Shown here: positions 1-64,000 of the stretch, piece after piece
Layout of the letters: each line of letters starts with the position of its first letter
Numbering within the stretch: the stretch's first letter is position 1
IMG/VR virus record: IMGVR_UViG_3300032116_000102
Coordinates: 1-64,000 of that record
DNA from: a virus
DNA: 64,000 nt
Direction: 5' to 3' (one strand)
Translations under genes and position numbers: made by a program
The notes under the pieces: model-generated
The model's database searches: none
Seen by the model: only the letters and a program-made list of their open reading frames with translations
What the model was told of the DNA's origin: nothing

Positions 1-1738
1 TTTGTAAAGCCTCTAGAGTTCGATACAGATATGGAGTTAAATCCAACCTGGGATCGGCAGCCATCGGAAGGTTCGGTGACTGCGGGTGAGGGGTCTGCAT
101 CAGGCCACCCACCAGGCGAGAGAATTGGGCAAAAGCGCCTTGTAGTTCGCTCACCATCCTGAACGGGAACCCAGATAACATCTCGGCCCGTTCCTCATCC
201 GTCTTAGACGGAAAGAGGTATTTCAGTGCTTCAATGCTATCAACACCTAATTCTTGCAAGTTGCGTACCACAATGGAGTTGTTGAGTACGTCTTGCGTGG
301 AGTCCTCATAAACAGGTCCCGTCCACCTCCACAGCATAGTGACATCACCATCTGGGATGAGGCCAGTAACACCTGGAGGTACCGATTGCTCTTGGATAGC
401 AACGTTAATTGCTTCTTGGACTAACGCCTCAAACTGAGTTGCAGCTTCTGTATAAGCATCCTTTTCTTCTTTGGGTGCATCCGCCGCTGGCTCAACAGGA
501 CGCTCAATGCCAGCAGCGGCAGCAAGTGACATGCGGAACAGTTGCTCTTCCTGGTAAATAATTAGTTCAAGACAACGGCAGACACCATAGGTGTAAATTG
601 AATTCGCTTTCTTTTTCGATGTTGCAGATACGCGACCAAAAAGGGACTTGTATTCAGTTGCAGTTACACCAGCGGAAATCGATAGTTCGTCTACACCGCC
701 CAATGCAGTCCGAATTTCTTCACGGTATTGACGTGCAAAATTATTTTGGTCACCGGTAATAGCATCTGGAACAATGTAACCAACACGGTCGTTTGGCTCC
801 AGGTTTGCAATAACGCGTGGCACTCGGATCTGACCGTCGACACCACGGGAGACAGGATCAGACTTAAAAGTCGAACGGCTCAGTGGGCTGGCACCAGCAA
901 AACCTGAGTTGGCAGCAATCGATGGACGCTGCACCACTGATTCGCTACCTGCTTCCATCAGGTCCGTCTTGGGACGAGAGGACAGAAGGGTTGGGTTGCC
1001 AAAGAACTGGACGTTCTTGCGCATGGTGCGAACCAACTCATCATGCGTGACGATGTGATTGGCTAACGCATCAAATTCGCCAACGCCTTCTTTTGAGAAA
1101 CCTTTGGGATTATTAAAAATTTCAACACAGGGAATAAAACCAAGCGAGTTTTTAAAACTCTTGGTGCGGCCTGGCGCCATGGCTGAAGGCATCTCAAACG
1201 TCATCTCAGCGTCTGAGTGAGTTTCTTCGATTTCGTTTGCTTTGATCGATAGGCGGATGTAACGTTTAGCTCCCGGCTCACCAGAGATAGTGGTACCGCT
1301 GATATTGGAGACATTAATGCCGTCCTGCGGTCCACCAGCTCTGCGAACCTTGTAGCTGTAGATGATTACAACTTCCTCAAGTTCACCATCTACGTTGTAA
1401 TAACTACGATATTCGTGTTCGCGGAAATAATAAATTCGGTAATTTTGTTTTGTAGGACGGATGTAAAAAATGCCCTTGCCATCACAAAGGAAATAATCCC
1501 AGATGGAATCAAGGCGGATGTCAATTTGATTGTATTTAACTACGCGATCAACAAAGTCTTTACGTTGGGCACCAAAATTATCTTGCCCCGGAAAAAACTC
1601 AACCCCTTGGCGAATGCCAAAGAGTTTCATTTGCGCTAAGTGCGACGCAACAACGCCGGTATCAACAACCGTACCCGAGTCTTTCTCAAGGTATGACTGA
1701 ACGATTTCGTTAAGTCTGGCCTTAGCGTCTACAGCCAT
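1..1738 (-). CDS. Portal protein (3' end runs off window)
   Basis: Open frame from ATG 1738 (MAVDAKARLNEIVQSYLEKD...) to the left edge, >570 aa, not in the ORF track. Lies downstream of the terminase. Size, FIPCVEIFNNP...GVGEFD and W..PVYED segments are typical of portals. Confidence 0.75.
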   Translation of the reverse strand, partial: MAVDAKARLNEIVQSYLEKDSGTVVDTGVVASHLAQMKLFGIRQGVEFFPGQDNFGAQRKDFVDRVVKYNQIDIRLDSIWDYFLCDGKGIFYIRPTKQNYRIYYFREHEYRSYYNVDGELEEVVIIYSYKVRRAGGPQDGINVSNISGTTISGEPGAKRYIRLSIKANEIEETHSDAEMTFEMPSAMAPGRTKSFKNSLGFIPCVEIFNNPKGFSKEGVGEFDALANHIVTHDELVRTMRKNVQFFGNPTLLSSRPKTDLMEAGSESVVQRPSIAANSGFAGASPLSRSTFKSDPVSRGVDGQIRVPRVIANLEPNDRVGYIVPDAITGDQNNFARQYREEIRTALGGVDELSISAGVTATEYKSLFGRVSATSKKKANSIYTYGVCRCLELIIYQEEQLFRMSLAAAAGIERPVEPAADAPKEEKDAYTEAATQFEALVQEAINVAIQEQSVPPGVTGLIPDGDVTMLWRWTGPVYEDSTQDVLNNSIVVRNLQELGVDSIEALKYLFPSKTDEERAEMLSGFPFRMVSELQGAFAQFSRLVGGLMQTPHPQSPNLPMAADPRLDLTPYLYRTLEALQ

Positions 1739-1881
1739 TAACTATTTTCCTTTTCTTTTTTGATCTTAGCAGCTTTCGCTTGCTTCTTGTAAAAAAGCCA
1801 ACGCTCAAAATAAGCCAATTCAGCTGACGTAAATAAGTCAGGATGTTGAAGAGCTTGTTGAGCGAGCTTTTTCTTTTTCAT
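1738..1881 (-). CDS. Small basic hypothetical protein (47 aa)
   Basis: MKKKKLAQQALQHPDLFTSAELAYFERWLFYKK...; coupled by TAATG overlaps on both sides. Confidence 0.6.
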   Translation of the reverse strand: MKKKKLAQQALQHPDLFTSAELAYFERWLFYKKQAKAAKIKKEKENS

Positions 1882-2141
1882 TAAACACCACGGAAACCCG
1901 TGCCGCCGATACTAGTGCGCTGAAGGATGTCTTGAATTGCCTTATCGATCAACGGGCCAGAGCCCATTTCACCTTTTTGCAACGAGCGTAGAAGGATTTG
2001 ATCTTCTGCACGTTCGCGAGCAGTGTAAGGAGGATCCATGGCAATAGCATCAGCTGCCTGGCCAAACTGAGGACCCTTAAAGAATTGAGCGTTTGCCATA
2101 CCTGCCACATTACCAATGGGTGGCGTGGATTGGTAGTACAT
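1881..2141 (-). CDS. Hypothetical protein
   Basis: ORF track; tight packing in the minus-strand operon. Confidence 0.6.
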   Translation of the reverse strand: MYYQSTPPIGNVAGMANAQFFKGPQFGQAADAIAMDPPYTARERAEDQILLRSLQKGEMGSGPLIDKAIQDILQRTSIGGTGFRGV

Positions 2142-2142
2142 A

Positions 2143-2775
2143 TCAGAAGCGTCCCCCCATATTCATCATGGCTCCATAACCACCGGCACCTGGCATACCA
2201 GGCATCGGCTGAGTGCGCGTAACATTCACATCAAAACCAAAGGTTGGCGTTTGATAACCAAGGCCAAAACGGCCGCTTTGATCTTGAACGTTGTATTGGC
2301 CGCCAAAGTTAACGCTTTGATTTTTATCCAGCTGTGCACGGACATTGCCGCGAAGGTTTTTAACTTTTTCGTTTTCGATATCAACGCCAAAATTAACTGG
2401 AGGCTGACCGCCACCTTGCTGCTCCATTTGCTGCATCTGCTGCATCATTGCTTCGTAGTTTTGGGGGCCAACTCCCATTTGCCCACCAAGTGCTGCAGCA
2501 TTACCAAGTGCCTGCCCACCAGGATAAGCTTGGGCGATTAAAGTGCTTGAGTCAAGACCATAAGCCATGGGGAGTTGTGGACCCGTACGCTTCAAGAAAA
2601 TCTCCCGCTCATTAGGATTATCAGTTCCCATCCCTTTGTTATAAATTTTTTGTTGACGAGAGTCTTTTTTAAACGCCTCTGGATTGATGGCACTACCTTG
2701 ACCACCTAAGAAATTGCCACCGGCAAAAAGATTACCAGGTGCTCCAGGTACGTTTGACTCTCCGCTGTAATACAT
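2143..2775 (-). CDS. Gly/Gln-rich hypothetical (possible virion) protein
   Basis: 210 aa; TAGAAT -10 box about 22 nt upstream. Confidence 0.65.
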   Translation of the reverse strand: MYYSGESNVPGAPGNLFAGGNFLGGQGSAINPEAFKKDSRQQKIYNKGMGTDNPNEREIFLKRTGPQLPMAYGLDSSTLIAQAYPGGQALGNAAALGGQMGVGPQNYEAMMQQMQQMEQQGGGQPPVNFGVDIENEKVKNLRGNVRAQLDKNQSVNFGGQYNVQDQSGRFGLGYQTPTFGFDVNVTRTQPMPGMPGAGGYGAMMNMGGRF

Positions 2776-2799
2776 TTTTAATCCTTCAGTTTTTATATT

Positions 2800-2982
2800 C
2801 TACTCTTCTATAACTTCATAGCCAGATGAGTCGTGGACCTTTGAAAGGACGATGCCTTCACCGCGTACATCCCAATTAAGGATGTCGCCTTCTTGCCAGC
2901 CCAACTCTTCGATTACTTCTTCGGGGAACTCAATGTAAAGTTCTCCATTTTCGTCCTCTTGGACCTCAAGAATGTAACTCAT
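2800..2982 (-). CDS. AbrB/MazE-like swapped-hairpin domain protein
   Basis: LYIEFPEEVIEELGWQEGDILNWDVRGEGIVLSK pattern. Confidence 0.65.
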   Translation of the reverse strand: MSYILEVQEDENGELYIEFPEEVIEELGWQEGDILNWDVRGEGIVLSKVHDSSGYEVIEE

Positions 2983-3275
2983 TTTGCTTCGAGCAGTTTC
3001 TCAACTAGCTTATCAAGCTTCGCATTGATCTGATTAAAGTTATCATGCATCTGCTGGATCTCCCTCAAGAAGTCAACTTTAAGGACGTACTCTAGAGGCA
3101 TACGCTTTAAGTCGTCTTCCAAGATGTCAATCCTTCGTTTTTGAGATCCGATGTAATTAAAGGCTTGCTGGATTTGGTCGTTCTGTCTACCAAGTATTTT
3201 ACCTGCGACCCAACTTCCACCAGTAATAGCTGATACAACGGCCGTCAAGCCGATAGCAATGTATTCGGGACCCAC
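2979..3275 (-). CDS. Membrane-anchored coiled-coil protein
   Basis: N-terminal hydrophobic helix followed by a heptad pattern. Confidence 0.6.
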   Translation of the reverse strand: MGPEYIAIGLTAVVSAITGGSWVAGKILGRQNDQIQQAFNYIGSQKRRIDILEDDLKRMPLEYVLKVDFLREIQQMHDNFNQINAKLDKLVEKLLEAK

Positions 3276-3306
3276 GACCTAAAATGTATTTTTTCTAATT
3301 CTAAGT

Positions 3307-4833
3307 TCAGTAATCAAGCTGAAGCTGTCCTTTCCTTGCCAACCCAGTGACTAACCACACAAGTGCGTCGACCGTGTCATCGTGACTGCTAACGCCAAAA
3401 TTAGTCAGTTCTTCAAACATAGTAGTGAAATTCCTGTAGCGGTTAAAGATAATCTTGCGGTCTTCAAACATGCCCATGATTCCACGAAAGCGAGCAAGTT
3501 TATCGGCACGGAATCCTTTGACTGGATGCCAGATTAAGTTGTAAAGGCTCTCTTGATTTAAACAAACACGTTTGAAGTCGGCCTCCAGGGATGCCTGGTA
3601 CTGGACAGCTTCACTCCAAATGTCACACGTTGAATAGGTAGGGAAGTAATTATCGTTTGCATCCTTGCCAAGAATTGACCAGTCATTGAGAAGTTCTTTG
3701 AGGGCGTCCAGTTTCTCAAGGTTGCCCATGACGCGCAGGCGCCGATAATCAATGATGTGAATGCGATCTCCAATGCGACCACCAAGAACCATGACGGTGT
3801 AATCGTTCTTTTCCTTTGTACCAGCAGAAAGATCAACCCCAACTCCCAAGGTGTCAAACTCTGTAGAGATCTCAGCTTTAACAATCAGCTCAGGCGCAAG
3901 CGATAGCTCGTTCTGTCTGATGATTTGATTCATGTACTGGAATGAAAAAGCAATTGGTGCTTGCCTTTTCTTTTCCTTTAGGTAGTCCAATGACCACATC
4001 TCTGGCCAATAGGAAATTTCATCCCCAGTCTTGGGATCATTGCCAATGGCGGAAAGAACAATTTGCGTCCAGTTGTTTTGTTCGTTGAATGTAGTGGCAT
4101 GAATATCGTCATGTCGGAAGCGAGTGCCAAGGCAGATCGCCCTTGCACCCTCAAACATGGTTGGTGCAATCACAGCATTCCAGTTGTCCTGCATCATCTT
4201 TCGGATGTCAGGGTTAGAAATATCCGCAGCTGATTTAATAGCGTCATCAATCATGACGAGGTGAGAACGCTTGGAGGTCACCGAACCCTTAAGACCTGCG
4301 GCGCAAAGCGTAAATTGTTCGTCACCTGTTACGTCAATACCAGCAAACTTGTGATCAATGGACCAGTACTCATTACTGGTGACATTCTTGAGCAGACGTA
4401 CCTCAGGGAATACTTCTTGATATCGTTTGCTTTCAATGATTCTTTTAATGGTTGCCGACTTAGAGCGAGCAATATCAACCGTATAGGACAAATACAGGAT
4501 TTGAAGCGGACGCTTGGCTTGCGTGTGGATTCCAATAGCCCAAGCTGTCAACAAGCCAAGGACTGTACTTTTGGCTGAACCCCGTGGGGCAAGTAGATCA
4601 ACGTTGGGTCCAGCAATCCGAAGCAGGCAGCTACTGTCCTCTTCTGTTACAAAGTGACGATGCCAGTCTTTATGGTGTTGAGCAGGAGGCTTATCAGCTA
4701 CGTACTCACAAAAGAAACCAAAATCTTCCCGTGCCTTTTTAAGGGAATCAATATCTTTATGTGGCTTGATCGCGTAGTTTTTGGAAGCAGCACGTGCGTT
4801 CCTTCGATAAGCCAGATGAAGATAAGAAGGCAC
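3307..4833 (-). CDS. terL: Terminase large subunit
   Basis: Walker A APRGSAKST, Walker B LVMIDD, GTRF coupling motif, RNase H-like GVDLS and HDDTVDA. Confidence 0.93.
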   Translation of the reverse strand: MPSYLHLAYRRNARAASKNYAIKPHKDIDSLKKAREDFGFFCEYVADKPPAQHHKDWHRHFVTEEDSSCLLRIAGPNVDLLAPRGSAKSTVLGLLTAWAIGIHTQAKRPLQILYLSYTVDIARSKSATIKRIIESKRYQEVFPEVRLLKNVTSNEYWSIDHKFAGIDVTGDEQFTLCAAGLKGSVTSKRSHLVMIDDAIKSAADISNPDIRKMMQDNWNAVIAPTMFEGARAICLGTRFRHDDIHATTFNEQNNWTQIVLSAIGNDPKTGDEISYWPEMWSLDYLKEKKRQAPIAFSFQYMNQIIRQNELSLAPELIVKAEISTEFDTLGVGVDLSAGTKEKNDYTVMVLGGRIGDRIHIIDYRRLRVMGNLEKLDALKELLNDWSILGKDANDNYFPTYSTCDIWSEAVQYQASLEADFKRVCLNQESLYNLIWHPVKGFRADKLARFRGIMGMFEDRKIIFNRYRNFTTMFEELTNFGVSSHDDTVDALVWLVTGLARKGQLQLDY

Positions 4834-4865
4834 GGATAATATTCAATCAGTTACTGAATACTAAC

Positions 4866-5027
4866 TCAATCTTCTTGTTCTTTACGTTTCTTGTTTTGAT
4901 ACTTACGTGCTTTATCAAGAGCAGCGCGACGTTTTTCTTTGTCGTTCATCTCTGTGCCGTCCTCATTTTTTGCTTCTTTTTTCTTGAAGTGTTCAAGAAG
5001 TTGAGGCGGCATTTTTCCTTTGGCCAT
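4866..5027 (-). CDS. Small Lys-rich protein (53 aa)
   Basis: MAKGKMPPQLLEHFKKKEAK...; own TAAAAT box upstream; below ORF-track cutoff. Confidence 0.6.
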   Translation of the reverse strand: MAKGKMPPQLLEHFKKKEAKNEDGTEMNDKEKRRAALDKARKYQNKKRKEQED

Positions 5028-5058
5028 AACAAATGTTTTTCTTTATTTTAATGTCCGT

Positions 5059-5613
5059 TTATTCTTCTAGTTGCATGCGAGCCCAAACGCTCATGCTTGC
5101 TTCATGCAAAGGAGATTCCACAGGGTCATCTTTAAAGATAAACATTAACTCGCGAATGGCGCGATCAGCTCCAGCCATCAACAAGCCTTTGCGATCTTTG
5201 ACTGAAGTGTACTGTTCAACTTGATTGATTGTGCCGCGCAATTCTTTTTCCATTGCGGCAATACGGGCAACACCTGCATCGCGTTTAACAACACAGTTTT
5301 CAATATCATCTCGAAGCTTGCGGATATCCTCCCGCATTTCTTCAATTTCCATAAGAAGCATTTTCCTATGATCAGGCTTTGGATACTGATTCTTAATCCA
5401 TGCTTCGCACGAAATAATATTGCCTACATAGCCAAGGAAACGAGCATAGAGAAAACATTCAATGAATGAATAGTTCTCACAGGAGAAGGCATGAAAAGAT
5501 TCTTGAACAGCAGAAGACTGCTCAAGAAACCACTCTTCAAAAGCGTTCGTATCAAGCGAGTTAACGCCGTCAGTTTTTTTAGTAGGTGTATGCCGCTTTT
5601 GCTGTACGCTCAT
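5059..5613 (-). CDS. Hypothetical helical protein, possible terminase small subunit
   Basis: Size, coiled-coil and position upstream of terL; function inferred from position only. Confidence 0.4.
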   Translation of the reverse strand: MSVQQKRHTPTKKTDGVNSLDTNAFEEWFLEQSSAVQESFHAFSCENYSFIECFLYARFLGYVGNIISCEAWIKNQYPKPDHRKMLLMEIEEMREDIRKLRDDIENCVVKRDAGVARIAAMEKELRGTINQVEQYTSVKDRKGLLMAGADRAIRELMFIFKDDPVESPLHEASMSVWARMQLEE

Positions 5614-6520
5614 TCCACTGCTTTTGGCGGTACTTGGAAGATTCTAACTCGCCCAAGAGGTTTCTAAAGAGATCAGGGTCAAATGCCCCGGTGTCTTTTA
5701 CTTCAGAGAAAGATTGAAGCCAATTATCAAATTCACTTGGACCGGCAGCCACAGGCTCTTGTGTTGGAGTGGTAACCGCTTCAGGTTCTTGACGTTGACT
5801 TAATTGTGTAGTCAAATCACCAAGTTGTGTTTTAAGGCCACCAATTTCTTCTCCATAACTGGATTTTAGCTCTTCCAGGAGTTTATCTAGTTCTTCTTGG
5901 GTGTAGCCACCAGGAGGATTGCCTCCTGGAGGAGGGTTTTCTCCTGGTGGAGGATTGCCTCCTGGAGGAGGTTGTTGAGCTGCTGCATCACGTGCTGCTG
6001 TTACTGCAGTTTTCTTTTGCTCTTGAAGACTTTCAACACGTCCACCTTTGCCAAGATCTTTTAACTTGCCAAGAATGTCTTTAAATTTACCTGGATCTGC
6101 AATGCCTTCACTAGTCGCGCCCGCGATCATACCCTTGGCTTTTTCAGTCAAGGTCTGAACACGATCTTGTTTCTTATCAGTTTGCTTTGCTGGCGTACCT
6201 GTTTTTTGTTGTGCTACGGGCGTAGGCGTTGGCATAGCCGCCTGATACGTCTTTGCGACCTCGACAGCTTTTTGTCCCTTAGGTTTATCATCTTTCTTGT
6301 CATCTTTTTTGCCTCCACCCCCAGTGTCTTTTTTCTGGGCAGGAGATGGCTCTACAGCGCGGGGAGTTGGTGCCGGGGGAGGTGCAGGCCTTGGAGCGGG
6401 AGCAGGTGCGGGCGCTGGTGCAGGGGCAGACCGTGCTCCGCCACCACCACCTCCACCCCCTCCTCCGGAAGGAGCACCGCCACCGCCGCCACCTTTGTTG
6501 CCGCCGCCACCTTTTGCCAT
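5579..6520 (-). CDS. Gly/Pro-rich low-complexity protein
   Basis: Poly-G, (PA)n and 3x G(G/E)NPP repeats; coiled-coil C-terminus. Confidence 0.7.
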   Translation of the reverse strand: MAKGGGGNKGGGGGGAPSGGGGGGGGGGARSAPAPAPAPAPAPRPAPPPAPTPRAVEPSPAQKKDTGGGGKKDDKKDDKPKGQKAVEVAKTYQAAMPTPTPVAQQKTGTPAKQTDKKQDRVQTLTEKAKGMIAGATSEGIADPGKFKDILGKLKDLGKGGRVESLQEQKKTAVTAARDAAAQQPPPGGNPPPGENPPPGGNPPGGYTQEELDKLLEELKSSYGEEIGGLKTQLGDLTTQLSQRQEPEAVTTPTQEPVAAGPSEFDNWLQSFSEVKDTGAFDPDLFRNLLGELESSKYRQKQWNERTAKAAYTY

Positions 6521-6522
6521 AT

Positions 6523-6669
6523 TTATTCCTCTGGGTTGTATACAGGTTTTGCTTTAGTTTCTTGCTGCTCTTTTGATCTTTTTAAGGTGTCAAGCAAGTT
6601 CTTGAAACCTTGCACATCAAAAGGAGAATCTTGAGAAGATTCCTGAGTAGCAGAAGAATTAAAGTCCAT
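6523..6669 (-). CDS. Small hypothetical protein (48 aa)
   Basis: MDFNSSATQ...FDVQGFKNLLDTLKRSKEQQ; shares a motif with the C-terminus of 5579-6520. Confidence 0.55.
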   Translation of the reverse strand: MDFNSSATQESSQDSPFDVQGFKNLLDTLKRSKEQQETKAKPVYNPEE

Positions 6670-6701
6670 CGTATTAACTAAAATTAATTATATCAGCAGC
6701 T

Positions 6702-7445
6702 TTAGAAAGCAGAAGGAATCAAGTTGTACAGATAATTAGCTTGTTGCATGCGTGATTTGGTCAAGTCGGTTGCTTGCTCCATGCGTGCACGGCGCTCTGC
6801 CGATTTAGCTTGAATTTTATAAGGATCAATTTGAGCCATATACTCCATTTCTGCAATGGTTGAGCCTGGCGCGTCATCTGGGTTGATGCCCGCATAAATA
6901 CCGCTAACAGTTCCAGGGGGGACCGTAGTGATCGCGGAAGAAGTGTCAGTACCTGTCACTGTGATTTCTGGCTTTGCAGACCAGCGGCCGGTTGTTGGGT
7001 CAAGCTGATAATTGCCTTGGCCCATAAACTTAGATACTTGTTCGTCTAGTTCACCTTGAGCAAATTTGCCGGCAAGATATGAACGAATATCTTTCTCGCC
7101 AAAACCTGCACCCGTCGCTTTACTTAAAACATCTTGCGTAATATTCCCCGCTTTAGTGTAATACCCATCCTGCTGGGTATACCCTTGTTTTTCAAACTTC
7201 TTGCGGAGATCTTTTGCTAATTGATTGGCAGCATAAGTACGGCCAACGGTAGAAAGATAATCAGTGCCACCTGATTTTTCATAAACTTTTTGACCACCGC
7301 GCACTTCGGCAGCGGTAATAGTCTTCCCTTTGCCTTTTTTGCCGGATTGTTGAATTGCCTTTGTTAGTTCTTTCCTTGGCGCACCACTTAACTGTACACC
7401 TTTGCGACGAGCCTGTTCAATTAAAGACTCAAGAGCGTCTGCCAT
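6702..7445 (-). CDS. Putative internal virion protein
   Basis: 247 aa in the late minus-strand cluster; TATACT box upstream. Confidence 0.55.
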   Translation of the reverse strand: MADALESLIEQARRKGVQLSGAPRKELTKAIQQSGKKGKGKTITAAEVRGGQKVYEKSGGTDYLSTVGRTYAANQLAKDLRKKFEKQGYTQQDGYYTKAGNITQDVLSKATGAGFGEKDIRSYLAGKFAQGELDEQVSKFMGQGNYQLDPTTGRWSAKPEITVTGTDTSSAITTVPPGTVSGIYAGINPDDAPGSTIAEMEYMAQIDPYKIQAKSAERRARMEQATDLTKSRMQQANYLYNLIPSAF

Positions 7446-7483
7446 TTAATATCTATCCGTTATCTATAGTATAAAAGATACAA

Positions 7484-8221
7484 TCAACTGTAATTTACGG
7501 TTGAGCCAGGTTTAAAGCGGTAAGTACCGGTAAATGTACCTCCAGGGGTTTGGTAGCCTACACCGTACTTTCCACCACCAGGCAGGTTAGCTGCAAATGC
7601 CAGGGGGTTCTTGCGGATATATTCCGGAGAAGACAGCATCTTCTGCCCCAGGAATTGAGAAAAGGCCTCTGGCGATGTCTTACCCAGAGCACGCGCTGCT
7701 GCTTCCGTAGACTTGATGTCTTCTTCTGATAAACCAATACCCAAAGAACGGGCTGCAAACTCCTGGAATGGGCGATATTTTTCTACAGTACCTTCAGGGG
7801 CAAGACCTGCTTTTAGGCTTCCAAGTTGCTCAGCAGTCTTAAATGCATCGGGAATGTTGTAGGCCAGGCCAAAGTCTGCATATAAATCAGAAGCTTCAAT
7901 TGCGCTACGCTCTCCACGTCCAATTTGACCGGCAAGAAACTGAGCGTAATCAGCAGCAGACTCTCTGGTTACTTTTTCTGTTTCTTGAATTTCTTTAACA
8001 GGAAGAGCACCAATTTTCTTAATGTCTTTAATGGCTGCTTTATATCCTGTTCGATCTTTCTTTTCAGTGGGTTTTGGTTGGCCACCACCAAAGAAGCTGC
8101 CGAGCGCAGTGACAGGTGCAATGCCTAACTTTTCTTCAATTGCCCCAAGGCGATCCGAAACCTCTGTGGTATCGGTACCGGTGCGCTTGGTAGCATAATC
8201 AAAATAGTTATTGGCTGGCAT
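7484..8221 (-). CDS. Putative internal virion protein
   Basis: 245 aa, Ala/Gly-rich, same cluster. Confidence 0.55.
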   Translation of the reverse strand: MPANNYFDYATKRTGTDTTEVSDRLGAIEEKLGIAPVTALGSFFGGGQPKPTEKKDRTGYKAAIKDIKKIGALPVKEIQETEKVTRESAADYAQFLAGQIGRGERSAIEASDLYADFGLAYNIPDAFKTAEQLGSLKAGLAPEGTVEKYRPFQEFAARSLGIGLSEEDIKSTEAAARALGKTSPEAFSQFLGQKMLSSPEYIRKNPLAFAANLPGGGKYGVGYQTPGGTFTGTYRFKPGSTVNYS

Positions 8222-8251
8222 AGCGCTTCATCGACTTGTATTTATTTTATA

Positions 8252-8767
8252 TCACGCAAACAAAGCGGAAGGAGGCATGAATCCAGGCATTGCATTGCGA
8301 AGACGATCTTCGTAACGCTCAACAGAACGCAACGTATTAAATGCCGGATTATTTGCTTCGATATTTGCTTTTTGAACAAGATCTCGTGCAGCATTTACAC
8401 GGGCAAGTGCGCCACCTGCTCCTCCTTCATAACGAGAAGTCAGATAGTCATAACCAAAGCCTGCTTGCTTGCCCCGCAAAGAAGCAACGGCACCTGTTTG
8501 AGCAGCTTTCTCAGTAGCCGCAGCAGCTGTTTTTGCAGCATCTTCTACTGCTTGAGCTTGTTCTCGTGCAGCTTGTTCTTGTTTGGAAGCACCAAAGATA
8601 CCTGCTCCGATACTTGCAACACTTAAGCCAATTGTAACGGGATCCATACCTGTAGGTTTAGCTGACGATACTGCTGAGCCGGTAAAACCAGTTGATGAAA
8701 CTGGAGAAGAAACATTTGAATAGCTAGTATTTGGAATACTGCTTAGTGGTGTGCCGAATCCAGCCAT
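8252..8767 (-). CDS. Putative ejection/internal virion protein
   Basis: MDPVTIGLSVASIGAGIFGASKQEQAAREQA: hydrophobic Gly helix followed by Q/A-rich helix, as in podovirus ejection proteins. Confidence 0.55.
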   Translation of the reverse strand: MAGFGTPLSSIPNTSYSNVSSPVSSTGFTGSAVSSAKPTGMDPVTIGLSVASIGAGIFGASKQEQAAREQAQAVEDAAKTAAAATEKAAQTGAVASLRGKQAGFGYDYLTSRYEGGAGGALARVNAARDLVQKANIEANNPAFNTLRSVERYEDRLRNAMPGFMPPSALFA

Positions 8768-8787
8768 GACTTAATTATATGCCAGTG

Positions 8788-9243
8788 TTAGCTAAAGGTC
8801 CGGCCACGAGGAATATCAATGGCTGGCATCGAACCGTAGGCAGAACGAATCTGATCTGGAATGCCTGCCAGGATCTGGAGACGTGGGGCGTTGTAGCGCA
8901 TTTGCGCCAAGCTGCTTCCAATTTGAGTAATGGTTTGCGGAATGCTTGCCATCAGGTTGTACTGGAATGAACGCTTGTCACGTTCAGCCTGAATCTTGGC
9001 GGCACCAGCAGCTTCCTCTGCGCGGAACTCCTTCATTACCTTGAGTAATTCACCGAAACGTGAAGGATCGTTGTAAATATCTTCCCGTTTACGGTTTAAA
9101 AGAAGAGCACCAGCAATATCTGGACTCATCTTCTTTAAGATATCCTGCTCCCAAGGATCGTACGCACCTGCTTGCGGAGTCATGGCACTACCCATGCCAG
9201 ACGAAGCAGAAACAAAGCTTCCAAACATAGAGGGGTCTGCCAT
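8788..9243 (-). CDS. Putative virion protein
   Basis: ORF track; operon context. Confidence 0.55.
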   Translation of the reverse strand: MADPSMFGSFVSASSGMGSAMTPQAGAYDPWEQDILKKMSPDIAGALLLNRKREDIYNDPSRFGELLKVMKEFRAEEAAGAAKIQAERDKRSFQYNLMASIPQTITQIGSSLAQMRYNAPRLQILAGIPDQIRSAYGSMPAIDIPRGRTFS

Positions 9244-9254
9244 GAATCTATACC

Positions 9255-10151
9255 TCAGCTAATAGAAATGTTTGGAGCACCAAGTGCAACCACGTAGGGA
9301 TTCGTGGCCAGAGCCTGACGCATTGTTGCACCACGCTCGCGTTGAGCGCCAAGAGCAAGATTGGCTTGTGCGCCAACCATCATCTGTTGGATATAAGCAT
9401 TGTTCTGAGTGTTAACCATTGCTTGTGCACGGGTTAACTGATCGTTTGCAAGTTTCGTGGTGATAGGAAGCATTGACTTTGCCATTGTCACCTCTTGCTC
9501 ATTCTGGAACTGCGTCAGGTCCTTCAGATTGGAGGTGGTCATGCCCATCATGGTGCCGTAATAATCAAGCTGACGCTTTTGATTACGGTTCGTGAAATCT
9601 TCTTGGGCTGCGGCATCATTAAGGTTGATGCGTCCCAGGGGGGTATCAATGAAACGAGGTGGTTGAGCAACTTCGGTCCCCGTCTTGCCGGTGGGTGGTT
9701 TACCGGTGTAAGCAGAGACTGCTGCTTCTGCTGCGCCACCACCCAGGATGCCACCAAGAGCAGAGCCAGCAAGGCCGCCAATCACAGTGCCAACACCTGG
9801 AAGAAGTGCGGTACCAAGAGCGGCTCCAGCTGCACCACCTGCGGCAGAACCTACAAGGCCACCAGCGGCTTCAGCAGGACGGCCTTCCATCAAGGAAGGG
9901 ATAGCCATCAAAGCACCGCCGGCTAAACCGCCACGCAGGCCAGCGCGCATCGGTTTGTTACGAATATATTCCCCAGCGCCTTTAGCTTTTTCTTGTACAG
10001 ACTCAATGGTCCCGCCAAGACCGGCTTGAAGACGTGCAGCTTGTTCGTTCAAGAACTGTTGTGCCTGTTCACGGCGACCAGAAGACTGGGCTGGAGCTGC
10101 CCCGCTTGCTACTGGAGTGACAATGGGCCTGCCGTATTGATCAACTAACAT
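9255..10151 (-). CDS. Glycine-zipper protein, putative ejection protein
   Basis: GGLVGSAAGGAAGAALGTALLPGVGTVIGGLAGSALGG glycine zipper plus Gln-rich tail. Confidence 0.6.
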   Translation of the reverse strand: MLVDQYGRPIVTPVASGAAPAQSSGRREQAQQFLNEQAARLQAGLGGTIESVQEKAKGAGEYIRNKPMRAGLRGGLAGGALMAIPSLMEGRPAEAAGGLVGSAAGGAAGAALGTALLPGVGTVIGGLAGSALGGILGGGAAEAAVSAYTGKPPTGKTGTEVAQPPRFIDTPLGRINLNDAAAQEDFTNRNQKRQLDYYGTMMGMTTSNLKDLTQFQNEQEVTMAKSMLPITTKLANDQLTRAQAMVNTQNNAYIQQMMVGAQANLALGAQRERGATMRQALATNPYVVALGAPNISIS

Positions 10152-10186
10152 TGAATCGACCGCCGTTTGCTTATATTTCTTATATC

Positions 10187-11137
10187 TTAAATTTTATCAG
10201 TAGTCATTTCGTATTCTGCAACTGTTGGTAGTTTTGGTCTATTTCCAGAAGCAATGACTTCGTTGGCAATATTGCCACTGGTTATGCCAAGGAGAGAACC
10301 CGCTGCACCCCCAATGATTCCACGGATGGCACGTTGACGTGATGTCCCAGGAATAGAAGAACCGATTTTTGCACCTGCCGCACCAACAGCAAAACCACCT
10401 GCCATCGGAAGGTTGATTGGGAAGCCAAGCATCCGGGCTTCTGGATAACCTTGGAGATTCTCCATCGTTCCTTTAACGACACCAAGGCCAAGCAGACCCT
10501 TATCTTGGTATAGATAATTCAGATAGTTGCCGTAACGCTCTGGCGTTAAGCTTGGAATTTCTTCTTTGGCAGTGGCATACTTAAGTGGATCACCAGTACG
10601 TCCTAAGAAGAAACGTTCAAATAACTCTTGAACAGGTTGACCTGTTTGACGGCGATCTTCTGCGCCCTTTGGTGAATAGGTTTGAGCATAGCCCTCAGGG
10701 CGGAACTGCTCTTCTGGATTGGTAATGTCATAGGAACCAGCGGCTGCAATTGCCGGCACTGCAATAGCAAGTCCAGTGACTGCCTTAGCGGTTGGGCTTT
10801 CAATTTTGCCAAGACCAGCTTCTACGACACGTTGCGCGATAGCTAGCGGATGGTTCCAACGCCACCAGTAGGTCCGTGTACCGTCATTAGCTGCATCAAC
10901 CAATGCACGAGACGTATAGGCACCTGCAGCTTGCGCAGGAGTCTGCCTGACGCTGACGCCTTGTTTCTTAATATCTTCTTTAAAACGTGGATCCAGGACA
11001 CTCTGTCCGTAACCAAGGCTCCCCTGGCTGAGAATTTCGTCTCTTGCTTTGATCATTTCCCGCTGAACACGGTCGGCAGTTTTAACGCCACTGACGTATT
11101 CACCAGAAAATTCTTTTAAAAATTGAAAAGGATTCAT
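10187..11137 (-). CDS. Putative virion protein with C-terminal glycine-zipper helices
   Basis: AGGFAVGAAGAKIG...GIIGGAAGSLLG. Confidence 0.55.
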   Translation of the reverse strand: MNPFQFLKEFSGEYVSGVKTADRVQREMIKARDEILSQGSLGYGQSVLDPRFKEDIKKQGVSVRQTPAQAAGAYTSRALVDAANDGTRTYWWRWNHPLAIAQRVVEAGLGKIESPTAKAVTGLAIAVPAIAAAGSYDITNPEEQFRPEGYAQTYSPKGAEDRRQTGQPVQELFERFFLGRTGDPLKYATAKEEIPSLTPERYGNYLNYLYQDKGLLGLGVVKGTMENLQGYPEARMLGFPINLPMAGGFAVGAAGAKIGSSIPGTSRQRAIRGIIGGAAGSLLGITSGNIANEVIASGNRPKLPTVAEYEMTTDKI

Positions 11138-11715
11138 TAGCCTGCCCCTCCTGTCATGATCAATTGATCAATGTAACCAGGGGGGAGATTTGGGAGCATC
11201 TTAGTAACTTGAGCGCGATAGTCATCAAGGAAGGTTTGCTCAATCCCTTGTGCTTGAAATTGCGTACCGGGGGCCACAGCCTGCGGTACTTCAAGATTAT
11301 TAACAGCTTGTCGTTGCATCATTTGCTGCATGATCTGCTGTTCTTGCGAGATCTGCGTTGGTGTTGGCTGAGAACCTCCAAGCATACCGCCTGCAACAGT
11401 TTCAGTCAGTAAAGGTGAAATCAAAGAGCCACCAAGATTGGCTGCTGATTCCAGCCTGGACGGTGCAATTTCTGCTTCGAACTTACCAGGGGATACTTCA
11501 ATACGACGACCAGTTGCTTTAGGTGGCCGAAGCTTGCGTGCCCCAAGGGTCAAAGGTAACGCAACCGCCATGTCCCCTAAGCCATAAGCCAGTCCGACGC
11601 CAGGACCACCGGCCATCGCACCAAAGCCTGCGGATAATGCACTGCCTGCTGCAACACTACCAACAACATCTTTATTCTTTGCTGCGTAACCAAGCAGGCG
11701 TGCAAAGGGATTCAT
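11137..11715 (-). CDS. Putative virion protein
   Basis: N-terminal Gly/Ala hydrophobic helices; Gln-rich. Confidence 0.55.
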   Translation of the reverse strand: MNPFARLLGYAAKNKDVVGSVAAGSALSAGFGAMAGGPGVGLAYGLGDMAVALPLTLGARKLRPPKATGRRIEVSPGKFEAEIAPSRLESAANLGGSLISPLLTETVAGGMLGGSQPTPTQISQEQQIMQQMMQRQAVNNLEVPQAVAPGTQFQAQGIEQTFLDDYRAQVTKMLPNLPPGYIDQLIMTGGAG

Positions 11716-11753
11716 ATTGTTTGCCTATATTCTTTTATTTTAAATTGCTTAGC

Positions 11754-12284
11754 TCAGATCGACAGAGAAGCCTGAGGATTCTCATTAATGAGCTCCGGGA
11801 ACTTAGGAATATCAGTATTGGTTCCTTCTGCCAGCATGGCGGAGAGGTAACCGTTTGGATCAATGTTGTCCTGACGTGGGAAAGGATTTTTAATCTTTTC
11901 GCCAGGGGGGATGACCGGGCTTAGTCCATAGGAATTATTCCACTCCGGATCAAAGTCAGGTTGCTGCTCTGGATAATTTGGAGTGGACGGACGACCGATG
12001 GTGAAGTCGTAATCCGTTTCCATGTTGAAACGTCCTCGCCCTGGAAACATTTCATAACCATCTTGAAGCTCACCTTCTGGAACGAAGTTAAGCTCGTTGA
12101 GATTTAACCGTCTGTTAGCAACACGTTTAGTTAGATCTTGCGGACCAAAACGCGACGTGATCCAAGGCGTTTCTTGTACTGCCGCCTTGAGATCGTACTG
12201 ATCTTTGAAGTTTAATTTTTTATCTTTATTGCCGCCAAACTTAATGTAATCACCCGGTGTAGTGCGCGGCCTTTCTATTTTCAT
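11754..12284 (-). CDS. Hypothetical protein
   Basis: ORF track; operon context. Confidence 0.6.
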   Translation of the reverse strand: MKIERPRTTPGDYIKFGGNKDKKLNFKDQYDLKAAVQETPWITSRFGPQDLTKRVANRRLNLNELNFVPEGELQDGYEMFPGRGRFNMETDYDFTIGRPSTPNYPEQQPDFDPEWNNSYGLSPVIPPGEKIKNPFPRQDNIDPNGYLSAMLAEGTNTDIPKFPELINENPQASLSI

Positions 12285-12499
12285 TTAGCTTTCTTTTTCT
12301 TGTGTAAGCCTACCAAGGTTTTACGTAAGTTTGCTTGCTTTACAGTTTTTTCGTCATACTTGTCTGGGCTAGACAGTACATTCTCCTGAAGCTGGGCTGC
12401 GCTGATGCCACGGGATTTGGCCTTGGCCGTAAAAGCGCCTTCCTTGATATCAGCACCCTGGATCCACTTTTTATCTTTTTTCTTTTCAGCCATGATCAA
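12281..12499 (-). CDS. Small basic protein
   Basis: KKWIQGADIKEGAFTAKAK...KQANLRKTL, typical of small basic phage proteins. Confidence 0.6.
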   Translation of the reverse strand: MIMAEKKKDKKWIQGADIKEGAFTAKAKSRGISAAQLQENVLSSPDKYDEKTVKQANLRKTLVGLHKKKKAK

Positions 12500-14481
12500 A
12501 TACCAATACCAAATTGTTTGAGAATTGATTGGGGATCGCGTCCTTCAATTGTAGCTCGACGCAATGCTTCACTTACTTCCAGGGACTTGCGTTTTTGTTC
12601 TGGAGTCGAGGTGATGGTTGTTTTAAATTCAGGGTAACTTCCCTGGCGCAATGTCAGCTTGGTCTCTTCACGTTGAAGAGCTGTGGGCCTTAACTCTGGA
12701 TCGGCAATGGGTTTGTCACGTGGTTCAATTCCATAAATCCCAATAGAACGTCCAGTTTGCGAACGATCTCCTTCAAAGATTTGGGGAAGACCGCCCGTTT
12801 CAATATCAAAGTCACGAACACGTGTTTTTTGTCCGCCTTGAAGAATTTCACGAACAGCTTCAGCGGTTGGATTACCACCACCAGCAACAAACTCAGCAAG
12901 ATTCCTGCCGCCACCACCTCTGGCTTTTGTTTCAATTGAAGGACGACCGCCACGAATCTCAAGAGTTTCAGGAATAATTTCACCAGTTGCTTCGTCCACC
13001 TCAAAGAAGGGGCGCACACCTTCCTCTCTCTTCAGCGGTTTGTATTGAGTGCCAAGGGATTCCAGGGATTCCATCCGCCCACGCACGTAGTCGCGTTCTG
13101 CGAGTGCGTCACCAAGATCGACATTGACAGAGTCTGGATTGAGAGACTGTTTCTCATTCATCATTTTGTTAAGAAGGCGGGTGTAATACCCACCCTGCCC
13201 TGGTTCATCTGCTGCGGCAAACCGGAACTGAGGCTCTAATTGATCGATTTCTTCCAGTCGATTAATAATTGCTTGTTTCTGCTCGCCAAGCTCAGAAATC
13301 CGGTTGGTTAAGTTAATATCTTTTTCAACAAGATTATCAATAAACTCCCCTTGGCCGGTCGGTTTATAAAACTTGCCGGTTGGGATGGTTTCTTCTAATA
13401 ACTCCGTTTGCACACGCGGTTGAATGGTCAAAGGAGAAGACGGTGTTTGTGACAGACGGGAAAGAACGGCTGGATCACCGGTTGAGGCGTAAAGCTCTAT
13501 AGCTTCTGCAATTGCAGGATCGGTACCCATTACACGTTCACGCCGATAACGTCCTGGGATAGTGGCACCTAATTCTTCAAACTTAGATTGAAGGAAAGAT
13601 TGTGCTTGCTCACGAGGACTGGCGGCAGCAGCAGGAAGGAGAGGAATGGTTTGCTGTTGGTTAACAGCGTCGGGAGGAATGGTTGCCTCGCCCCAGGGAT
13701 CAGCAATATTGACTTGTTTAACAATGCGGCCGGTTAGTTGATCTTCTCCGGATTCAACAGCGTTAATGAATTGATCCGCTGTGACAGGAGCTTGAATCTT
13801 TTGTAGGTCGGTTAGGGTTGCAGTATTTGTTTCAAGCCGAGCAGCTGCATTCAATAGATCTTGTTGTGCCGTGGCACGGCGGGCAGCTTGCAGTTCGGGA
13901 GACGGGGGATATTTCTTTTCAAAAGCGGCAAGTGCAGCCGAGCGGTAACCAGGTTCCGCTTGGCGCTCCCGATAACCAACACCATAGAAACGAGAGGTTG
14001 GAGCAGGGAAATTTAATTCTTCTGCCGTAGGTTCTGGCAGTTCAGATTCCAGTTGACGCCTGTATTGCGTAAAGGCCTCTTCCTCCGTAGGCATGACGCT
14101 ACGGCTTGCAATCTTTGATGGTGCTGGCACAGGGGTTGCAGGTGCAGGCTCTGCAGCAACACGACGAACAGCCTGCTCCATGTCCGCAAGATTAACTTGG
14201 CGTACACCAGCGGTTGCAGATTTGGCTGGACCCTTGGGAAGCTGTTGCCTGCGGCCCATCAAAGCCCTGGCACCAAACCCCACACCAGCCAATGCACCCA
14301 AGCCGAGAGCTGCAGTACCCAACGCGGCAAGTGGGTTGAACTCTTGTTGTGGTGCTTTGAGTTGATTACGGCGGAATTCAAGAACTTCTGGGGCCATCTG
14401 CGCCCTTTCCTGCTCATCTTCTGGAATTGGCGCTCCAGTGGCACGACTGTAGGCGTAAAAGTCAGCAGGGGAGATCGCCAT
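12496..14481 (-). CDS. Large putative internal virion protein
   Basis: 661 aa; one N-terminal hydrophobic Gly/Ala segment; first gene of the late cluster. Confidence 0.6.
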   Translation of the reverse strand: MAISPADFYAYSRATGAPIPEDEQERAQMAPEVLEFRRNQLKAPQQEFNPLAALGTAALGLGALAGVGFGARALMGRRQQLPKGPAKSATAGVRQVNLADMEQAVRRVAAEPAPATPVPAPSKIASRSVMPTEEEAFTQYRRQLESELPEPTAEELNFPAPTSRFYGVGYRERQAEPGYRSAALAAFEKKYPPSPELQAARRATAQQDLLNAAARLETNTATLTDLQKIQAPVTADQFINAVESGEDQLTGRIVKQVNIADPWGEATIPPDAVNQQQTIPLLPAAAASPREQAQSFLQSKFEELGATIPGRYRRERVMGTDPAIAEAIELYASTGDPAVLSRLSQTPSSPLTIQPRVQTELLEETIPTGKFYKPTGQGEFIDNLVEKDINLTNRISELGEQKQAIINRLEEIDQLEPQFRFAAADEPGQGGYYTRLLNKMMNEKQSLNPDSVNVDLGDALAERDYVRGRMESLESLGTQYKPLKREEGVRPFFEVDEATGEIIPETLEIRGGRPSIETKARGGGGRNLAEFVAGGGNPTAEAVREILQGGQKTRVRDFDIETGGLPQIFEGDRSQTGRSIGIYGIEPRDKPIADPELRPTALQREETKLTLRQGSYPEFKTTITSTPEQKRKSLEVSEALRRATIEGRDPQSILKQFGIGI

Positions 14482-14602
14482 AACCTTTACAGATGTATTT
14501 ATGTTCTTTTGATGGTTACATTCTAACTTTGGATAATTAAAAAACGTAATTATCCTGTAAACTAAGGAATATAAACCGTTAACGGCGGTAAAGAACGCAA
14601 AA

Positions 14603-14815
14603 ATGGACGAAGCACTTAGGGAAAGGCGCGAAAACGTACGTCAAACAATTGACCAACGCGCCAATGAACTGCGTGAAGGGGGCATGCACCCGTTCGAAGT
14701 CCAGAATCTACGGTCAGCCGCGAACCAGGAACTGGCCATGGCCGTGCCAGATACTGCAAAATACCAACAAGCACTCAACTTGGCCGCACAGCACGTACAA
14801 AAAGGCGCCGTCTAA
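14603..14815 (+). CDS. Hypothetical protein
   Basis: Divergent from the late cluster; followed by a terminator. Confidence 0.6.
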   Translation: MDEALRERRENVRQTIDQRANELREGGMHPFEVQNLRSAANQELAMAVPDTAKYQQALNLAAQHVQKGAV

Positions 14816-14842
14816 AACAACAGTGTAATTTTTAAGTCAAAC

Positions 14843-14866
14843 GCCGGGGTTGCACCCGGCTTTTTT
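14843..14866 (+). terminator. Intrinsic terminator
   Basis: GCCGGG-gttgca-CCCGGC-TTTTTT. Confidence 0.8.
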
Positions 14867-15074
14867 GTGTGAATTTTTGGGGTAAGTAGGGAGTTTACGT
14901 ACAAATTAGGGAAAATAGTACATATTTATACAAAAAGCGGCCCTATACAGTTCTGAAAAGGGTACAAAATTACCTGACGCTTCTCCCACCCCCCAACCGA
15001 GGGAGATGCTGTGTAGAAAAAAAGAACAGCATGAGTTATCTAAGGATGATTCTCATTAATATCACCGGAATTTT

Positions 15075-15090
15075 GATACGAATTCGTATC
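15075..15090. promoter_or_regulatory. Perfect 16-bp palindrome GATACGAATTCGTATC (copy 1), putative operator
   Basis: The 19-mer at 15073-15091 recurs identically at 16690-16708. Confidence 0.55.
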
Positions 15091-15224
15091 GACCGAGGAA
15101 TGTCACGGTTTCCTGACATGTTTGGGGCAAACTTAGCGCCCCGCTCTCCCGCGCTCGAAATAGGACAGTGAGCGGAACGGACTTCAAGCATTCTCTTGTT
15201 TTATCAAGGGAGTTGATTGAGTTC

Positions 15225-15250
15225 ACGTCGAGCTGGACGTTAAACGTAGC
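15225..15250 (+). ncRNA. Degenerate copy of pseudoknot leader (family D)
   Basis: ACGTC-gagctg-GACGT-TAAAC-gtagc, 23 nt before ATG 15274. Confidence 0.35.
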
Positions 15251-15273
15251 GCTACCCCATCGCAACTTCACTC

Positions 15274-15456
15274 ATGTTTGCAGTTACCTACTTCGACTAC
15301 GGCTGCCCCGACTTCGGTGGTCAAGAGTATTACGAGGAGGAGAAGTTGTTCTCCAACTGGCCTGCTGCCGAAAGGTACATTCGTTCCCTCGAGGATTACG
15401 AATTCATCTCGGCGGTATATCACTTCAGCTGCTTCGAAGACGACATTCCGTTCTGA
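15274..15456 (+). CDS. Small acidic early protein ending in an SSB-like tail (FEDDIPF)
   Basis: 60 aa, acidic/aromatic; first gene of the plus-strand early region. Confidence 0.65.
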   Translation: MFAVTYFDYGCPDFGGQEYYEEEKLFSNWPAAERYIRSLEDYEFISAVYHFSCFEDDIPF

Positions 15457-15519
15457 GTACCAGGCGTGACGCCAGGGGATCGAATCCCCTACTCAGTATT
15501 GCCCCCAGCGGAGATGGGC
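15453..15519 (+). ncRNA. Structured leader family A, copy 1 (T-loop-like junction)
   Basis: CTGAGTA/TACTCAG closing stem, GGCG/CGCC hairpin, AGGGG-ATCGAAT-CCCCT, then TATTGCC hairpin. Confidence 0.55.
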
Positions 15520-15528
15520 GCCGCACAC

Positions 15529-15693
15529 ATGGAGAAATCCGTGATGGTCTACGTTGTCACATTGTGTGATCTGTATGCTGATCACCTGATGAATGTCTTT
15601 AGCAGCAAAGAAGCTGCTAATGCATGGATAGCGAAACAGGACAAGGAGGAGGGCGAGTATTGGCTTATCAATGCCATGGTCGTCATCAACTGA
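15529..15693 (+). CDS. Small early hypothetical protein
   Basis: MEKSVMVYVVTL...VFSSKEAANAWI; start reassigned downstream of the RNA element. Confidence 0.55.
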   Translation: MEKSVMVYVVTLCDLYADHLMNVFSSKEAANAWIAKQDKEEGEYWLINAMVVIN

Positions 15694-15754
15694 TCCGTCA
15701 AAGCGGGTTCCAGGGTGCAAACCCCTGGACAGTTATTGCCACAATCCCGTGGCA
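15688..15754 (+). ncRNA. Structured leader family A, copy 2
   Basis: AACTG/CAGTT, ATCCG/CGGGT, TCCAGGG-TGCAAAC-CCCTGGA, then TATTGCCAC...GTGGCA. Confidence 0.55.
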
Positions 15755-15769
15755 TCCACTCAACGCAAC

Positions 15770-15937
15770 ATGATTCGTCAGCGATTGTCCCAGCTTCTTG
15801 CCGTAGCAGCGGTCAAGGTAGCTCAAGATCAAACTCCTGAGCGCATCAAAGCTCAACTCAAAGTGCGGCGTGATGCATTGACTCATGAGGTCAATGATTA
15901 TCGCAACGCACTGTCCAACTTCATCGCAGCTAAGTAA
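15770..15937 (+). CDS. Small early hypothetical protein
   Basis: MIRQRLSQLLAVAAVK...; CA-rich leader. Confidence 0.55.
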   Translation: MIRQRLSQLLAVAAVKVAQDQTPERIKAQLKVRRDALTHEVNDYRNALSNFIAAK

Positions 15938-15939
15938 CC

Positions 15940-16182
15940 ATGAAACCTGTCATGATCTACCAGCCTTCCTGCGAACATAACTTACGTGTCGCATGGTATG
16001 GCGGTGAGAGTACACAACTTCACTTCGAGAAGCTCAACATCCAGGGCGAGTGGTACGACAGAGATGTCCGTACCCTTGGCCATGGTATCCCCACAGGGAT
16101 CAAGGAGATGCTTCTCGAGATGGAGAACTACTATCACGAAGGTATCATCCTTGAACAAGAACGTATTTACCAAATGATGTGA
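15940..16182 (+). CDS. Early hypothetical protein
   Basis: ORF track; tight packing. Confidence 0.6.
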   Translation: MKPVMIYQPSCEHNLRVAWYGGESTQLHFEKLNIQGEWYDRDVRTLGHGIPTGIKEMLLEMENYYHEGIILEQERIYQMM

Positions 16183-16185
16183 ATG

Positions 16186-16235
16186 ATTCCTGCTCTAAGG
16201 GGCTACGGCCCTTTACTGCAGGAATTAACTCCTGC
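16186..16235 (+). ncRNA. Structured leader family B, copy 1
   Basis: TCCTGC-TC-stemloop-CT-GCAGGA-N6-TCCTGC. Confidence 0.55.
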
Positions 16236-16259
16236 TTCATTCAACTCAACTCAAGTCAA

Positions 16260-16661
16260 ATGTCTGACTACAAGAAGCTCCCTGACTTCCAGCAAACCGT
16301 ACTGCACGGACGCATTGCTCACATGGAGGTGGTCGACTACCAGGATCAGAAGTTCCTCTCTGTATCCCTGGTCCACACCATCTCCGAAGCAACGGACGTA
16401 CGTGTACGGTTTACCAACAGCAACGGCCTGCTTACGGCATTCAACAATGGCACTCTTGTCGTAGGACAGGAGCTGACCATCAGCGGTACCATCAAGGGCA
16501 TTCGTTCCTTCTACATGAAGGACGATGTCCTGACACCGCTCAAGATGCCGGAACTTCAATTCCGTTGCATGAGTTATGCCTTTGGTTCCAAGCCTCAGCC
16601 CAAAGCTGAAGCTGTAATCACACCAGTGGCAGAACCTACGCTGGAAGAAATTCCCTTCTGA
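16260..16661 (+). CDS. SSB-like OB-fold protein
   Basis: VLHGRIA...VGQELTISGTI strand pattern; acidic C-terminal EEIPF. Confidence 0.6.
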   Translation: MSDYKKLPDFQQTVLHGRIAHMEVVDYQDQKFLSVSLVHTISEATDVRVRFTNSNGLLTAFNNGTLVVGQELTISGTIKGIRSFYMKDDVLTPLKMPELQFRCMSYAFGSKPQPKAEAVITPVAEPTLEEIPF

Positions 16662-16669
16662 GACAGCAC

Positions 16670-16741
16670 TCCTGCTCTTAACCCTTCCGTTGATACGAAT
16701 TCGTATCGGCGGTGGGTTTACTGCAGGACTGAACATCCTGC
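16670..16741 (+). ncRNA. Structured leader family B, copy 2 (contains palindrome copy 2 at 16692-16707)
   Basis: TCCTGC-TC-stemloop-CT-GCAGGA-N7-TCCTGC. Confidence 0.55.
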
Positions 16742-16760
16742 ATCCACCTCATACAACACT

Positions 16761-17045
16761 ATGCCAATCACCATTGATCATCACGACATCCTCAAAGCAC
16801 TTGGGCTTTACAAACTTGAGGTAACAGACTACTACCTTGAATTTGATAACAACCATGTTTATATGCATTGGGTTTCCTGTCCCAATGACATCGAAGAGTA
16901 CTTGAAGAATGAGAATGATATTTATTTATGCCTTGACTTTCAAGTCAAGGGCAAATGGTTATCTGCTGAGTACTTTGTCAACGACAAAGAGGCGGTAACT
17001 GAACGTCCTTTCATTAACTGCCGTTATCTTTTGGAGATCAACTGA
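16761..17045 (+). CDS. Early hypothetical protein
   Basis: ORF track; follows a family B element. Confidence 0.6.
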   Translation: MPITIDHHDILKALGLYKLEVTDYYLEFDNNHVYMHWVSCPNDIEEYLKNENDIYLCLDFQVKGKWLSAEYFVNDKEAVTERPFINCRYLLEIN

Positions 17046-17046
17046 C

Positions 17047-17250
17047 ATGAAACACACAACCAGGCTCGGACCCAACCGTTACATCAGACTTGATTCTTAC
17101 GGTGAGTCTCGTGAGACACGCCGTTTCAATATCCTTTGCACCCTCTTCGTCATTGCCATCACGGTTATGACGGCTGGTGCAATGGTCGGCGTCGACATCA
17201 CTAACCTCAACCCACAGAACAATGAGAACACACATCGCCCTGGTCGCTGA
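17047..17250 (+). CDS. Small membrane protein
   Basis: One hydrophobic helix ILCTLFVIAITVMTAGAMVGV. Confidence 0.55.
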   Translation: MKHTTRLGPNRYIRLDSYGESRETRRFNILCTLFVIAITVMTAGAMVGVDITNLNPQNNENTHRPGR

Positions 17251-17449
17251 TCGTTCCGGTCGTTATGCCCATGTCTGGGGCACAGCCCAAACCTTTTCTC
17301 TGTTTCATGATCAACTCGAAGACATTGGCTGCGAGGTGATCGAAAACCAATCCGATGATTGGGACGGCTGCACCAGAGATGAAATTGCTGAGGACTGCCT
17401 GTCAGTGCATCAGCTGCTCAACGACTCGGACTTCATCCCACACGACTGA
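17222..17449 (+). CDS. Small acidic hypothetical protein
   Basis: MRTHIALVADRSGRYAHVWG... Confidence 0.55.
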   Translation: MRTHIALVADRSGRYAHVWGTAQTFSLFHDQLEDIGCEVIENQSDDWDGCTRDEIAEDCLSVHQLLNDSDFIPHD

Positions 17450-17556
17450 CTACATCTGGTGTCTCGCAAACACAAGACGCTAAGGCTGGTGCTTGCATCT
17501 TTGTACGTACCAGCTATTCTCTACCTGCATCCACTGCACACAGCTCACCCAAAGCC

Positions 17557-18036
17557 ATGGAAGCCCTTAGCCAACTTGATGTCACAGCACCCGATCACGT
17601 CTCTGTCATTACCAGGGACGGCAAGGTGACCATCTCTGTCCTCAAGGACGGAACCTCTGTCACTCTTGGTTTCCCGATCAAAACACCTTGGATTGATACG
17701 CATCCCCGTCCCCCTTTGCAGCAGTCGCCAGCGGAGGAGATTGGGCGGCGGATTACCAAGGAAGAAGGCCTTGCCTACTTCGAAGAGCTGGCACGGAAAG
17801 ACTCAAAGAACACCACTGTTGTTACCAAGACCAAACGCAGGTCTCCCATTGGTAATTGCAAGTTGACTCCCGAAGCTGTTCGTGAAATCAAGCTGATCCT
17901 GGCTGATAACAAGACGATGAGTCGTTTTGGTTCCAGGCAGCAAGCTTACGAAAAGATTGCCGAAGGCTATTCGGTGAGTCACCATACAATTTCCAACATC
18001 CATAAGGGACTGGCCTGGCGCCAAGTCATCGTGTAA
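17557..18036 (+). CDS. DNA-binding protein with C-terminal HTH of the type appended to HNH endonucleases
   Basis: KLTPEAVREIK...IAEGYSVSHHTISNIHKGLAW; no HNH motif. Confidence 0.55.
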   Translation: MEALSQLDVTAPDHVSVITRDGKVTISVLKDGTSVTLGFPIKTPWIDTHPRPPLQQSPAEEIGRRITKEEGLAYFEELARKDSKNTTVVTKTKRRSPIGNCKLTPEAVREIKLILADNKTMSRFGSRQQAYEKIAEGYSVSHHTISNIHKGLAWRQVIV

Positions 18037-18058
18037 TCAACAGCAACAACACAAACAT

Positions 18059-18108
18059 CTGGGCCTCCACTCTTGAGAATCATTCTCAGTAAGTGGTATA
18101 AGTCCCAG
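18059..18108 (+). ncRNA. Structured leader family C, copy 1
   Basis: CTGGG-CCT-CCACT...AGTGG-TATAAGT-CCCAG. Confidence 0.65.
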
Positions 18109-18132
18109 GACATTCATTCAGTTCACCTCAAC

Positions 18133-18339
18133 ATGACTGAAGACAACAAACGGTATCACCTCATCATCAACGTTGATGAGAAGTATGCCATCGTCAATGC
18201 ACTAGCTTTTTATCATGCTCATCACACGCTTGGTTCTTTGCTTGACGAAGACGAGCGTGAACAATATGAGCTTGCATTCAAAGAAGATGGTCCAACTCTT
18301 GTTGATACATTAGCCACAAGAGTTGCCAATACCTTCTGA
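18133..18339 (+). CDS. Early hypothetical protein
   Basis: MTEDNKRYHLIINVD...; start placed after the RNA element. Confidence 0.6.
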   Translation: MTEDNKRYHLIINVDEKYAIVNALAFYHAHHTLGSLLDEDEREQYELAFKEDGPTLVDTLATRVANTF

Positions 18340-18367
18340 AAACCACACACTTCACTCAATTCAAACC

Positions 18368-18505
18368 ATGACTAACCTTCAAACACTTGACGAAAATTAC
18401 AATGCTGATCTTCTAGATGCAATGGCTGACATTGCAGCTGAACAAGAAGAATCAATGCGTAACTCAGATCCACAAGAATGGGAGGGTTACGATGACGAAT
18501 CGTAA
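18368..18505 (+). CDS. Small acidic protein
   Basis: MTNLQTLDENYNADLLDAMAD...; CA-rich leader. Confidence 0.5.
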   Translation: MTNLQTLDENYNADLLDAMADIAAEQEESMRNSDPQEWEGYDDES

Positions 18506-18580
18506 GCACGAAGATGACATCGTTATTGTCATCATTGCCATCATCTCCATTCTGATCACCACACTCATCGACGCAATCCA

Positions 18581-18949
18581 ATGTCTTACATCTCTGAACT
18601 CCAAAAGTTCTACCCCAGAACCTACAAAGCTCGTCTCGCCATCCAACGATACGAAACCCACAAAGAGTGGGAACACGAAATCCCAACGACTGTCACCGTC
18701 CACGAAACCACGCTCAACTACGGCGGTCCAGAGGAAGGTGGATGGTGGTACCAAGCAGGACTCCCGGTCCTTACCCACTGCATCTTCTCCAAGAAGCAAG
18801 CGGTCCAAACCTTCATCCAATACTTCGACGAATACGAAGTCGCGGACCAGCCAAGCCTCGGGCTTTCAACAACATATCACAACTACGAAGTCAACTTCGC
18901 CAATGGATACGCTACTGTCTACCCCGAATCCAAACCACACTACTGCTGA
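18581..18949 (+). CDS. Phage hypothetical protein
   Basis: YGGPEEGGWWY motif; normal composition, unlike the overlapping frames. Confidence 0.65.
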   Translation: MSYISELQKFYPRTYKARLAIQRYETHKEWEHEIPTTVTVHETTLNYGGPEEGGWWYQAGLPVLTHCIFSKKQAVQTFIQYFDEYEVADQPSLGLSTTYHNYEVNFANGYATVYPESKPHYC

Positions 18950-19197
18950 TGACTCTAACTCAGATCAAACCACCCGTAGGGTTGAGCATCAACCAACGGA
19001 ACCTCTACACATACTTTCTAAACCACAGGAAGAAGTACAAGCACACACCGTGCTACGTACCAAGGTGTCCCGGTCAAAACTCAAGGGTTGAACAATATCT
19101 CAATGCATTAATCAAGCTGGAACAATACGGCTTGATACGCGTTGACAGAAGCAGTGATCACTACACAAGTTGGATCATGCTTCCACCAAAGAACTAA
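18949..19197 (+). CDS. Small winged-helix-like protein
   Basis: LSINQRNLYTYF...YLNALIKLEQYGLIRVDR. Confidence 0.5.
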   Translation: MTLTQIKPPVGLSINQRNLYTYFLNHRKKYKHTPCYVPRCPGQNSRVEQYLNALIKLEQYGLIRVDRSSDHYTSWIMLPPKN

Positions 19198-19276
19198 TCA
19201 CCTACGTCATATAACACTTCCGTTATATTGTTTGCTATTCGCAAATAGCGAATACATGCCAATACTTCAATCCACA

Positions 19277-19317
19277 CCTGGGCATCACCAACGTAAGTAC
19301 GGTGTGTAAGTCCCAGG
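19277..19317 (+). ncRNA. Structured leader family C, copy 2
   Basis: CCTGGG-CAT-CACC...GGTG-TGTAAGT-CCCAGG. Confidence 0.65.
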
Positions 19318-19345
19318 ATTTACTCAAACTTTACCTCACTTCACC

Positions 19346-19549
19346 ATGTCTCAAAGCGAGTACTTCTACCTTGAAGAAGTTCGTTCCATCTTGAAGAATG
19401 TCCTTGCACGTGAGAGCAAGAGACATCAGATGGACCAACATCTCACGCCACATACCGAAGATGTGATCGAAGAGATCCTCAACATGCTTGAAGAGGAGCT
19501 CGACTACGATCCAACGCCTCAATACGATCCAAGCCTTGCTGGCATCTAA
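19346..19549 (+). CDS. Small acidic hypothetical protein
   Basis: ORF track; follows a family C element. Confidence 0.6.
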   Translation: MSQSEYFYLEEVRSILKNVLARESKRHQMDQHLTPHTEDVIEEILNMLEEELDYDPTPQYDPSLAGI

Positions 19550-19682
19550 GTCAGCCCCCTACAACCCCCGAGGAAGTACCAGGGGGGATACCTTTAGTTC
19601 TATAAGAAACTATTATGTATTCCCCCTTATCCACTCCTTGACAACCCTGGTAGACTCAACACACTTACCACACACTCAACTC

Positions 19683-19889
19683 ATGTCTTCCAACAAACCA
19701 ACCATTCCCAACTCTGTAGATCCTCAAAAGCTTCAGTTCATGCAACTGACTGCAAAGATGAAAGAATCTGCAGACAAATATGGCGTCGGCTTCATCGGAG
19801 GCTTTGTTGCCTCCGATGGAGAAGTCTTTTACATGTCAAATATGAATGACGAAGACACCCAAGCATTGATGCCGGACAGTCTCAAATGA
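19683..19889 (+). CDS. Hypothetical protein
   Basis: MSSNKPTIPNSVDP...; CACTCAACTC leader. Confidence 0.55.
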   Translation: MSSNKPTIPNSVDPQKLQFMQLTAKMKESADKYGVGFIGGFVASDGEVFYMSNMNDEDTQALMPDSLK

Positions 19890-20052
19890 AACAAGTTATT
19901 TACAAAGAAATCATTACTATTGATGGACGTGAATACACAGTTGCTAACTGTGATTATTCTGAATCAATCTACGAATTACTTAAAGACAATGTCTTAGAAG
20001 ATGACAACCAAGAGATTGTTAATCACATTGTTGATGACATTGTTAATTCCCA

Positions 20053-20250
20053 ATGACTAAGAAATCAATCATCAGTTTTGATCGCACCATCCATGGTGTA
20101 AACATCACCGAACACGGTATCAAATCTGTATCTAAAGCAATCAAGCTTGGGCCATTTCAACTCACACTCAACGCCAATCCCAATGGTGTCAAAGGATCAC
20201 TCAGTATTCCTGGCACAGGCTTGAGCATCCCAAACATTAAATTAATCTAA
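20053..20250 (+). CDS. DUF4236-like small protein
   Basis: KLGPFQLTLN...SLSIPGTGLS. Confidence 0.55.
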   Translation: MTKKSIISFDRTIHGVNITEHGIKSVSKAIKLGPFQLTLNANPNGVKGSLSIPGTGLSIPNIKLI

Positions 20251-20251
20251 A

Positions 20252-20313
20252 GATCTGGGCGTCTGTACTCGTTGTGCAAACAGCACAGAAAGAGACAGTG
20301 TAAGTCCCAGATC
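20252..20313 (+). ncRNA. Structured leader family C, copy 3
   Basis: GATCTGGG-CGT-CTGT...ACAG-TGTAAGT-CCCAGATC. Confidence 0.65.
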
Positions 20314-20335
20314 CTGTCCACTTACTCAACTCAAC

Positions 20336-20524
20336 ATGTCACTATTCCTCGACGAACTTACGTTGTTTGATCGCATCAATCTTGCTGCCTGCGCTGCACG
20401 CAGGGCACAGGACAACACACTTGATGCTGATCGATTCCACAATGAGTACAAGACTGCACGTCTGTGGCATAACCACAAGTGCGTCATCACCAAAACTTAT
20501 TCCTACGTGGATGACAACTCATGA
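20336..20524 (+). CDS. Hypothetical protein
   Basis: ORF track; follows a family C element. Confidence 0.55.
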   Translation: MSLFLDELTLFDRINLAACAARRAQDNTLDADRFHNEYKTARLWHNHKCVITKTYSYVDDNS

Positions 20525-20769
20525 CAATCCTTGCCATCGAAGACACTCACTTCACTGATACCCATGTCACAGTTACAGCAGTTGTGGAGGACATGCGTCT
20601 GCTCTATCGGGCGACTCGCTTCGACCCTGAAGAGTGGGCTCCTGCATTGTGTACAACAACTGTCGAACTGGATCCAGAGGAACCAATCCCTCTTGATGAA
20701 GATGGGTTCGCTGAGTATCTTGATCACCTCGATCCTCAATGGCAACTCGTTGACATGAGCGAAGAATGA
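20521..20769 (+). CDS. Acidic hypothetical protein
   Basis: ORF track; ATGA overlap. Confidence 0.6.
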   Translation: MTILAIEDTHFTDTHVTVTAVVEDMRLLYRATRFDPEEWAPALCTTTVELDPEEPIPLDEDGFAEYLDHLDPQWQLVDMSEE

Positions 20770-20891
20770 TTGGTTTCTCAATTGAATTCAAACGCTGGTA
20801 CTTTGTACTGCGTGGTCCCAGGGGCAGGATCTACCTAGCCACTGGCTTCATGAAGTGACGTGTTAAAACAACACCGCTTTAGTTAACACAT

Positions 20892-20919
20892 CGTCCTGGA
20901 CATGACGTTAAACTGTCCA
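20892..20919 (+). ncRNA. H-type pseudoknot leader (family D)
   Basis: CGTC-C-TGGACA-T-GACG-TTAAAC-TGTCCA. Confidence 0.7.
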
Positions 20920-20941
20920 TTCCTTTTACCCATTCAATTCA

Positions 20942-22648
20942 ATGCATTTCCAACTTCCCTCCAACCTCCAACAAGAACTCCTGGCTTATGATCCAAAGCT
21001 CAAGGCTTTGGTTAAGCAGGATGACAACAAGAAGCCTGCTAAGAAAGCTAAGTATCCCCTTGGCAACATCCCGCATCTCATCCCTGAAGACATCGTGCGC
21101 TCCAGCTACCAACAGGATGCAATCAACTACATCAACTCACAGCTAGCACCAGGGCGCTTTCGTTTGTTTACCAAGCTTGTGGACGTAGCAAGTTCACAAG
21201 CACGCACTGTACCTATTGCTGTTATTTATCACTTCGAGCAATGCTGGTACGCAGCATGGCTTCCACAGAAAGGCGAAGACTATGTCTATGGCTACGCCTA
21301 CGCATTCAAGAACACCTCAGCTGCTGCTAAGCAAGTTCCAAACAGCATCTGGAACAGCAAAGAACAGTGCACTGAACACACCATCGGTCGTGGTGCACAG
21401 GTCTTTACCTACTCAAGAACAGTAACTAAGCAAGACATTATCAACGGCAAGGACGGTCGCAACTGGCGTGCGATGGGTATAGCTAGCTACTACCAGAAGA
21501 CATGCGATATCAATGAAGCAATCAACTCGTTTGATTCTGCATTGATGGAAACCATTCCTACATGGAGTGACTGTCGTTCTATGTTTGATCGCTTGCGTTG
21601 CAACAACATTGTTGATGCACTTGATATGCCTTCTTTCTTTAGCAAGCCTATTGCCGATAAGACTAAGTATGAACTCACGATTGATAACTTGATTGCAACA
21701 TCTAAGTTACTAAAGAATGACTATGGTTATTCTTCTTACGGTACATGTTTAACCAAGACTGAAGCAATCATTACTACTCCGTATATTAAGAAGCAGCTTC
21801 AAGCAATGCTTGATCGTTCAACTGCTGAGTACAGCAACCCAGAGAATACACAACGGAAGGCTATCAAGTATGGCTTCAAGGAATTTGAGCAGACCTGTAA
21901 TTCTATTGAATTCATTATTCGTATCTGGCCTGATTGCCCTATTGACCACTACCGTACTTACTTCAATGAACTACGTTGCATCAACTTAAACAACCTGAGG
22001 TATGACGAACGTCTTGTCGAATGGCTACGCACCAACATGTCTGTTGCATCGTTCTTCAACATGCTGCGTAAGTTCAATGAGGCAGAACCTACCTCTCATC
22101 GCAGTTCATACAGTGACTATGATTACCACGTCAAATCATTCTTTGAAATGAATGACACTTTCTCCATGATCATGCGCATCCTGGAGAACGACAAACAAAT
22201 CGAGGCACCTAAGCGCTGGCGCATGCCTGACTTCCATGACTACGTGCAAGCCGAAGCATGGAAGGTAACCAACCGCAAGGAATCACTGCACCAGGATTTG
22301 TTCCCTACTCCGATCAAGGTCAACGTAGACGGCAGTGACTGGACATTCTTCCAGCCTGTCGACACACACCAGCTGGCACAGTGGGGACAAGCAGTCCGTA
22401 ACTGTGTGGGTTCTGCAGGACGCTATGCAGATGACATCAAGAAACGCAAGCACTTCATTGTGCTCTGCATGATTGATGGCAAGCCCACCTTCACCATCCA
22501 ACTGGATGTATCCATGGGTGTCATGAACGTCGTACAGATTGCTGGCGTAGCGAACCAGCGCCTGTCTGTTGACCAACATGAGCAGTACTCCACTGCCTTC
22601 AAGCAAGCCTTGCAATCTCGTGAATCTGAGCTAAGCTCTAAGAGCTGA
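20942..22648 (+). CDS. PcfJ-like domain protein
   Basis: C-terminal FHDYV...LAQWGQAVRNCVGS...FTIQL...VQIAGVAN. Confidence 0.7.
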   Translation: MHFQLPSNLQQELLAYDPKLKALVKQDDNKKPAKKAKYPLGNIPHLIPEDIVRSSYQQDAINYINSQLAPGRFRLFTKLVDVASSQARTVPIAVIYHFEQCWYAAWLPQKGEDYVYGYAYAFKNTSAAAKQVPNSIWNSKEQCTEHTIGRGAQVFTYSRTVTKQDIINGKDGRNWRAMGIASYYQKTCDINEAINSFDSALMETIPTWSDCRSMFDRLRCNNIVDALDMPSFFSKPIADKTKYELTIDNLIATSKLLKNDYGYSSYGTCLTKTEAIITTPYIKKQLQAMLDRSTAEYSNPENTQRKAIKYGFKEFEQTCNSIEFIIRIWPDCPIDHYRTYFNELRCINLNNLRYDERLVEWLRTNMSVASFFNMLRKFNEAEPTSHRSSYSDYDYHVKSFFEMNDTFSMIMRILENDKQIEAPKRWRMPDFHDYVQAEAWKVTNRKESLHQDLFPTPIKVNVDGSDWTFFQPVDTHQLAQWGQAVRNCVGSAGRYADDIKKRKHFIVLCMIDGKPTFTIQLDVSMGVMNVVQIAGVANQRLSVDQHEQYSTAFKQALQSRESELSSKS

Positions 22649-22698
22649 AGCCACAGCAGGGGCATCCTATCCTCGTAAATGGGATGCCTCTTTAACTC

Positions 22699-22917
22699 AT
22701 GTCTGATTACACCGACGAACAACTCCTTGCCATGGCCATGGCAAACATTGGTGAGTACATCACAGATAACTCACCTCAATACATCCTGATCGAAGACGAT
22801 CCTCGTAATGAGGATGATTACGACACATGGAGTTACGGTACTGAACCGTTACCTCATGATCACACTTGGCACTCCACATCGATTGATGTAGAGGTAAGCC
22901 CAAGTCAGGCCGACTAG
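22699..22917 (+). CDS. Small acidic protein
   Basis: ORF track. Confidence 0.55.
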   Translation: MSDYTDEQLLAMAMANIGEYITDNSPQYILIEDDPRNEDDYDTWSYGTEPLPHDHTWHSTSIDVEVSPSQAD

Positions 22918-22936
22918 TCCAACGGCAGAGACAAGC
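22908..22936 (+). pseudogene. Orphan 5' fragment of tRNA-Leu (acceptor 5' strand plus D arm)
   Basis: GGCCGACTAGTCCAACGGCAGAGACAAGC parallels the tRNA 5' end at 23306-23336; compensatory D stem GTC/GAC vs GCC/GGC. Confidence 0.7.
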
Positions 22937-23323
22937 ATGAAACTCTATGGTCCATACACTCGCAAAGATGGCAGACAACATGTCATTCTTTACGAGAACG
23001 GCAAACGCAAAACAGTAAGCTATCCCAAGTATTTACTTGAGACAAAGCTTGGTCGATCTCTTTTGCCTCATGAAACCTGCGATCACATTGATGGAGATCC
23101 TTTAAACAATTCTTTAGATAACTTGCAGATGCTATCCAGATCGGATAACGTACGCAAGCACGCAGCTCTTTCACCTGCAGAGCTGGGGACTTTCACTTGT
23201 CCTATTTGTTTGTGTTCATTTACCAAACGAATGCATAGCACTAGGCACAATCGAAAGCAAGGAAAACGTGGACCTTATTGTTCACGTTCATGCGCAGGTA
23301 AAGCTGGCCGACTAGCCCAATAG
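22937..23323 (+). CDS. HNH homing endonuclease
   Basis: CDHIDGDPLNNSLDNLQMLSRSDNVRKH; C-terminal CPIC...YCSRSC Zn finger. Confidence 0.85.
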   Translation: MKLYGPYTRKDGRQHVILYENGKRKTVSYPKYLLETKLGRSLLPHETCDHIDGDPLNNSLDNLQMLSRSDNVRKHAALSPAELGTFTCPICLCSFTKRMHSTRHNRKQGKRGPYCSRSCAGKAGRLAQ

Positions 23324-23383
23324 GAAGCAGGCAAGTGACTTAAAATCACTCCAGTCCCGGTTCGAATCCGGGGTCGGCTACCA
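23306..23383 (+). tRNA. trnL: tRNA-Leu(TAA), CCA encoded, short variable loop
   Basis: Acceptor GGCCGAC/GTCGGCT, anticodon arm AGTGA-CTTAAAA-TCACT, T arm CCCGG-TTCGAAT-CCGGG, ACCA end. Confidence 0.9.
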
Positions 23384-23412
23384 ACTCAACACTCAACACT
23401 CAACACAACATC

Positions 23413-23775
23413 ATGCAACTCTTTGCAGCCTTCAAGCATCTCATCCCTGAATTCCACGCTTACTCTGATGAAGAGCAGCGTTACAACCTTGGAGCAACCT
23501 GGACAGCGGCTGACGGCCTTAAGGACTATTACAACCTCGAACTACGGTACGTTCATAACTCAGAGCGTCTTGCCCTCAACGGCGATCCCCAGCCTGATGG
23601 CAGCTGGAAATATGTGGAACCCTCCGGCCGTGTCCATACCATGTCGGCAGAGCGAGCCAAGATGTTCATGGAACAAACCCATGCCCATGCCACTATCATG
23701 TGCGGCATGCTGGATCGCCTCAAAGAATCAGGATTGATGGACCAGGTGGTAGACACCAACGCCCAACCTGCCTAA
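23413..23775 (+). CDS. Hypothetical protein
   Basis: ORF track; (CTCAACA)x3 leader. Confidence 0.65.
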   Translation: MQLFAAFKHLIPEFHAYSDEEQRYNLGATWTAADGLKDYYNLELRYVHNSERLALNGDPQPDGSWKYVEPSGRVHTMSAERAKMFMEQTHAHATIMCGMLDRLKESGLMDQVVDTNAQPA

Positions 23776-23793
23776 GATCACAGCGGAATGTTC

Positions 23794-23819
23794 GGCCCCT
23801 GCGCAAGCGGGGGTCTTTT
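23794..23819 (+). terminator. Intrinsic terminator
   Basis: GGCCCCTGC-GCAA-GCGGGGGTC-TTTT. Confidence 0.65.
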
Positions 23820-23823
23820 CTTC

Positions 23824-24147
23824 ATGATCTCCAAATCAATTATCTATCACGATGTAACCGAACTCATTGCTGATTGCATACCAGACAAAGCATGGCCTGC
23901 AGTACGTCATGAAATCATTCAGCAAATGCTAGACAACATGCCGTCAGATGTCATGATTCAATTGACTGGAAGACCTGATGCATTTGATACTGCTGAGCAA
24001 TTGCTCCAACAGTTTTATATGAATGAACCAGGTCACAAACTGATACAAGATTCATTTGATCTTGTTGGCAAAGAAGAAACTGCATTCATTCTTGATTCAC
24101 TGAACCTCACATCATCTGATGGCGTTTCAGAAACAGATCCTTCCTGA
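23824..24147 (+). CDS. Hypothetical protein
   Basis: ORF track, start moved past the terminator. Confidence 0.55.
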   Translation: MISKSIIYHDVTELIADCIPDKAWPAVRHEIIQQMLDNMPSDVMIQLTGRPDAFDTAEQLLQQFYMNEPGHKLIQDSFDLVGKEETAFILDSLNLTSSDGVSETDPS

Positions 24148-24469
24148 CTGTCCACAATGTAATCAACCTGGATTACGTGTCATCGAATCCAGGAAGACAC
24201 ACCACAGTACACGCCGCCGCAAGGCATGTGAGTGCTGTGACTACCGCCTCACAACGCATGAAGTATCTGCTGACTTTTACAACGAAGCACAGCAGAACTT
24301 GATCTTGGTCTCTAAGCTTTATGCGCTGCTGGGTACTGGTTCTTTGCCACAAGAAACCATGGCAATCAAATGCAATGACTGCACTCACAACCAAGGGGGT
24401 GCATGTGCATTTGATTTCCCTGAATACGACACTGCTCAATCATTCGACTGCAATCACTATGTCAACTAA
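24119..24469 (+). CDS. NrdR-like zinc-ribbon protein
   Basis: CPQC...RVIESR...RRRKACECCDYRLTTHE matches the NrdR N-terminal ribbon; no ATP cone. Confidence 0.65.
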   Translation: MAFQKQILPDCPQCNQPGLRVIESRKTHHSTRRRKACECCDYRLTTHEVSADFYNEAQQNLILVSKLYALLGTGSLPQETMAIKCNDCTHNQGGACAFDFPEYDTAQSFDCNHYVN

Positions 24470-24758
24470 ACGTCAATTCACTTACACCGTTGGTGATCGC
24501 GTAGCAGAACGCCCCAAGGCTCATGGCATTTTTGCTGTTCGCAATGAAGTCAAAGAACGTATTGCTCAATACCGTACACAAAGGTATGGTCACGTTCTAA
24601 ACATTGTTGAGAAACCAAATAGCCTTGGTCGCAAACAAAAGTTCTTAGTGATCCAGTGGGATCACCTGTCATCACCAACAGAACACGCTACGATGCGTAT
24701 CTGTCCAGCATCAGAACTCCAGCGTCTGATGAAGGAAGTCATTGTTCCAGGGGAATGA
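24459..24758 (+). CDS. Hypothetical protein
   Basis: MSTKRQFTYTVGDRVAERP... Confidence 0.6.
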   Translation: MSTKRQFTYTVGDRVAERPKAHGIFAVRNEVKERIAQYRTQRYGHVLNIVEKPNSLGRKQKFLVIQWDHLSSPTEHATMRICPASELQRLMKEVIVPGE

Positions 24759-24962
24759 CATGGATCATCGCACAGATATGATTATGCGAGCTGTTGTAAC
24801 TTCCATTGCAATCCTTGGATTTCTGCTTCTCACCTATGCAATTGTTGAGAGCAATTCTGAACCTGTAGAAAAGTTTAAAGTTGTAGATAAATACAAGAAT
24901 TGCAACGTAGTCAGATACACTGATCCCAGTAATCAATGGCACTACCTACTGCACTGCGGTCT

Positions 24963-25601
24963 ATGAACGTTCAACTCATTTGGTCTACACCCAATGCAGA
25001 AGAAATGATTACGAGAATGGCGCGTGTTTCAGCACCCAGCAATCAAGACAACATGGATACTGCACCACGCCTACTTAGGTATCTGATCAATAACAAACAT
25101 TGGTCACCGTTTGAGATGGCAAACATGTGCGTTGAGATTGAAACAACACGTGCAATCTCACCTCAAATCTTGCGTCATCGTTCCTTCTCGTTCCAGGAAT
25201 TCAGCCAGCGCTATGCAGATACCACTGAGCTTGGCTCTGCTGTAATACCGCATTTGCGTCGGCAAGATTACAAGAACAGACAGAACAGTATTGATGACCT
25301 ATCAGCAGAAGACATTGCTTCTTATTACAGACGCATCAGTGCGTTGTATGAAGATGCTGAACATCTCTATCGCGAGATGCTAAGCAACGGCGTGGCAAAG
25401 GAATGTGCTCGTTCCATTCTGCCACTTTCGACACAGACACGTCTTTTTATGAATGGCACAATCAGGTCATGGATCCACTACCTTGATCTCAGAACTGACA
25501 ATGGAACTCAACTCGAACACAGACAAATTGCAGGAGAAATCAAACGAATCTTCTGCAAACAATTCCCCATCATCGGAGAAGCAGCCTTCTCCGAAGAATG
25601 A
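24963..25601 (+). CDS. thyX: FAD-dependent thymidylate synthase
   Basis: HWSPFE, QILRHRSFSFQEFSQRY, KECARSILP, TQLEHR. Confidence 0.95.
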   Translation: MNVQLIWSTPNAEEMITRMARVSAPSNQDNMDTAPRLLRYLINNKHWSPFEMANMCVEIETTRAISPQILRHRSFSFQEFSQRYADTTELGSAVIPHLRRQDYKNRQNSIDDLSAEDIASYYRRISALYEDAEHLYREMLSNGVAKECARSILPLSTQTRLFMNGTIRSWIHYLDLRTDNGTQLEHRQIAGEIKRIFCKQFPIIGEAAFSEE

Positions 25602-25730
25602 CACACCATGGCTTGATTGTATGGATGGGTTTAAATACAGTGAACCCTCTGATTCAGTTAAAGAACCAGAGGATGACGTAGACAACTGGCGATCAGAAGG
25701 TCGCGGTTGTTTGTTTTTCTAATTGTTTGA

Positions 25731-25776
25731 CGGCATGCTTGGATTCCACATCCTTGCGTGCCGCTTTCTTTTTTTT
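25731..25776 (+). terminator. Intrinsic terminator between convergent genes
   Basis: CGGCATGC...GCGTGCCG followed by a T-tract. Confidence 0.6.
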
Positions 25777-25805
25777 ATCTACCAGGTAAATGATTAATGC
25801 TTTGT

Positions 25806-25958
25806 TCATTTGATTTGACCTCCGGTGACATATGGAAAGTAGCAGATGTTACGGTACGTCAGGCAGAGCCAGGGGCGGTGGGCTAAGTTCCACCAGGCCC
25901 TGTCTGCCTTGGCCTGATCCTCCTGTTCGTACTTGACACCACGGTATGTAAGCGTCAT
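25806..25958 (-). CDS. DUF4278-like small protein (50 aa)
   Basis: MTLTYRGVKY start with a second LTYR repeat. Confidence 0.7.
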   Translation of the reverse strand: MTLTYRGVKYEQEDQAKADRAWWNLAHRPWLCLTYRNICYFPYVTGGQIK

Positions 25959-25964
25959 TATTCT

Positions 25965-25978
25965 GTAGCGGTTTATAC
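25965..25978. promoter_or_regulatory. Candidate NtcA box
   Basis: tGTA-gcggttta-TAC, 7-20 nt upstream of the DUF4278 start. Confidence 0.4.
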
Positions 25979-26380
25979 GGAAAGTATATGACCGTTGCTG
26001 TATATGATGTCGTTCACCACGTAACACAACCATGATTTCAATTTCTAAAACTTGCACAGAATTCCGTAAAGCCTTGGGCTTTAAGGGAAGACTCATGTTA
26101 TTTGTCCTTGGTTTTGTAGGTCTTCTCTTCCCTGGTTGGGTAGCCTATGTTGTCATCGCTGGTCTAGCCAAGTGCACCAAGGATCAAGACATGTTTAAGT
26201 TCTTAGTACAATTTGCTGATTGAACCATGACTGAAGAACAGCTTGATGCTTTACGTCATCTAATCCAACAAGAGATTAACTGTGCCCAAATTGATGGCAT
26301 GGAACATGGTGTCTGGGGCTGGGCAGAAAAACAACTAGATGAAGGATGGCAAGACTTGAAAGATAGTTTTAAATCCACCT

Positions 26381-26395
26381 AAGTTCTACACACTA
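26381..26395. repeat. Putative recombination core site AAGT-tctacac-ACTA
   Basis: Overlaps a TAA stop (26380-82); left border of the cassette block. Confidence 0.55.
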
Positions 26396-26407
26396 CGAGG
26401 TTCACCA

Positions 26408-26767
26408 ATGACTCAACGACACCCAATCACTCCGCCGCCTGAGCTTGTACAGCAGTGGCTTGGCACCTACTTCGGTGCCACCGTTACTGGTGAAGTAAGC
26501 GATGTTGAGCTTGCTCTTGCCACCCAATCCGCCCGCTGGGGCGCTGATCAGGAGCTGGAGGCGTGCTGTGAGTTGCTGAACTGTGAACTTGGCACTGGCT
26601 GGGGGCATGGAACCAAACTCCGCGCCGCCCGCCGCCCCAAGCCGCCGAGCTTGAAGGAGCAGGCGCTAGGTGCCCTCTATGCCATAGCCACAGGCGCTGA
26701 TGACACTAGAGAGTTTCACCAAGACCTTGAAACCATTAAGCAAGCTCTTGAATCCCTGCCCGATTAG
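26408..26767 (+). CDS. Hypothetical protein (cassette 1)
   Basis: HPITPPPELVQQW...WGADQELEACC...RPKPPSLKEQAL; GC-rich. Confidence 0.7.
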   Translation: MTQRHPITPPPELVQQWLGTYFGATVTGEVSDVELALATQSARWGADQELEACCELLNCELGTGWGHGTKLRAARRPKPPSLKEQALGALYAIATGADDTREFHQDLETIKQALESLPD

Positions 26768-26779
26768 TCAACATCACTA
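26765..26779. repeat. Putative recombination core site TAGT-caacatc-ACTA
   Basis: TAG is the stop of 26408-26767. Confidence 0.6.
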
Positions 26780-26791
26780 CAAGGTTCAACA

Positions 26792-27178
26792 ATGACTCAA
26801 AAACAATCACCTACACAGGCAGAGCCAACAGACAAAGAGCTGGCAGAGCTGTACCGCAAATCCTATTACGAATGCGAAGACAGACAAGGTGATGCGGCGC
26901 AAGTATTTGCGCTACGTGCTGTTCTCGCCCGCTGGGGCAACCATCCGGAATCTCCAGGTAGTTCAACGCCGCAGCCCATCCCAGTGAGTGAGCGCCTGCC
27001 AAGACCGGAGGATTGGGATGAAGAAGGGAGGTGTTGGGGTTTTCACCAGTACAACCCGGAAGACGACGACATTTGGGAATCTTGGTATTTAGTACCAACT
27101 CAACACCTGTTGCCTTCTGTCCAATGGCTGGGCTTTTCCCACTGGCTCCCCGCCAACGCTTTGCCCCAGCCCTCTTAG
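26792..27178 (+). CDS. Hypothetical protein (cassette 2), DUF551-like C-terminus
   Basis: PIPVSERLP...SHWLPANALP. Confidence 0.65.
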   Translation: MTQKQSPTQAEPTDKELAELYRKSYYECEDRQGDAAQVFALRAVLARWGNHPESPGSSTPQPIPVSERLPRPEDWDEEGRCWGFHQYNPEDDDIWESWYLVPTQHLLPSVQWLGFSHWLPANALPQPS

Positions 27179-27190
27179 TCCGATCAACTA
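27176..27190. repeat. Putative recombination core site TAGT-ccgatca-ACTA
   Basis: TAG is the stop; next ATG follows immediately at 27191. Confidence 0.6.
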
Positions 27191-27472
27191 ATGAAACTTG
27201 AAATCAAGCTCACCGATGAGCGCTACAAGCATACAAGCATTGATGAGCCCGCTGAAATGACCACCACTTGGGAAGCCGAGATGGATGACTGCTCAGTTCA
27301 CGCTTGGTTCAAAGTGTTTGAGAGCGTGCTCGGTGCTGCTGGCATGACCGAAAAGCTGATCATGCGCGGCGCTTGCCAGCTCGCCTTTAACGAGTGCCGC
27401 GACTTTGAGGAGATGAAGAAGCTGAGCAGCGACTACGACCTTGACTTCAGCGACAACGCTGCTCCCCAGTAG
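27191..27472 (+). CDS. Hypothetical protein (cassette 3)
   Basis: ORF track; GC-rich codons. Confidence 0.65.
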   Translation: MKLEIKLTDERYKHTSIDEPAEMTTTWEAEMDDCSVHAWFKVFESVLGAAGMTEKLIMRGACQLAFNECRDFEEMKKLSSDYDLDFSDNAAPQ

Positions 27473-27484
27473 TCAGACCCACTA
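27470..27484. repeat. Putative recombination core site TAGT-cagaccc-ACTA
   Basis: TAG is the stop; right border of the cassette block. Confidence 0.6.
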
Positions 27485-27487
27485 CTT

Positions 27488-27784
27488 ATGAAAGGATTTA
27501 GTTCAACACAAAAACACACACGTTCATCTAGTTATTGGGTGGCAGCGTATGTTAAAGATAATGACGATGAACCAATCAACATTCACAAAAAGATCTTGAT
27601 CTATAAACAAGGTCAAGACAAAGAAGCATTGATGACAAACTATTGTAACTCCATCATGAAGATCAACAGAAACATATGGGAGATCCTGGTGCACCAGGGA
27701 CCATCTGAGATCCCAGACTCGGGTGATCAGATTGTGATTCGTTTATCCCGTGAACCATTCAAGGGCTCTCACATCCTGAAGTAA
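27488..27784 (+). CDS. Hypothetical protein
   Basis: ORF track. Confidence 0.6.
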   Translation: MKGFSSTQKHTRSSSYWVAAYVKDNDDEPINIHKKILIYKQGQDKEALMTNYCNSIMKINRNIWEILVHQGPSEIPDSGDQIVIRLSREPFKGSHILK

Positions 27785-27803
27785 TAGTCCCGAACGGGAA
27801 GAT

Positions 27804-27831
27804 GGACCTGAGCACGTCCTTAAACTACTCA
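27804..27831 (+). ncRNA. H-type pseudoknot leader (family D)
   Basis: GGAC-C-TGAGCA-C-GTCC-TTAAAC-TACTCA; stem 1 compensated relative to the other copies. Confidence 0.65.
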
Positions 27832-27864
27832 TTAGTTTTATTTATCATTCAATTCATCACAATC

Positions 27865-28632
27865 ATGAAACTCCTCAAGTTCTCCAGTGGTAATGCCAAG
27901 CTGCGTAATCGTTTGATCTTCAGCCTGCCAGCTGGTTATTCGTGTCCACATGCTGGTGTCTGCAAGACCATGGCTGATCGGGTCACTGGTGAGATCCGTG
28001 ACCTGCCTCAGCTTACAGGCACACAAGCAGATGACTACCGCTGCTTTGCTGCTATGGCAGAGACCAGGCCCAACGTACGTGATGCTCGTTGGCACAACTG
28101 GGATCTGCTGCGTGAAACTATCCACATGAACGGCAATCAAGTCACACTTCTCCGTGACCTGATCGATATGTCCCTCTTGATGCACGCACCAAAACCTTTG
28201 GTACGCATCCATGAGTCAGGTGACTTTTGGACTGAGAACTACATGAGGGCTTGGATGATGGTTGCCAGGGAACGGCCCAACCAAAAGTTCTACGCATTTA
28301 CAAAATCATTAGGCATGTGGATTAATCTGCGTGAGCAGATCCCATCCAACTTCTATCTCACCGCATCCTTCGGTGGGACACTTGATTACCTCATTCCAAA
28401 GTATCCACACGTTTTTCAACGAGTTGCTTATGTGGTTTACACAGAAGCTGAGGCAGCAGAGCGTGGGCTGGAGATCGACCATGACGACAGCCATTGCTTA
28501 GGTGACAAACCGTTTGCACTCCTGGTCCATGGGTCCCAGAGGGCTGGGTCCGACGCAAGCAAAGCCATCTCTCAACGCAAGAAGGAAGGTGGCTTTGTGG
28601 GATACAGCACATCAAAACAAAAGACAACTTGA
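27865..28632 (+). CDS. Gp88-like phage protein
   Basis: GNAKL, FSLPAGYSCP..C..C, RIHESGDF, FYAFTKS. Confidence 0.7.
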   Translation: MKLLKFSSGNAKLRNRLIFSLPAGYSCPHAGVCKTMADRVTGEIRDLPQLTGTQADDYRCFAAMAETRPNVRDARWHNWDLLRETIHMNGNQVTLLRDLIDMSLLMHAPKPLVRIHESGDFWTENYMRAWMMVARERPNQKFYAFTKSLGMWINLREQIPSNFYLTASFGGTLDYLIPKYPHVFQRVAYVVYTEAEAAERGLEIDHDDSHCLGDKPFALLVHGSQRAGSDASKAISQRKKEGGFVGYSTSKQKTT

Positions 28633-28687
28633 AGGACCTTGACGGGAATGAAAGATCGGATAGTATCTGTCCGTCTTTCATTCCTTT

Positions 28688-28921
28688 ATGTCTTACGTCA
28701 TTGCTGCCTGGAAGGATGGTCGTCCATTCGCCATCACTGCCTGTCAAACTTCTAATCAATTCCATTTAATTCCGTTAGATTCAGAAGTAGCTCTGAACAA
28801 GATCTTCTCCCACCCATACCGGGCTGGTGCTCAGCAGATCTTGACGTGGATTAACAAAAATGACAGCAGCCTTGCCAGTGAAAACCTCCAGGTTCGAGAT
28901 GAAGCCCAGTTCAGAAAATGA
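28688..28921 (+). CDS. Hypothetical protein
   Basis: ORF track. Confidence 0.55.
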   Translation: MSYVIAAWKDGRPFAITACQTSNQFHLIPLDSEVALNKIFSHPYRAGAQQILTWINKNDSSLASENLQVRDEAQFRK

Positions 28922-30725
28922 AAGGTGGTACGTTTTCGATTTGGAAACGAATGGGTTGTATGACCAAGCCACCGTGGTTCACTGTGCTGTCCTCTATGAC
29001 ATCAACAGCAACAGCATTTTGTCTTTTGGTCCTGACGACATTGACTCTGCTCTTGAGCATTTGCGTAACGCTGATGTTCTTATTGGCCACAACATCTGCT
29101 TTTACGATGTACCCGTCCTAAAGAAACTGTATCCAACATTTGAAACAAAAGCTCGCATCGTTGACACGCTCATCTGTTCACGTTTGATCTGGCCCAAGGA
29201 GGTTCTCTATGAGCTTGACATTGAACAATATCCGCAGGTTCCAAAGGCAAACCGTGGATCCCCATCGCTTAAGGCCTGGGGATGGCGCTTGGCCAGCCAC
29301 AAGCTTGACTTCAAGGACTTCACGGAATACTCGCAAGAGATGCTTGACTACTGCATCCAAGACGTGGTGGTTACCTTCAATCTCTGGCAACTTATTGTTG
29401 CGCAAAACTATGCAGAGTCCTCCCTTCTGCTGGAGCACAACTTTGCTTTGGCGATTAACAAACAAATTCGATCAGGTGTTCCTTTCGATTTGGATGCTGC
29501 TCTTGATCTGGTGGATAGCCTCCGAGCAAAGGAAACACAACTTGAATCACATCTAAAACAAATCTTTCCACCTATCAAACATGAATCAACATTTGTTCCT
29601 AAGGTAAATAACAAGAACCGTGGTTATGTCAAAGGACAACCTTTCACTAAGGTCAGCTACGAAGAGTTCAATCCTGGATCTCGTCAGCAGATTGCTGATC
29701 GACTCCGCAAAAAATACGGATGGATTTCAGAGAAAACAACTGAGAAAGGAAATCCAGTTCTTGATGACGAAGTATTAGAGAAGCTTCCGTATCCAGAAGC
29801 CAAAGCATTAGCAGAATATATGTTGGTCAAGAAACGCCTTGGTCAAATTGCTGATGGTAACAATGCTTGGATCAAGCTCTTCAACAATGACACTGGTCGT
29901 ATCCACGGCGACCTTATTACTAACGGTTGCATTACTGGGCGCTGTGCACACCGCAATCCAAATATGGGTCAAGTGCCAGCGGGTTACTCCCCTTATGGAA
30001 AGGAATGTCGAAGTCTGTTCATTCCTCCTGACGGCTGGGATCTCATTGGTATTGACGCTAAAGCACTTGAGTTACGTTGCCTTGCTGGATACCTTGCCGT
30101 CTGGGATGGTGGTGAATACGCAAAGCTGGTAACGGATGAATCCGTTGACATCCATACCTACAACCAAAAACAATTTGGGGTAGAGACCAGGGACATTTCT
30201 AAGCGTCTGCTATACGGAATGTTATACGGGTGTGGATCTGTAAAAGCTGGTTCGATCATTGATCCAAACCTTAAGGATGAAGATGAACTACGTATGCTTG
30301 GTCGTAATGCCATCGATGGTTTTATGCGTGGTGTCCCAGCATTGAAAGCTCTTAAGTTAGAGATCGATAAGACCATTGGCCTGCGTGGTTACTTGATTGG
30401 TCTGGATCGTCGTCAGTTGTATTGCCGTTCTGCATTCAAAGGATTAAATGTATTGTTGCAATCAGCTGGTGCAATCTTAATGAAGCAAGTTGTTATCAAC
30501 ATCCAGAACAATATCAAAACAAACCTTGGCCTGGAATACGATCACGACTGGCAGCAACTGTTGATGGTGCATGATGAAGTCCAACTAGCATGCAAGCCTC
30601 AACACACAGAAGCCATCAGGGAGCAGGCCATGCTTGCCTTCCCGCAGGCACAGGAATTCTTTGGTTTCCGCTGCAGTATTGAAGGTGATTCCAGGGTAGG
30701 ATCTGACTGGTCGCAGACCCATTAA
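28899..30725 (+). CDS. polA: Family A DNA polymerase, T7-type, with 3'-5' exonuclease
   Basis: Exo motifs FDLETNG, GHNICFYD, YCIQD; Pol motifs GIDAKALELR, KRLLYGMLYG (Tyr at the 762-equivalent position), MVHDEVQ. Confidence 0.95.
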   Translation: MKPSSENERWYVFDLETNGLYDQATVVHCAVLYDINSNSILSFGPDDIDSALEHLRNADVLIGHNICFYDVPVLKKLYPTFETKARIVDTLICSRLIWPKEVLYELDIEQYPQVPKANRGSPSLKAWGWRLASHKLDFKDFTEYSQEMLDYCIQDVVVTFNLWQLIVAQNYAESSLLLEHNFALAINKQIRSGVPFDLDAALDLVDSLRAKETQLESHLKQIFPPIKHESTFVPKVNNKNRGYVKGQPFTKVSYEEFNPGSRQQIADRLRKKYGWISEKTTEKGNPVLDDEVLEKLPYPEAKALAEYMLVKKRLGQIADGNNAWIKLFNNDTGRIHGDLITNGCITGRCAHRNPNMGQVPAGYSPYGKECRSLFIPPDGWDLIGIDAKALELRCLAGYLAVWDGGEYAKLVTDESVDIHTYNQKQFGVETRDISKRLLYGMLYGCGSVKAGSIIDPNLKDEDELRMLGRNAIDGFMRGVPALKALKLEIDKTIGLRGYLIGLDRRQLYCRSAFKGLNVLLQSAGAILMKQVVINIQNNIKTNLGLEYDHDWQQLLMVHDEVQLACKPQHTEAIREQAMLAFPQAQEFFGFRCSIEGDSRVGSDWSQTH

Positions 30726-30727
30726 TC

Positions 30728-30976
30728 ATGGTATCCAAACGTAAGCCAACTCTTAAACAACTATTTAAAGAATGGATTTGCTATGAAAAAAAGAAAAGTG
30801 AGCTTACAAAACTTAAATGGAACTTAGATGCCCTTGGTAATCAGGTTGCGTCAGGTACTGAATTAATTGTTTATGAGGATGATGTGTATCGAATTACTAA
30901 GACAAATTATTCAAGATACGGAATGAACTATAGCGTTGAACGTATTGCTAGCGCTGAAGAACTTCCTGAGAAATAA
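30728..30976 (+). CDS. Hypothetical protein
   Basis: ORF track. Confidence 0.55.
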   Translation: MVSKRKPTLKQLFKEWICYEKKKSELTKLKWNLDALGNQVASGTELIVYEDDVYRITKTNYSRYGMNYSVERIASAEELPEK

Positions 30977-31240
30977 ATGGATTACCTTGACATCACCAAA
31001 ATAGAGCAGTGCCCAGTCTGCGAAGTCAGCTGGATTCATTCCTATATTCCTCAAGAATCTATTGACAAAGGTTATTATTCACCAGAGTCAAAATTCTTTA
31101 GCCGTGTTATTGGTGTGGAGTATCTGGGCACTGACCGTATTAATCATTATCAGTGTCCTGATTGTGGTCAATGTTGGAATAGAAAAGGTGAGATGATTGA
31201 AGTTAAACATAAACCAGTTGATCTCTCGTCCTTGAGGTAA
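30977..31240 (+). CDS. Small zinc-ribbon protein
   Basis: CPVC...CPDC. Confidence 0.6.
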   Translation: MDYLDITKIEQCPVCEVSWIHSYIPQESIDKGYYSPESKFFSRVIGVEYLGTDRINHYQCPDCGQCWNRKGEMIEVKHKPVDLSSLR

Positions 31241-31256
31241 GACGTTAAACTGCCTC
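31227..31256 (+). ncRNA. H-type pseudoknot leader (family D)
   Basis: CGTC-ctt-GAGGTA-a-GACG-TTAAAC-TGCCTC. Confidence 0.65.
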
Positions 31257-31278
31257 TCACACAACCTTCTGGCATCAC

Positions 31279-32094
31279 ATGAACCAAGCTTTTGTCTGTG
31301 CTCAAACCACAGAAGAACCCCGTGAGGTTTCTATCTCTGCAACCTCGTACGCCCTGCGTTGCAACATCCTTCTACCACCTGTTGGTAATAAGGCACCTAC
31401 TCCAATTGAACTCAACGTCTACGGCAAGAACTCTGAGCGATTTGCACGCACTGCAAAGAACTCATTGATCTATATCCATGGCGCCAAGTTGCGTTATGAC
31501 TTGGAGTCACGCACCCATTCACTTCATGGTGGTGTGATTACCACGGTCACAGAATCCTTTCCGATTTTGAACACAATCATCCTCAGTGGTCGTTGTGTTA
31601 AAGACATTCAACAGGATGATACGCGTGCCTTTAAGACAACAGCAGAAGGCCTGATGATTTGCAATCAGACGCTCTCTGTTAATACAGGGCGTAACCAAGC
31701 AGATCTCTTTAACTTTTACGCAATCAACTCCCATCAAGACAAGCTGAATAATGCTCAGCTTTTGGTAGACTTCACTCGCAAGGGCACAGGCCTGACGATC
31801 AATGGTCGTCTGGTTACTGATGCCTGGCAAGATAAGGAAACCAATCAGCGCCGCAGCATCACCAAGATTCAACTGGTTTCCATGACCTTGGCACCAAAAG
31901 CATCGGGTGATACAGCAGCTCAGCCGATCAAGGCACAGACTGTGGTCGCTAATGCAGATAACGTCACTCCACTCTGGGGTGGACGCACCGCTGAAGAACC
32001 AACAGATCCCTGGAACGCAGCATCGGGTGGTGGACTGCCAGATCTGCCTGGGCAATACGGCAATGCACCTGACCTTGAAGAGGTTCCTTTCTGA
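31279..32094 (+). CDS. ssb: Single-stranded DNA-binding protein (tandem OB folds)
   Basis: NTIILSGRCVKD...RKGTGLTINGRLVTDAWQDKETNQRRS; C-terminal DLEEVPF. Confidence 0.75.
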   Translation: MNQAFVCAQTTEEPREVSISATSYALRCNILLPPVGNKAPTPIELNVYGKNSERFARTAKNSLIYIHGAKLRYDLESRTHSLHGGVITTVTESFPILNTIILSGRCVKDIQQDDTRAFKTTAEGLMICNQTLSVNTGRNQADLFNFYAINSHQDKLNNAQLLVDFTRKGTGLTINGRLVTDAWQDKETNQRRSITKIQLVSMTLAPKASGDTAAQPIKAQTVVANADNVTPLWGGRTAEEPTDPWNAASGGGLPDLPGQYGNAPDLEEVPF

Positions 32095-32336
32095 TGTCAA
32101 CACCAACTCACGATCAATTCACTTTTCTTTACGAAGACGAAGGCAAAAAAGTTTTGTGCGAATTCCAGGCGGTCTTCACTGAAGAAGTCGTCCGGGAATT
32201 TGCAGACTTTGTACGGGGCTGTGGGCATCATGACGACAATGTTTTTGGTGCCATGGCTCAGTTAGCTGCAGACTACTTTGAGTGTAAAGAGAATCCTGTC
32301 CTTCCAATTGCTAAGGACAATGAGGATCTAGACTGA
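32094..32336 (+). CDS. Hypothetical protein
   Basis: ORF track; TGATG overlap. Confidence 0.6.
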   Translation: MSTPTHDQFTFLYEDEGKKVLCEFQAVFTEEVVREFADFVRGCGHHDDNVFGAMAQLAADYFECKENPVLPIAKDNEDLD

Positions 32337-32341
32337 GCCTC

Positions 32342-32369
32342 CGTCCTGGGATGACGTTAAACTCATCCA
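32342..32369 (+). ncRNA. Pseudoknot leader (family D), variant
   Basis: CGTC-CTGGGAT-GACG-TTAAAC-TCATCCA. Confidence 0.55.
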
Positions 32370-32389
32370 CTCCTGACTACGAACAAACC

Positions 32390-33406
32390 ATGACTACCTC
32401 CATGACCACCAAGAAAACTGCTGCGCTTGCAACACGTGGACTCGACTCCTTCCGGATGTTTCAGTCCAAAGAATTTGTATCTGGCTACCAGAACCTCGTC
32501 ACAATTCAACCTCTCAACAAATCAAAAGTACGCGGATGGTTCATCCGTAAATCCGATCTTGATACCTGCGGTTGGCTTGCAACTGAAGATCAGTTTGCTA
32601 AAGGCTCAGTCATCTGGGATTACAAGCAAACGTTTGGCATGGCACCCAACACCTCCGTTGAAGAGGGCTTGAACTTTACTGAGCCACGCATTCAAATCCT
32701 GTTGCGTTCTCCTCTGATGGTTGAAGAAACCACAGGAATGCGTCAAACGATTGGTACCTTTGAGCACCCAGAGGTTAAGGAATTGTTTGATGCCGACAAG
32801 ATTGCAGCCGACCTTGCCAACAGCAAGGGCGAGATGTACAAGCGTAAGTACAGCGTACGCACCAAATACCTCATCTACATTGTGACTGAGGACAACAAGC
32901 GTGCCCATAAGATCCCAATGGTCCTTACCCTCAAGGGTCTAAACGGTACCGATGTATCCGATAAGGTCAAGCTGTACGAGAAAGAAATGTCCAAGTGCCT
33001 GAGCAAGGCGCTGGATTCTGAAGTGCCCCTTGCCTTTAATGAAAAGTTCTACGCCACTACCGTATTTGCTCCGGTACTTGCCAATGAGATGCGTGGAGCC
33101 AACAACGTTGAGATCTGCGCAATTGAATCTTTTGACATCCCTGATTACAGCGATCAAGACGCCGCCGTCGAATCGCTGAGCCGCATGTCAATTCCTGATG
33201 AAGATCGTGAATCAACCTGGAAGTTCCAGGAGATGTTTGGTGATTACATCAATCAACATGCACGTCAAGATGCAGAGAAGTTGGGTGGTGCCTATGGCAT
33301 CAAGCAAGGTGTCGAGATTCTGCCTGTGTCCCGTACCACGGATACAGTTGATGTGAAGGCTCTGCCCTCTCGTGATCCAATGACTGGAGAAGACAGCTCA
33401 CTTTGA
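32390..33406 (+). CDS. Hypothetical protein of the replication/recombination module
   Basis: 338 aa next to ssb; family not recognised with confidence. Confidence 0.65.
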   Translation: MTTSMTTKKTAALATRGLDSFRMFQSKEFVSGYQNLVTIQPLNKSKVRGWFIRKSDLDTCGWLATEDQFAKGSVIWDYKQTFGMAPNTSVEEGLNFTEPRIQILLRSPLMVEETTGMRQTIGTFEHPEVKELFDADKIAADLANSKGEMYKRKYSVRTKYLIYIVTEDNKRAHKIPMVLTLKGLNGTDVSDKVKLYEKEMSKCLSKALDSEVPLAFNEKFYATTVFAPVLANEMRGANNVEICAIESFDIPDYSDQDAAVESLSRMSIPDEDRESTWKFQEMFGDYINQHARQDAEKLGGAYGIKQGVEILPVSRTTDTVDVKALPSRDPMTGEDSSL

Positions 33407-33658
33407 GTTGACATCTGGGTTAGCCAATCCGTCAGGTTCAACTGAAACATTGTTGAAAATGAACATGTCTTGGACTAACCCACGAATTACACCTTGACGT
33501 TGCGTAGCGATCCTTGCTAAAAGGGTCGCTATTTCCTTTAACGTATTAACCGAATCACAATCTTGAATTGATCGTTTGACTTTTTCTTCCCAGAACTTGT
33601 CATCAAGCGTTGGTTCGATTTGAAATTTGGTTAAAGGTACGTATTTAATTTCGTCCAT
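33398..33658 (-). CDS. NblA-like phycobilisome degradation adaptor (putative)
   Basis: PTLDDKFWEEKVKRSIQDCDSVNTLKEIATLLARIATQRQGVIRGLVQ fits the NblA helix-loop-helix pattern; own TAGAAT box. Confidence 0.5.
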   Translation of the reverse strand: MDEIKYVPLTKFQIEPTLDDKFWEEKVKRSIQDCDSVNTLKEIATLLARIATQRQGVIRGLVQDMFIFNNVSVEPDGLANPDVNSK

Positions 33659-33739
33659 TTTGTATTAATTTGTTGCAACAATTCTACTTACCTAATCAAC
33701 TACCACGCAAACTTTCCATTTGTGTTAAGGATTCCTAAC

Positions 33740-33949
33740 ATGAAACCTGAAGAAACGTCAGCGATTAAAACAGCTGGTGCAACATTTGCAGCTAGTGCAG
33801 TAGTTGCTTCTATCATTGGAAACCCCGTGTGCTGGGCCGCTGTTCTCTACGGCACCTACCGCATGGGCAAGGCTGCGTACAAACACGCCAAAGCCAATGC
33901 TAAGATCAAACCGAATCAGGAAGAAGACACGTCGTTTTGGCACGTCTGA
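33740..33949 (+). CDS. Small membrane protein
   Basis: MKPEETSAIKTAGATFAASAVVASIIG... Confidence 0.5.
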   Translation: MKPEETSAIKTAGATFAASAVVASIIGNPVCWAAVLYGTYRMGKAAYKHAKANAKIKPNQEEDTSFWHV

Positions 33950-33979
33950 TTTCCGTTCCACTCAACCCAACTCAAACTC

Positions 33980-34924
33980 ATGTCGATCCAGGCGCAGACC
34001 GAACTCCATTCGGCGCAAGCTCTTATTTATTCTCGCTCCAACATCCGGAGGGCGTATCCGGAATTTGATGACACCGCAATTGCTGGGATTTATTTGCGAG
34101 GCGACAATTGCATTGTGGTGCGTCATGATGGTAGCGAGCAAAGCTACGACCGGACACTAATCAAAGCTCGGTTCCAGACTTACACCAATCGTCTCAAAGA
34201 TTTCTTTTCTTACCTTGGTCCCAATTACCGTGGCCCTAGTGTATGGCATAACAATGCTTACATTCTTTTTAAGGGCTGGCACTACACGCACGCACTCGGA
34301 CATCTGACCTCCAATGCAAAACTACAAGCTCACTGGGCAGACAAATTTATACACGTATCAGACCCCGCTAAAATCACAGCGCTCCTTCAGTCTGACCAAA
34401 CGGACCTGGGCCATCTGGTGGCGCCAGACGGACTTCGGCTTCCGAATCGGCCGCTTGATATGGACACTGAGCTGGACGACAGCCAAGAACAACAGCCGTT
34501 GTTTGGCAAACCTAGCTGCTCGTGTGGGTCGTTTCAACGTCAGCTCAACAACCTATCTGCTTTCCAAGAAGAGATCGAGGGATTTAAACCCTGGTGCATC
34601 CATCTGACTTGGTTCAACAAGTACAGGGAACTATTGTGTAAGCGCACGGATGTCCGGAATGCCAGTCCTAGTGGTACCCCAGATAAGTGTGTGGCCTGGT
34701 GGTATGCACCGACCGCTGATCACGTCAGTGACGGACGCTTTGTTTTATTGCATACTAAGTCAGGGGCACAGGCTCCACTGACGCACTGGCGTACTTACAA
34801 ACCCAAAGAAGTGTTCACACAGCATGATGCTTGGGATTTATTTTTCAATATGATGGAGGCGGGTTACACACCATTCCCTGGTACATCACTGCCACAACTC
34901 AAAGCTGCTATCAAAAAACAATGA
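33980..34924 (+). CDS. SWIM zinc-finger domain protein
   Basis: CSCGSF...WCIH. Confidence 0.6.
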   Translation: MSIQAQTELHSAQALIYSRSNIRRAYPEFDDTAIAGIYLRGDNCIVVRHDGSEQSYDRTLIKARFQTYTNRLKDFFSYLGPNYRGPSVWHNNAYILFKGWHYTHALGHLTSNAKLQAHWADKFIHVSDPAKITALLQSDQTDLGHLVAPDGLRLPNRPLDMDTELDDSQEQQPLFGKPSCSCGSFQRQLNNLSAFQEEIEGFKPWCIHLTWFNKYRELLCKRTDVRNASPSGTPDKCVAWWYAPTADHVSDGRFVLLHTKSGAQAPLTHWRTYKPKEVFTQHDAWDLFFNMMEAGYTPFPGTSLPQLKAAIKKQ

Positions 34925-35178
34925 CACCTGACACAAAAGAACTGGTTGACAAAGCACTTGAGTTGCTTGATAAACCAGTTGAAGCTAAAGCAACCACTGA
35001 ATTTCACACCTATCACCTTGAAATCCCTGATGATATCCACTGGATTTTGGTGGCATTGGGGGCAGGATCCAAACAACATCAAGAAGATTATGCAGAAAAA
35101 GTATTGATTGATTACGCTGTCTTGTGTTATGACCGCATGGCAGCTATGGATTCAGACAAAACTAAACAAGAAAAATGA
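34921..35178 (+). CDS. Hypothetical protein
   Basis: MTPDTKELV...; paralogous to the next ORF. Confidence 0.55.
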   Translation: MTPDTKELVDKALELLDKPVEAKATTEFHTYHLEIPDDIHWILVALGAGSKQHQEDYAEKVLIDYAVLCYDRMAAMDSDKTKQEK

Positions 35179-35342
35179 TGTTATCTAACGGCAAATACTC
35201 TTTGCACCTTGAGGTTGATGAAGACACCTACTGGGGTCTTGTTAAACTTGGTGCCGAGATTAGAACCGATTGTGAAACCTATGCAGAAAACCTACTTGGA
35301 GGACATGTTGAATCTGAACTCGATCGAAAAGCTGCAGATTGA
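35175..35342 (+). CDS. Small hypothetical protein (55 aa)
   Basis: MMLSNGKYSLHLEVDEDTYWGLVKLGA...; not in the ORF track. Confidence 0.5.
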   Translation: MMLSNGKYSLHLEVDEDTYWGLVKLGAEIRTDCETYAENLLGGHVESELDRKAAD

Positions 35343-35485
35343 ATACATTGATGAAGAGGATGGTACCGGTACCATTCATATTGAATGGGATGACACAGAT
35401 CCTGATCTTCAATGGTGGACCGACTTGGGTCCAGAAGGTCAAGAAACCTTTATAATTGATGCACTCTATGCTGCCCTTGAGTGCT

Positions 35486-35878
35486 ATGTCGATTGACACC
35501 TACGGACTCCCGTCCGAGCAATACGAAGAGTTCTTTGAAGACAACCTACAATTTTCTGCAAAGCTCTACGTCAAGGCCTGTCAGATCCTTAGGGATAACG
35601 GTGCTGGTGCCATTGATTTCAAGACGACTCTTGATCTGTATCAAGAAGCTATCTATGGAACCAATGATGACTGTCGCAAGTACCAGAAGGTCAACAACCC
35701 TGAAGCCGTCAAGGACAACGATTTGTTTGGCCTGACCCCATCCAGGGAAGAGCTGATGGAAGAGATCCAGGCTGTCAACGTCAAGGTTGAAGCGCTGGTC
35801 GACTACATCGCACGGCTAGTCGAGACCACAACCGATGGTCTCGATCGACTAGCTGAAGCCATGGATAAAGACGCTTGA
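35486..35878 (+). CDS. Hypothetical protein
   Basis: MSIDTYGLPSEQY... Confidence 0.6.
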   Translation: MSIDTYGLPSEQYEEFFEDNLQFSAKLYVKACQILRDNGAGAIDFKTTLDLYQEAIYGTNDDCRKYQKVNNPEAVKDNDLFGLTPSREELMEEIQAVNVKVEALVDYIARLVETTTDGLDRLAEAMDKDA

Positions 35879-35914
35879 CTGGCCTGGTAGACTAATATCC
35901 CACGGGGGTGTGGG

Positions 35915-35942
35915 CGTCCTGGTCATGACGGTAAACTGACCA
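35915..35942 (+). ncRNA. H-type pseudoknot leader (family D)
   Basis: CGTC-C-TGGTCA-T-GACG-GTAAAC-TGACCA. Confidence 0.7.
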
Positions 35943-35961
35943 CTCCACTTCATCTCAACTC

Positions 35962-36081
35962 ATGTTTGAATCCTTGTTTGCTGCTGTACTTCCAGTTGTT
36001 AAAGATCTTCTTTGGGCCGCCGCAGGCATGGCCCTTACCTACTTGCTCAACAAAATCCAAACTCAATTCAACACCATTTGA
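35962..36081 (+). CDS. Small hydrophobic peptide (39 aa)
   Basis: MFESLFAAVLPVVKDLLWAAAGMALTYLLNKIQTQFNTI, after the pseudoknot and a CA-rich leader. Confidence 0.55.
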   Translation: MFESLFAAVLPVVKDLLWAAAGMALTYLLNKIQTQFNTI

Positions 36082-36083
36082 TC

Positions 36084-36797
36084 ATGGCTCACATCACTCA
36101 GACTAAACTTGAAGATCTAAATATCATCAAGCTATACGAGCACTATGGTGCCCTGGAACGCTCTCTTCCTCTCCTTACTCCTGAGTCCCAGGAACTGGCA
36201 AAGGCCGAGCTGGAATGTTGCGCCAACCTACGGTCTGAAAAGATTGATCGTGTCCATTACGCGATGGCTGCCCATGAAGATGCTCTGGAGCGAATTAAGA
36301 AAGAAGGAGATCTGATCGCCCAGGCCAAGCGTCACCATGAGTCGCAACTAAATCAACTCAAGAACTTGCTAGGTTGGCTACGGCGTGCATTGCCGCTGGA
36401 CTGCAACAGAATTCAAGGCAGGAACTATGAGTTTGTCCTTTCCAAGAAGAAGGACCTCACGGTCGAGATCACATCGGATCCGGAGTTTTGGCACACTGAC
36501 GAAAGAAAAAAGTACTGCATCCAGCAGGAAGTCACCACAACCAAAAGAATCGTGGTACGTTCAATGTCAGGAGAAGTTCTATCCGATAGAACAGAACCCA
36601 AAACAAAAACAGAAACCCTCCCAAACCTTGATGCAATCCGCAACGCTTACCAAAACGGTGAACACCTACCGACTGGAGTCAAAGTCGAGCAACAATATGC
36701 AATCCGAAAAAATCGCCTCTTCTCTACCAAGTGGATGGAAGCACAAGCACCCGAATATTTCGGAGAGCTTCTACCGGAACCTGACTCCGCCGACTGA
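36084..36797 (+). CDS. Siphovirus Gp157-like protein
   Basis: EKIDRVHY...IKKEGDLIAQAKR coiled coil; PNLDAIRNAYQNGEHLPTGVKVEQ. Confidence 0.65.
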   Translation: MAHITQTKLEDLNIIKLYEHYGALERSLPLLTPESQELAKAELECCANLRSEKIDRVHYAMAAHEDALERIKKEGDLIAQAKRHHESQLNQLKNLLGWLRRALPLDCNRIQGRNYEFVLSKKKDLTVEITSDPEFWHTDERKKYCIQQEVTTTKRIVVRSMSGEVLSDRTEPKTKTETLPNLDAIRNAYQNGEHLPTGVKVEQQYAIRKNRLFSTKWMEAQAPEYFGELLPEPDSAD

Positions 36798-37047
36798 CTT
36801 GGAAGATGCACACATCATGATGTGCTGCCATCAACAATCCGTTGATGACTTCCAGATGCAGATCGATATGCTGGATATTGAAATCAGCATGCTCTGTGAA
36901 GAGGGGCGTGAAGTTCCCGCCTATCAAGAAGCCAAGCTTGATGAGCTAGAAGAACGTAAACTCAAACTGCTTTCGGGTAAACGGTTTCATCAGAATGCAC
37001 GCCATGCCTATTGGTATGTCACTGCACGTGGTGATAAAAACAACTGA
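36697..37047 (+). CDS. Hypothetical protein
   Basis: 3' part of ORF-track 36385-37047. Confidence 0.5.
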   Translation: MQSEKIASSLPSGWKHKHPNISESFYRNLTPPTDLEDAHIMMCCHQQSVDDFQMQIDMLDIEISMLCEEGREVPAYQEAKLDELEERKLKLLSGKRFHQNARHAYWYVTARGDKNN

Positions 37048-37080
37048 AGTAAAATAACCTAACAGTGCAGTTGGGGTTCC

Positions 37081-37344
37081 ATGGCAAATGAAGAGCTGAT
37101 CAGTAAATTACTGCAGAGCTTCACGGCAGATGGGACCCCACTTCCTGCGTTAATCGGTAATAAGTTGGAATGGTCGGTCACAATCTTGACCGCTGCCATG
37201 CTTTCCAATGAAAACCTGGCATCATCAATGGATGCAGAAGAGATGGTTGATGCTGCAATCAACTACTCCAATCTGATCCAAGAACGTCTTGGTTATTACG
37301 AAAGCGTCAAGGTCCATTCTTTAGAACGACTTCTCGGTACTTGA
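37081..37344 (+). CDS. Hypothetical protein
   Basis: ORF track. Confidence 0.6.
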   Translation: MANEELISKLLQSFTADGTPLPALIGNKLEWSVTILTAAMLSNENLASSMDAEEMVDAAINYSNLIQERLGYYESVKVHSLERLLGT

Positions 37345-37385
37345 TAAAAGTTACTGCTACAGTATTTGAGTCTTCTTTGGATTAA

Positions 37386-37583
37386 ATGGAACCTGTTGTT
37401 GTGCCAAGGTTGACCGTATCCTTTGCGGTTGACATTGACGTTGAATATAATTCCTTCGGTGGTAAAACTGCCGATGAAATTGCAGACGCTCTACAAGATG
37501 ATCTTGATGATCTGTTATTTGAGTTGAGCCCTTACGTCAAAGGCGTCTATACTTCTACAACAGCCGTTAACTTCAATGACTGA
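37386..37583 (+). CDS. Small acidic protein
   Basis: ORF track. Confidence 0.55.
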   Translation: MEPVVVPRLTVSFAVDIDVEYNSFGGKTADEIADALQDDLDDLLFELSPYVKGVYTSTTAVNFND

Positions 37584-37866
37584 CAACCTCGAAAAGAAGC
37601 TCCGCACTGCCGGTGCCTTTGATACGCCTTGGCTGAAAGAGCAGCTCCGTAATTGGAACACCAAAGCCGAGCAAAAGAAAGCAGACTTTATGGAGCACAT
37701 GTATCAGTGCTCTGGTCGTAGCAACGGTTTGTACACCGGCCTGTGGCAAGACTTCTGCCTGACAGAAGCTGGTCCTTACTGCCGTGATGAATACTTCCGT
37801 CGCGTTGAATTTGTCAAAGATTTAGAAGCCGGTAAGTTTGCAGGACAAGAAGTTATTCTTTCTTGA
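37576..37866 (+). CDS. Hypothetical protein
   Basis: KADFMEHMYQCSGRSNGLYTGLWQ. Confidence 0.6.
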   Translation: MTDNLEKKLRTAGAFDTPWLKEQLRNWNTKAEQKKADFMEHMYQCSGRSNGLYTGLWQDFCLTEAGPYCRDEYFRRVEFVKDLEAGKFAGQEVILS

Positions 37867-38072
37867 CAACGTAACTGAAGCTACAACTTAGAATAGGGGA
37901 GTGCTTCATTATTAAAGCATTCCCTTTTTTATGGATGAGCGATCTCCTATCGCTGCTCTTAGGCAGCTTGATATCAATTACATCCTTTATGTAACAGAAA
38001 GAAATAACCCCAAATGTAAACAACCGGTGTCAGATGATTGGTTGCAGGGCTATCATCAAGCTGTAAAGGATC

Positions 38073-38498
38073 TTGCTTCTTACCTTGGCACAAACCACGC
38101 AACCTGATACGCTTAACCAGGTTTATTCAGAAGCCTTTGAAGAGTTCAATAAAAAATTACGTGCACCTGATGGGCTAACGGCTAAAGACCGTAGAGAATC
38201 CACCAAAGAAAAATCAGACTACATCAAACAAAACTTCAAACCAGAGGCTGATGTGCTTAAAGCCCCAGACAACAAATGGTCGGACTTTTTTCAGGAGTCC
38301 AAGAGCAAAGCAAAAGAACGCCTGCGTGAACACCTAGGCGATACCGTTAGCGAATTTGTTGACACCAACGTCTTGACTGGCAATGAATTTTTTGAGGTAT
38401 TGCTTGAAGTGGTCTATGACAACTGGCAATACTACCAAAAAAATGCAAACGAAAATCAAGCTTTACTCAAGCTTTTGCAGAATGTAAATAACGATTAA
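38073..38498 (+). CDS. Hypothetical protein
   Basis: ORF track; start uncertain. Confidence 0.5.
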   Translation: MLLTLAQTTQPDTLNQVYSEAFEEFNKKLRAPDGLTAKDRRESTKEKSDYIKQNFKPEADVLKAPDNKWSDFFQESKSKAKERLREHLGDTVSEFVDTNVLTGNEFFEVLLEVVYDNWQYYQKNANENQALLKLLQNVNND

Positions 38499-38517
38499 TT
38501 ACATTTGATGCGTATTT

Positions 38518-38545
38518 GCAGTGGCCGTAAGGTCACTGCTTTTTT
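38518..38545 (+). terminator. Intrinsic terminator ending the early/middle region
   Basis: GCAGTGGCC-GTAA-GGTCACTGC-TTTTTT. Confidence 0.8.
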
Positions 38546-38592
38546 ATGTCAAACATACTGAACCTAAAATAAAATCACGTAGCTAAAGACTA

Positions 38593-39912
38593 ATGCCTAA
38601 CTATAGAGATCCAACGGACGAGAACTTATACCCCGTACATAAAGTTCAGACTTGTAGTGGGCGTCCATTAGAAGTAATTACTGCAAGTGGAAATAATGTT
38701 TACGTCCAGCCAGCTGGCATGGCAGGCGATGCTTTTGGACGTACTCGCGTATCAGCGCCTTTAACTTTATTTGATTCAAGCCATCGTTATAACGACAATG
38801 GTTTGTGGTCGACATCCAGTGGCACAGGGGCAACTTATGCATTTAATGCAAACGAAGGCCTTGTTGATCTCAATGTAACCACTGCATCTGGATCTGAAAT
38901 CATCCGGGAAACAACTAAGGTTTGTTCATATCAACCAGGGAAATCCCTGTTGTTTATGTCAACCTTTGTCATGAATCCTGCAAAGGCAAACCTACGACAG
39001 CGAGTTGGTTACTACGGTGCTGCCAATGGCATGTACCTGGAAGTCAGTGGTACTACAGGACCAGCCCTGGTCGAACGTAGCTCAGTAAGCGGAAGCGTTA
39101 ATGAGACACGGGTGCTACAAGCCAACTGGAATATTGACAAACTGGATGGCAACGGACCATCTGATTTTACCCTTGATATCAGCAAGGCGCAAATCCTTTG
39201 GTTTGATATTGAATGGCTTGGTCTTGGTACTGTGCGTGCAGGGTTTGTAATCAATGGTTCATTTATTCACTGCCATTCATTCCATCACGCCAACTTAATT
39301 ACATCCACCTATATAACAACGGCATCGTTGCCGTTGCGTTATGAAATTACCAATGTAGGTACTACGGCAAGCAGTAGTACCTTAAAGCAAGTCTGCTCAA
39401 CCGTACTGTCGGAAGGCGGCTATGAACTGCGTGGTGCACAGTCTGCAATCGGAACTCCAGTTGCCTCTCCGCGTGATTTGACAAACGCTTCTACTGAGTA
39501 TCCTGTCATCTCTATCCGCCTTAAATCAACCCGTCTTGACGCAATTGTCATCTTGACTGCGTTGTCAATTATGGGTATCACCAATAACGCAAACTACAAC
39601 TGGAAAGTGATTGTTGGTGGTACAACCTCAGCTGGTTCATGGGATACCACGGGAACTAATTCATCCGTTGAATACAACATCACTGGTACATCCTTTACGA
39701 TTGGTACAGGACGCATCCTGGCCAGTGGTTTTGCCACCGGTTCCAACCAAGGGTCGACTGTTATTGACATCTTGAAAGAAGCATTGTTTTCATTCCAGCT
39801 AGAGCGTAATGGTCTGACTGGTACGCCCATAGAATTAACTTTGGCGTGCAGTACTGCACAAGCTGGTTCTGACATCCTTGCCTCTATGGACTGGGAAGAG
39901 ATCAGTCGTTAG
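38593..39912 (+). CDS. Virion structural protein (beta-rich)
   Basis: DAFGRTRVSAPLTLFDS, YQPGKS, WLGLGTVR motifs; S/T/G-rich. Confidence 0.65.
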   Translation: MPNYRDPTDENLYPVHKVQTCSGRPLEVITASGNNVYVQPAGMAGDAFGRTRVSAPLTLFDSSHRYNDNGLWSTSSGTGATYAFNANEGLVDLNVTTASGSEIIRETTKVCSYQPGKSLLFMSTFVMNPAKANLRQRVGYYGAANGMYLEVSGTTGPALVERSSVSGSVNETRVLQANWNIDKLDGNGPSDFTLDISKAQILWFDIEWLGLGTVRAGFVINGSFIHCHSFHHANLITSTYITTASLPLRYEITNVGTTASSSTLKQVCSTVLSEGGYELRGAQSAIGTPVASPRDLTNASTEYPVISIRLKSTRLDAIVILTALSIMGITNNANYNWKVIVGGTTSAGSWDTTGTNSSVEYNITGTSFTIGTGRILASGFATGSNQGSTVIDILKEALFSFQLERNGLTGTPIELTLACSTAQAGSDILASMDWEEISR

Positions 39913-39964
39913 CATGAAATTGTGTAATTAGTTCCCGTTACAATAGAATTACTGCTAAAAAATT

Positions 39965-40516
39965 ATGTATACTCCTGGTCCTCAAACGGTTCCTATCCCA
40001 CAAACCCCTGGACCTGAAGCGTTGCCTGAACCCCAGGCTAAGCCAAAAGGTCCGGCGCGTTCAAAGAATGGTGATGTTGGGGCCTTCATCCAGCAGTGCA
40101 TCTCCCTCTGCTCCTACCTCAAGGAACTTCAGACACAATCCCATCTGATTCACTTGAACTACGAGGGGCCGAACTTCCTCGGGGTGCATGCCTTCCTTGG
40201 AGATCAGTACGAAGCTCATCTGACTCAATTCGATACGTTGGCTGAATTCATCAGGTCGATGGATTACCTGATGCCAATGTGCGCCAGGGGTTTGGCTGAT
40301 GCCGGCCCTGGTATCCAACACGTTACCAGCTACAAGGGAACCGATCAACTCACCACGTACTACAAGAACCTGGAGGAGCTGGGCATGAAGACCAAAAAGC
40401 TGGAGCCCATTGCCGCCAAGGTGGGTGCCATTGATATCCAGAACTACATGGCTGACCTCTGTGGTCAAGCCTTTAAGGCCGCTTGGTTCGTTAAGGCTAC
40501 GTTGCGGAATGGTTGA
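39965..40516 (+). CDS. dps: Dps/ferritin-like protein
   Basis: HLIHLNYEGPNFLGVHAFLGDQYE...DTLAEFIR ferroxidase-centre pattern. Confidence 0.8.
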   Translation: MYTPGPQTVPIPQTPGPEALPEPQAKPKGPARSKNGDVGAFIQQCISLCSYLKELQTQSHLIHLNYEGPNFLGVHAFLGDQYEAHLTQFDTLAEFIRSMDYLMPMCARGLADAGPGIQHVTSYKGTDQLTTYYKNLEELGMKTKKLEPIAAKVGAIDIQNYMADLCGQAFKAAWFVKATLRNG

Positions 40517-41097
40517 TGGAATTTTTTAATGAAGAATCACTAGCCAATCTTCCTGTTGATTACGGTGATATTGCAATGACGCGTGGACAAGCGCGTCAAA
40601 TCATTGATCGGTTTGCCCAGGAAGCTGTTAAGAAAAACATCACGCCAGATGCTTTGTATGATGGTCTTTATTACTTAGGACAAGTTGGACAAAGTCCTGA
40701 CTTTTCTCGTAGCATGATTCGCAACACGTTAAAGAGTCCTATGGGATCTTTAGTTGTGGAAAATCCTGGGCTTGCATCTCAAGTTGTTGGTCAATTTGGG
40801 GGGATGCTTCAAGCCGGTGGTGTTAATCCAGCCTTAGCTGGTAAACATATGGGATTAATTGGAAGCCTTTTACAAGAAGCAAAAAAAGATAATCTACTCC
40901 GTTCAAACGTAACAACTGAAGAGGTTCGTAAAGAAATTCAACAACCTATGCACGGTGCCTTGCAAGACTGGTTAAAAGCAAATCAAAAAAACTCTGCAGT
41001 TGCTGATGTTTTATTAAAGTCTCGTTTCGGTGCTGCAAACATCGGTGCAGCAGCAGCAACTAAGTTTGACCTACCACGTCTTGCTGTTGATTTTTAA
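40513..41097 (+). CDS. Hypothetical protein
   Basis: ORF track. Confidence 0.6.
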   Translation: MMEFFNEESLANLPVDYGDIAMTRGQARQIIDRFAQEAVKKNITPDALYDGLYYLGQVGQSPDFSRSMIRNTLKSPMGSLVVENPGLASQVVGQFGGMLQAGGVNPALAGKHMGLIGSLLQEAKKDNLLRSNVTTEEVRKEIQQPMHGALQDWLKANQKNSAVADVLLKSRFGAANIGAAAATKFDLPRLAVDF

Positions 41098-41112
41098 TTA
41101 AGGAGTAAATAA

Positions 41113-43107
41113 ATGGCTGGCTTTGAAACACGTGCAATTTGGGGTTCTGATCCGGGACTCGTATCAGATCGTTTCCGCTACACAGGTGTAAGTGTTCCGC
41201 TTCTTGATGAAGAAGCAATTAAACGTATCCAAGAAGGTGCCAAGGAGTTGGAAAAAACACCTTTTGCGCCTGCGGAAGATTACCCTGCAATTTCGGAACT
41301 CCAGTCACGCGGTCAAGTAGGACTGCCTAGCCCTTCTGAAATTATTGCAATACAAGATATTAACCGTCTCAAAGCGTTTGAAGATGTAATAAACCAACGA
41401 CAACAACCTGTAGTTCCTTCTTCTCTTAATACAAACCAGCTAAACCTCGAGGGAACTAATCCATTTGAACCTGGGCGTCAGGCAGCGGAGAAAGAATGGA
41501 AACGGCGCATTGATGCAGGTGAACCAGAAGGATCTGTTTTTGATCGCTTAATGAGCGTTCGCGATAAAGCCATAGAGTGGGACGCAATGAAACAAGGCGC
41601 TCTTCAACCAGGGCGTATTGCAGGAATTAAACCAGAACCCAGAAACCTAAATGTTTATAGCGGTTCGCAGCCAGGGAGTCCCTTTGATAACATGCGGACT
41701 TCTCAAGTAGAAGCCGCGCTTAATCAACAAAAAGCAATCTCTGCTGCAGAAAATAATCCCAATGTTTTCCAGCAACTACTAAATGAAGTCGGCAAAGAAC
41801 TAAAAGGTGCTGGTTCTGGTATTAAAGAACTTGGGCGCATGGCAGCTGACGTTGTTGTGCCAAATAGAAATAAAGTTCCTGACTACATGCTCGATGTAGT
41901 AGAAACACCTGAATTTATAGAAGCAAAAAAACAACTTAAATTCTTTGGTTCGCTTCCAGGGGAATCAATTGCTCCTGGTGTTCTTTCTGAAAAACAAAGT
42001 CGCTGGCTTGTTGATAACAGACGTACTCCTGTTGTTGGTGGTGGTGCTTTTGGCGCTGTAATGGTGCCTGAACGCAGCGGAAAGGCATTTAAAGTACAAG
42101 AAGGTCAAAGCAAACGATTCCTAGAAAATGAAATTGAAATGGCTTTGCGGACGGCGGAGCTTGGCCTTGGCCCTCAGGTTCATGCCGCTACTCTTCAGCC
42201 AACAGGTAAACCACTTTCTCACTTAGGCAGTTCTGATCCCGAAGGAGAGGCTTATCGTGCAATCGTGCGGACAGAAGCTGTACCTCATCGCAAATTCAAA
42301 GATCTATCTCCCGAAGAACAGCAGTTTTTAGAGCTGGAAAAATTTAAATTAAACGAAGGTTTATATCGAGGTGGTGTTGAAAATAGGGACAGTCACTTTG
42401 AAAACATTTTATTAAATGATGCAACTAAAAAAGCAGTACAAGTAGACTCGGGCTTGGCTCGTGAGTATGACGCATTTAATGAAGAGCATCTGCAAAATCG
42501 TCTTAGAAATATTGTCTACGGTTTAGAAACCGTAGGTCTTAAAGAAGTTGCACGTGATACCAGTGAACTTGGTAATGCTTTAATTGATGAAGCCTGGAAA
42601 ACAAAAACTCCTGAGTTATACGCTGAAGTAGAAAACTTCTTCAACAGAAGTGGAAATATCTTAATGAGTCAATCCAGGCCTCTTGCAAAAGCTGTGCCTC
42701 CCGCAATTAAAGGAACCAATAAAATCCCTATGTTAAAAACAGGAACAGCTGCTATTGGTGTAGATGCTCTTCTTGGTTATGCTCTTGGGCAACCCAAAGA
42801 ACAGGCGGTAGTTGATGCTGTTACCGCACCAATTAGCGCTGATGCAATTGGCGGAATACCATTAGCTTCCATTGAACGCCTTGGTCCCAGGGGGGAATTT
42901 GTTGATACGCGCACAAATACAGTCCTCAATCCACAAGGTCGTTACACCAACACTGGTATTGCAATTAAAGGCGGTAAACCAATCATTGTTCCCCGTGGTT
43001 CCGTTGCAGGTGAAGGCAATATCCTGACGCAAGGCGCTGGGGTTCTTCGTAATGCAGCCAATGTCTGGAAGCAACGTTTAGGTGCATTGGGTATCTTTGG
43101 ACGTTAA
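41113..43107 (+). CDS. Large protein with a central protein-kinase-like domain
   Basis: VGGGAFGAV (Gly loop), AFK, ENE (helix C), NRDSHFENILL (catalytic loop), VDSGLA (DFG-like). Confidence 0.7.
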   Translation: MAGFETRAIWGSDPGLVSDRFRYTGVSVPLLDEEAIKRIQEGAKELEKTPFAPAEDYPAISELQSRGQVGLPSPSEIIAIQDINRLKAFEDVINQRQQPVVPSSLNTNQLNLEGTNPFEPGRQAAEKEWKRRIDAGEPEGSVFDRLMSVRDKAIEWDAMKQGALQPGRIAGIKPEPRNLNVYSGSQPGSPFDNMRTSQVEAALNQQKAISAAENNPNVFQQLLNEVGKELKGAGSGIKELGRMAADVVVPNRNKVPDYMLDVVETPEFIEAKKQLKFFGSLPGESIAPGVLSEKQSRWLVDNRRTPVVGGGAFGAVMVPERSGKAFKVQEGQSKRFLENEIEMALRTAELGLGPQVHAATLQPTGKPLSHLGSSDPEGEAYRAIVRTEAVPHRKFKDLSPEEQQFLELEKFKLNEGLYRGGVENRDSHFENILLNDATKKAVQVDSGLAREYDAFNEEHLQNRLRNIVYGLETVGLKEVARDTSELGNALIDEAWKTKTPELYAEVENFFNRSGNILMSQSRPLAKAVPPAIKGTNKIPMLKTGTAAIGVDALLGYALGQPKEQAVVDAVTAPISADAIGGIPLASIERLGPRGEFVDTRTNTVLNPQGRYTNTGIAIKGGKPIIVPRGSVAGEGNILTQGAGVLRNAANVWKQRLGALGIFGR

Positions 43108-43358
43108 CTAACCCAGTGCTCAAGCCTGTGGCAGTTGCAGCAAAGCGGGATGCATTTCTCGATCTCTTGCTCGACCCTGCTCCAGGCGTAGCCATGATTC
43201 ACCATGCTTGAGATGTTGTTATCCTTATCACCTACGTGGTGGAACTCAAGGACACGGTGATCATCCAACCCACACTGCTTGCACTCCAAAGTCTTCTTGT
43301 ACTCCAGAAGCTTTTGTCGGTTTTTATCGATACGTTTTTTGGCATCAACCCAAGCCAC
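43104..43358 (-). CDS. Small HNH endonuclease
   Basis: CKQCG...LEFHH...KCIPLCCNCHRLEH. Confidence 0.75.
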   Translation of the reverse strand: MAWVDAKKRIDKNRQKLLEYKKTLECKQCGLDDHRVLEFHHVGDKDNNISSMVNHGYAWSRVEQEIEKCIPLCCNCHRLEHWVS

Positions 43359-43433
43359 GTATAGTTTTTTGTCAGACGTACATATAATTTATCAGTATTC
43401 TTGATAAACGCAATTTATTAGGATTCTCGATAA

Positions 43434-43507
43434 TCGGAGATGCAGGATTTGAACCTGCGACCCATTGCTCCCAAAGCAATTGCGCTACCAAGCTGCGCTA
43501 ATCCCCG
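43434..43507 (-). tRNA. trnP: tRNA-Pro(TGG), no encoded CCA
   Basis: CGGGGAT/ATCTCCG acceptor, ATTGC-TTTGGGA-GCAAT anticodon arm, GCAGG-TTCAAAT-CCTGC T arm. Confidence 0.92.
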
Positions 43508-43771
43508 TTAAAGGGCAAGGATGTCCGCCTACGATGAGCGACTTGGCAGCTTATGCTGAAGCTAGTTTCGCCATTTTACGATGCGGCCGAGGGGATCCTT
43601 CGTTTAATGCAACGTTCCTTGTTGCACCCTTGATAATAGATGGAGCAAGTGTGATACACCTCAAGGATGTAACAGGGACTTGCCCTCTATCTCAACCAGG
43701 GAAGGTGACCCGCAACCAACGACGGACCTCAGAACTGGCTGACTGCCCCATCGAAAAGAGAGGGGGAACGC
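43508..43771 (-). ncRNA. Putative structured RNA(s) upstream of tRNA-Pro
   Basis: Several hairpins (43608-43626, 43636-43690) between a TAGAAT box and the tRNA; no credible ORF. Confidence 0.45.
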
Positions 43772-43773
43772 AA

Positions 43774-44403
43774 TTATTCTACATGCTTCACTTCGTACAT
43801 GTAATGGTCTGAGGTCTCCAGCTTCCTTTTGTTTTCAACGGAGTACACTGTCATGTCAATCTCATATCCTGGGTTCTCCTTGATTCGATTGAAGGTCCAG
43901 GCATTGTCGTACCAGATGATTCGGTTATTGGGATACGCGTAGTAATTACCGCTCTCCATCTTGAAGAGGTGCGCACATTTATGCTCAGGCGTCTCTGAGA
44001 AACTAAAGTCGGTGGTACCCTTATTCTCCCATGACCAGTCAAGGGTAAACATGTAAGCCCCAAGAGCTTTCTCGCCGTTGGGTTTGATCAACTCCGCCTG
44101 CAAGCCAGCGAGGCGAGCCCGTTTCTGCACATCAATATAAGGGGAGAAACAATCCCAATACATCACATCTTCCAGCGGTTCGATGGGTGCATCAGGCTTC
44201 CAGCAGAAGGCATGCAGTGGGCGCCGTGTCCAATTCACACCGTTCTCAAGGAATGCTTCAAAGAGGGGCACACGCTTTTCAATGCTGGCAACAGAGTGCA
44301 CGTCACATTTTGTTACTTCGCCGTGACCCTGCTTGTGGTTGTAGAGAAACTCATTACGGATGTAGCAAGACCAATCGGGAAGATTGTGATTCAAATACGC
44401 CAC
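43774..44403 (-). CDS. Phage hypothetical protein
   Basis: MAYLNHNLP...WDCFS...EHKCAH...YPNNRIIW; GTG start. Confidence 0.7.
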   Translation of the reverse strand: MAYLNHNLPDWSCYIRNEFLYNHKQGHGEVTKCDVHSVASIEKRVPLFEAFLENGVNWTRRPLHAFCWKPDAPIEPLEDVMYWDCFSPYIDVQKRARLAGLQAELIKPNGEKALGAYMFTLDWSWENKGTTDFSFSETPEHKCAHLFKMESGNYYAYPNNRIIWYDNAWTFNRIKENPGYEIDMTVYSVENKRKLETSDHYMYEVKHVE

Positions 44404-44407
44404 GCAC

Positions 44408-44533
44408 AAAAAATCCCGGTTGTTATACCGGGATCATAACTTCCTTCTCGCTCAACCGCTGTAAGCACCACGTTCGTAACGTGGAAGGGGTTTCGACTAT
44501 TACCCCTAGAGCGGTATTGCTCCGCTGTCAGGA
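44408..44533 (-). ncRNA. Putative small structured RNA ending in an intrinsic terminator
   Basis: 3-way junction ACCGCT/AGCGGT, AGGGGT/ACCCCT, CCACG/CGTGG; terminator ATCCCGG...CCGGGAT-TTTTT. Confidence 0.5.
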
Positions 44534-44535
44534 TA

Positions 44536-44736
44536 TCATGACTTTGATTGTTTGTAACGCCGGGCTGCACGACCAGCTAATTTTGCTTTCTGGGTGTTCG
44601 GTACAAATTGCTTGCCCTCGCGACTAGCGGCGCGTTTCTTTTGGTCTGTCTCCGCACGTTCTTCTGGGGATAAGGAGGCCCAGGCGCTCTCTGGTAGGTA
44701 TCGCTTGGTGTATCCCTTTTGAATTGCTTTATCCAT
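44536..44736 (-). CDS. Small basic protein (DUF5872-like C-half)
   Basis: RYLPESAWASLSPEERAETDQKKRAASREGKQFVPNT. Confidence 0.6.
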   Translation of the reverse strand: MDKAIQKGYTKRYLPESAWASLSPEERAETDQKKRAASREGKQFVPNTQKAKLAGRAARRYKQSKS

Positions 44737-45017
44737 TACTTTGAATCTTTGTATTTCTGCGCAGCAGACTTAGCTTGTTTCCTTTTTTCATACTCATCTT
44801 TCGTCATCCAAGATTCACGGCCCCACTTCTCTAAAGACTTTTGCTTCTCTCCTTTGCCGCCTTTGTATCCGCCACCAGCTTTTTTATACTCCTGAGCTAC
44901 AAGCTGAGCCTTACGCCCGGACCATTGACCTGGTTTCCCTCCACGAGAGCCAGACATTACGCGATCTTTGATGCGTTCGCGCAACTCTGGTTTGGTATAT
45001 TTATTCTCCTGAGACAT
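44736..45017 (-). CDS. Small basic protein (DUF5872-like N-half)
   Basis: YTKPELRERIK...GGKPGQWSGRKAQLVAQEYKKAGGGYKG. Confidence 0.65.
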   Translation of the reverse strand: MSQENKYTKPELRERIKDRVMSGSRGGKPGQWSGRKAQLVAQEYKKAGGGYKGGKGEKQKSLEKWGRESWMTKDEYEKRKQAKSAAQKYKDSK

Positions 45018-45582
45018 CAGGATTATCTTTACGTTCTTTTAGTATTTTAGCCCACTTGCACTCCTTAGCATTTACCGCCCAGTTCGCAGGCGGATTAGGG
45101 ATTAATTTTTCTAAATCCCAAAAATATTTTTGGAGGCGATCAGCCTCCGTTAAACGATGACGCTCTGGCTTAGCCAAGATCTTGGGGTGAAGGTAAGTTA
45201 CCTGTCTTTGATTTAGAGCCAAAGCGCTGCATAATCTCATCCATTGATTCAATACTTTCGCAACGAACCAAAAGATCGGAGAGTGTTGCGATGGTCATCG
45301 AATGTTCCGACCGCGATGCAAACGCCAGTGCATCACGCAGATGGTGAATTGCTTGCTCCACTGATTCCTTGACTTGAGTCGAGAGAGACATCTGAGCTTC
45401 CGTTGGTTGTTTGGTCAGTATAAACGTTGTTGTCATTGGCTTGCCTCGATAGCAATAAACTTTCCAAAAGCTTGTTGTGGTTTGCGACCAGGGTTTTGCC
45501 CTCTTCTATCGCTTGGATATAGTCTGGCAGTTTTTCCATTTAGATCAAATACGGAGAACTCGAATGAACAGTGCGGTTTACT

Positions 45583-46320
45583 TTAATTCCCTAGGTGGGT
45601 CAAGAGAATATTGTAGAGTCCGATGCGATCATACCCACGCATGCTGAACTCATAACAGATGTTTGTGGTGTCGCAGTCCCAGGAATCTGTCCATGGGTTA
45701 ATGCCTGAGAAGCGGGCGCCTTCTGCAAAAGGTTTCCCTCGATAAATACAAAAACAATTAAATGTTGCCACTACATCCAGGCGGGGTGGCATCTCATAAA
45801 TTCTGGGGCCTTTGAAGATATCATCCTCAACGGAAAGGCGGGTGGCCCAGCTGTCATAAATCCAACGATGACTTTGGATGTTCATGGGATGCACGCTGTA
45901 AGGCGATGCAATGTCGTCATCGGTAAAGAAAAGCTGACTAATTTCCTCCGGATCAAAGTCAATGTCAGGTTCAATGAATAAAACTTTGTCGTACTGCTTG
46001 AGTCCAACTTCTTGTTCAGCTTTTTCCAGGCATTCATTCCGTGCCTCAGCTAAATACTTGACGCGATCCTCGGCACGCACTGAGCCAAAGTAAGGCCAGT
46101 CCTTTTTGACACACTGGATCCAGACCTTGTTAAGTTCAGCCTTTAGTTCGGGTTCGATCATCTGCAGATAATCAACACTGCCGTCGTCTGAATCGTTTTC
46201 AAAAACGGAAAGATCAAATGTGATGCCAGGGTTTTCGTCCTTGAGGCAAAGGATTTGATCCTTCCATCCAAACAGGAATGGTTCCCTGTTGCGAATAATG
46301 CTGCAAATCAGTATCCGCAT
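45583..46320 (-). CDS. GT-A fold glycosyltransferase
   Basis: FENDSDD, LAEARN, FIEPDIDF (DxD-like), YDSWATR. Confidence 0.75.
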   Translation of the reverse strand: MRILICSIIRNREPFLFGWKDQILCLKDENPGITFDLSVFENDSDDGSVDYLQMIEPELKAELNKVWIQCVKKDWPYFGSVRAEDRVKYLAEARNECLEKAEQEVGLKQYDKVLFIEPDIDFDPEEISQLFFTDDDIASPYSVHPMNIQSHRWIYDSWATRLSVEDDIFKGPRIYEMPPRLDVVATFNCFCIYRGKPFAEGARFSGINPWTDSWDCDTTNICYEFSMRGYDRIGLYNILLTHLGN

Positions 46321-47510
46321 CGGTCCATTACTTTCGAGAGTTCTTTGATGTCGGCTTCTTTAATGAAGTGGTTATTGCCGATGTAAAACGAATGGGTATG
46401 CATCCGCTCGCTATTGGGCAGAGGAATCAACGATTCGTAGTCCTCCATGAAGGGCTGACGTAGGAGGTTGCCCACCAGGAACGGACGGGTCTCAATGCCA
46501 ATCAATTGGAGAAACTTCTTGATTTCAAACGCAATGTCGGGATCTGTGCAATGGAATGGAAGGGTCATGGCACTGTTACCGGTCGGCTCGGGCAGCGTGT
46601 CGAACCAAGGGCGACCCATCATTTCTTTTCGGAACGTCACATAGTTTTTGCTGCGTTGTTCATTCCAGCTGTCTAGCTTTTTAAGTTGGACGCGCCCCAG
46701 GACTGCCCCGGTTTCAACGTTACGGAAGTTGTATCCCTTGGTGGGAAACAGGAACGTAGGGTCAATGTCCGGATATTTCTCTTGGATTTCGGTTCGATAG
46801 GCAGGCAGCATTTCACGCGACAAACCATGAGAACGCTTGGCACGCAAGAGGTTATATAGTTTTTCGTTTTGTACGCAAATCATGCCACCTTCAATGGTGG
46901 TCATGTGATGCCCAAAGTAAAACGAGAAGGTTGAGCCGATGCCTGTATTGCCAACCTTGACACCGGTTTTGGCATCACGGGCACCATGTGATTCACAGCA
47001 GTCTTCAATAATGGCGGCATGGGGCCACAGTTCCTTAATCCTCTCCATGTCGTTGGAGATGCCAAGGACGTGTGTCAGGTAGATAACATCAGGCTGGAGT
47101 CCTTTCAGAGATAACTGATGGACTGACTCAGGCGTTGGACTATAAGTCTCGTAATCAATGTCATAAAAATACACATTGTGGTTCTGTTGGCAGAACGTCG
47201 AGATGTTTGTGGCCCAGTTAATGGCTGGGGCAAAGATAGTCAGCTGTTTTTTGGTTGGGAAATAATACTCATGTATTGCATCAAGCAGTAGGAAGTTGGC
47301 GACAGAACCGTTGGCTACATACAAGGAATACGGTGCACCCTGCCATTCACTCCACTCGTTCTCAAATTGCCGACACTCCGGGCCATTAGTAAAACGGTCG
47401 GAAGTCAAAATAAATTTTGTCAGCGCCAGGCGCTCTTTCCAACCGATGGTGTTTTTCTGGAGGGGCCAATCAAACACCGAGTAAGCCGTCATAACCAAAC
47501 GTCGTTTCAA
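46308..47510 (-). CDS. DegT/DnrJ-family PLP enzyme, ColD-type sugar 3-dehydratase
   Basis: ANGSVAN, EDCCESHGA, FSFYFGHHMTTIEGG (His at the usual Schiff-base Lys), GYNFR. Confidence 0.8.
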   Translation of the reverse strand: MKRRLVMTAYSVFDWPLQKNTIGWKERLALTKFILTSDRFTNGPECRQFENEWSEWQGAPYSLYVANGSVANFLLLDAIHEYYFPTKKQLTIFAPAINWATNISTFCQQNHNVYFYDIDYETYSPTPESVHQLSLKGLQPDVIYLTHVLGISNDMERIKELWPHAAIIEDCCESHGARDAKTGVKVGNTGIGSTFSFYFGHHMTTIEGGMICVQNEKLYNLLRAKRSHGLSREMLPAYRTEIQEKYPDIDPTFLFPTKGYNFRNVETGAVLGRVQLKKLDSWNEQRSKNYVTFRKEMMGRPWFDTLPEPTGNSAMTLPFHCTDPDIAFEIKKFLQLIGIETRPFLVGNLLRQPFMEDYESLIPLPNSERMHTHSFYIGNNHFIKEADIKELSKVMDRCGY

Positions 47511-47541
47511 TGGTTATACTTTAACCACGCAGATATGGCAA

Positions 47542-48564
47542 ATGAAACGCGCATTAATTACCGGAATTACCGGCCAAGATGGTGCCTATTTGGCACGAAA
47601 CCTGATCGATAATGGCTACAAAGTCTGCGGTGTTGTTAGAAACCACACGCAACCAAACCATCTCAACAAGCTGAAATGGGTTTTTGGTGGTGACATCCCA
47701 GGGGATGTTCAGCTGGAATACTCTGATCTGACTGATGCGCCATCTTTGACCAGGGTTGTCCAGGACTTTGTGCCTGATGAGGTCTATAACTTGGCTGCCC
47801 AAAGCCATGTTGGCGTCAGCTTTAAGTCTCCCGTCAGCACTGCTTCTGCAAATGCCATCGGTGTCATGAATGTCCTGGAGGCATGCCGGGCCGGGTCTTC
47901 TAATCCACGGTTCTACCAGGCATCAACCTCCGAGATGTTTGGGAAAGTCCAGTCGTTCCCGCAAAATGAAGAGACCGGCTTCTATCCCAGGAGTCCCTAT
48001 GGTGTCGCCAAGCTCTTTGGCTACTGGCTGACGGTGAATTACCGTGAGAGCTACGACATGTTTGGTGCAAACGGAATCCTCTTCAATCATGAGAGCCCAA
48101 TCCGTGGTGATAACTTTGTCACTAAGAAAATTACTAAAGGATTAGTTTCTGTTATCAGAGGTAAACTTCCTGTTCTTGAGCTGGGAAACCTGGAGGCAAA
48201 ACGTGACTGGGGCCATGCCAAAGACTATGTCGATGCCATGCGTCTGATCTTGCAACAATCACAGCCCAAAGACTATGTCATTGCAAGTGGCATCCAGCAC
48301 AGCGTTCGGCAATTCTGTGAAATTGCCGCTGACTACTTGGATCTTGGCTTGGAATGGCGGGGGGAAGGCGTCAATGAAACTGGGTACAGCACCAAGCTGG
48401 ATAAGACGATCATCACCATCAACCCTCAGTTCTATCGTCCGGCTGAAGTTGATACTCTCCTGGGTGACTGCACCAAGGCGCATCGGGAACTTGGTTGGGA
48501 GCCTCGAATCTCCTTTGAAGACATGGTAAAAGAGATGATCACCTACGATCTAGCAACCGTCTAA
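47542..48564 (+). CDS. gmd: GDP-mannose 4,6-dehydratase
   Basis: GITGQDGAYL, NLAAQSHV, YQASTSE, PRSPYGVAK, LFNHESP, RDWGHAKDY. Confidence 0.95.
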   Translation: MKRALITGITGQDGAYLARNLIDNGYKVCGVVRNHTQPNHLNKLKWVFGGDIPGDVQLEYSDLTDAPSLTRVVQDFVPDEVYNLAAQSHVGVSFKSPVSTASANAIGVMNVLEACRAGSSNPRFYQASTSEMFGKVQSFPQNEETGFYPRSPYGVAKLFGYWLTVNYRESYDMFGANGILFNHESPIRGDNFVTKKITKGLVSVIRGKLPVLELGNLEAKRDWGHAKDYVDAMRLILQQSQPKDYVIASGIQHSVRQFCEIAADYLDLGLEWRGEGVNETGYSTKLDKTIITINPQFYRPAEVDTLLGDCTKAHRELGWEPRISFEDMVKEMITYDLATV

Positions 48565-48981
48565 AGGTCAATGCGTAGATACAGCTCGCCTTCTTGGATC
48601 AACTTTTCCTCGAAGGCAGCTGCTTCTTGCGTTTCAATATCGTTAAAGGCCACACCATTGCGGCTTCGGTGTTCAAGCCTTATAAACGACTTGAGATCAA
48701 GGCTTGGATCACAGTAATAGAAACGAGTAATGTTGCAAGACATACAGTCAAAGCTTCCCAGTTCAATTTGATGGCAATCCAAACGATTTGCAGGAGGACC
48801 CCCAGGCAGCCCCACCACCCCTCAATCGAAAGCCTAATGCGCGTCAATGGATCCAATGGGGGACTAGCTCAACGACGACTGTAATGAGCATAGACAATAA
48901 AATAGTCAAAACGATGAGCTTGAATTCCTGCATTCTTAGTTTTATATCTGCTACATTGTAACCAATATACAAAACCTGTTA

Positions 48982-49836
48982 ATGGTTGCTAAACTGAATA
49001 CATCAGATCCTTGGATTCAAGCCAAAGAAGAGCAACCGGAAGTAATGCGGTCGATTAATCGGACCGCAGCCAGGATAACACTTAACGGAAAACGTCACTA
49101 CACAACTCCGTTACCCACTGGACCTGCACCGTCCGTAACCACTATCATCAGCGAGACAGCTTCCGAAGCAAACAAACGGAAGCTTGAAATGTGGTCGAAA
49201 GCAAATCCAGGTGTCAAAGAACAAGCAGCCGAGCGGGGCACTGCCATTCACTATGGTATGGAGCAGTACCTCAAAGGGAATAAAACGCCGGAAATCAAAG
49301 ATGAATATGCGGACTTTTGGGCTGGCATGCCGGCGATTCTGGATCAATTCCAGGAAATCCTTTGGGCCGAGTCTCCAGTTCTGGATAAGTTTGACTTTAC
49401 TATTGGTGCTGATGACGTTGCTCGCGTCTGGGGTTGTGACGGAGAAGGACGCGCTTGGGCTGGTGCTCCTGATATTATTGCTGTGGCTAACAATAAGCTG
49501 ACGCTTGCTGACTTAAAAACCAGCGTCAAACCCTATAGCCGCAAGTGGCCTAAAGACCTGGAAAAAGGTTCGCCTGAATGGCGTGATCTCCTCGGGGGTC
49601 ATCTTAAATTCAAAAAGACTTGCAAACAACTCGCTGCGTATGATATAGCTATTACCCAGACATTGGGAATAAAAGTTCAACAAGCAGCAATCCTAGTTTC
49701 TACACCAGTAAGAACTCAGGTTTTTAAAATATCACGCAGGTTCTTAGACTCTTTGCATGAAGATTGGTACAAAATTGTTGAAGAGTATTATGCGCAAATA
49801 GAAAATTGCAATGCGTATGACCCTGATCTAATTTAA
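48982..49836 (+). CDS. PD-(D/E)XK exonuclease
   Basis: PSVTTII, RGTAIH, AGAPD, LADLKTS, QLAAY. Confidence 0.85.
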   Translation: MVAKLNTSDPWIQAKEEQPEVMRSINRTAARITLNGKRHYTTPLPTGPAPSVTTIISETASEANKRKLEMWSKANPGVKEQAAERGTAIHYGMEQYLKGNKTPEIKDEYADFWAGMPAILDQFQEILWAESPVLDKFDFTIGADDVARVWGCDGEGRAWAGAPDIIAVANNKLTLADLKTSVKPYSRKWPKDLEKGSPEWRDLLGGHLKFKKTCKQLAAYDIAITQTLGIKVQQAAILVSTPVRTQVFKISRRFLDSLHEDWYKIVEEYYAQIENCNAYDPDLI

Positions 49837-49839
49837 AAA

Positions 49840-50334
49840 ATGCAAAACAAAGTCTGTACAATTTGCAAAGAATTAAAAGATTTGTCTTGCTTTAGCAAAG
49901 CGGGCAGAAAAGACGCTTTACGTAGTAATTGTAAAACTTGTGACGCTAAAAAGTATAAAGAATGGAAAAATAAAAATAGAACAAAATATCTACGTAGTTC
50001 TAGTAATTCTGGATTAAAAATACGATATGGAATCGGGCTTGAAGAATATGAAAAACTTTTAGCGCAGCAAAACCATAGCTGTAAAATTTGTGGAACAAAA
50101 AAACCTGGCAGAAAAGATGTTAAAAGATTTGCTGTAGATCATTGCCATAAGACAAACAAAATCAGAGGCTTGCTTTGCATGGCATGCAATACTGCAATAG
50201 GACTGTTAAACGAAGACCCAAAACTTTTTGATGCTGCTCAAAACTATTTGAGAGAGCATCGAGCAGACCCTTGGTATGAAAGTACAACAGGCGGCAATCT
50301 TGGTATCGACGCCTGTTCGTACTCAAGTCTTTAA
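49840..50334 (+). CDS. Endonuclease VII-family homing endonuclease
   Basis: YGIGLEEYEKLLAQQNHSCKIC...VDHCHKTNKIRGLLCMACNTAIG; AT-rich. Confidence 0.88.
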   Translation: MQNKVCTICKELKDLSCFSKAGRKDALRSNCKTCDAKKYKEWKNKNRTKYLRSSSNSGLKIRYGIGLEEYEKLLAQQNHSCKICGTKKPGRKDVKRFAVDHCHKTNKIRGLLCMACNTAIGLLNEDPKLFDAAQNYLREHRADPWYESTTGGNLGIDACSYSSL

Positions 50335-50443
50335 GATCTCCAGGCGATTCCTGGATTCCTTACGGGATGATTGGCTCAAGATCGTTGCCGAGTACTACAC
50401 CCAAATTGAAAATTGTGGTGTTTATGACCCTGATCTCATTTGA
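50258..50443 (+). pseudogene. Displaced duplicate of the exonuclease 3' end (61 codons plus stop)
   Basis: Translates IEQTLGMKVQQAAILVSTPVRTQVFKISRRFLDSL...YDPDLI*, 52/61 aa identical to 49651-49836. Confidence 0.9.
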
Positions 50444-50941
50444 TCACTGGAAGCCGTAGTTCATGTTGCTGCCCAGTCCAATATTTGGAGTGGTGCCGAG
50501 TCCAATATTGGGTTTGGTGCCAAGGGCGGAACCGGTTTGTGCAGCAACCGACTGCGAACGCATCTGGTCCAGCATGTTCATGTAGCTGGACTGAGTACCA
50601 GTGCTGCCGCCAAGCTGAGTTGGTTTCGCTGCGCCACTGGGAGTTGGCTTGGTAGGAGCAGGACGCTTGGGCGCTGCAGTTGCACCGGTCGTTGGACGTG
50701 CTCCTGCTTTACCTTTGTTTTCTACTGCGCGACGCACTGGTTTTTCAGCCGGGCGAGCCGCTGGTTTTGGAGTACGTGCAGTAGGTGCCGCAGCTTGGCG
50801 TGGAGCTGGGGTGCCGGCTTTGGCAGTTGGGCGCTTGGCTTCTTGTTTTTTCGTAGGTGCTGGCATTGCTTTCTTGCCTGCTTTATCAACAGCACCCTTG
50901 ACAGGTTCTTTGCGTGCTGCGCCGGTACGCTTCTCTTTCAT
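50444..50941 (-). CDS. Lys/Ala/Pro-rich basic (histone H1-like) protein
   Basis: Composition; C-terminal LGT.PNIG repeats; TATAAT box upstream. Confidence 0.6.
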   Translation of the reverse strand: MKEKRTGAARKEPVKGAVDKAGKKAMPAPTKKQEAKRPTAKAGTPAPRQAAAPTARTPKPAARPAEKPVRRAVENKGKAGARPTTGATAAPKRPAPTKPTPSGAAKPTQLGGSTGTQSSYMNMLDQMRSQSVAAQTGSALGTKPNIGLGTTPNIGLGSNMNYGFQ

Positions 50942-50981
50942 GGTTATAAAACTTATAAACTAATTATATCGAAACAACGTT

Positions 50982-51266
50982 ATGTTCAAACTTCTATTCA
51001 AAGACATCATCGATGCCGTAATCAAATGGTGGAAACGCACCTGGTTTGAAGCCAAAATTAAAGCTAAATTGGATATGATCGAGCTTGAAAACCGTATTGA
51101 ATCCGAATTAGAACGAGAAGAACAAAACAAGCCAATCTACAGAGAGCATCCGATTGATCCTGTACTCCAAGCCGGTGAATCCCAAAAGCTGGGTGGAGCC
51201 ATGCAATTGACAGCGCCTTGGTATAAAGATGAACAGCAACAAGATCAGCAAACTGGAGAGTCGTAA
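50982..51266 (+). CDS. Hypothetical protein
   Basis: ORF track. Confidence 0.6.
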   Translation: MFKLLFKDIIDAVIKWWKRTWFEAKIKAKLDMIELENRIESELEREEQNKPIYREHPIDPVLQAGESQKLGGAMQLTAPWYKDEQQQDQQTGES

Positions 51267-51376
51267 ACGTCACGCTTGGGATGTGGCGTGCCAGACCGTG
51301 GTGGTCACGAGAGAAGATGTGCTGCAGGTTTATGACCGGTTAATGAAACAATTTGACACCATTGATCCGATTAATG

Positions 51377-51965
51377 AGTCTCATAAGACTCGCTAATTCC
51401 GGTAAAATTTAAGGACAGCGGTGCGTCAACACCCTGCCCACGGCAACCACTACCACTGGTTACATGCATAAACTAACTGATTTTAAGGTCTGTCGCAAAG
51501 GCTTGCATCAATACCCTTTAAACCTAAGGCAATGCCCTGAGTGTAGAAAAATAGCTAAAGAAAAATGGTACAAAAATAATAAAGAACTTTGTAAAACATT
51601 TAGAAAAACTTGGAACGAAAAAAATAAACAACAAAGAAACAAATTAAATCAAAAATGGAAGCAAAATAATAAAAATAAAATAAACGCAATAAATTCTAAA
51701 CGTCGAGCAAACAAAAGAAAGGCTGTCCCTGCTTGGGCTGATTTAAAAGAAATATTTAAAATTTATCAAGAGGCTGTAGAGCTCACCAAAAAAACGGGTG
51801 TTAAGCATGAAGTTGATCACATATATCCGCTTCAAAATAAATATATGTGCGGTTTGCACGTACAAGAGAACTTGCAAATTTTAACAAAGAAAGAAAATCT
51901 TGCAAAAGGTAATCGAACTTGGCCTGGGCAGCTTGATTGCCAAAGAGAATAGTCTCATAAGACTC
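51377..51965 (+). mobile_element. HNH insertion bounded by 15-bp direct repeats AGTCTCATAAGACTC
   Basis: Repeats at 51377-51391 and 51951-51965 flank an AT-rich HNH gene. Confidence 0.65.
51464..51952 (+). CDS. HNH endonuclease
   Basis: HEVDHIYPLQNKYMCGLHVQENLQILTKKENLAKGN. Confidence 0.85.
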   Translation: MHKLTDFKVCRKGLHQYPLNLRQCPECRKIAKEKWYKNNKELCKTFRKTWNEKNKQQRNKLNQKWKQNNKNKINAINSKRRANKRKAVPAWADLKEIFKIYQEAVELTKKTGVKHEVDHIYPLQNKYMCGLHVQENLQILTKKENLAKGNRTWPGQLDCQRE

Positions 51966-52037
51966 ATAACTTAAGGATTGTTTTGAGAGTGCTTTGGTTT
52001 AGGCCGTCTAGGATAAGAAAACAGCGCAAAAACCACC

Positions 52038-52226
52038 ATGAGCACCTACGTCATTGGCGTAGGCGAATGGATGCAGACCCTCTCAAGCCGCATGGAAACT
52101 GCGGTTGATGGGGATCTCTTTGTCCTTCCGTCTGCAATGCACCTTCACGCATACAACATATTGAAAGAAAGCCTTTTTTCAACTCAAGACTTTAAAGTAG
52201 AAGTTCGAATCGACAACCAGGCATGA
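52038..52226 (+). CDS. Hypothetical protein
   Basis: ORF track; ATGA overlap with the primase gene. Confidence 0.55.
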   Translation: MSTYVIGVGEWMQTLSSRMETAVDGDLFVLPSAMHLHAYNILKESLFSTQDFKVEVRIDNQA

Positions 52227-54850
52227 CCAATACCAACCAGCAAGCCCTCAAGCCTGGCGAAATTAAGCTTGATTACATCCCGGTTGACTGGCCCTTGACT
52301 CCCTTGGGTCCAAATAAAGATCCGTATATTGCAGGCTGGCAAAACAAACCACTTAGCCCAAAAGAAATAGAAGATGAGATTCTGAGCGGACGTTGCAAGG
52401 CAATTGGTCTGCTCGGTGGTCCCGTCTACAACCATCCCTACGGTTTTGTCTGGGTTGATGTTGACGGCCCTACCGTCTATCAACTCATCGAAGATCTCTC
52501 GGAACTTCCGTTTGAGCAGGCACTCCCCCCAACACTGACAATCCTCAGTGGAAAAGAGGGGCGTGAGCGTAAATTATACAAATTGTCACGAGATCAACAC
52601 AAACAATTCGTACGAAATAAGTACACCTGGCACTCGGAGGGGCCAAAAGAAAAACTTGAGATCCTCTGGAAGCGGCACCAGGGTGTTCTCATGGGTCTGC
52701 ACCCTGAAACCGAAGGGTATTTCACCGCTCCAGATCAAGGGTTTGAGTGGATCCAGCAGTTGCCTGAGTTTCCGGACTGGCTACTGAATGCCATCGTCCA
52801 GAAAAATGTCAAGCAGGGTGTTCCCGCCAAGGAAACGACACGCATCATCGGTCCTTCCTTTGCCATTAATGCTGAGATTTCCCTTGAGCGGGACATGCAG
52901 CTGGCCTTGGAAGCAATGTGGGGCATGCCACCAGAAGCAACTGATGATTACGACATCTGGATCACGGTTGGTCAGTCGCTTCATTCATTGGATGAATCAC
53001 TGCTCGATCACTGGGATGAATGGTCCCGGCAATCGGATAAATATCAGGATGGTGAATGCCAACGGCGTTGGCTTTCCTTCTCAAAAGGTGGCGGTCGGGG
53101 TGTTGGATCTTTGGTGCACGTCGCCAAGGAGAACGGATGGAAGCCGTCTGAAAATCACAAGGCAATGAATGTGGACGATTCAATGCTTGATCATGTGTCC
53201 AAACTGTTAAACGAATTAGAAAAAGATTTGGGTATGACAAATACTGCAACCGTTCCCGAAGTAGACAGTGCACCCGTTAATCGGTGGGCTGCAACAAGTG
53301 CATACAAAGAAAAAGAAGGGAAAAAACAAAAGACTCGCAATCCATCGTCTGATGTCATTGCTGGAATCCTGCTTCAGGATTACAAAGGGAACCTGCGCTA
53401 CAGCCAAGCTCATGACGCATTCTTCATGTATGAGTACCAGCGGAAGGGTCTTTGGTCTCAGCTGTCTGACTATGAGGTGAAGGGTGACATCAAAGGTCGG
53501 TTGGATGCCATCAAAGAAGGTCTTCTGCACAGCGGCTACTCCATGAATCTGATCTCTGATTTGATGGAGCAATTGAGGATTTCAACTATTTTTGATGATT
53601 GGTATGAAAGCAATGATTATCTGCTCTTTACCAACGGAATCCTGAAAGTTGATACGCGAGAGTTGCTTCCTTTTGACAGGGAAATGCACATCACGCAACA
53701 GCTGCCTTACGAATACGATCCCTACGCCACATGTGAACCCATCATTAAATGGCTCAAGAGTACACAACATGACAGCTGGGGTCGGGTCCAGGTGCTGCGG
53801 GCTTGGTTGCGGGCAGTGCTGTTAAGTCACTCCGACATTCAAAAGTTTGTTGAGATTGTTGGTCCAGGTAAATCAGGGAAGTCCACCTACAGCAACCTTG
53901 CTCACGCACTGGTCGGTGATGACAACGCAATGATCTCCTCGCTAGAGCACCTGGAAAAGAACAGATTTGAAACATCAAACCTCTATAAGAAAAAGCTTCT
54001 GCTCTTTAATGATGTGGAGCGTTATGGCGGCTCGGTTTCAGTCCTTAAAGCGATCACCGGTCGTGACCTGATTCGTAATGAGCGTAAGTTCCAGGCCGGC
54101 AGCCAGAAACCATTCAAGTTCAATGGTCTGGTCATGATCACCGCCAACGAACCAATCCAAACAACTGACCCAACATCTGGTTTAGCGCGTCGTCGCCTCA
54201 CCATTCCTTTTGACAAACCATTCACTGGTAGTTCTGCTGAGCAGCGCACGTTGATTGATATGGATGATCGTGGTCATCCCTTCGGTGAATTTGCTGCTTT
54301 GCTGCCAGGTCTTGTCAACTGGGTCTTGGATATGACTGAGGCAGAGATGCGGGAATACTTGATGGAGACCAATGACAAAGTTGACTTCTTCGCCAAGCAT
54401 CACCGTGAACAGATCCTTAAATCCAACCAGATCCTTGATTGGATGCAGCATTGTGTTGTGTTTGATCCAGGTATTGCCACTCCTGTGGGCCTTGCAAAAC
54501 ACGCGCCAGGTGGTGTCTCCAACCTGTACATCAACTGGGACAAGTGGTTGTATGCCAGCTACTGCGAATTCTCACGTGGTTCAAACAGCAACATCCTTGG
54601 TCGCAGCCGGTTTGAATCCCTCTTGATGGACGTATGTGTGCATCAGCTCAAGCTGAATGTCTATCAATTTAAGAACAGTCGTGGCATGCGGGTTGTCAAC
54701 ATCGCATTGCGAGCATCCGGCCCTAAGTACGAGCAATATCCTTCCCTTGTGGAAGTGGGTCTGAACAAGGAAGAGTGGCGTGCGTTCTATGGGGACATCA
54801 TTGACAAAGCATCTAATGCGACAATGGAAGAGGCTGCTGAAGAACTGTGA
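52223..54850 (+). CDS. Primase-polymerase / PriCT-2 / D5-type SF3 helicase
   Basis: WVDVDG prim-pol; DYDIWITVGQSLH...WDEWS PriCT-2; GPGKSGKST Walker A; ITANE; RRRLTIPF. Confidence 0.9.
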   Translation: MTNTNQQALKPGEIKLDYIPVDWPLTPLGPNKDPYIAGWQNKPLSPKEIEDEILSGRCKAIGLLGGPVYNHPYGFVWVDVDGPTVYQLIEDLSELPFEQALPPTLTILSGKEGRERKLYKLSRDQHKQFVRNKYTWHSEGPKEKLEILWKRHQGVLMGLHPETEGYFTAPDQGFEWIQQLPEFPDWLLNAIVQKNVKQGVPAKETTRIIGPSFAINAEISLERDMQLALEAMWGMPPEATDDYDIWITVGQSLHSLDESLLDHWDEWSRQSDKYQDGECQRRWLSFSKGGGRGVGSLVHVAKENGWKPSENHKAMNVDDSMLDHVSKLLNELEKDLGMTNTATVPEVDSAPVNRWAATSAYKEKEGKKQKTRNPSSDVIAGILLQDYKGNLRYSQAHDAFFMYEYQRKGLWSQLSDYEVKGDIKGRLDAIKEGLLHSGYSMNLISDLMEQLRISTIFDDWYESNDYLLFTNGILKVDTRELLPFDREMHITQQLPYEYDPYATCEPIIKWLKSTQHDSWGRVQVLRAWLRAVLLSHSDIQKFVEIVGPGKSGKSTYSNLAHALVGDDNAMISSLEHLEKNRFETSNLYKKKLLLFNDVERYGGSVSVLKAITGRDLIRNERKFQAGSQKPFKFNGLVMITANEPIQTTDPTSGLARRRLTIPFDKPFTGSSAEQRTLIDMDDRGHPFGEFAALLPGLVNWVLDMTEAEMREYLMETNDKVDFFAKHHREQILKSNQILDWMQHCVVFDPGIATPVGLAKHAPGGVSNLYINWDKWLYASYCEFSRGSNSNILGRSRFESLLMDVCVHQLKLNVYQFKNSRGMRVVNIALRASGPKYEQYPSLVEVGLNKEEWRAFYGDIIDKASNATMEEAAEEL

Positions 54851-55197
54851 GCAATGGGCGTCACCTGATCCTCGATCTCTACGATTGCGATAAGGATCTA
54901 CTGGATAATTACGAAGAGCTAGAGCGGTTGCTCCAGGTGGCGCTCAACATGGCGGGTGCAAAGATTCTGCGGGTCTTTGGTGAGAAGTTTCAGCCGCAAG
55001 GCGTGACACTCTTGGCATTACTGGCGGAATCACATGCATCCATCCACACATGGCCCTGTGAAGGTTATTGTGCCATTGACCTTTATACCTGTGGTGATAC
55101 AACCCATACCCATCGGGCTGCCGAATTCTTGAAGACGAAACTAAAAGCGAAGCAATCAGAGGAAAAAGAACTAGTGCGGTCTATAACTCCTCAATAA
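54847..55197 (+). CDS. speD: S-adenosylmethionine decarboxylase proenzyme family
   Basis: GRHLILDLYDC, FQPQGVT, LAESHASIHTWP, DLYTCG. Confidence 0.92.
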   Translation: MSNGRHLILDLYDCDKDLLDNYEELERLLQVALNMAGAKILRVFGEKFQPQGVTLLALLAESHASIHTWPCEGYCAIDLYTCGDTTHTHRAAEFLKTKLKAKQSEEKELVRSITPQ

Positions 55198-55230
55198 TTC
55201 GTATACTGTTTTCAGTCAATAAACAATTAA

Positions 55231-56502
55231 ATGACTGAAAATAAACCCAAGCTCCTATGGGTGGGTGACATTGTTGCCACCACTGGTTTTGCGCGTGTCA
55301 CTGAAAACGTACTGAGCCGCTTGAAGGATCGGTATGAAATTCATGTATTGGGTTGCAACTGGCACGGTGATTACACTCCGCTGCAGCAGGAGTACTTCAT
55401 GTATCCAGCTGCAAACATGTACCAGAACCAACCGTTTGGTGAGGCACGGATTCGTGAAATCACTGAACGAGTGCGGCCTGATGTGATCTTCACGATCAAT
55501 GACTGCTGGATCATCAACAATCAGTGGAATCAAATTAAAGACCTAAAAGAAGATATTGGCTTTAAGTTTGTCGGCTACTACCCCATGGACTCCTATGGCT
55601 GGTATGGGTGTCTGACGGAGACCATGCATGAATGGGACGCAGCTGTTTGCTACACCAAATTCGGTGCAGAAGAAACGTTGAGTTCTGGAGTGGACCGCCC
55701 CATCTGGGTCATTCCCCATGGCGTTACCGCTGGTCAGTTCTATCCCAAGGACAAGGCTGAGTGCCGGAAGGAACTGAACCTGGACCCCGATGATTTCATT
55801 GTGTTCAATGGGAACAGGAATCAATTCCGCAAACGCATCGATTTAACAATTTCCGCGTTTGCCAAATTTGCAGTTGATAAGCCTGACGCAAAGCTCTACC
55901 TGCATATGGGTCAAAAGGACCAGGGATGGGACATCATGCCTCTCTTCCACCGGGAGATGACCCGTCAAGGGTTGGATCCCAATGGCCGCATCATCATGAC
56001 GACGCCCACTCCGCACGGCCCATCGGTGCCAGTGGAACTGCTCAATACCATCTATAACGTTGCTGACGTTGGTATCAATACCTGCAAAGGTGAGGGCTGG
56101 GGTCTGGTCAACTTCGAGCATGCAGCCTGCCGCGTTGCTCAGGTGGTACCCGATCACACCTCCTGTAAAGAAATCTTTGATGGCTGCGGTCCCCTCATTC
56201 GCAACATCCATGCCGATGTGGATACGAACTTCGGTCGGATCATGCCGTGTCCCGACGACAACCATCTGGCCAGCATCCTGACAGATCTTTACGAAAACCG
56301 GGACAAGCTCGATGACGTGGCACAGAAGTGCTACGACCGCGTCACTGATTCTTGCTTCAACTGGGACACCGTCGCATCTGACTTCAACGATGTGTTCCAA
56401 GAGGTGCTAACCCAGAAGGAGGAACCGCAGATCAAGACGAGCAAGCGGAAGAAGCCGCGCAAAGAAGCTGAGAATAAGGAGTTGGCTGAGGTGACTGCAT
56501 GA
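55231..56502 (+). CDS. GT-B (GT4-like) glycosyltransferase
   Basis: TGFARV, IPHGV, NRNQFRKRID, GEGWGLVNFE. Confidence 0.85.
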   Translation: MTENKPKLLWVGDIVATTGFARVTENVLSRLKDRYEIHVLGCNWHGDYTPLQQEYFMYPAANMYQNQPFGEARIREITERVRPDVIFTINDCWIINNQWNQIKDLKEDIGFKFVGYYPMDSYGWYGCLTETMHEWDAAVCYTKFGAEETLSSGVDRPIWVIPHGVTAGQFYPKDKAECRKELNLDPDDFIVFNGNRNQFRKRIDLTISAFAKFAVDKPDAKLYLHMGQKDQGWDIMPLFHREMTRQGLDPNGRIIMTTPTPHGPSVPVELLNTIYNVADVGINTCKGEGWGLVNFEHAACRVAQVVPDHTSCKEIFDGCGPLIRNIHADVDTNFGRIMPCPDDNHLASILTDLYENRDKLDDVAQKCYDRVTDSCFNWDTVASDFNDVFQEVLTQKEEPQIKTSKRKKPRKEAENKELAEVTA

Positions 56503-56840
56503 CCTATGCGGAAGAGCGGCCTTGGGGGACGTTTGAAACGATCTCTTCGGGGCCGACGTACAAAGTCAAACGAATCTCAGTTAAGCCTCAATCGAGACTG
56601 AGTCTTCAGAGGCACGAACATCGCTCGGAACACTGGGTGGTGGTAACAGGTACGGGTGTGATCACCGTGGAGGACGCGGAAATCCTCGCTTCCCCTGGTA
56701 CGACTGCCTTTATCCCCGTTGGTGCCGTCCATCGTCTAGAGGCTGGGGACATAGAACTCGTGCTGATTGAGGTCCAGAGGGGTACCAAGCTGTACGAGGA
56801 GGACATCACCCGCCTTAGTGACGACTACGGCCGCAAATAG
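56499..56840 (+). CDS. Cupin, type II mannose-6-phosphate isomerase C-terminal domain
   Basis: RPWG, LSLQRHEHRSEHWVV, LIEVQ.G..L.E.DI.RL.DDYGR. Confidence 0.88.
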   Translation: MTYAEERPWGTFETISSGPTYKVKRISVKPQSRLSLQRHEHRSEHWVVVTGTGVITVEDAEILASPGTTAFIPVGAVHRLEAGDIELVLIEVQRGTKLYEEDITRLSDDYGRK

Positions 56841-56872
56841 GGGCTAAGGTGCCCCAGGAGACGATCCGGGTA

Positions 56873-56901
56873 GGGAGCTGTTGGACGCGGCTCCCTTTTT
56901 T
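56873..56901 (+). terminator. Intrinsic terminator
   Basis: GGGAGCTG...CGGCTCCC-TTTTTT. Confidence 0.7.
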
Positions 56902-57147
56902 ATGCATTGGACACCCCTTTTTTTACGCATTGAATCTCATGTTGAGACTAGTGTGAGGTGCATGAGAACAGAGAATAGGACCCCGCCTACTCCCCCCCTA
57001 AGGCAAATGACACTATGGCAAACGGTGTAATGTTCAAAAGTTCGGAAAGAAAGCAAAGAGAAATAAAACACGTACACTTTGGTCAAGCGGCGTCATTTAA
57101 CTGTATATAAAGAGTAAATTCCCCCATTCTTAGTTTTCTCTGCACAC

Positions 57148-57176
57148 TTGACCTCCCTTGGCACTCCCATTACTAT
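57148..57176 (+). promoter_or_regulatory. Sigma70-type promoter
   Basis: TTGACC-N17-TACTAT upstream of ATG 57201. Confidence 0.5.
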
Positions 57177-57200
57177 GTTTTTCAACCCCAACGCATCCAA

Positions 57201-57557
57201 ATGTCCCGCAACCACAAGGAAATGCCGCCCCTCTGGCGTGTCCAAGAGTTGCTCCGACTTTCGGATCAGTACCCCAGTGGCTTGGAGTGGCGCATCAAGA
57301 AGGCATGTAACCCCGCTGGGAGCCAGGCAGGCCGCCTCAACAAGGTCAGCGGCTATTACATGGTCTGTATTGATAACGTCGTCTACCTTGCGCACCGGGT
57401 GGTGTACTACTTACGTACTGGCACCGACCCAATCAACATGGACGTACTGCACGAAGAATCCAATAAGTCCAAAGACAACCGAAAGTCCCTGGTCACCACC
57501 AACAAATACTCAAAAAAGAAACAACCTCACCCTGAGACTCAATTGATACAGCTGTAA
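57201..57557 (+). CDS. HNH-family endonuclease (degenerate)
   Basis: GYYMVCIDNVVYLAHRVVYYLRTG...DVLH...DN. Confidence 0.65.
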   Translation: MSRNHKEMPPLWRVQELLRLSDQYPSGLEWRIKKACNPAGSQAGRLNKVSGYYMVCIDNVVYLAHRVVYYLRTGTDPINMDVLHEESNKSKDNRKSLVTTNKYSKKKQPHPETQLIQL

Positions 57558-57562
57558 CTGCT

Positions 57563-58225
57563 ATGGCAAACCTCCATCGGTCCGAACGGAAGCTGTTTGA
57601 ATCCGTTGCTTTCCGCTTCGTACCTGATATTGATAGTCTCAATGATGACGCACTTGAGACGCACGGGTACTACCGAGGTTTCGTGTGTCCTCACAACCAT
57701 GTGATCAGGGATATTGCTGAAAACTGGTGTTATCACTGCGTTCACAAGATCCAATCCAACATCTGTGGCTTTGATATCAACTACCTCCATGTTGAATACA
57801 AGGCCAAATATCAGAAATTGTGGCAAAAAATCACGGTTGGCGGTCCAGATGACTGCTGGCCTATCGATGCACCTGGCCCCTACACACCCAAGCGTGTATG
57901 CATGCCCTCCTATCGCTCTGCCTACAGTCACCAAAAGTCTGAAAACCTAAGCTTCCATAAGGCGATCTACAACTGTGCCTGGGGGGATGTGGGGGGAATG
58001 GTGGTGACACGTCTGTGTGGGAATCCAAGATGTGGCAATCCTCTCCACATGGTCTCCAGTTGGAATAAACTCTTCCCGCCATCGGTCGTCCATCCCTTTG
58101 AGCTTGAGTTTCAAGCAGAAAAACTCATGGCATACGGCCATAACAAAGAACAACCTTTAGTCTTTAACCAGTCCTTTCGTAACACCATTACTTTCCCAGA
58201 GGGTATAGAAATACCAGACGAGTAG
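57563..58225 (+). CDS. His-Me finger/Zn-binding protein
   Basis: DDCW...FHKAIY...VVTRLCGNPRCGNPLHM. Confidence 0.6.
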   Translation: MANLHRSERKLFESVAFRFVPDIDSLNDDALETHGYYRGFVCPHNHVIRDIAENWCYHCVHKIQSNICGFDINYLHVEYKAKYQKLWQKITVGGPDDCWPIDAPGPYTPKRVCMPSYRSAYSHQKSENLSFHKAIYNCAWGDVGGMVVTRLCGNPRCGNPLHMVSSWNKLFPPSVVHPFELEFQAEKLMAYGHNKEQPLVFNQSFRNTITFPEGIEIPDE

Positions 58226-58253
58226 AATACATACAAAGGTTTACAAAATATAA

Positions 58254-58994
58254 ATGGCACGTAATCAGGATGTTCAACGTCAAAGGACGCAGGACAATCC
58301 TTTAAGTATGGGTCAGTTCTCCCAACTTTCCCTGCGCAATTTAAAAGGAAGTCTTGGGCCTAAAAGCCAGGTTGTTGGTCGTAGGGATACAAACCAAAAT
58401 TCCAATGGTGGTTATGGTGGCGGTGCGTACAATCACTGGTTTAGCTTTACGATCACATCAAAGGCTTGGATTATTGTTGCCAAGGGTGGTCCAAGGCCTA
58501 AGTACATCAACACATCAGTGTACGACCTGAACCTAACACCCATTGAAGGCAGGGGAATTTTTCAGGACGATAGTATTACGGTCGATATTAACGGCGAGGT
58601 TTACAACCCGTATGTCGGCCATGTCATGAACGCTCAATCAGATCTGTACAACCTGTTCAATCCCAATCGTTTAGACAAGGGAGATGAACGGTACTATCCT
58701 TTGAACTCTGGGACGTATCTTTTGTGCGTCTCAACGACACGCAATGAACCACTTGATTATGAGGTGGGGGTTGTCATTGAGTTTCCATCCGGTGACTTTG
58801 AGTTGCTACTGGAGGATTTTGCTTATATTCTGCTTGAGAACAATGATTTTATTGAGAACGACCATACAGAATTCTACGAAGGCCAAGATGCCCACGACCA
58901 CTCCTTAAGTGAATGGGAAGAAGCATGGCAACGTGAGCACCAGGCCGATGATCGGTTTCCAGCGTTTCTTGTACCCCTTGCCACTGTACCGTGA
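58254..58994 (+). CDS. Hypothetical (possible virion) protein
   Basis: 246 aa; TAGAAT box upstream. Confidence 0.6.
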   Translation: MARNQDVQRQRTQDNPLSMGQFSQLSLRNLKGSLGPKSQVVGRRDTNQNSNGGYGGGAYNHWFSFTITSKAWIIVAKGGPRPKYINTSVYDLNLTPIEGRGIFQDDSITVDINGEVYNPYVGHVMNAQSDLYNLFNPNRLDKGDERYYPLNSGTYLLCVSTTRNEPLDYEVGVVIEFPSGDFELLLEDFAYILLENNDFIENDHTEFYEGQDAHDHSLSEWEEAWQREHQADDRFPAFLVPLATVP

Positions 58995-59128
58995 TCAAGT
59001 TCTACAACTGGTTTATCTGTAAGTTGTCCAGGCGTTTTCACCTTGGCACGCCAAGTCCAGCAAAAGCATTTGAGACATATTGCGATCGCAACCCTTGGGA
59101 ACGTGCCTGCCGCATTTATGAAGATTAA
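58991..59128 (+). CDS. Mini CP12-like protein (45 aa)
   Basis: ...AFETYCDRNPWERACRIYED*: the C-x8-C-R-x-Y-[DE] CP12 C-terminal motif; GTGA overlap. Confidence 0.65.
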   Translation: MIKFYNWFICKLSRRFHLGTPSPAKAFETYCDRNPWERACRIYED

Positions 59129-59180
59129 ATAAAATCTTTAGTACGCAGTCATAGAATATAAACAGATCCGGAGATCAACC

Positions 59181-59345
59181 ATGCATGATTTTAATCGTTA
59201 TCTAGAAGTAGCACTGGCTATTCATGCCGCATGTTCTGCTATTTGTGCTCTCACCCCAACCCCCAAAGATGATGCTGCAGTTCGTAAGCTGTATCGTCTC
59301 ATTGAAATCTGTGGCCTTGTGATTGGCCGCGCCAAGCAGCGTTAA
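59181..59345 (+). CDS. Small membrane protein, possible holin
   Basis: Hydrophobic helix plus LTPTPKDD motif; near the endolysin. Confidence 0.5.
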   Translation: MHDFNRYLEVALAIHAACSAICALTPTPKDDAAVRKLYRLIEICGLVIGRAKQR

Positions 59346-59503
59346 TCAGGTAACGCCTGAAACCAGAAACAAACACCATTGTTTCGTTCAACCCAATCCC
59401 TTGTTGCGTACGCTTGCTCTTTGGGCAGTGTTACGCATTTTTTTTCAGTGCCAACTTCATAACATACGTTGACGCGTATGTATGGCTCCTTGTATTTCTT
59501 CAT
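59342..59503 (-). CDS. Small hypothetical protein (53 aa)
   Basis: MKKYKEPYIRVNVCYEVG...; abuts the endolysin stop. Confidence 0.5.
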   Translation of the reverse strand: MKKYKEPYIRVNVCYEVGTEKKCVTLPKEQAYATRDWVERNNGVCFWFQALPD

Positions 59504-60526
59504 TTAATAATCCCATCTGACTCGAGGCTTTCCTTCTCTCATTCCCAAATGCAAGAACCCCTTTGGAGCGCCGTATCCAACTGAGTACGGCCAATTTTTA
59601 TCGCACCAGGCTTGCACCTTATAGATATCGACTCCCTCAATGTAAAAATCTATCGCTCCTTTGGAGGGCGCATTGTAAGTGTGCTCGCTATTTTTTGCTC
59701 CTCCAACTTGTGTATTGATGGGTTCTGGACGTGATGCACTTGTAATGATTAACGGTTTATTTCCAAATGCAGTTCTAACTTTCTCAAGAAATCGACAAAG
59801 CTCCAAGGCTGTATCGCATTGATACTGTTTACTGAAACGACGCGCCTCCTGGTTGAGTGTTAATTCTCCGTAAGTAATGTGAGGGGTGATCTTATATGTA
59901 AAAGGGCTCCAAGGATTAAACTTTGGTTTCTCAACTGGTTTAGGTGCTGGTTCAGCTGGTTTGTTTCCGGCAGTACCAAGCTGCCGATCCATGATCTGAA
60001 TTAATTTTGTGCTGTATTCAGGATCGGTGGCGTATTTTTCCTTTACTAAAAACTGCGCACACTCATTCCTTGTCTTTGCTCTATTAACACCTTGATATGT
60101 ACTGAAGTCTTTATACCAACGATCTACAAGGTAGTAAATGCAGGTCTTGAGATCAGGAAAGTCAATGAACCCAGCTTTGATTGTGACCCATTGACCGTTA
60201 AGGAATTCCTGCGTATTGACGCTTGTGCCAGATCCTTTTAAACCAAATGCGTTCCAGGTACCTGAGAAATGCTGACCCCAGCCTGATTCAAGTGCCCATT
60301 GTGCTGCAACAACTTCAGGGAATTTGGCTCCTGCTTCTTTTGCTGCTGCTTGAACACCGGCCCAATTATTTTCAATTTTAGGTTGCGGTTTAAGAGAAGC
60401 TCGGTATTTAGTAGCAAAAGACTCCAAAACCTCAGAAGAAATCTGAGACTGGAGCCAGTTCCAAGCATCAATCTGATGGTTTTCTTTTTTAAAAAATTCA
60501 GCAGCGTCTGTTAGTTTAATTGACAT
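59504..60526 (-). CDS. Endolysin: glucosaminidase (GH73-like) plus peptidase M15A
   Basis: AAQWALESGWG, NAFGLKG, YATDPEY; ITSASR...N..VGGAKNSEH...AIDF...FLHLG. Confidence 0.88.
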   Translation of the reverse strand: MSIKLTDAAEFFKKENHQIDAWNWLQSQISSEVLESFATKYRASLKPQPKIENNWAGVQAAAKEAGAKFPEVVAAQWALESGWGQHFSGTWNAFGLKGSGTSVNTQEFLNGQWVTIKAGFIDFPDLKTCIYYLVDRWYKDFSTYQGVNRAKTRNECAQFLVKEKYATDPEYSTKLIQIMDRQLGTAGNKPAEPAPKPVEKPKFNPWSPFTYKITPHITYGELTLNQEARRFSKQYQCDTALELCRFLEKVRTAFGNKPLIITSASRPEPINTQVGGAKNSEHTYNAPSKGAIDFYIEGVDIYKVQAWCDKNWPYSVGYGAPKGFLHLGMREGKPRVRWDY

Positions 60527-60569
60527 ATCGCCCCAGGGTCTTTTATTGACTCTAGGTCAACTTAATAGA

Positions 60570-60764
60570 TTAAACAGAGGCACTACCTGCGTCTTCTTCT
60601 TGTGCTTGTTTCACTTCTGGGGGCTCTTCTGGATCAAACTCAAGTGTTTCAATAAGCTGACCAATAAGATTGCCAGAAAAAACAATTAAATTTCGATCAC
60701 TAGTAGAAGAAGCGGCACCAAAAGAATTGATGGCGCTAATCAACTCAGACTTTTTGCAAGCCAT
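60570..60764 (-). CDS. Small hypothetical protein
   Basis: MACKKSELISAINSFG... Confidence 0.55.
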   Translation of the reverse strand: MACKKSELISAINSFGAASSTSDRNLIVFSGNLIGQLIETLEFDPEEPPEVKQAQEEDAGSASV

Positions 60765-60798
60765 AGGGAACAAATAACTTCAAAAAGTATAACAAAAA

Positions 60799-61122
60799 TT
60801 ACCAAGGTACGCCAGCTTCGGAAGTAGGGTTGATTTTTTGTTGGATCTGTTGGTACAAAGATTCCTGAATAGAAGTCACTTGATCAACACCTAAAACTTC
60901 AAATACCCAATTCAGTACCTCTTCTTTGGTCAGTTCACTAAAAGGGACAAATGTTGACGGATCAGGATCACCAAATCCCACGGAGCCATAAGCACTAGCA
61001 GACTCACCATCTTCTTCCAAAGATACGGTCCAATGTGCAGTATAGACAGCACCATCGGGACAGGTGTCACCATCGGGAAGATGGCGCTCAAGTTGAGCAA
61101 TATCCCAAGTTGCGTTAGCCAT
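60799..61122 (-). CDS. Tail-fibre-associated small protein
   Basis: W.IAQLER...VYTAHW...FVPFSELTKEEVLNWV...GVPW. Confidence 0.6.
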   Translation of the reverse strand: MANATWDIAQLERHLPDGDTCPDGAVYTAHWTVSLEEDGESASAYGSVGFGDPDPSTFVPFSELTKEEVLNWVFEVLGVDQVTSIQESLYQQIQQKINPTSEAGVPW

Positions 61123-61149
61123 AACAAATGTTTTTTCTTATTCTAACAA

Positions 61150-62004
61150 TCAAAGCTCAGGTATTTCATATTCTTTTGTGCTGTTGCAATAGTGTTTGAA
61201 AATAATTTCACTTGTGTTTCCGGCCCAAGATGCTACCTGAGGCACGGGAATACCAGCCTCAATCCAGCGGCTAATTGCAGTGTGTCGACAGTCATAAGGA
61301 CGATATAAATGCGTAATCAGTTCAGCTTGATAAAAAGGTTGCAACTTTTTGCGAAAGTAACTTTGAAAAGCAAGCCTATCCCATGGAAAAACAAAACGAT
61401 CACTCTGTGGTAATTGCTTTAAAATTTCTTGGCATTTACCGTTTAATGGAACCCAGCGACGTTTGTTGGTTTTGGTGCTGTCTTTTAAACCATGTGTCAA
61501 GGTGTAGTTTTGATGCACCAGGATTTTATTGTCTTTAATGTCGTCCCAGAGTAATGCGCGTACTTCTCCGGTACGCATTGCAGTTTGAAGCATAAACTCT
61601 GTGTACCAAGCCCAGTTAACATTCTTGTAAGTTAATTTTGCTTCCAAAGCTGCAAGTACTAAACCTACTTCGTTGCGTGGAATAACCACGACTTCCTCAT
61701 CCCGTTGAGGAGCTTTTGGCATTTTAAAACTTGCCAAAGGATTTCTGTTGATGTAAGCGACATCTTCTTGTGCTGCCCATTTGTACATTGTTTTTGTGTA
61801 CATGGCAACGCGCCTAGAAGTAAGCACGGGTTTTTCTCCCAAAATCCAAATCATGATTTTGCGTGCCTCTTCAAAATCTTGTATGGGGCAGCGTCCCAGC
61901 CATTTGGTTACCTGTCTGTAATCTGACGTAAGGCTGGTCGGGCACAAAGAAATTGAACGCTCTTCGACGAAGGCGTTCCAAAGTTCAGAGAGCGTGGTTG
62001 GCAT
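61150..62004 (-). CDS. Tyrosine recombinase lacking an N-terminal arm-binding domain
   Basis: AMRTGE (R), TKT (K), PYDCRHT, WAGN, KHY (Tyr); 284 aa from ATG 62004. Confidence 0.92.
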   Translation of the reverse strand: MPTTLSELWNAFVEERSISLCPTSLTSDYRQVTKWLGRCPIQDFEEARKIMIWILGEKPVLTSRRVAMYTKTMYKWAAQEDVAYINRNPLASFKMPKAPQRDEEVVVIPRNEVGLVLAALEAKLTYKNVNWAWYTEFMLQTAMRTGEVRALLWDDIKDNKILVHQNYTLTHGLKDSTKTNKRRWVPLNGKCQEILKQLPQSDRFVFPWDRLAFQSYFRKKLQPFYQAELITHLYRPYDCRHTAISRWIEAGIPVPQVASWAGNTSEIIFKHYCNSTKEYEIPEL

Positions 62005-62017
62005 GATATGAGTTGAG

Positions 62018-62055
62018 AAGAGCGATACACTAAGACACCACTCTCCTTTTGTCAA
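62018..62055 (-). promoter_or_regulatory. Recombinase promoter TTGACA-N17-TAGTGT overlapped by the core-like site TAGT-gtatcgc-TCTT
   Basis: -35 at 62050-62055, -10 at 62027-62032, site at 62018-62032. Confidence 0.6.
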
Positions 62056-62193
62056 CCACGCACACTGGGGTCAAAGGTCGCTAGCTTTCAACAAATTATA
62101 GATGTCCGCAAGTTGATTAGCGACAACTGATGCCCATAGTAGAAAGCAAACAAACCACCAGTGGATAAGGCTGATTTTGTTCATGGTAAAACT

Positions 62194-62358
62194 TTAAGTG
62201 TCAGCAAGACGTTTCATGCCTTCGTCATTATCAACGTAAAGACGATAGAGTGCGGCCAGGGCGTCAGTCTCTTTAGTATCTTTCTTAATTGTTTTCGTCT
62301 CATGCCGCACCTTTTCAATGCAATAATCAAACGGTTCTAACCAGGTGTCGTCATTCAT
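62194..62358 (-). CDS. Small hypothetical protein (54 aa)
   Basis: MNDDTWLEPFDYCIEKVRHE...; starts 2 nt after a core-like site. Confidence 0.5.
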   Translation of the reverse strand: MNDDTWLEPFDYCIEKVRHETKTIKKDTKETDALAALYRLYVDNDEGMKRLADT

Positions 62359-62360
62359 AG

Positions 62361-62375
62361 AAGTGCAAGTGTCTA
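62361..62375. repeat. Putative recombination core site TAGA-cacttgc-ACTT (minus strand)
   Basis: TAG is the stop of 62373-62690. Confidence 0.55.
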
Positions 62376-62690
62376 GGAGTTTTGTTCGACCTTCATCTGG
62401 CCCAGCACTTCCTTCAACAAACGATGCACTTCGCCAGCGTCGTCGATGAACTCGCCTTTGTAGTAGAAACCTTCTTCGGTGAAGCGGGCAATTTCCTTAA
62501 GGGGTTCGCCGATGCTGAAGGCGATGGTAGAGGGATCCGTGTTTTCACCAACCCCAAGACCTTTGCTGGGCGCAACTACAAGCTTGTTTGAGGGGGTCAC
62601 GGATTTCCACGGTCCATTCCCGTCAACACGGGCGTACTCCTCACCGCTTGAACGGAAGACGAGATCGTTGTCGTAATCTTGTTGGGTCAT
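62373..62690 (-). CDS. Small protein made of tail-fibre-like repeats
   Basis: LVFRSSGEEYARVD and IAFSIG...EIARFTEEG. Confidence 0.6.
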   Translation of the reverse strand: MTQQDYDNDLVFRSSGEEYARVDGNGPWKSVTPSNKLVVAPSKGLGVGENTDPSTIAFSIGEPLKEIARFTEEGFYYKGEFIDDAGEVHRLLKEVLGQMKVEQNS

Positions 62691-62783
62691 GGTTTCTAGG
62701 GAATCGTGGCCAGGGGCAGGAGGTGAGAACTCGCTGCCCCACAACTATATGCGAGCTAGGGCCAGAGGAGAAGGGGACTACTC

Positions 62784-62817
62784 ACCGAGCAAGTTACCGA
62801 GCAAGTACCGAGCAAGT
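62784..62817. repeat. Tandem repeat 3x ACCGAGCAAGT
   Basis: accgagcaagt-t-accgagcaagt-accgagcaagt. Confidence 0.85.
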
Positions 62818-62831
62818 AGTGAGTAGGTCTA
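62817..62831. repeat. Putative recombination core site TAGA-cctactc-ACTA (minus strand)
   Basis: TAG is the tail fibre stop. Confidence 0.55.
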
Positions 62832-64000
62832 GGCGGCCTCAAGGGCTGCAACACGAGCGCGAAGCTGCTGAATCTCAGCGATCAGAAGAGGCACCAACAC
62901 CTGATGGTCCATTTGCTGGTAGATCGGATTGCCGTCATCATCAACGGCATCTTTTTCGCCCGTGACACAATAAGGCGCAACCTCCTGCGCCTCGTGTGCA
63001 ATCAGCATTGGGCGCTCAACGGTCGCGCCATTCATGACGCCTCTGTAAACTTTGAAGGCATCAATAGTGGCTCCGGCGTTCTCTAAATCGCCCAAGATGG
63101 TCTTAGAGCGATAATCCGAAGTAGTGTTGTATGCAACAACGCCGCCCCCACGGTTGTAAGTAATGCTGCCTCGTGGGGCATTTAAGTCTGTGGCAAACCT
63201 AGAAAAGATCTGATCCCCAGAGGTTTCGTTGCCCCAGATATTGAGAATAGCCGCTGATGTCGAAGCGTCTGACCTGAGCGCACACGTATTTACGCCTGTC
63301 TGGGAAAGCACAGAAAAGGTTGCACTAAGGACGGGGTCAGTAGAGTTAATAACCGTTTTGCCTGAACTCGTAATTCGCGCCCGCTCAGTCGGGCTGCTCG
63401 CTCCGTCGGCGGTAGTGGAGAACACTAATCTCGATCTATGGTTAGATCCAGAAGTCCAGCTACCGTCTGCGATGCCTTCAATAGATGCGCCAAGATTAGA
63501 TGAGTTGTCTGTAAAGTAAATTGCGCCAATTCCTGAAGTGCTCGCACTCGGCAAACTGTCTCGTGAAAGCTGGATGGTGCCATCAACACCGGAAGCAGCG
63601 GGGTTTCCTCTAATCACCACCCTTGCATTACTGAGAGTGTTACTAGACGTGCCAACTAACAACCTGCCGGAGCTGTCGATGCGGGCGCGTTCTGTTCCTT
63701 GTATTCCAAATAGAAGTGGAAATGCCCCACGAGTTTCTAATGTCCCCGTGCCTGCGTCTGAACGAAGCTCTACGCCCTGCGTATTGCTACTGACACGGAT
63801 AGTAGAAACACCGGAACGAGCTACCTCTAAGCCATCACCAACACCAAACGCAGGACTAGTAGTGCCAATCCCTACACGGCCTCCCGTTGTGATGTTTAGA
63901 ACTTCAGTGTTAGATACTCCTTCATAAAGGCGAAGATTACTAGAACCTGTTCCTCCGTTCGTGGGAATTAAGCGCCACTGGTTTCCGCCATCTGCCCTGC
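62829..64000 (-). CDS. Tail fibre with C-terminal intramolecular chaperone (peptidase S74); 5' end outside window
   Basis: Repeats VGIGTTSP, ERARIDSSGRLLVGTSS, RLVFSTT...ERARITSSG; YNTTSDYRSK...LIAHE...LIAEIQQL; frame open to the right edge. Confidence 0.9.
   Translation of the reverse strand, partial: RADGGNQWRLIPTNGGTGSSNLRLYEGVSNTEVLNITTGGRVGIGTTSPAFGVGDGLEVARSGVSTIRVSSNTQGVELRSDAGTGTLETRGAFPLLFGIQGTERARIDSSGRLLVGTSSNTLSNARVVIRGNPAASGVDGTIQLSRDSLPSASTSGIGAIYFTDNSSNLGASIEGIADGSWTSGSNHRSRLVFSTTADGASSPTERARITSSGKTVINSTDPVLSATFSVLSQTGVNTCALRSDASTSAAILNIWGNETSGDQIFSRFATDLNAPRGSITYNRGGGVVAYNTTSDYRSKTILGDLENAGATIDAFKVYRGVMNGATVERPMLIAHEAQEVAPYCVTGEKDAVDDDGNPIYQQMDHQVLVPLLIAEIQQLRARVAALEAA
63413..63427. 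repeat. Putative recombination core site TAGT-ggagaac-ACTA inside the tail fibre gene
   Basis: Perfect arms; encodes LVFSTT. Confidence 0.55.
63644..63658. repeat. Putative recombination core site TAGA-cgtgcca-ACTA inside the tail fibre gene
   Basis: Encodes LVGTSS; same codon phase as 63413. Confidence 0.55.
63860..63874. repeat. Putative recombination core site TAGT-gccaatc-CCTA inside the tail fibre gene
   Basis: Encodes VGIGTT; same codon phase; one arm mismatch. Confidence 0.45.

Follow-up and report, generated by a model that had tools for sequence, protein, structure and literature searches.

The tail-fibre gene at the end of the analysed window (the whole stretch of 64,000 nt, within a record of 85.6 kb) raises the question of whether short DNA strings repeated in its reading frame are the places where receptor-binding modules are exchanged, and what kind of recombination would exchange them. 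The gene encodes 829 aa on the minus strand (62829..65318, from the ORF and its translation). Its start lies beyond the window end, and the 3′ part of 1.17 kb (62829..64000) lies within the window. The best PHROG match of the fibre was phrog_18345 of the tail-fibre families (E 5.5e-42), and blastn matched Synechococcus phage fibre genes only. No Pfam family matched the fibre fragment at E ≤ 0.1, nor did a PDB sequence search find a match. The C-terminus (SDYRSK...) looks like an endosialidase-chaperone domain.

The original prediction had described three recombination-like sites at 63413-63874, and the three strings exist there. All site sequences are given as read on the minus (coding) strand. 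Site 1 (TAGGGATTGGCACTA, 63860..63874, word class 1) encodes VGIGTT and provides the VGIGT of repeat 4. Site 2 (TAGTTGGCACGTCTA, 63644..63658, word class 2) encodes LVGTSS, provides the LVGTS of repeat 5, and forms the 3′-end of DNA island 1. Site 3 (TAGTGTTCTCCACTA, 63413..63427, word class 3) encodes LVFSTT with the motif LVFST, and forms the 5′-end of DNA island 2. A fourth copy (TAGGCGTGGGGACTA) is located at 64535-64549 of the same gene, outside the window. Sites 1, 2 and 4 are within a six-fold paralogous repeat, ERxRIxSSGxxGxGTxSP, in two registers, and site 3 lies in a different strand of this repeat. The arms are shared by the three sites as predicted, but the real inversion is 3 nt per arm (TAG/CTA) and not 4, the fourth arm base being non-complementary in sites 1 and 2. 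A junction word (TAGACCTACTCACTA, 62817..62831, minus strand) contains the stop codon of the fibre gene as its TAG. A near-identical word (TAGTCCTACTCACTA) follows the fibre gene of S-CBP4, and in relatives, words related to the junction word come after the stop codons that precede the recombinase gene.

The sites were also predicted to lie at module boundaries, and this was borne out: site 2 closes island 1, site 3 opens island 2, and a stretch of about 70 aa between them is unconserved. Island 1 (ERARIDSSGRLLVGTSS, 63639..63692, minus strand) has conserved synonymous sites and unrelated flanks. Island 2 (LVFSTTADGASSPTER, 63381..63427, minus strand) is defined by a 47-nt identity to the related loci L023 and L093 and by codon tables. 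The variable module between sites 2 and 3 (72 aa, 63428..63643, minus strand) was delimited from the alignment, the ORF listing and blastn gaps, and these gaps between the islands show no conserved counterpart of it among relatives. "Module" is defined here from sequence mosaicism alone.

The common start of the sites at codon position 2 and their distances of 216 and 231 nt are correct, but neither carries the evidential weight that was placed on them. Every TAG-N9-CTA in 20,000 synonymous permutations of the fibre gene was in phase 2, and only 13 residue positions of the fibre are able to hold the pattern. The shared phase and the spacing in multiples of three are uninformative because the peptide permits TAG-N9-CTA in phase 2 only. 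The fibre gene contains four TAG-N9-CTA, where 0.54–0.85 are expected given the protein (p 0.001–0.007). Among 704 patterns of this class, nine have p ≤ 0.01 in the fibre gene and TAG-N9-CTA ranks 8th, so the excess in this single gene is lost after correction for the 704 equivalent patterns. The whole window contains 10 copies against 6.5 expected. The above-chance signal is visible in comparative data only, and not in this gene alone.

For the comparison, fibre ORFs were divided into 38 with a recombinase gene downstream (rec+) and 42 without it (rec−). The rec+ loci were picked by similarity to the recombinase of this phage and are its closer relatives, so the difference in motif frequency between the two groups was given no weight as a sign of a functional link. 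Across the roughly 80 related fibre genes, no DNA words were more widespread than the 15-mers of sites 1–3, and identical 15-mers recurred in 37/38 rec+ and 27/42 rec− ORFs. The rec+ fibres contained 114 copies of TAG-N9-CTA against 20.5 expected, making it the first of the 704 patterns by total count (60 for the runner-up). The rec− fibres contained 73 copies against 23.1 expected, and TAG-N9-CTA was still the top pattern. These counts refute pure chance, by which three short imperfect palindromes simply fell within one gene; with only the peptide-forced phase and the 8th rank in this gene in its favour, we consider it extremely improbable. The number of distinct strings (23 against 20.5 expected) was at chance level despite the 114 copies, and five words made up 96 of these. 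The word of site 1 was the commonest TAG-N9-CTA string among relatives, with 26 copies in rec+ and nine in rec− fibres, and the 12-mer island holding the site 2 word was found in 30 of the 38 rec+ ORFs. The four most widespread islands in these 38 ORFs are each centred on a TAG-N9-CTA word.

The original prediction expected suppressed synonymous variation at the sites, and the motif codons were indeed not freely variable within this phage group. For the 74 instances of GxLLVGT, the share of the top codon was 0.53–0.94 between GAA (E) and TCT (S), compared with 0.11–0.65 in the background, and the flanks were unrelated at the protein level. The rec+ codon counts were TTA 25/27, GTT 24/27, GGC 23/27, ACG 25/27 and TCT 24/25. 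Pairwise identity was 0.71 in the island 1 block and 0.30 in the 120-nt flanks. Codon identity at conserved residues (L002, L004, L005) was 0.64–0.80 in the 15-mers and 0.28–0.35 elsewhere. Within a class, the synonymous sites of the spacer were as invariant as those of the arms. Between classes only the arms agreed, an agreement for which paralogy could also account. No consensus beyond the 15-mer and no wider dyad symmetry was found across the five classes. The arms of class 2 are shifted by one codon relative to class 1, with the N9 spacing retained.

The islands reach far past the 15-mers (54, 47 and 36 nt at 91–97% identity). Over the 54 nt of island 1, identity was 94% to L023, 89% to L093, and 82–86% to S-LBS1 and L053; over the 47 nt of island 2, identity to L023 and L093 was 91–94%. 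Among 287 word copies with at most one mismatch in all loci, 284 were in open frame and in phase 2, the peptide motif, VGIGT or one close to it, was still encoded by the remaining three, and none was non-coding or inverted. The words are shared by genomes with GC contents of 47% and 60%, and the virions of the phages with them are of three types. Distant homologues use other codons, such as CTC...ACC in L004, and the valine in L014-L093 is GTA in only 20 of 45 cases. A literature search on the fibre peptide motifs found nothing.

Breakpoints in homologous fibres had been expected at the joints, and they fell on the words or a few bases from them. Homology of the window begins at 63431 with L002/L003 and at 63427 with L023/L093, and the pair L005/L006 diverges 1 nt before the TAG. 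Contigs from other lakes diverge at 63427/8 (site 3) and 63875 (site 1), and begin matching at 63644 (the edge of site 2). In 23 mosaic pairs, identity ended 1–12 nt from the word in 20 and 26–42 nt from it in three. Pairs such as L005/L006 and L023/L026 were 94–100% identical over more than 100 nt on one side of the word and unrelated on the other side. The crossover points within island 1 differed, being at about −24 in L005/L006, −12/+8 in L018/L036 and +10 in L023/L026. Contig "joints" linking islands across unknown letters were read as the fibres of other phages and not as deletions. The evidence for exchange is a sequence comparison of natural mosaics, and no recombination was directly observed. 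It supports the view that the words mark the natural swap points, or "module joints", of cyanophage fibre modules.

The genes downstream of the fibre include a candidate for the enzyme. The gene for a tyrosine recombinase of 284 aa (61150..62004, minus strand; PF00589, E 1.9e-12; phrog_1, E 1.2e-39) is preceded by a promoter-like TTGACA-N17-TAGTGT. A small ORF (62373..62744, minus strand, 123 aa as listed) encodes one fibre-like repeat peptide and had no family match; its homologues are found behind the fibres of L007, L036, L039 and L059. The DUF7936 gene (60799..61122, minus strand; PF25590, E 9.4e-28) is the usual direct neighbour of the fibre where the recombinase is absent, according to a tblastn locus map. 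The recombinase is 77% identical to the 'integrase' A12 of S-LBS1, which also directly follows the fibre gene. At nearly all loci of the 80 IMG/VR homologues, the recombinase gene stands after the fibre gene and before DUF7936, and about 43 loci have DUF7936 directly after the fibre. The recombinase gene is an optional one between the two. The fibre of S-CBP3 contains all five word classes, and the sole PF00589 match of this phage is about 30 kb from the fibre; the fibre of S-CBP4 contains two classes. PF00589 had no match in the records of S-CBP4, a complete podovirus genome, and S-RIP1. The comparison of phages with and without the recombinase, which had been proposed as a test, therefore went against a dependence on the enzyme, as the words persist in phages without it.

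The downstream intergenic regions of the 80 recombinase loci share no TAG-N9-CTA, and the upstream regions contain the promoter-like TTGACA and varied TAGTC... words at the preceding stop, with no constant site. A clean rec+/rec− indel pair that would fix the insertion ends was not found; L007 matches the window down to 62674 only, and then again in the lysin gene. No attP was identified for the recombinase. A search of 185,579 species-representative genomes, which finds close relatives only, detected no close homologue in any cyanobacterial genome; the three close matches were all on short MAG contigs binned to non-cyanobacterial phyla. The great majority of the plasmid matches were shufflon recombinases with pilV beside them (2,228 records; I-complex conjugative plasmids for the most part). 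Identity to Rci was only 27–31% over the catalytic domain. This match was no better than those to Leptolyngbya and Planktothrix phage integrases (E 1e-14 to 1e-15), and NCBIfam gave Xer matches below threshold only.

The original prediction compared the sites with those of Gin/Cin invertases and shufflons. A mechanism of either type is unsupported here: the arms are of 3 nt, inverted copies are absent, and there is no serine recombinase. Gin, Cin and Min (Mu, P1, p15B) likewise vary the distal fibre by rearrangement at repeated crossover sites, but they depend both on a serine recombinase and on inverted crossover sites around an invertible segment; this genome has neither. A serine invertase switch was rejected, as PF00239 had no match in the 85.6-kb record. 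The R64 shufflon resembles this locus in having a tyrosine recombinase gene directly downstream of an adhesin gene with a modular distal part, and two of the word classes here contain GTGCCAA, the 7-nt core of its sfx sites. The sfx sites are of 31 bp with a conserved 12-nt right arm, are inverted, and drive inversion of C-terminal segments (PMC11852207). In contrast, the words here are direct repeats within one ORF, with no match to the right arm and no inverted segments. The right arms beside GTGCCAA differ between classes 1 and 2, and neither resembles TCCGGTACGTGG; no inverted repeats matching the words were found in the 12-kb locus. The Rci homologue (386 aa) is longer than the phage recombinase (284 aa) by about 100 aa and has an extra C-terminal domain, the role of which has been described (PMC11852207), that the phage protein lacks. 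The two proteins align over residues 67-274 with 27.6% identity, and the alignment stops close to the C-terminal end of the phage protein. After the leads of Rci and GTGCCAA, the shufflon reading was rejected on orientation, site architecture and protein length. A preprint on cyanophage "genomic isomerism", which concerns large inversions bounded by inverted repeats, was not relevant.

Other tyrosine-recombinase sites (lox, FRT, dif, att) have inverted arms of about 7–13 bp around a spacer of 6–8 bp, whereas the symmetry here is TAG/CTA only. Integron attC sites and IntI offer a likeness in one respect, as only short triplets are conserved between differing sites and discrete units are exchanged. 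attC sites are imperfect palindromes of 57–141 nt recognised as folded single strands, and their cassettes are whole genes. The 3-bp stem and 9-nt loop here cannot fold stably, and the units are in-frame protein modules. The locus also resembles phages with linker or boundary sequences, in which short conserved stretches flank divergent receptor-binding segments and mosaic joints occur there with no dedicated enzyme. Examples are the 'His-box' motifs of T-even gp37/gp38, the fibre transfer among P2, Mu, P1 and lambda, and lambdoid boundary sequences. The differences are that the units here are very short (words of 15–25 nt, islands of up to about 50 nt), that each fibre has five or more ordered classes of them, all sharing TAG-N9-CTA, and that the words occur alike in this 85-kb phage, in a lambda-like siphovirus and in T7-like podoviruses (Synechococcus-type hosts). 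The predicted module joints with natural breakpoints thus stood, and the site-specific exchange was not supported.

We consider short conserved linkers used by homology-driven recombination the best reading and give it about an even chance. The fibre would be a chain of receptor-side modules of about 70 aa, split by short conserved β-strand motifs (VAIST, V/LGxGT, LLVGTS and LVFSTT). The DNA of these motifs would be held as a few near-invariant words of 15–25 nt, in islands of up to about 50 nt, with the modules between the words unrelated across a large group of cyanophages. Co-infecting phages, or a phage and prophage DNA, may cross over within the words by homology-dependent or short-homology recombination. 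A crossover within a word would retain the frame and replace everything to one side. TAG-N9-CTA may be a by-product of the motif form, [V/L]-small-hydrophobic-small-T followed by a codon starting with A. The motifs probably derive from one ancestral strand encoded GTA ... ACT A.., and therefore each conserved word would inherit xTA-G and CT-A. The words are present, their synonymous sites are conserved, they lie at module edges, and natural breakpoints occur there. We infer that the crossovers arise by homologous or short-homology recombination and without a site-specific enzyme, and that selection for exchangeability at the level of lineages may keep the words intact. Words of 15–25 nt are short for RecA-type recombination. 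The linker reading is also opposed by the top four islands all being centred on a pattern that ranks first of 704, a coincidence that is unlikely (~1e-5 before correction) if the word classes are not paralogues. The N9 spacing kept by class 2 despite its shifted arms, and the higher site density where the recombinase is present (confounded by relatedness), point the same way.

The main alternative, which we consider unlikely, is that the 284-aa tyrosine recombinase recognises TAG-N9-CTA and catalyses strand exchange between two genomes at words that share a spacer class. The spacers would be addresses that restrict exchange to equivalent joints and keep the frame, and the recombinase would travel with the distal fibre modules. 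Discrete spacer classes, a requirement of tyrosine-recombinase strand exchange, are consistent with this, as are the pattern in the top four islands and its frequency in rec+ fibres (3.0 against 1.7 per ORF; 76–92% against 31–55% of motif instances, both confounded by relatedness). The gene is conserved at 62–95% identity directly behind hypervariable fibres in the 80 IMG/VR loci and S-LBS1, its plasmid matches lie beside pilV, and a close cyanobacterial homologue is lacking. The opposite strand of classes 1 and 2 reads GTGCCAA, identical to the core of the R64 sfx sites (PMC4176322), and lysogeny of S-LBS1 has not been demonstrated (PMC6157547). However, the arms are of 3 nt with no wider symmetry, the spacers are conserved like the arms, and GTGCCAA is out of register with the arms in the two classes and follows from the codons of [I/V]-G-T. 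No site is located on the downstream side of the recombinase gene, the gene is optional at the fibre/DUF7936 position, and the words are kept in S-CBP4 and in the roughly 43 loci without it. The low similarity to Rci and the sub-threshold Xer matches also count against it. It is quite unlikely that the recombinase, present in more than 80 cyanophage contigs, is a fibre-exchange enzyme and not a lysogeny integrase, making in-frame crossovers between same-class words of co-infecting genomes with spacers as addresses, and spreading with the distal modules that it mobilises. The words may instead have no role in recombination: the peptide motifs would be structurally essential, and translation or folding would restrict the choice of codons, for example through pauses at rare TTA/GTA codons read by a phage tRNA-Leu(UAA). 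The breakpoints would then be an effect of alignment anchoring. The words never occur outside the coding frame, the phage encodes tRNA-Leu(TAA), TTA use is 0.19 in the fibre and 0.13 in the genome, and the corrected single-gene excess and the other codons of distant homologues also agree with this explanation. But the one-sided identity in L005/L006 and L023/L026 is recombination and not an anchoring artefact, and the same words at 47% and 60% GC in three virion types argue against a shared codon-usage cause. We regard the lack of any role in recombination as very unlikely.

Tail-fibre modules set the host range of phages. The places where these modules are exchanged are marked by a limited set of DNA words (at least five classes of 15–25 nt) in cyanophages of unrelated families and of marine, estuarine and freshwater origin: T7-like podoviruses, this 85-kb phage and a lambda-like siphovirus. 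This provides a testable map of host-range reshuffling in a globally important virus-host system, and the words offer a simple sequence handle to split metagenomic fibre genes into modules. An exchange driven by the recombinase, if confirmed, would represent a novel type of system that shuffles domains in frame and by address.

The tail-fibre gene is located on the minus strand at 62829..65318 of the full IMG/VR virus record (85,559 bp, 47% GC, of which the window is the first 64 kb). It encodes 829 aa, and its 5′ part lies beyond the window. The gene matched PHROG tail-fibre families (phrog_18345, E 5.5e-42), and a search of 50,697 phage records with its DNA matched Synechococcus phage fibre genes alone, and those only in patches. 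Four genes follow it on this strand: a 123-aa ORF (62373-62744), a tyrosine recombinase gene (61150-62004; PF00589, phrog_1), a DUF7936 gene (60799-61122) and a lysin gene (59504-60526). The product of the 123-aa ORF has a single fibre-like repeat (LVFRSSGEEYARVDGNG ... GLGVG) ahead of an unrelated tail, and homologues stand behind the fibres of the related loci L007, L036, L039 and L059. Directly upstream of the fibre, outside the window, is a second fibre-like gene of 660 aa (65345-67327 of the full record; L176:7346-9328), which is made of 75/78-nt periodic repeats (families D1-D6). Similar G-x-T repeats occur in the N-terminal 240 aa of the 829-aa fibre.

The original prediction described three recombination-like sites at module boundaries of the fibre ORF. 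The strings TAG-N9-CTA were found exactly where predicted, at 63860-63874 (site 1), 63644-63658 (site 2) and 63413-63427 (site 3) on the minus strand; all three start at codon position 2 and are spaced by 216 and 231 nt. A fourth copy lies in the same gene at 64535-64549, beyond the window. True inversion is limited to TAG and CTA; at the proposed fourth arm position, only site 3 has bases that pair. Shared phase and spacing lose their value as evidence, because TAG-N9-CTA was always in phase 2 in 20,000 synonymous permutations of the gene. Only 13 residue positions of the fibre can carry the pattern at all. Given the protein, 4 copies were seen against 0.54-0.85 expected (p 0.001-0.007). Among 704 patterns with 3-nt inverted arms and spacers of 3-13 nt, nine reached p ≤ 0.01 in this gene, and TAG-N9-CTA ranked eighth. 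The protein contains six paralogous repeats, ERxRIxSSGxxGxGTxSP. Sites 1 and 4 occupy the V-G-x-G-T of this repeat, site 2 is shifted one codon onward, to L-V-G-T-S, and site 3 is in an L-V-F-S-T strand ahead of the repeat. Taken alone, the fibre gene would have led us to attribute the pattern to chance. Phage-encoded tRNAs include tRNA-Leu(TAA) and tRNA-Pro(TGG) (23306-23383 and 43434-43507), and TTA, the left-arm codon at sites 2 and 3, is used for 19% of leucines in the fibre versus 13% genome-wide.

Relatives were compared in three sets: 12 loci with related fibres, 80 loci picked by the peptide [ED][RLK][AFL][RN][IC]DSSG, and 80 loci picked by the recombinase. The selecting peptide lies upstream of site 2, so the codons of site 2 are unbiased by the selection. 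In 74 distinct instances, the GxLLVGT DNA showed strong synonymous conservation from GAA (E) to TCT (S), with top-codon shares of 0.53-0.94 against a background of 0.11-0.65. The flanking residues were not conserved even at the protein level, and pairwise identity was about 0.30 in the 120-nt flanks versus 0.71 in the 48-nt block. A BLASTN comparison of the window with relatives returned only short islands, at 63639-63692 (up to 94% identity), 63381-63427 (91-94%) and 64053-64088 (97%), besides matches in the C-terminal domain of the fibre and in the recombinase. The first island ends with the 15 nt of site 2, and the second begins with the 15 nt of site 3; BLASTN found no conserved counterpart in relatives for the intervening 72 codons.

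In a de-duplicated set of 38 fibre ORFs with a recombinase gene downstream (rec+), TAG-N9-CTA had 114 copies where 20.5 were expected; none of the other 704 patterns was as frequent (runner-up 60), and 37 of the ORFs contained it. It also had the top count (73 copies, 23 expected) in 42 fibre ORFs with DUF7936 immediately behind them (rec−). Five words, TAGGGATTGGCACTA, TAGTTGGCACGTCTA, TAGTGTTCTCCACTA, TAGGTCTGGGGACTA and TAGCCATCTC(A/G)ACTA, accounted for 96 of the 114 rec+ copies; the first three are sites 1, 2 and 3. Each of the four most widespread 12-mer-based islands in rec+ fibres was centred on one of these words. At conserved residues, codon identity to the related loci L002, L004 and L005 was 0.64-0.80 in the words versus about 0.3 elsewhere. 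Synonymous codons at the motifs thus did not vary freely within the phage group, as predicted, but they vary in more distant fibres.

Mosaic breakpoints coincided with the words. L005 and L006 share more than 100 nt of identical sequence starting at TAG and show no relationship ahead of it; L018/L036 and L023/L026 switch in the same island, further upstream. Homology of the window to L002/L003 begins at 63431, four bases ahead of site 3. A systematic screen covered 23 mosaic pairs that share one side of a word (≥90% identity), with the far other side unrelated; the end of identity lay within 1-12 nt of the word edge in 20 pairs and at a distance of 26-42 nt in the other 3. In four further lake metagenomes, Logan contigs matched the reference in islands only, and their points of divergence (63644, 63427/8 and 63875) are the outer edges of site 2, site 3 and site 1, respectively. 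The words are therefore genuine mosaic joints, and independent lines of evidence back the predicted position at module joints.

The common TAG...CTA may be explicable without function. All motifs follow a single strand pattern with variations: [V/L]-small-[I/L/V/F]-small-T, then T, S or N. When class consensus words are aligned on the arms, classes 1, 3, 4 and 5 are identical at 11-13 of 18 nt and can therefore be paralogues, which would have inherited GTA...ACT-A; the Leu variants TTA or CTA are one step from GTA. In class 2 both arms are moved by one codon and CTA is shared with class 1 (xCT AGT), so TTA is its sole independent coincidence.

The original prediction inferred that receptor-binding modules are exchanged at DNA-encoded joints with distinct spacers. 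Candidate roles of the tyrosine recombinase are lysogeny, genome cyclisation or resolution, and fibre exchange. Several observations favour site-specific exchange by this enzyme. The family is abundant (80 loci, 62-95% identity), nearly always in the order fibre, recombinase, DUF7936, and its one cultured relative is gene A12 of S-LBS1 (77% identity), which likewise lies directly behind a fibre gene. The S-LBS1 fibre gene has a lower GC content than the remaining genome, and the study of S-LBS1 did not demonstrate lysogeny (PMC6157547). No close homologue was found in any cyanobacterial genome, and the plasmid matches are shufflon Rci proteins adjoining pilV. However, the protein resembles Rci (27-31%) no more closely than it resembles ordinary phage integrases, and it lacks the Rci C-terminal domain. 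The R64 sfx core GTGCCAA occurs on the opposite strand in two word classes, with three further bases at site 1 (GTGCCAATCC, 63862-63871, plus strand) and as the core at site 2 (63648-63654, plus strand), but it is out of register with the arms, and we judged it a coincidence of [I/V]-G-T codons. Two side observations concern this gene: it has a predicted sigma-70-like promoter of its own, and upstream of it (62057-62199) 141 nt are replaced by 29 other letters in contigs of two other lake metagenomes (runs X17, X18).

Other observations speak against a site-specific recombinase. The arms of the words are 3 nt with no further symmetry, and synonymous sites of spacer and arm are equally invariant within a class. 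Distinct TAG-N9-CTA strings numbered 23, as expected by chance (20.5); arms with free spacers are therefore not under selection. Across all loci, 284 of 287 word copies were in open frame in phase 2, the remaining 3 still coded for the peptide motif, either VGIGT or something close to it, and none was inverted or non-coding. Neither inverted repeats able to support inversion at the locus nor a bounding site downstream of the recombinase gene was found. Rec+ fibres carry the motif more often than rec− fibres do, but the words are kept in rec− fibres and in T7-like podoviruses (all five classes in S-CBP3, two in S-CBP4), and no tyrosine recombinase was found in S-CBP4 or S-RIP1. The gene is a presence/absence polymorphism between fibre and DUF7936, with at least 85 loci having it and about 43 lacking it. 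Site-specific exchange at the words by this recombinase is thus unlikely and less supported than linker recombination.

Similar words also occur at gene junctions. At four consecutive small-gene junctions (26380-27484) there are TAGTC-N6-ACTA-type words (TAGTCAACATCACTA, TAGTCCGATCAACTA, TAGTCAGACCCACTA and a TAA-initiated variant at 26380), whose TAG or TAA terminates the upstream gene as its stop codon, with the next ATG within 1-15 nt. Two of the genes open with ATGACTCAA behind near-identical leaders. These words may be a separate gene-junction element. In many relatives, stop codons ahead of the recombinase gene are followed by related words (TAGTCACCTTCA..., TAGTCAACGCCCCTAA...). The fibre stop codon carries TAGACCTACTCACTA (62817-62831); a nearly unchanged form, TAGTCCTACTCACTA, is just behind the fibre gene of podovirus S-CBP4 (L181:3401-3415), and variants are behind the fibres of L093, L125, L133 and L143. 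A conserved DNA word thus also marks the 3′ boundary of the fibre gene.

Overall, the TAG-N9-CTA observation is real, and the mechanism with the best support is recombination inside short, conserved linkers. Such recombination is already known as a principle of tail-fibre evolution, of which the cyanophage version here is clear and widely distributed.
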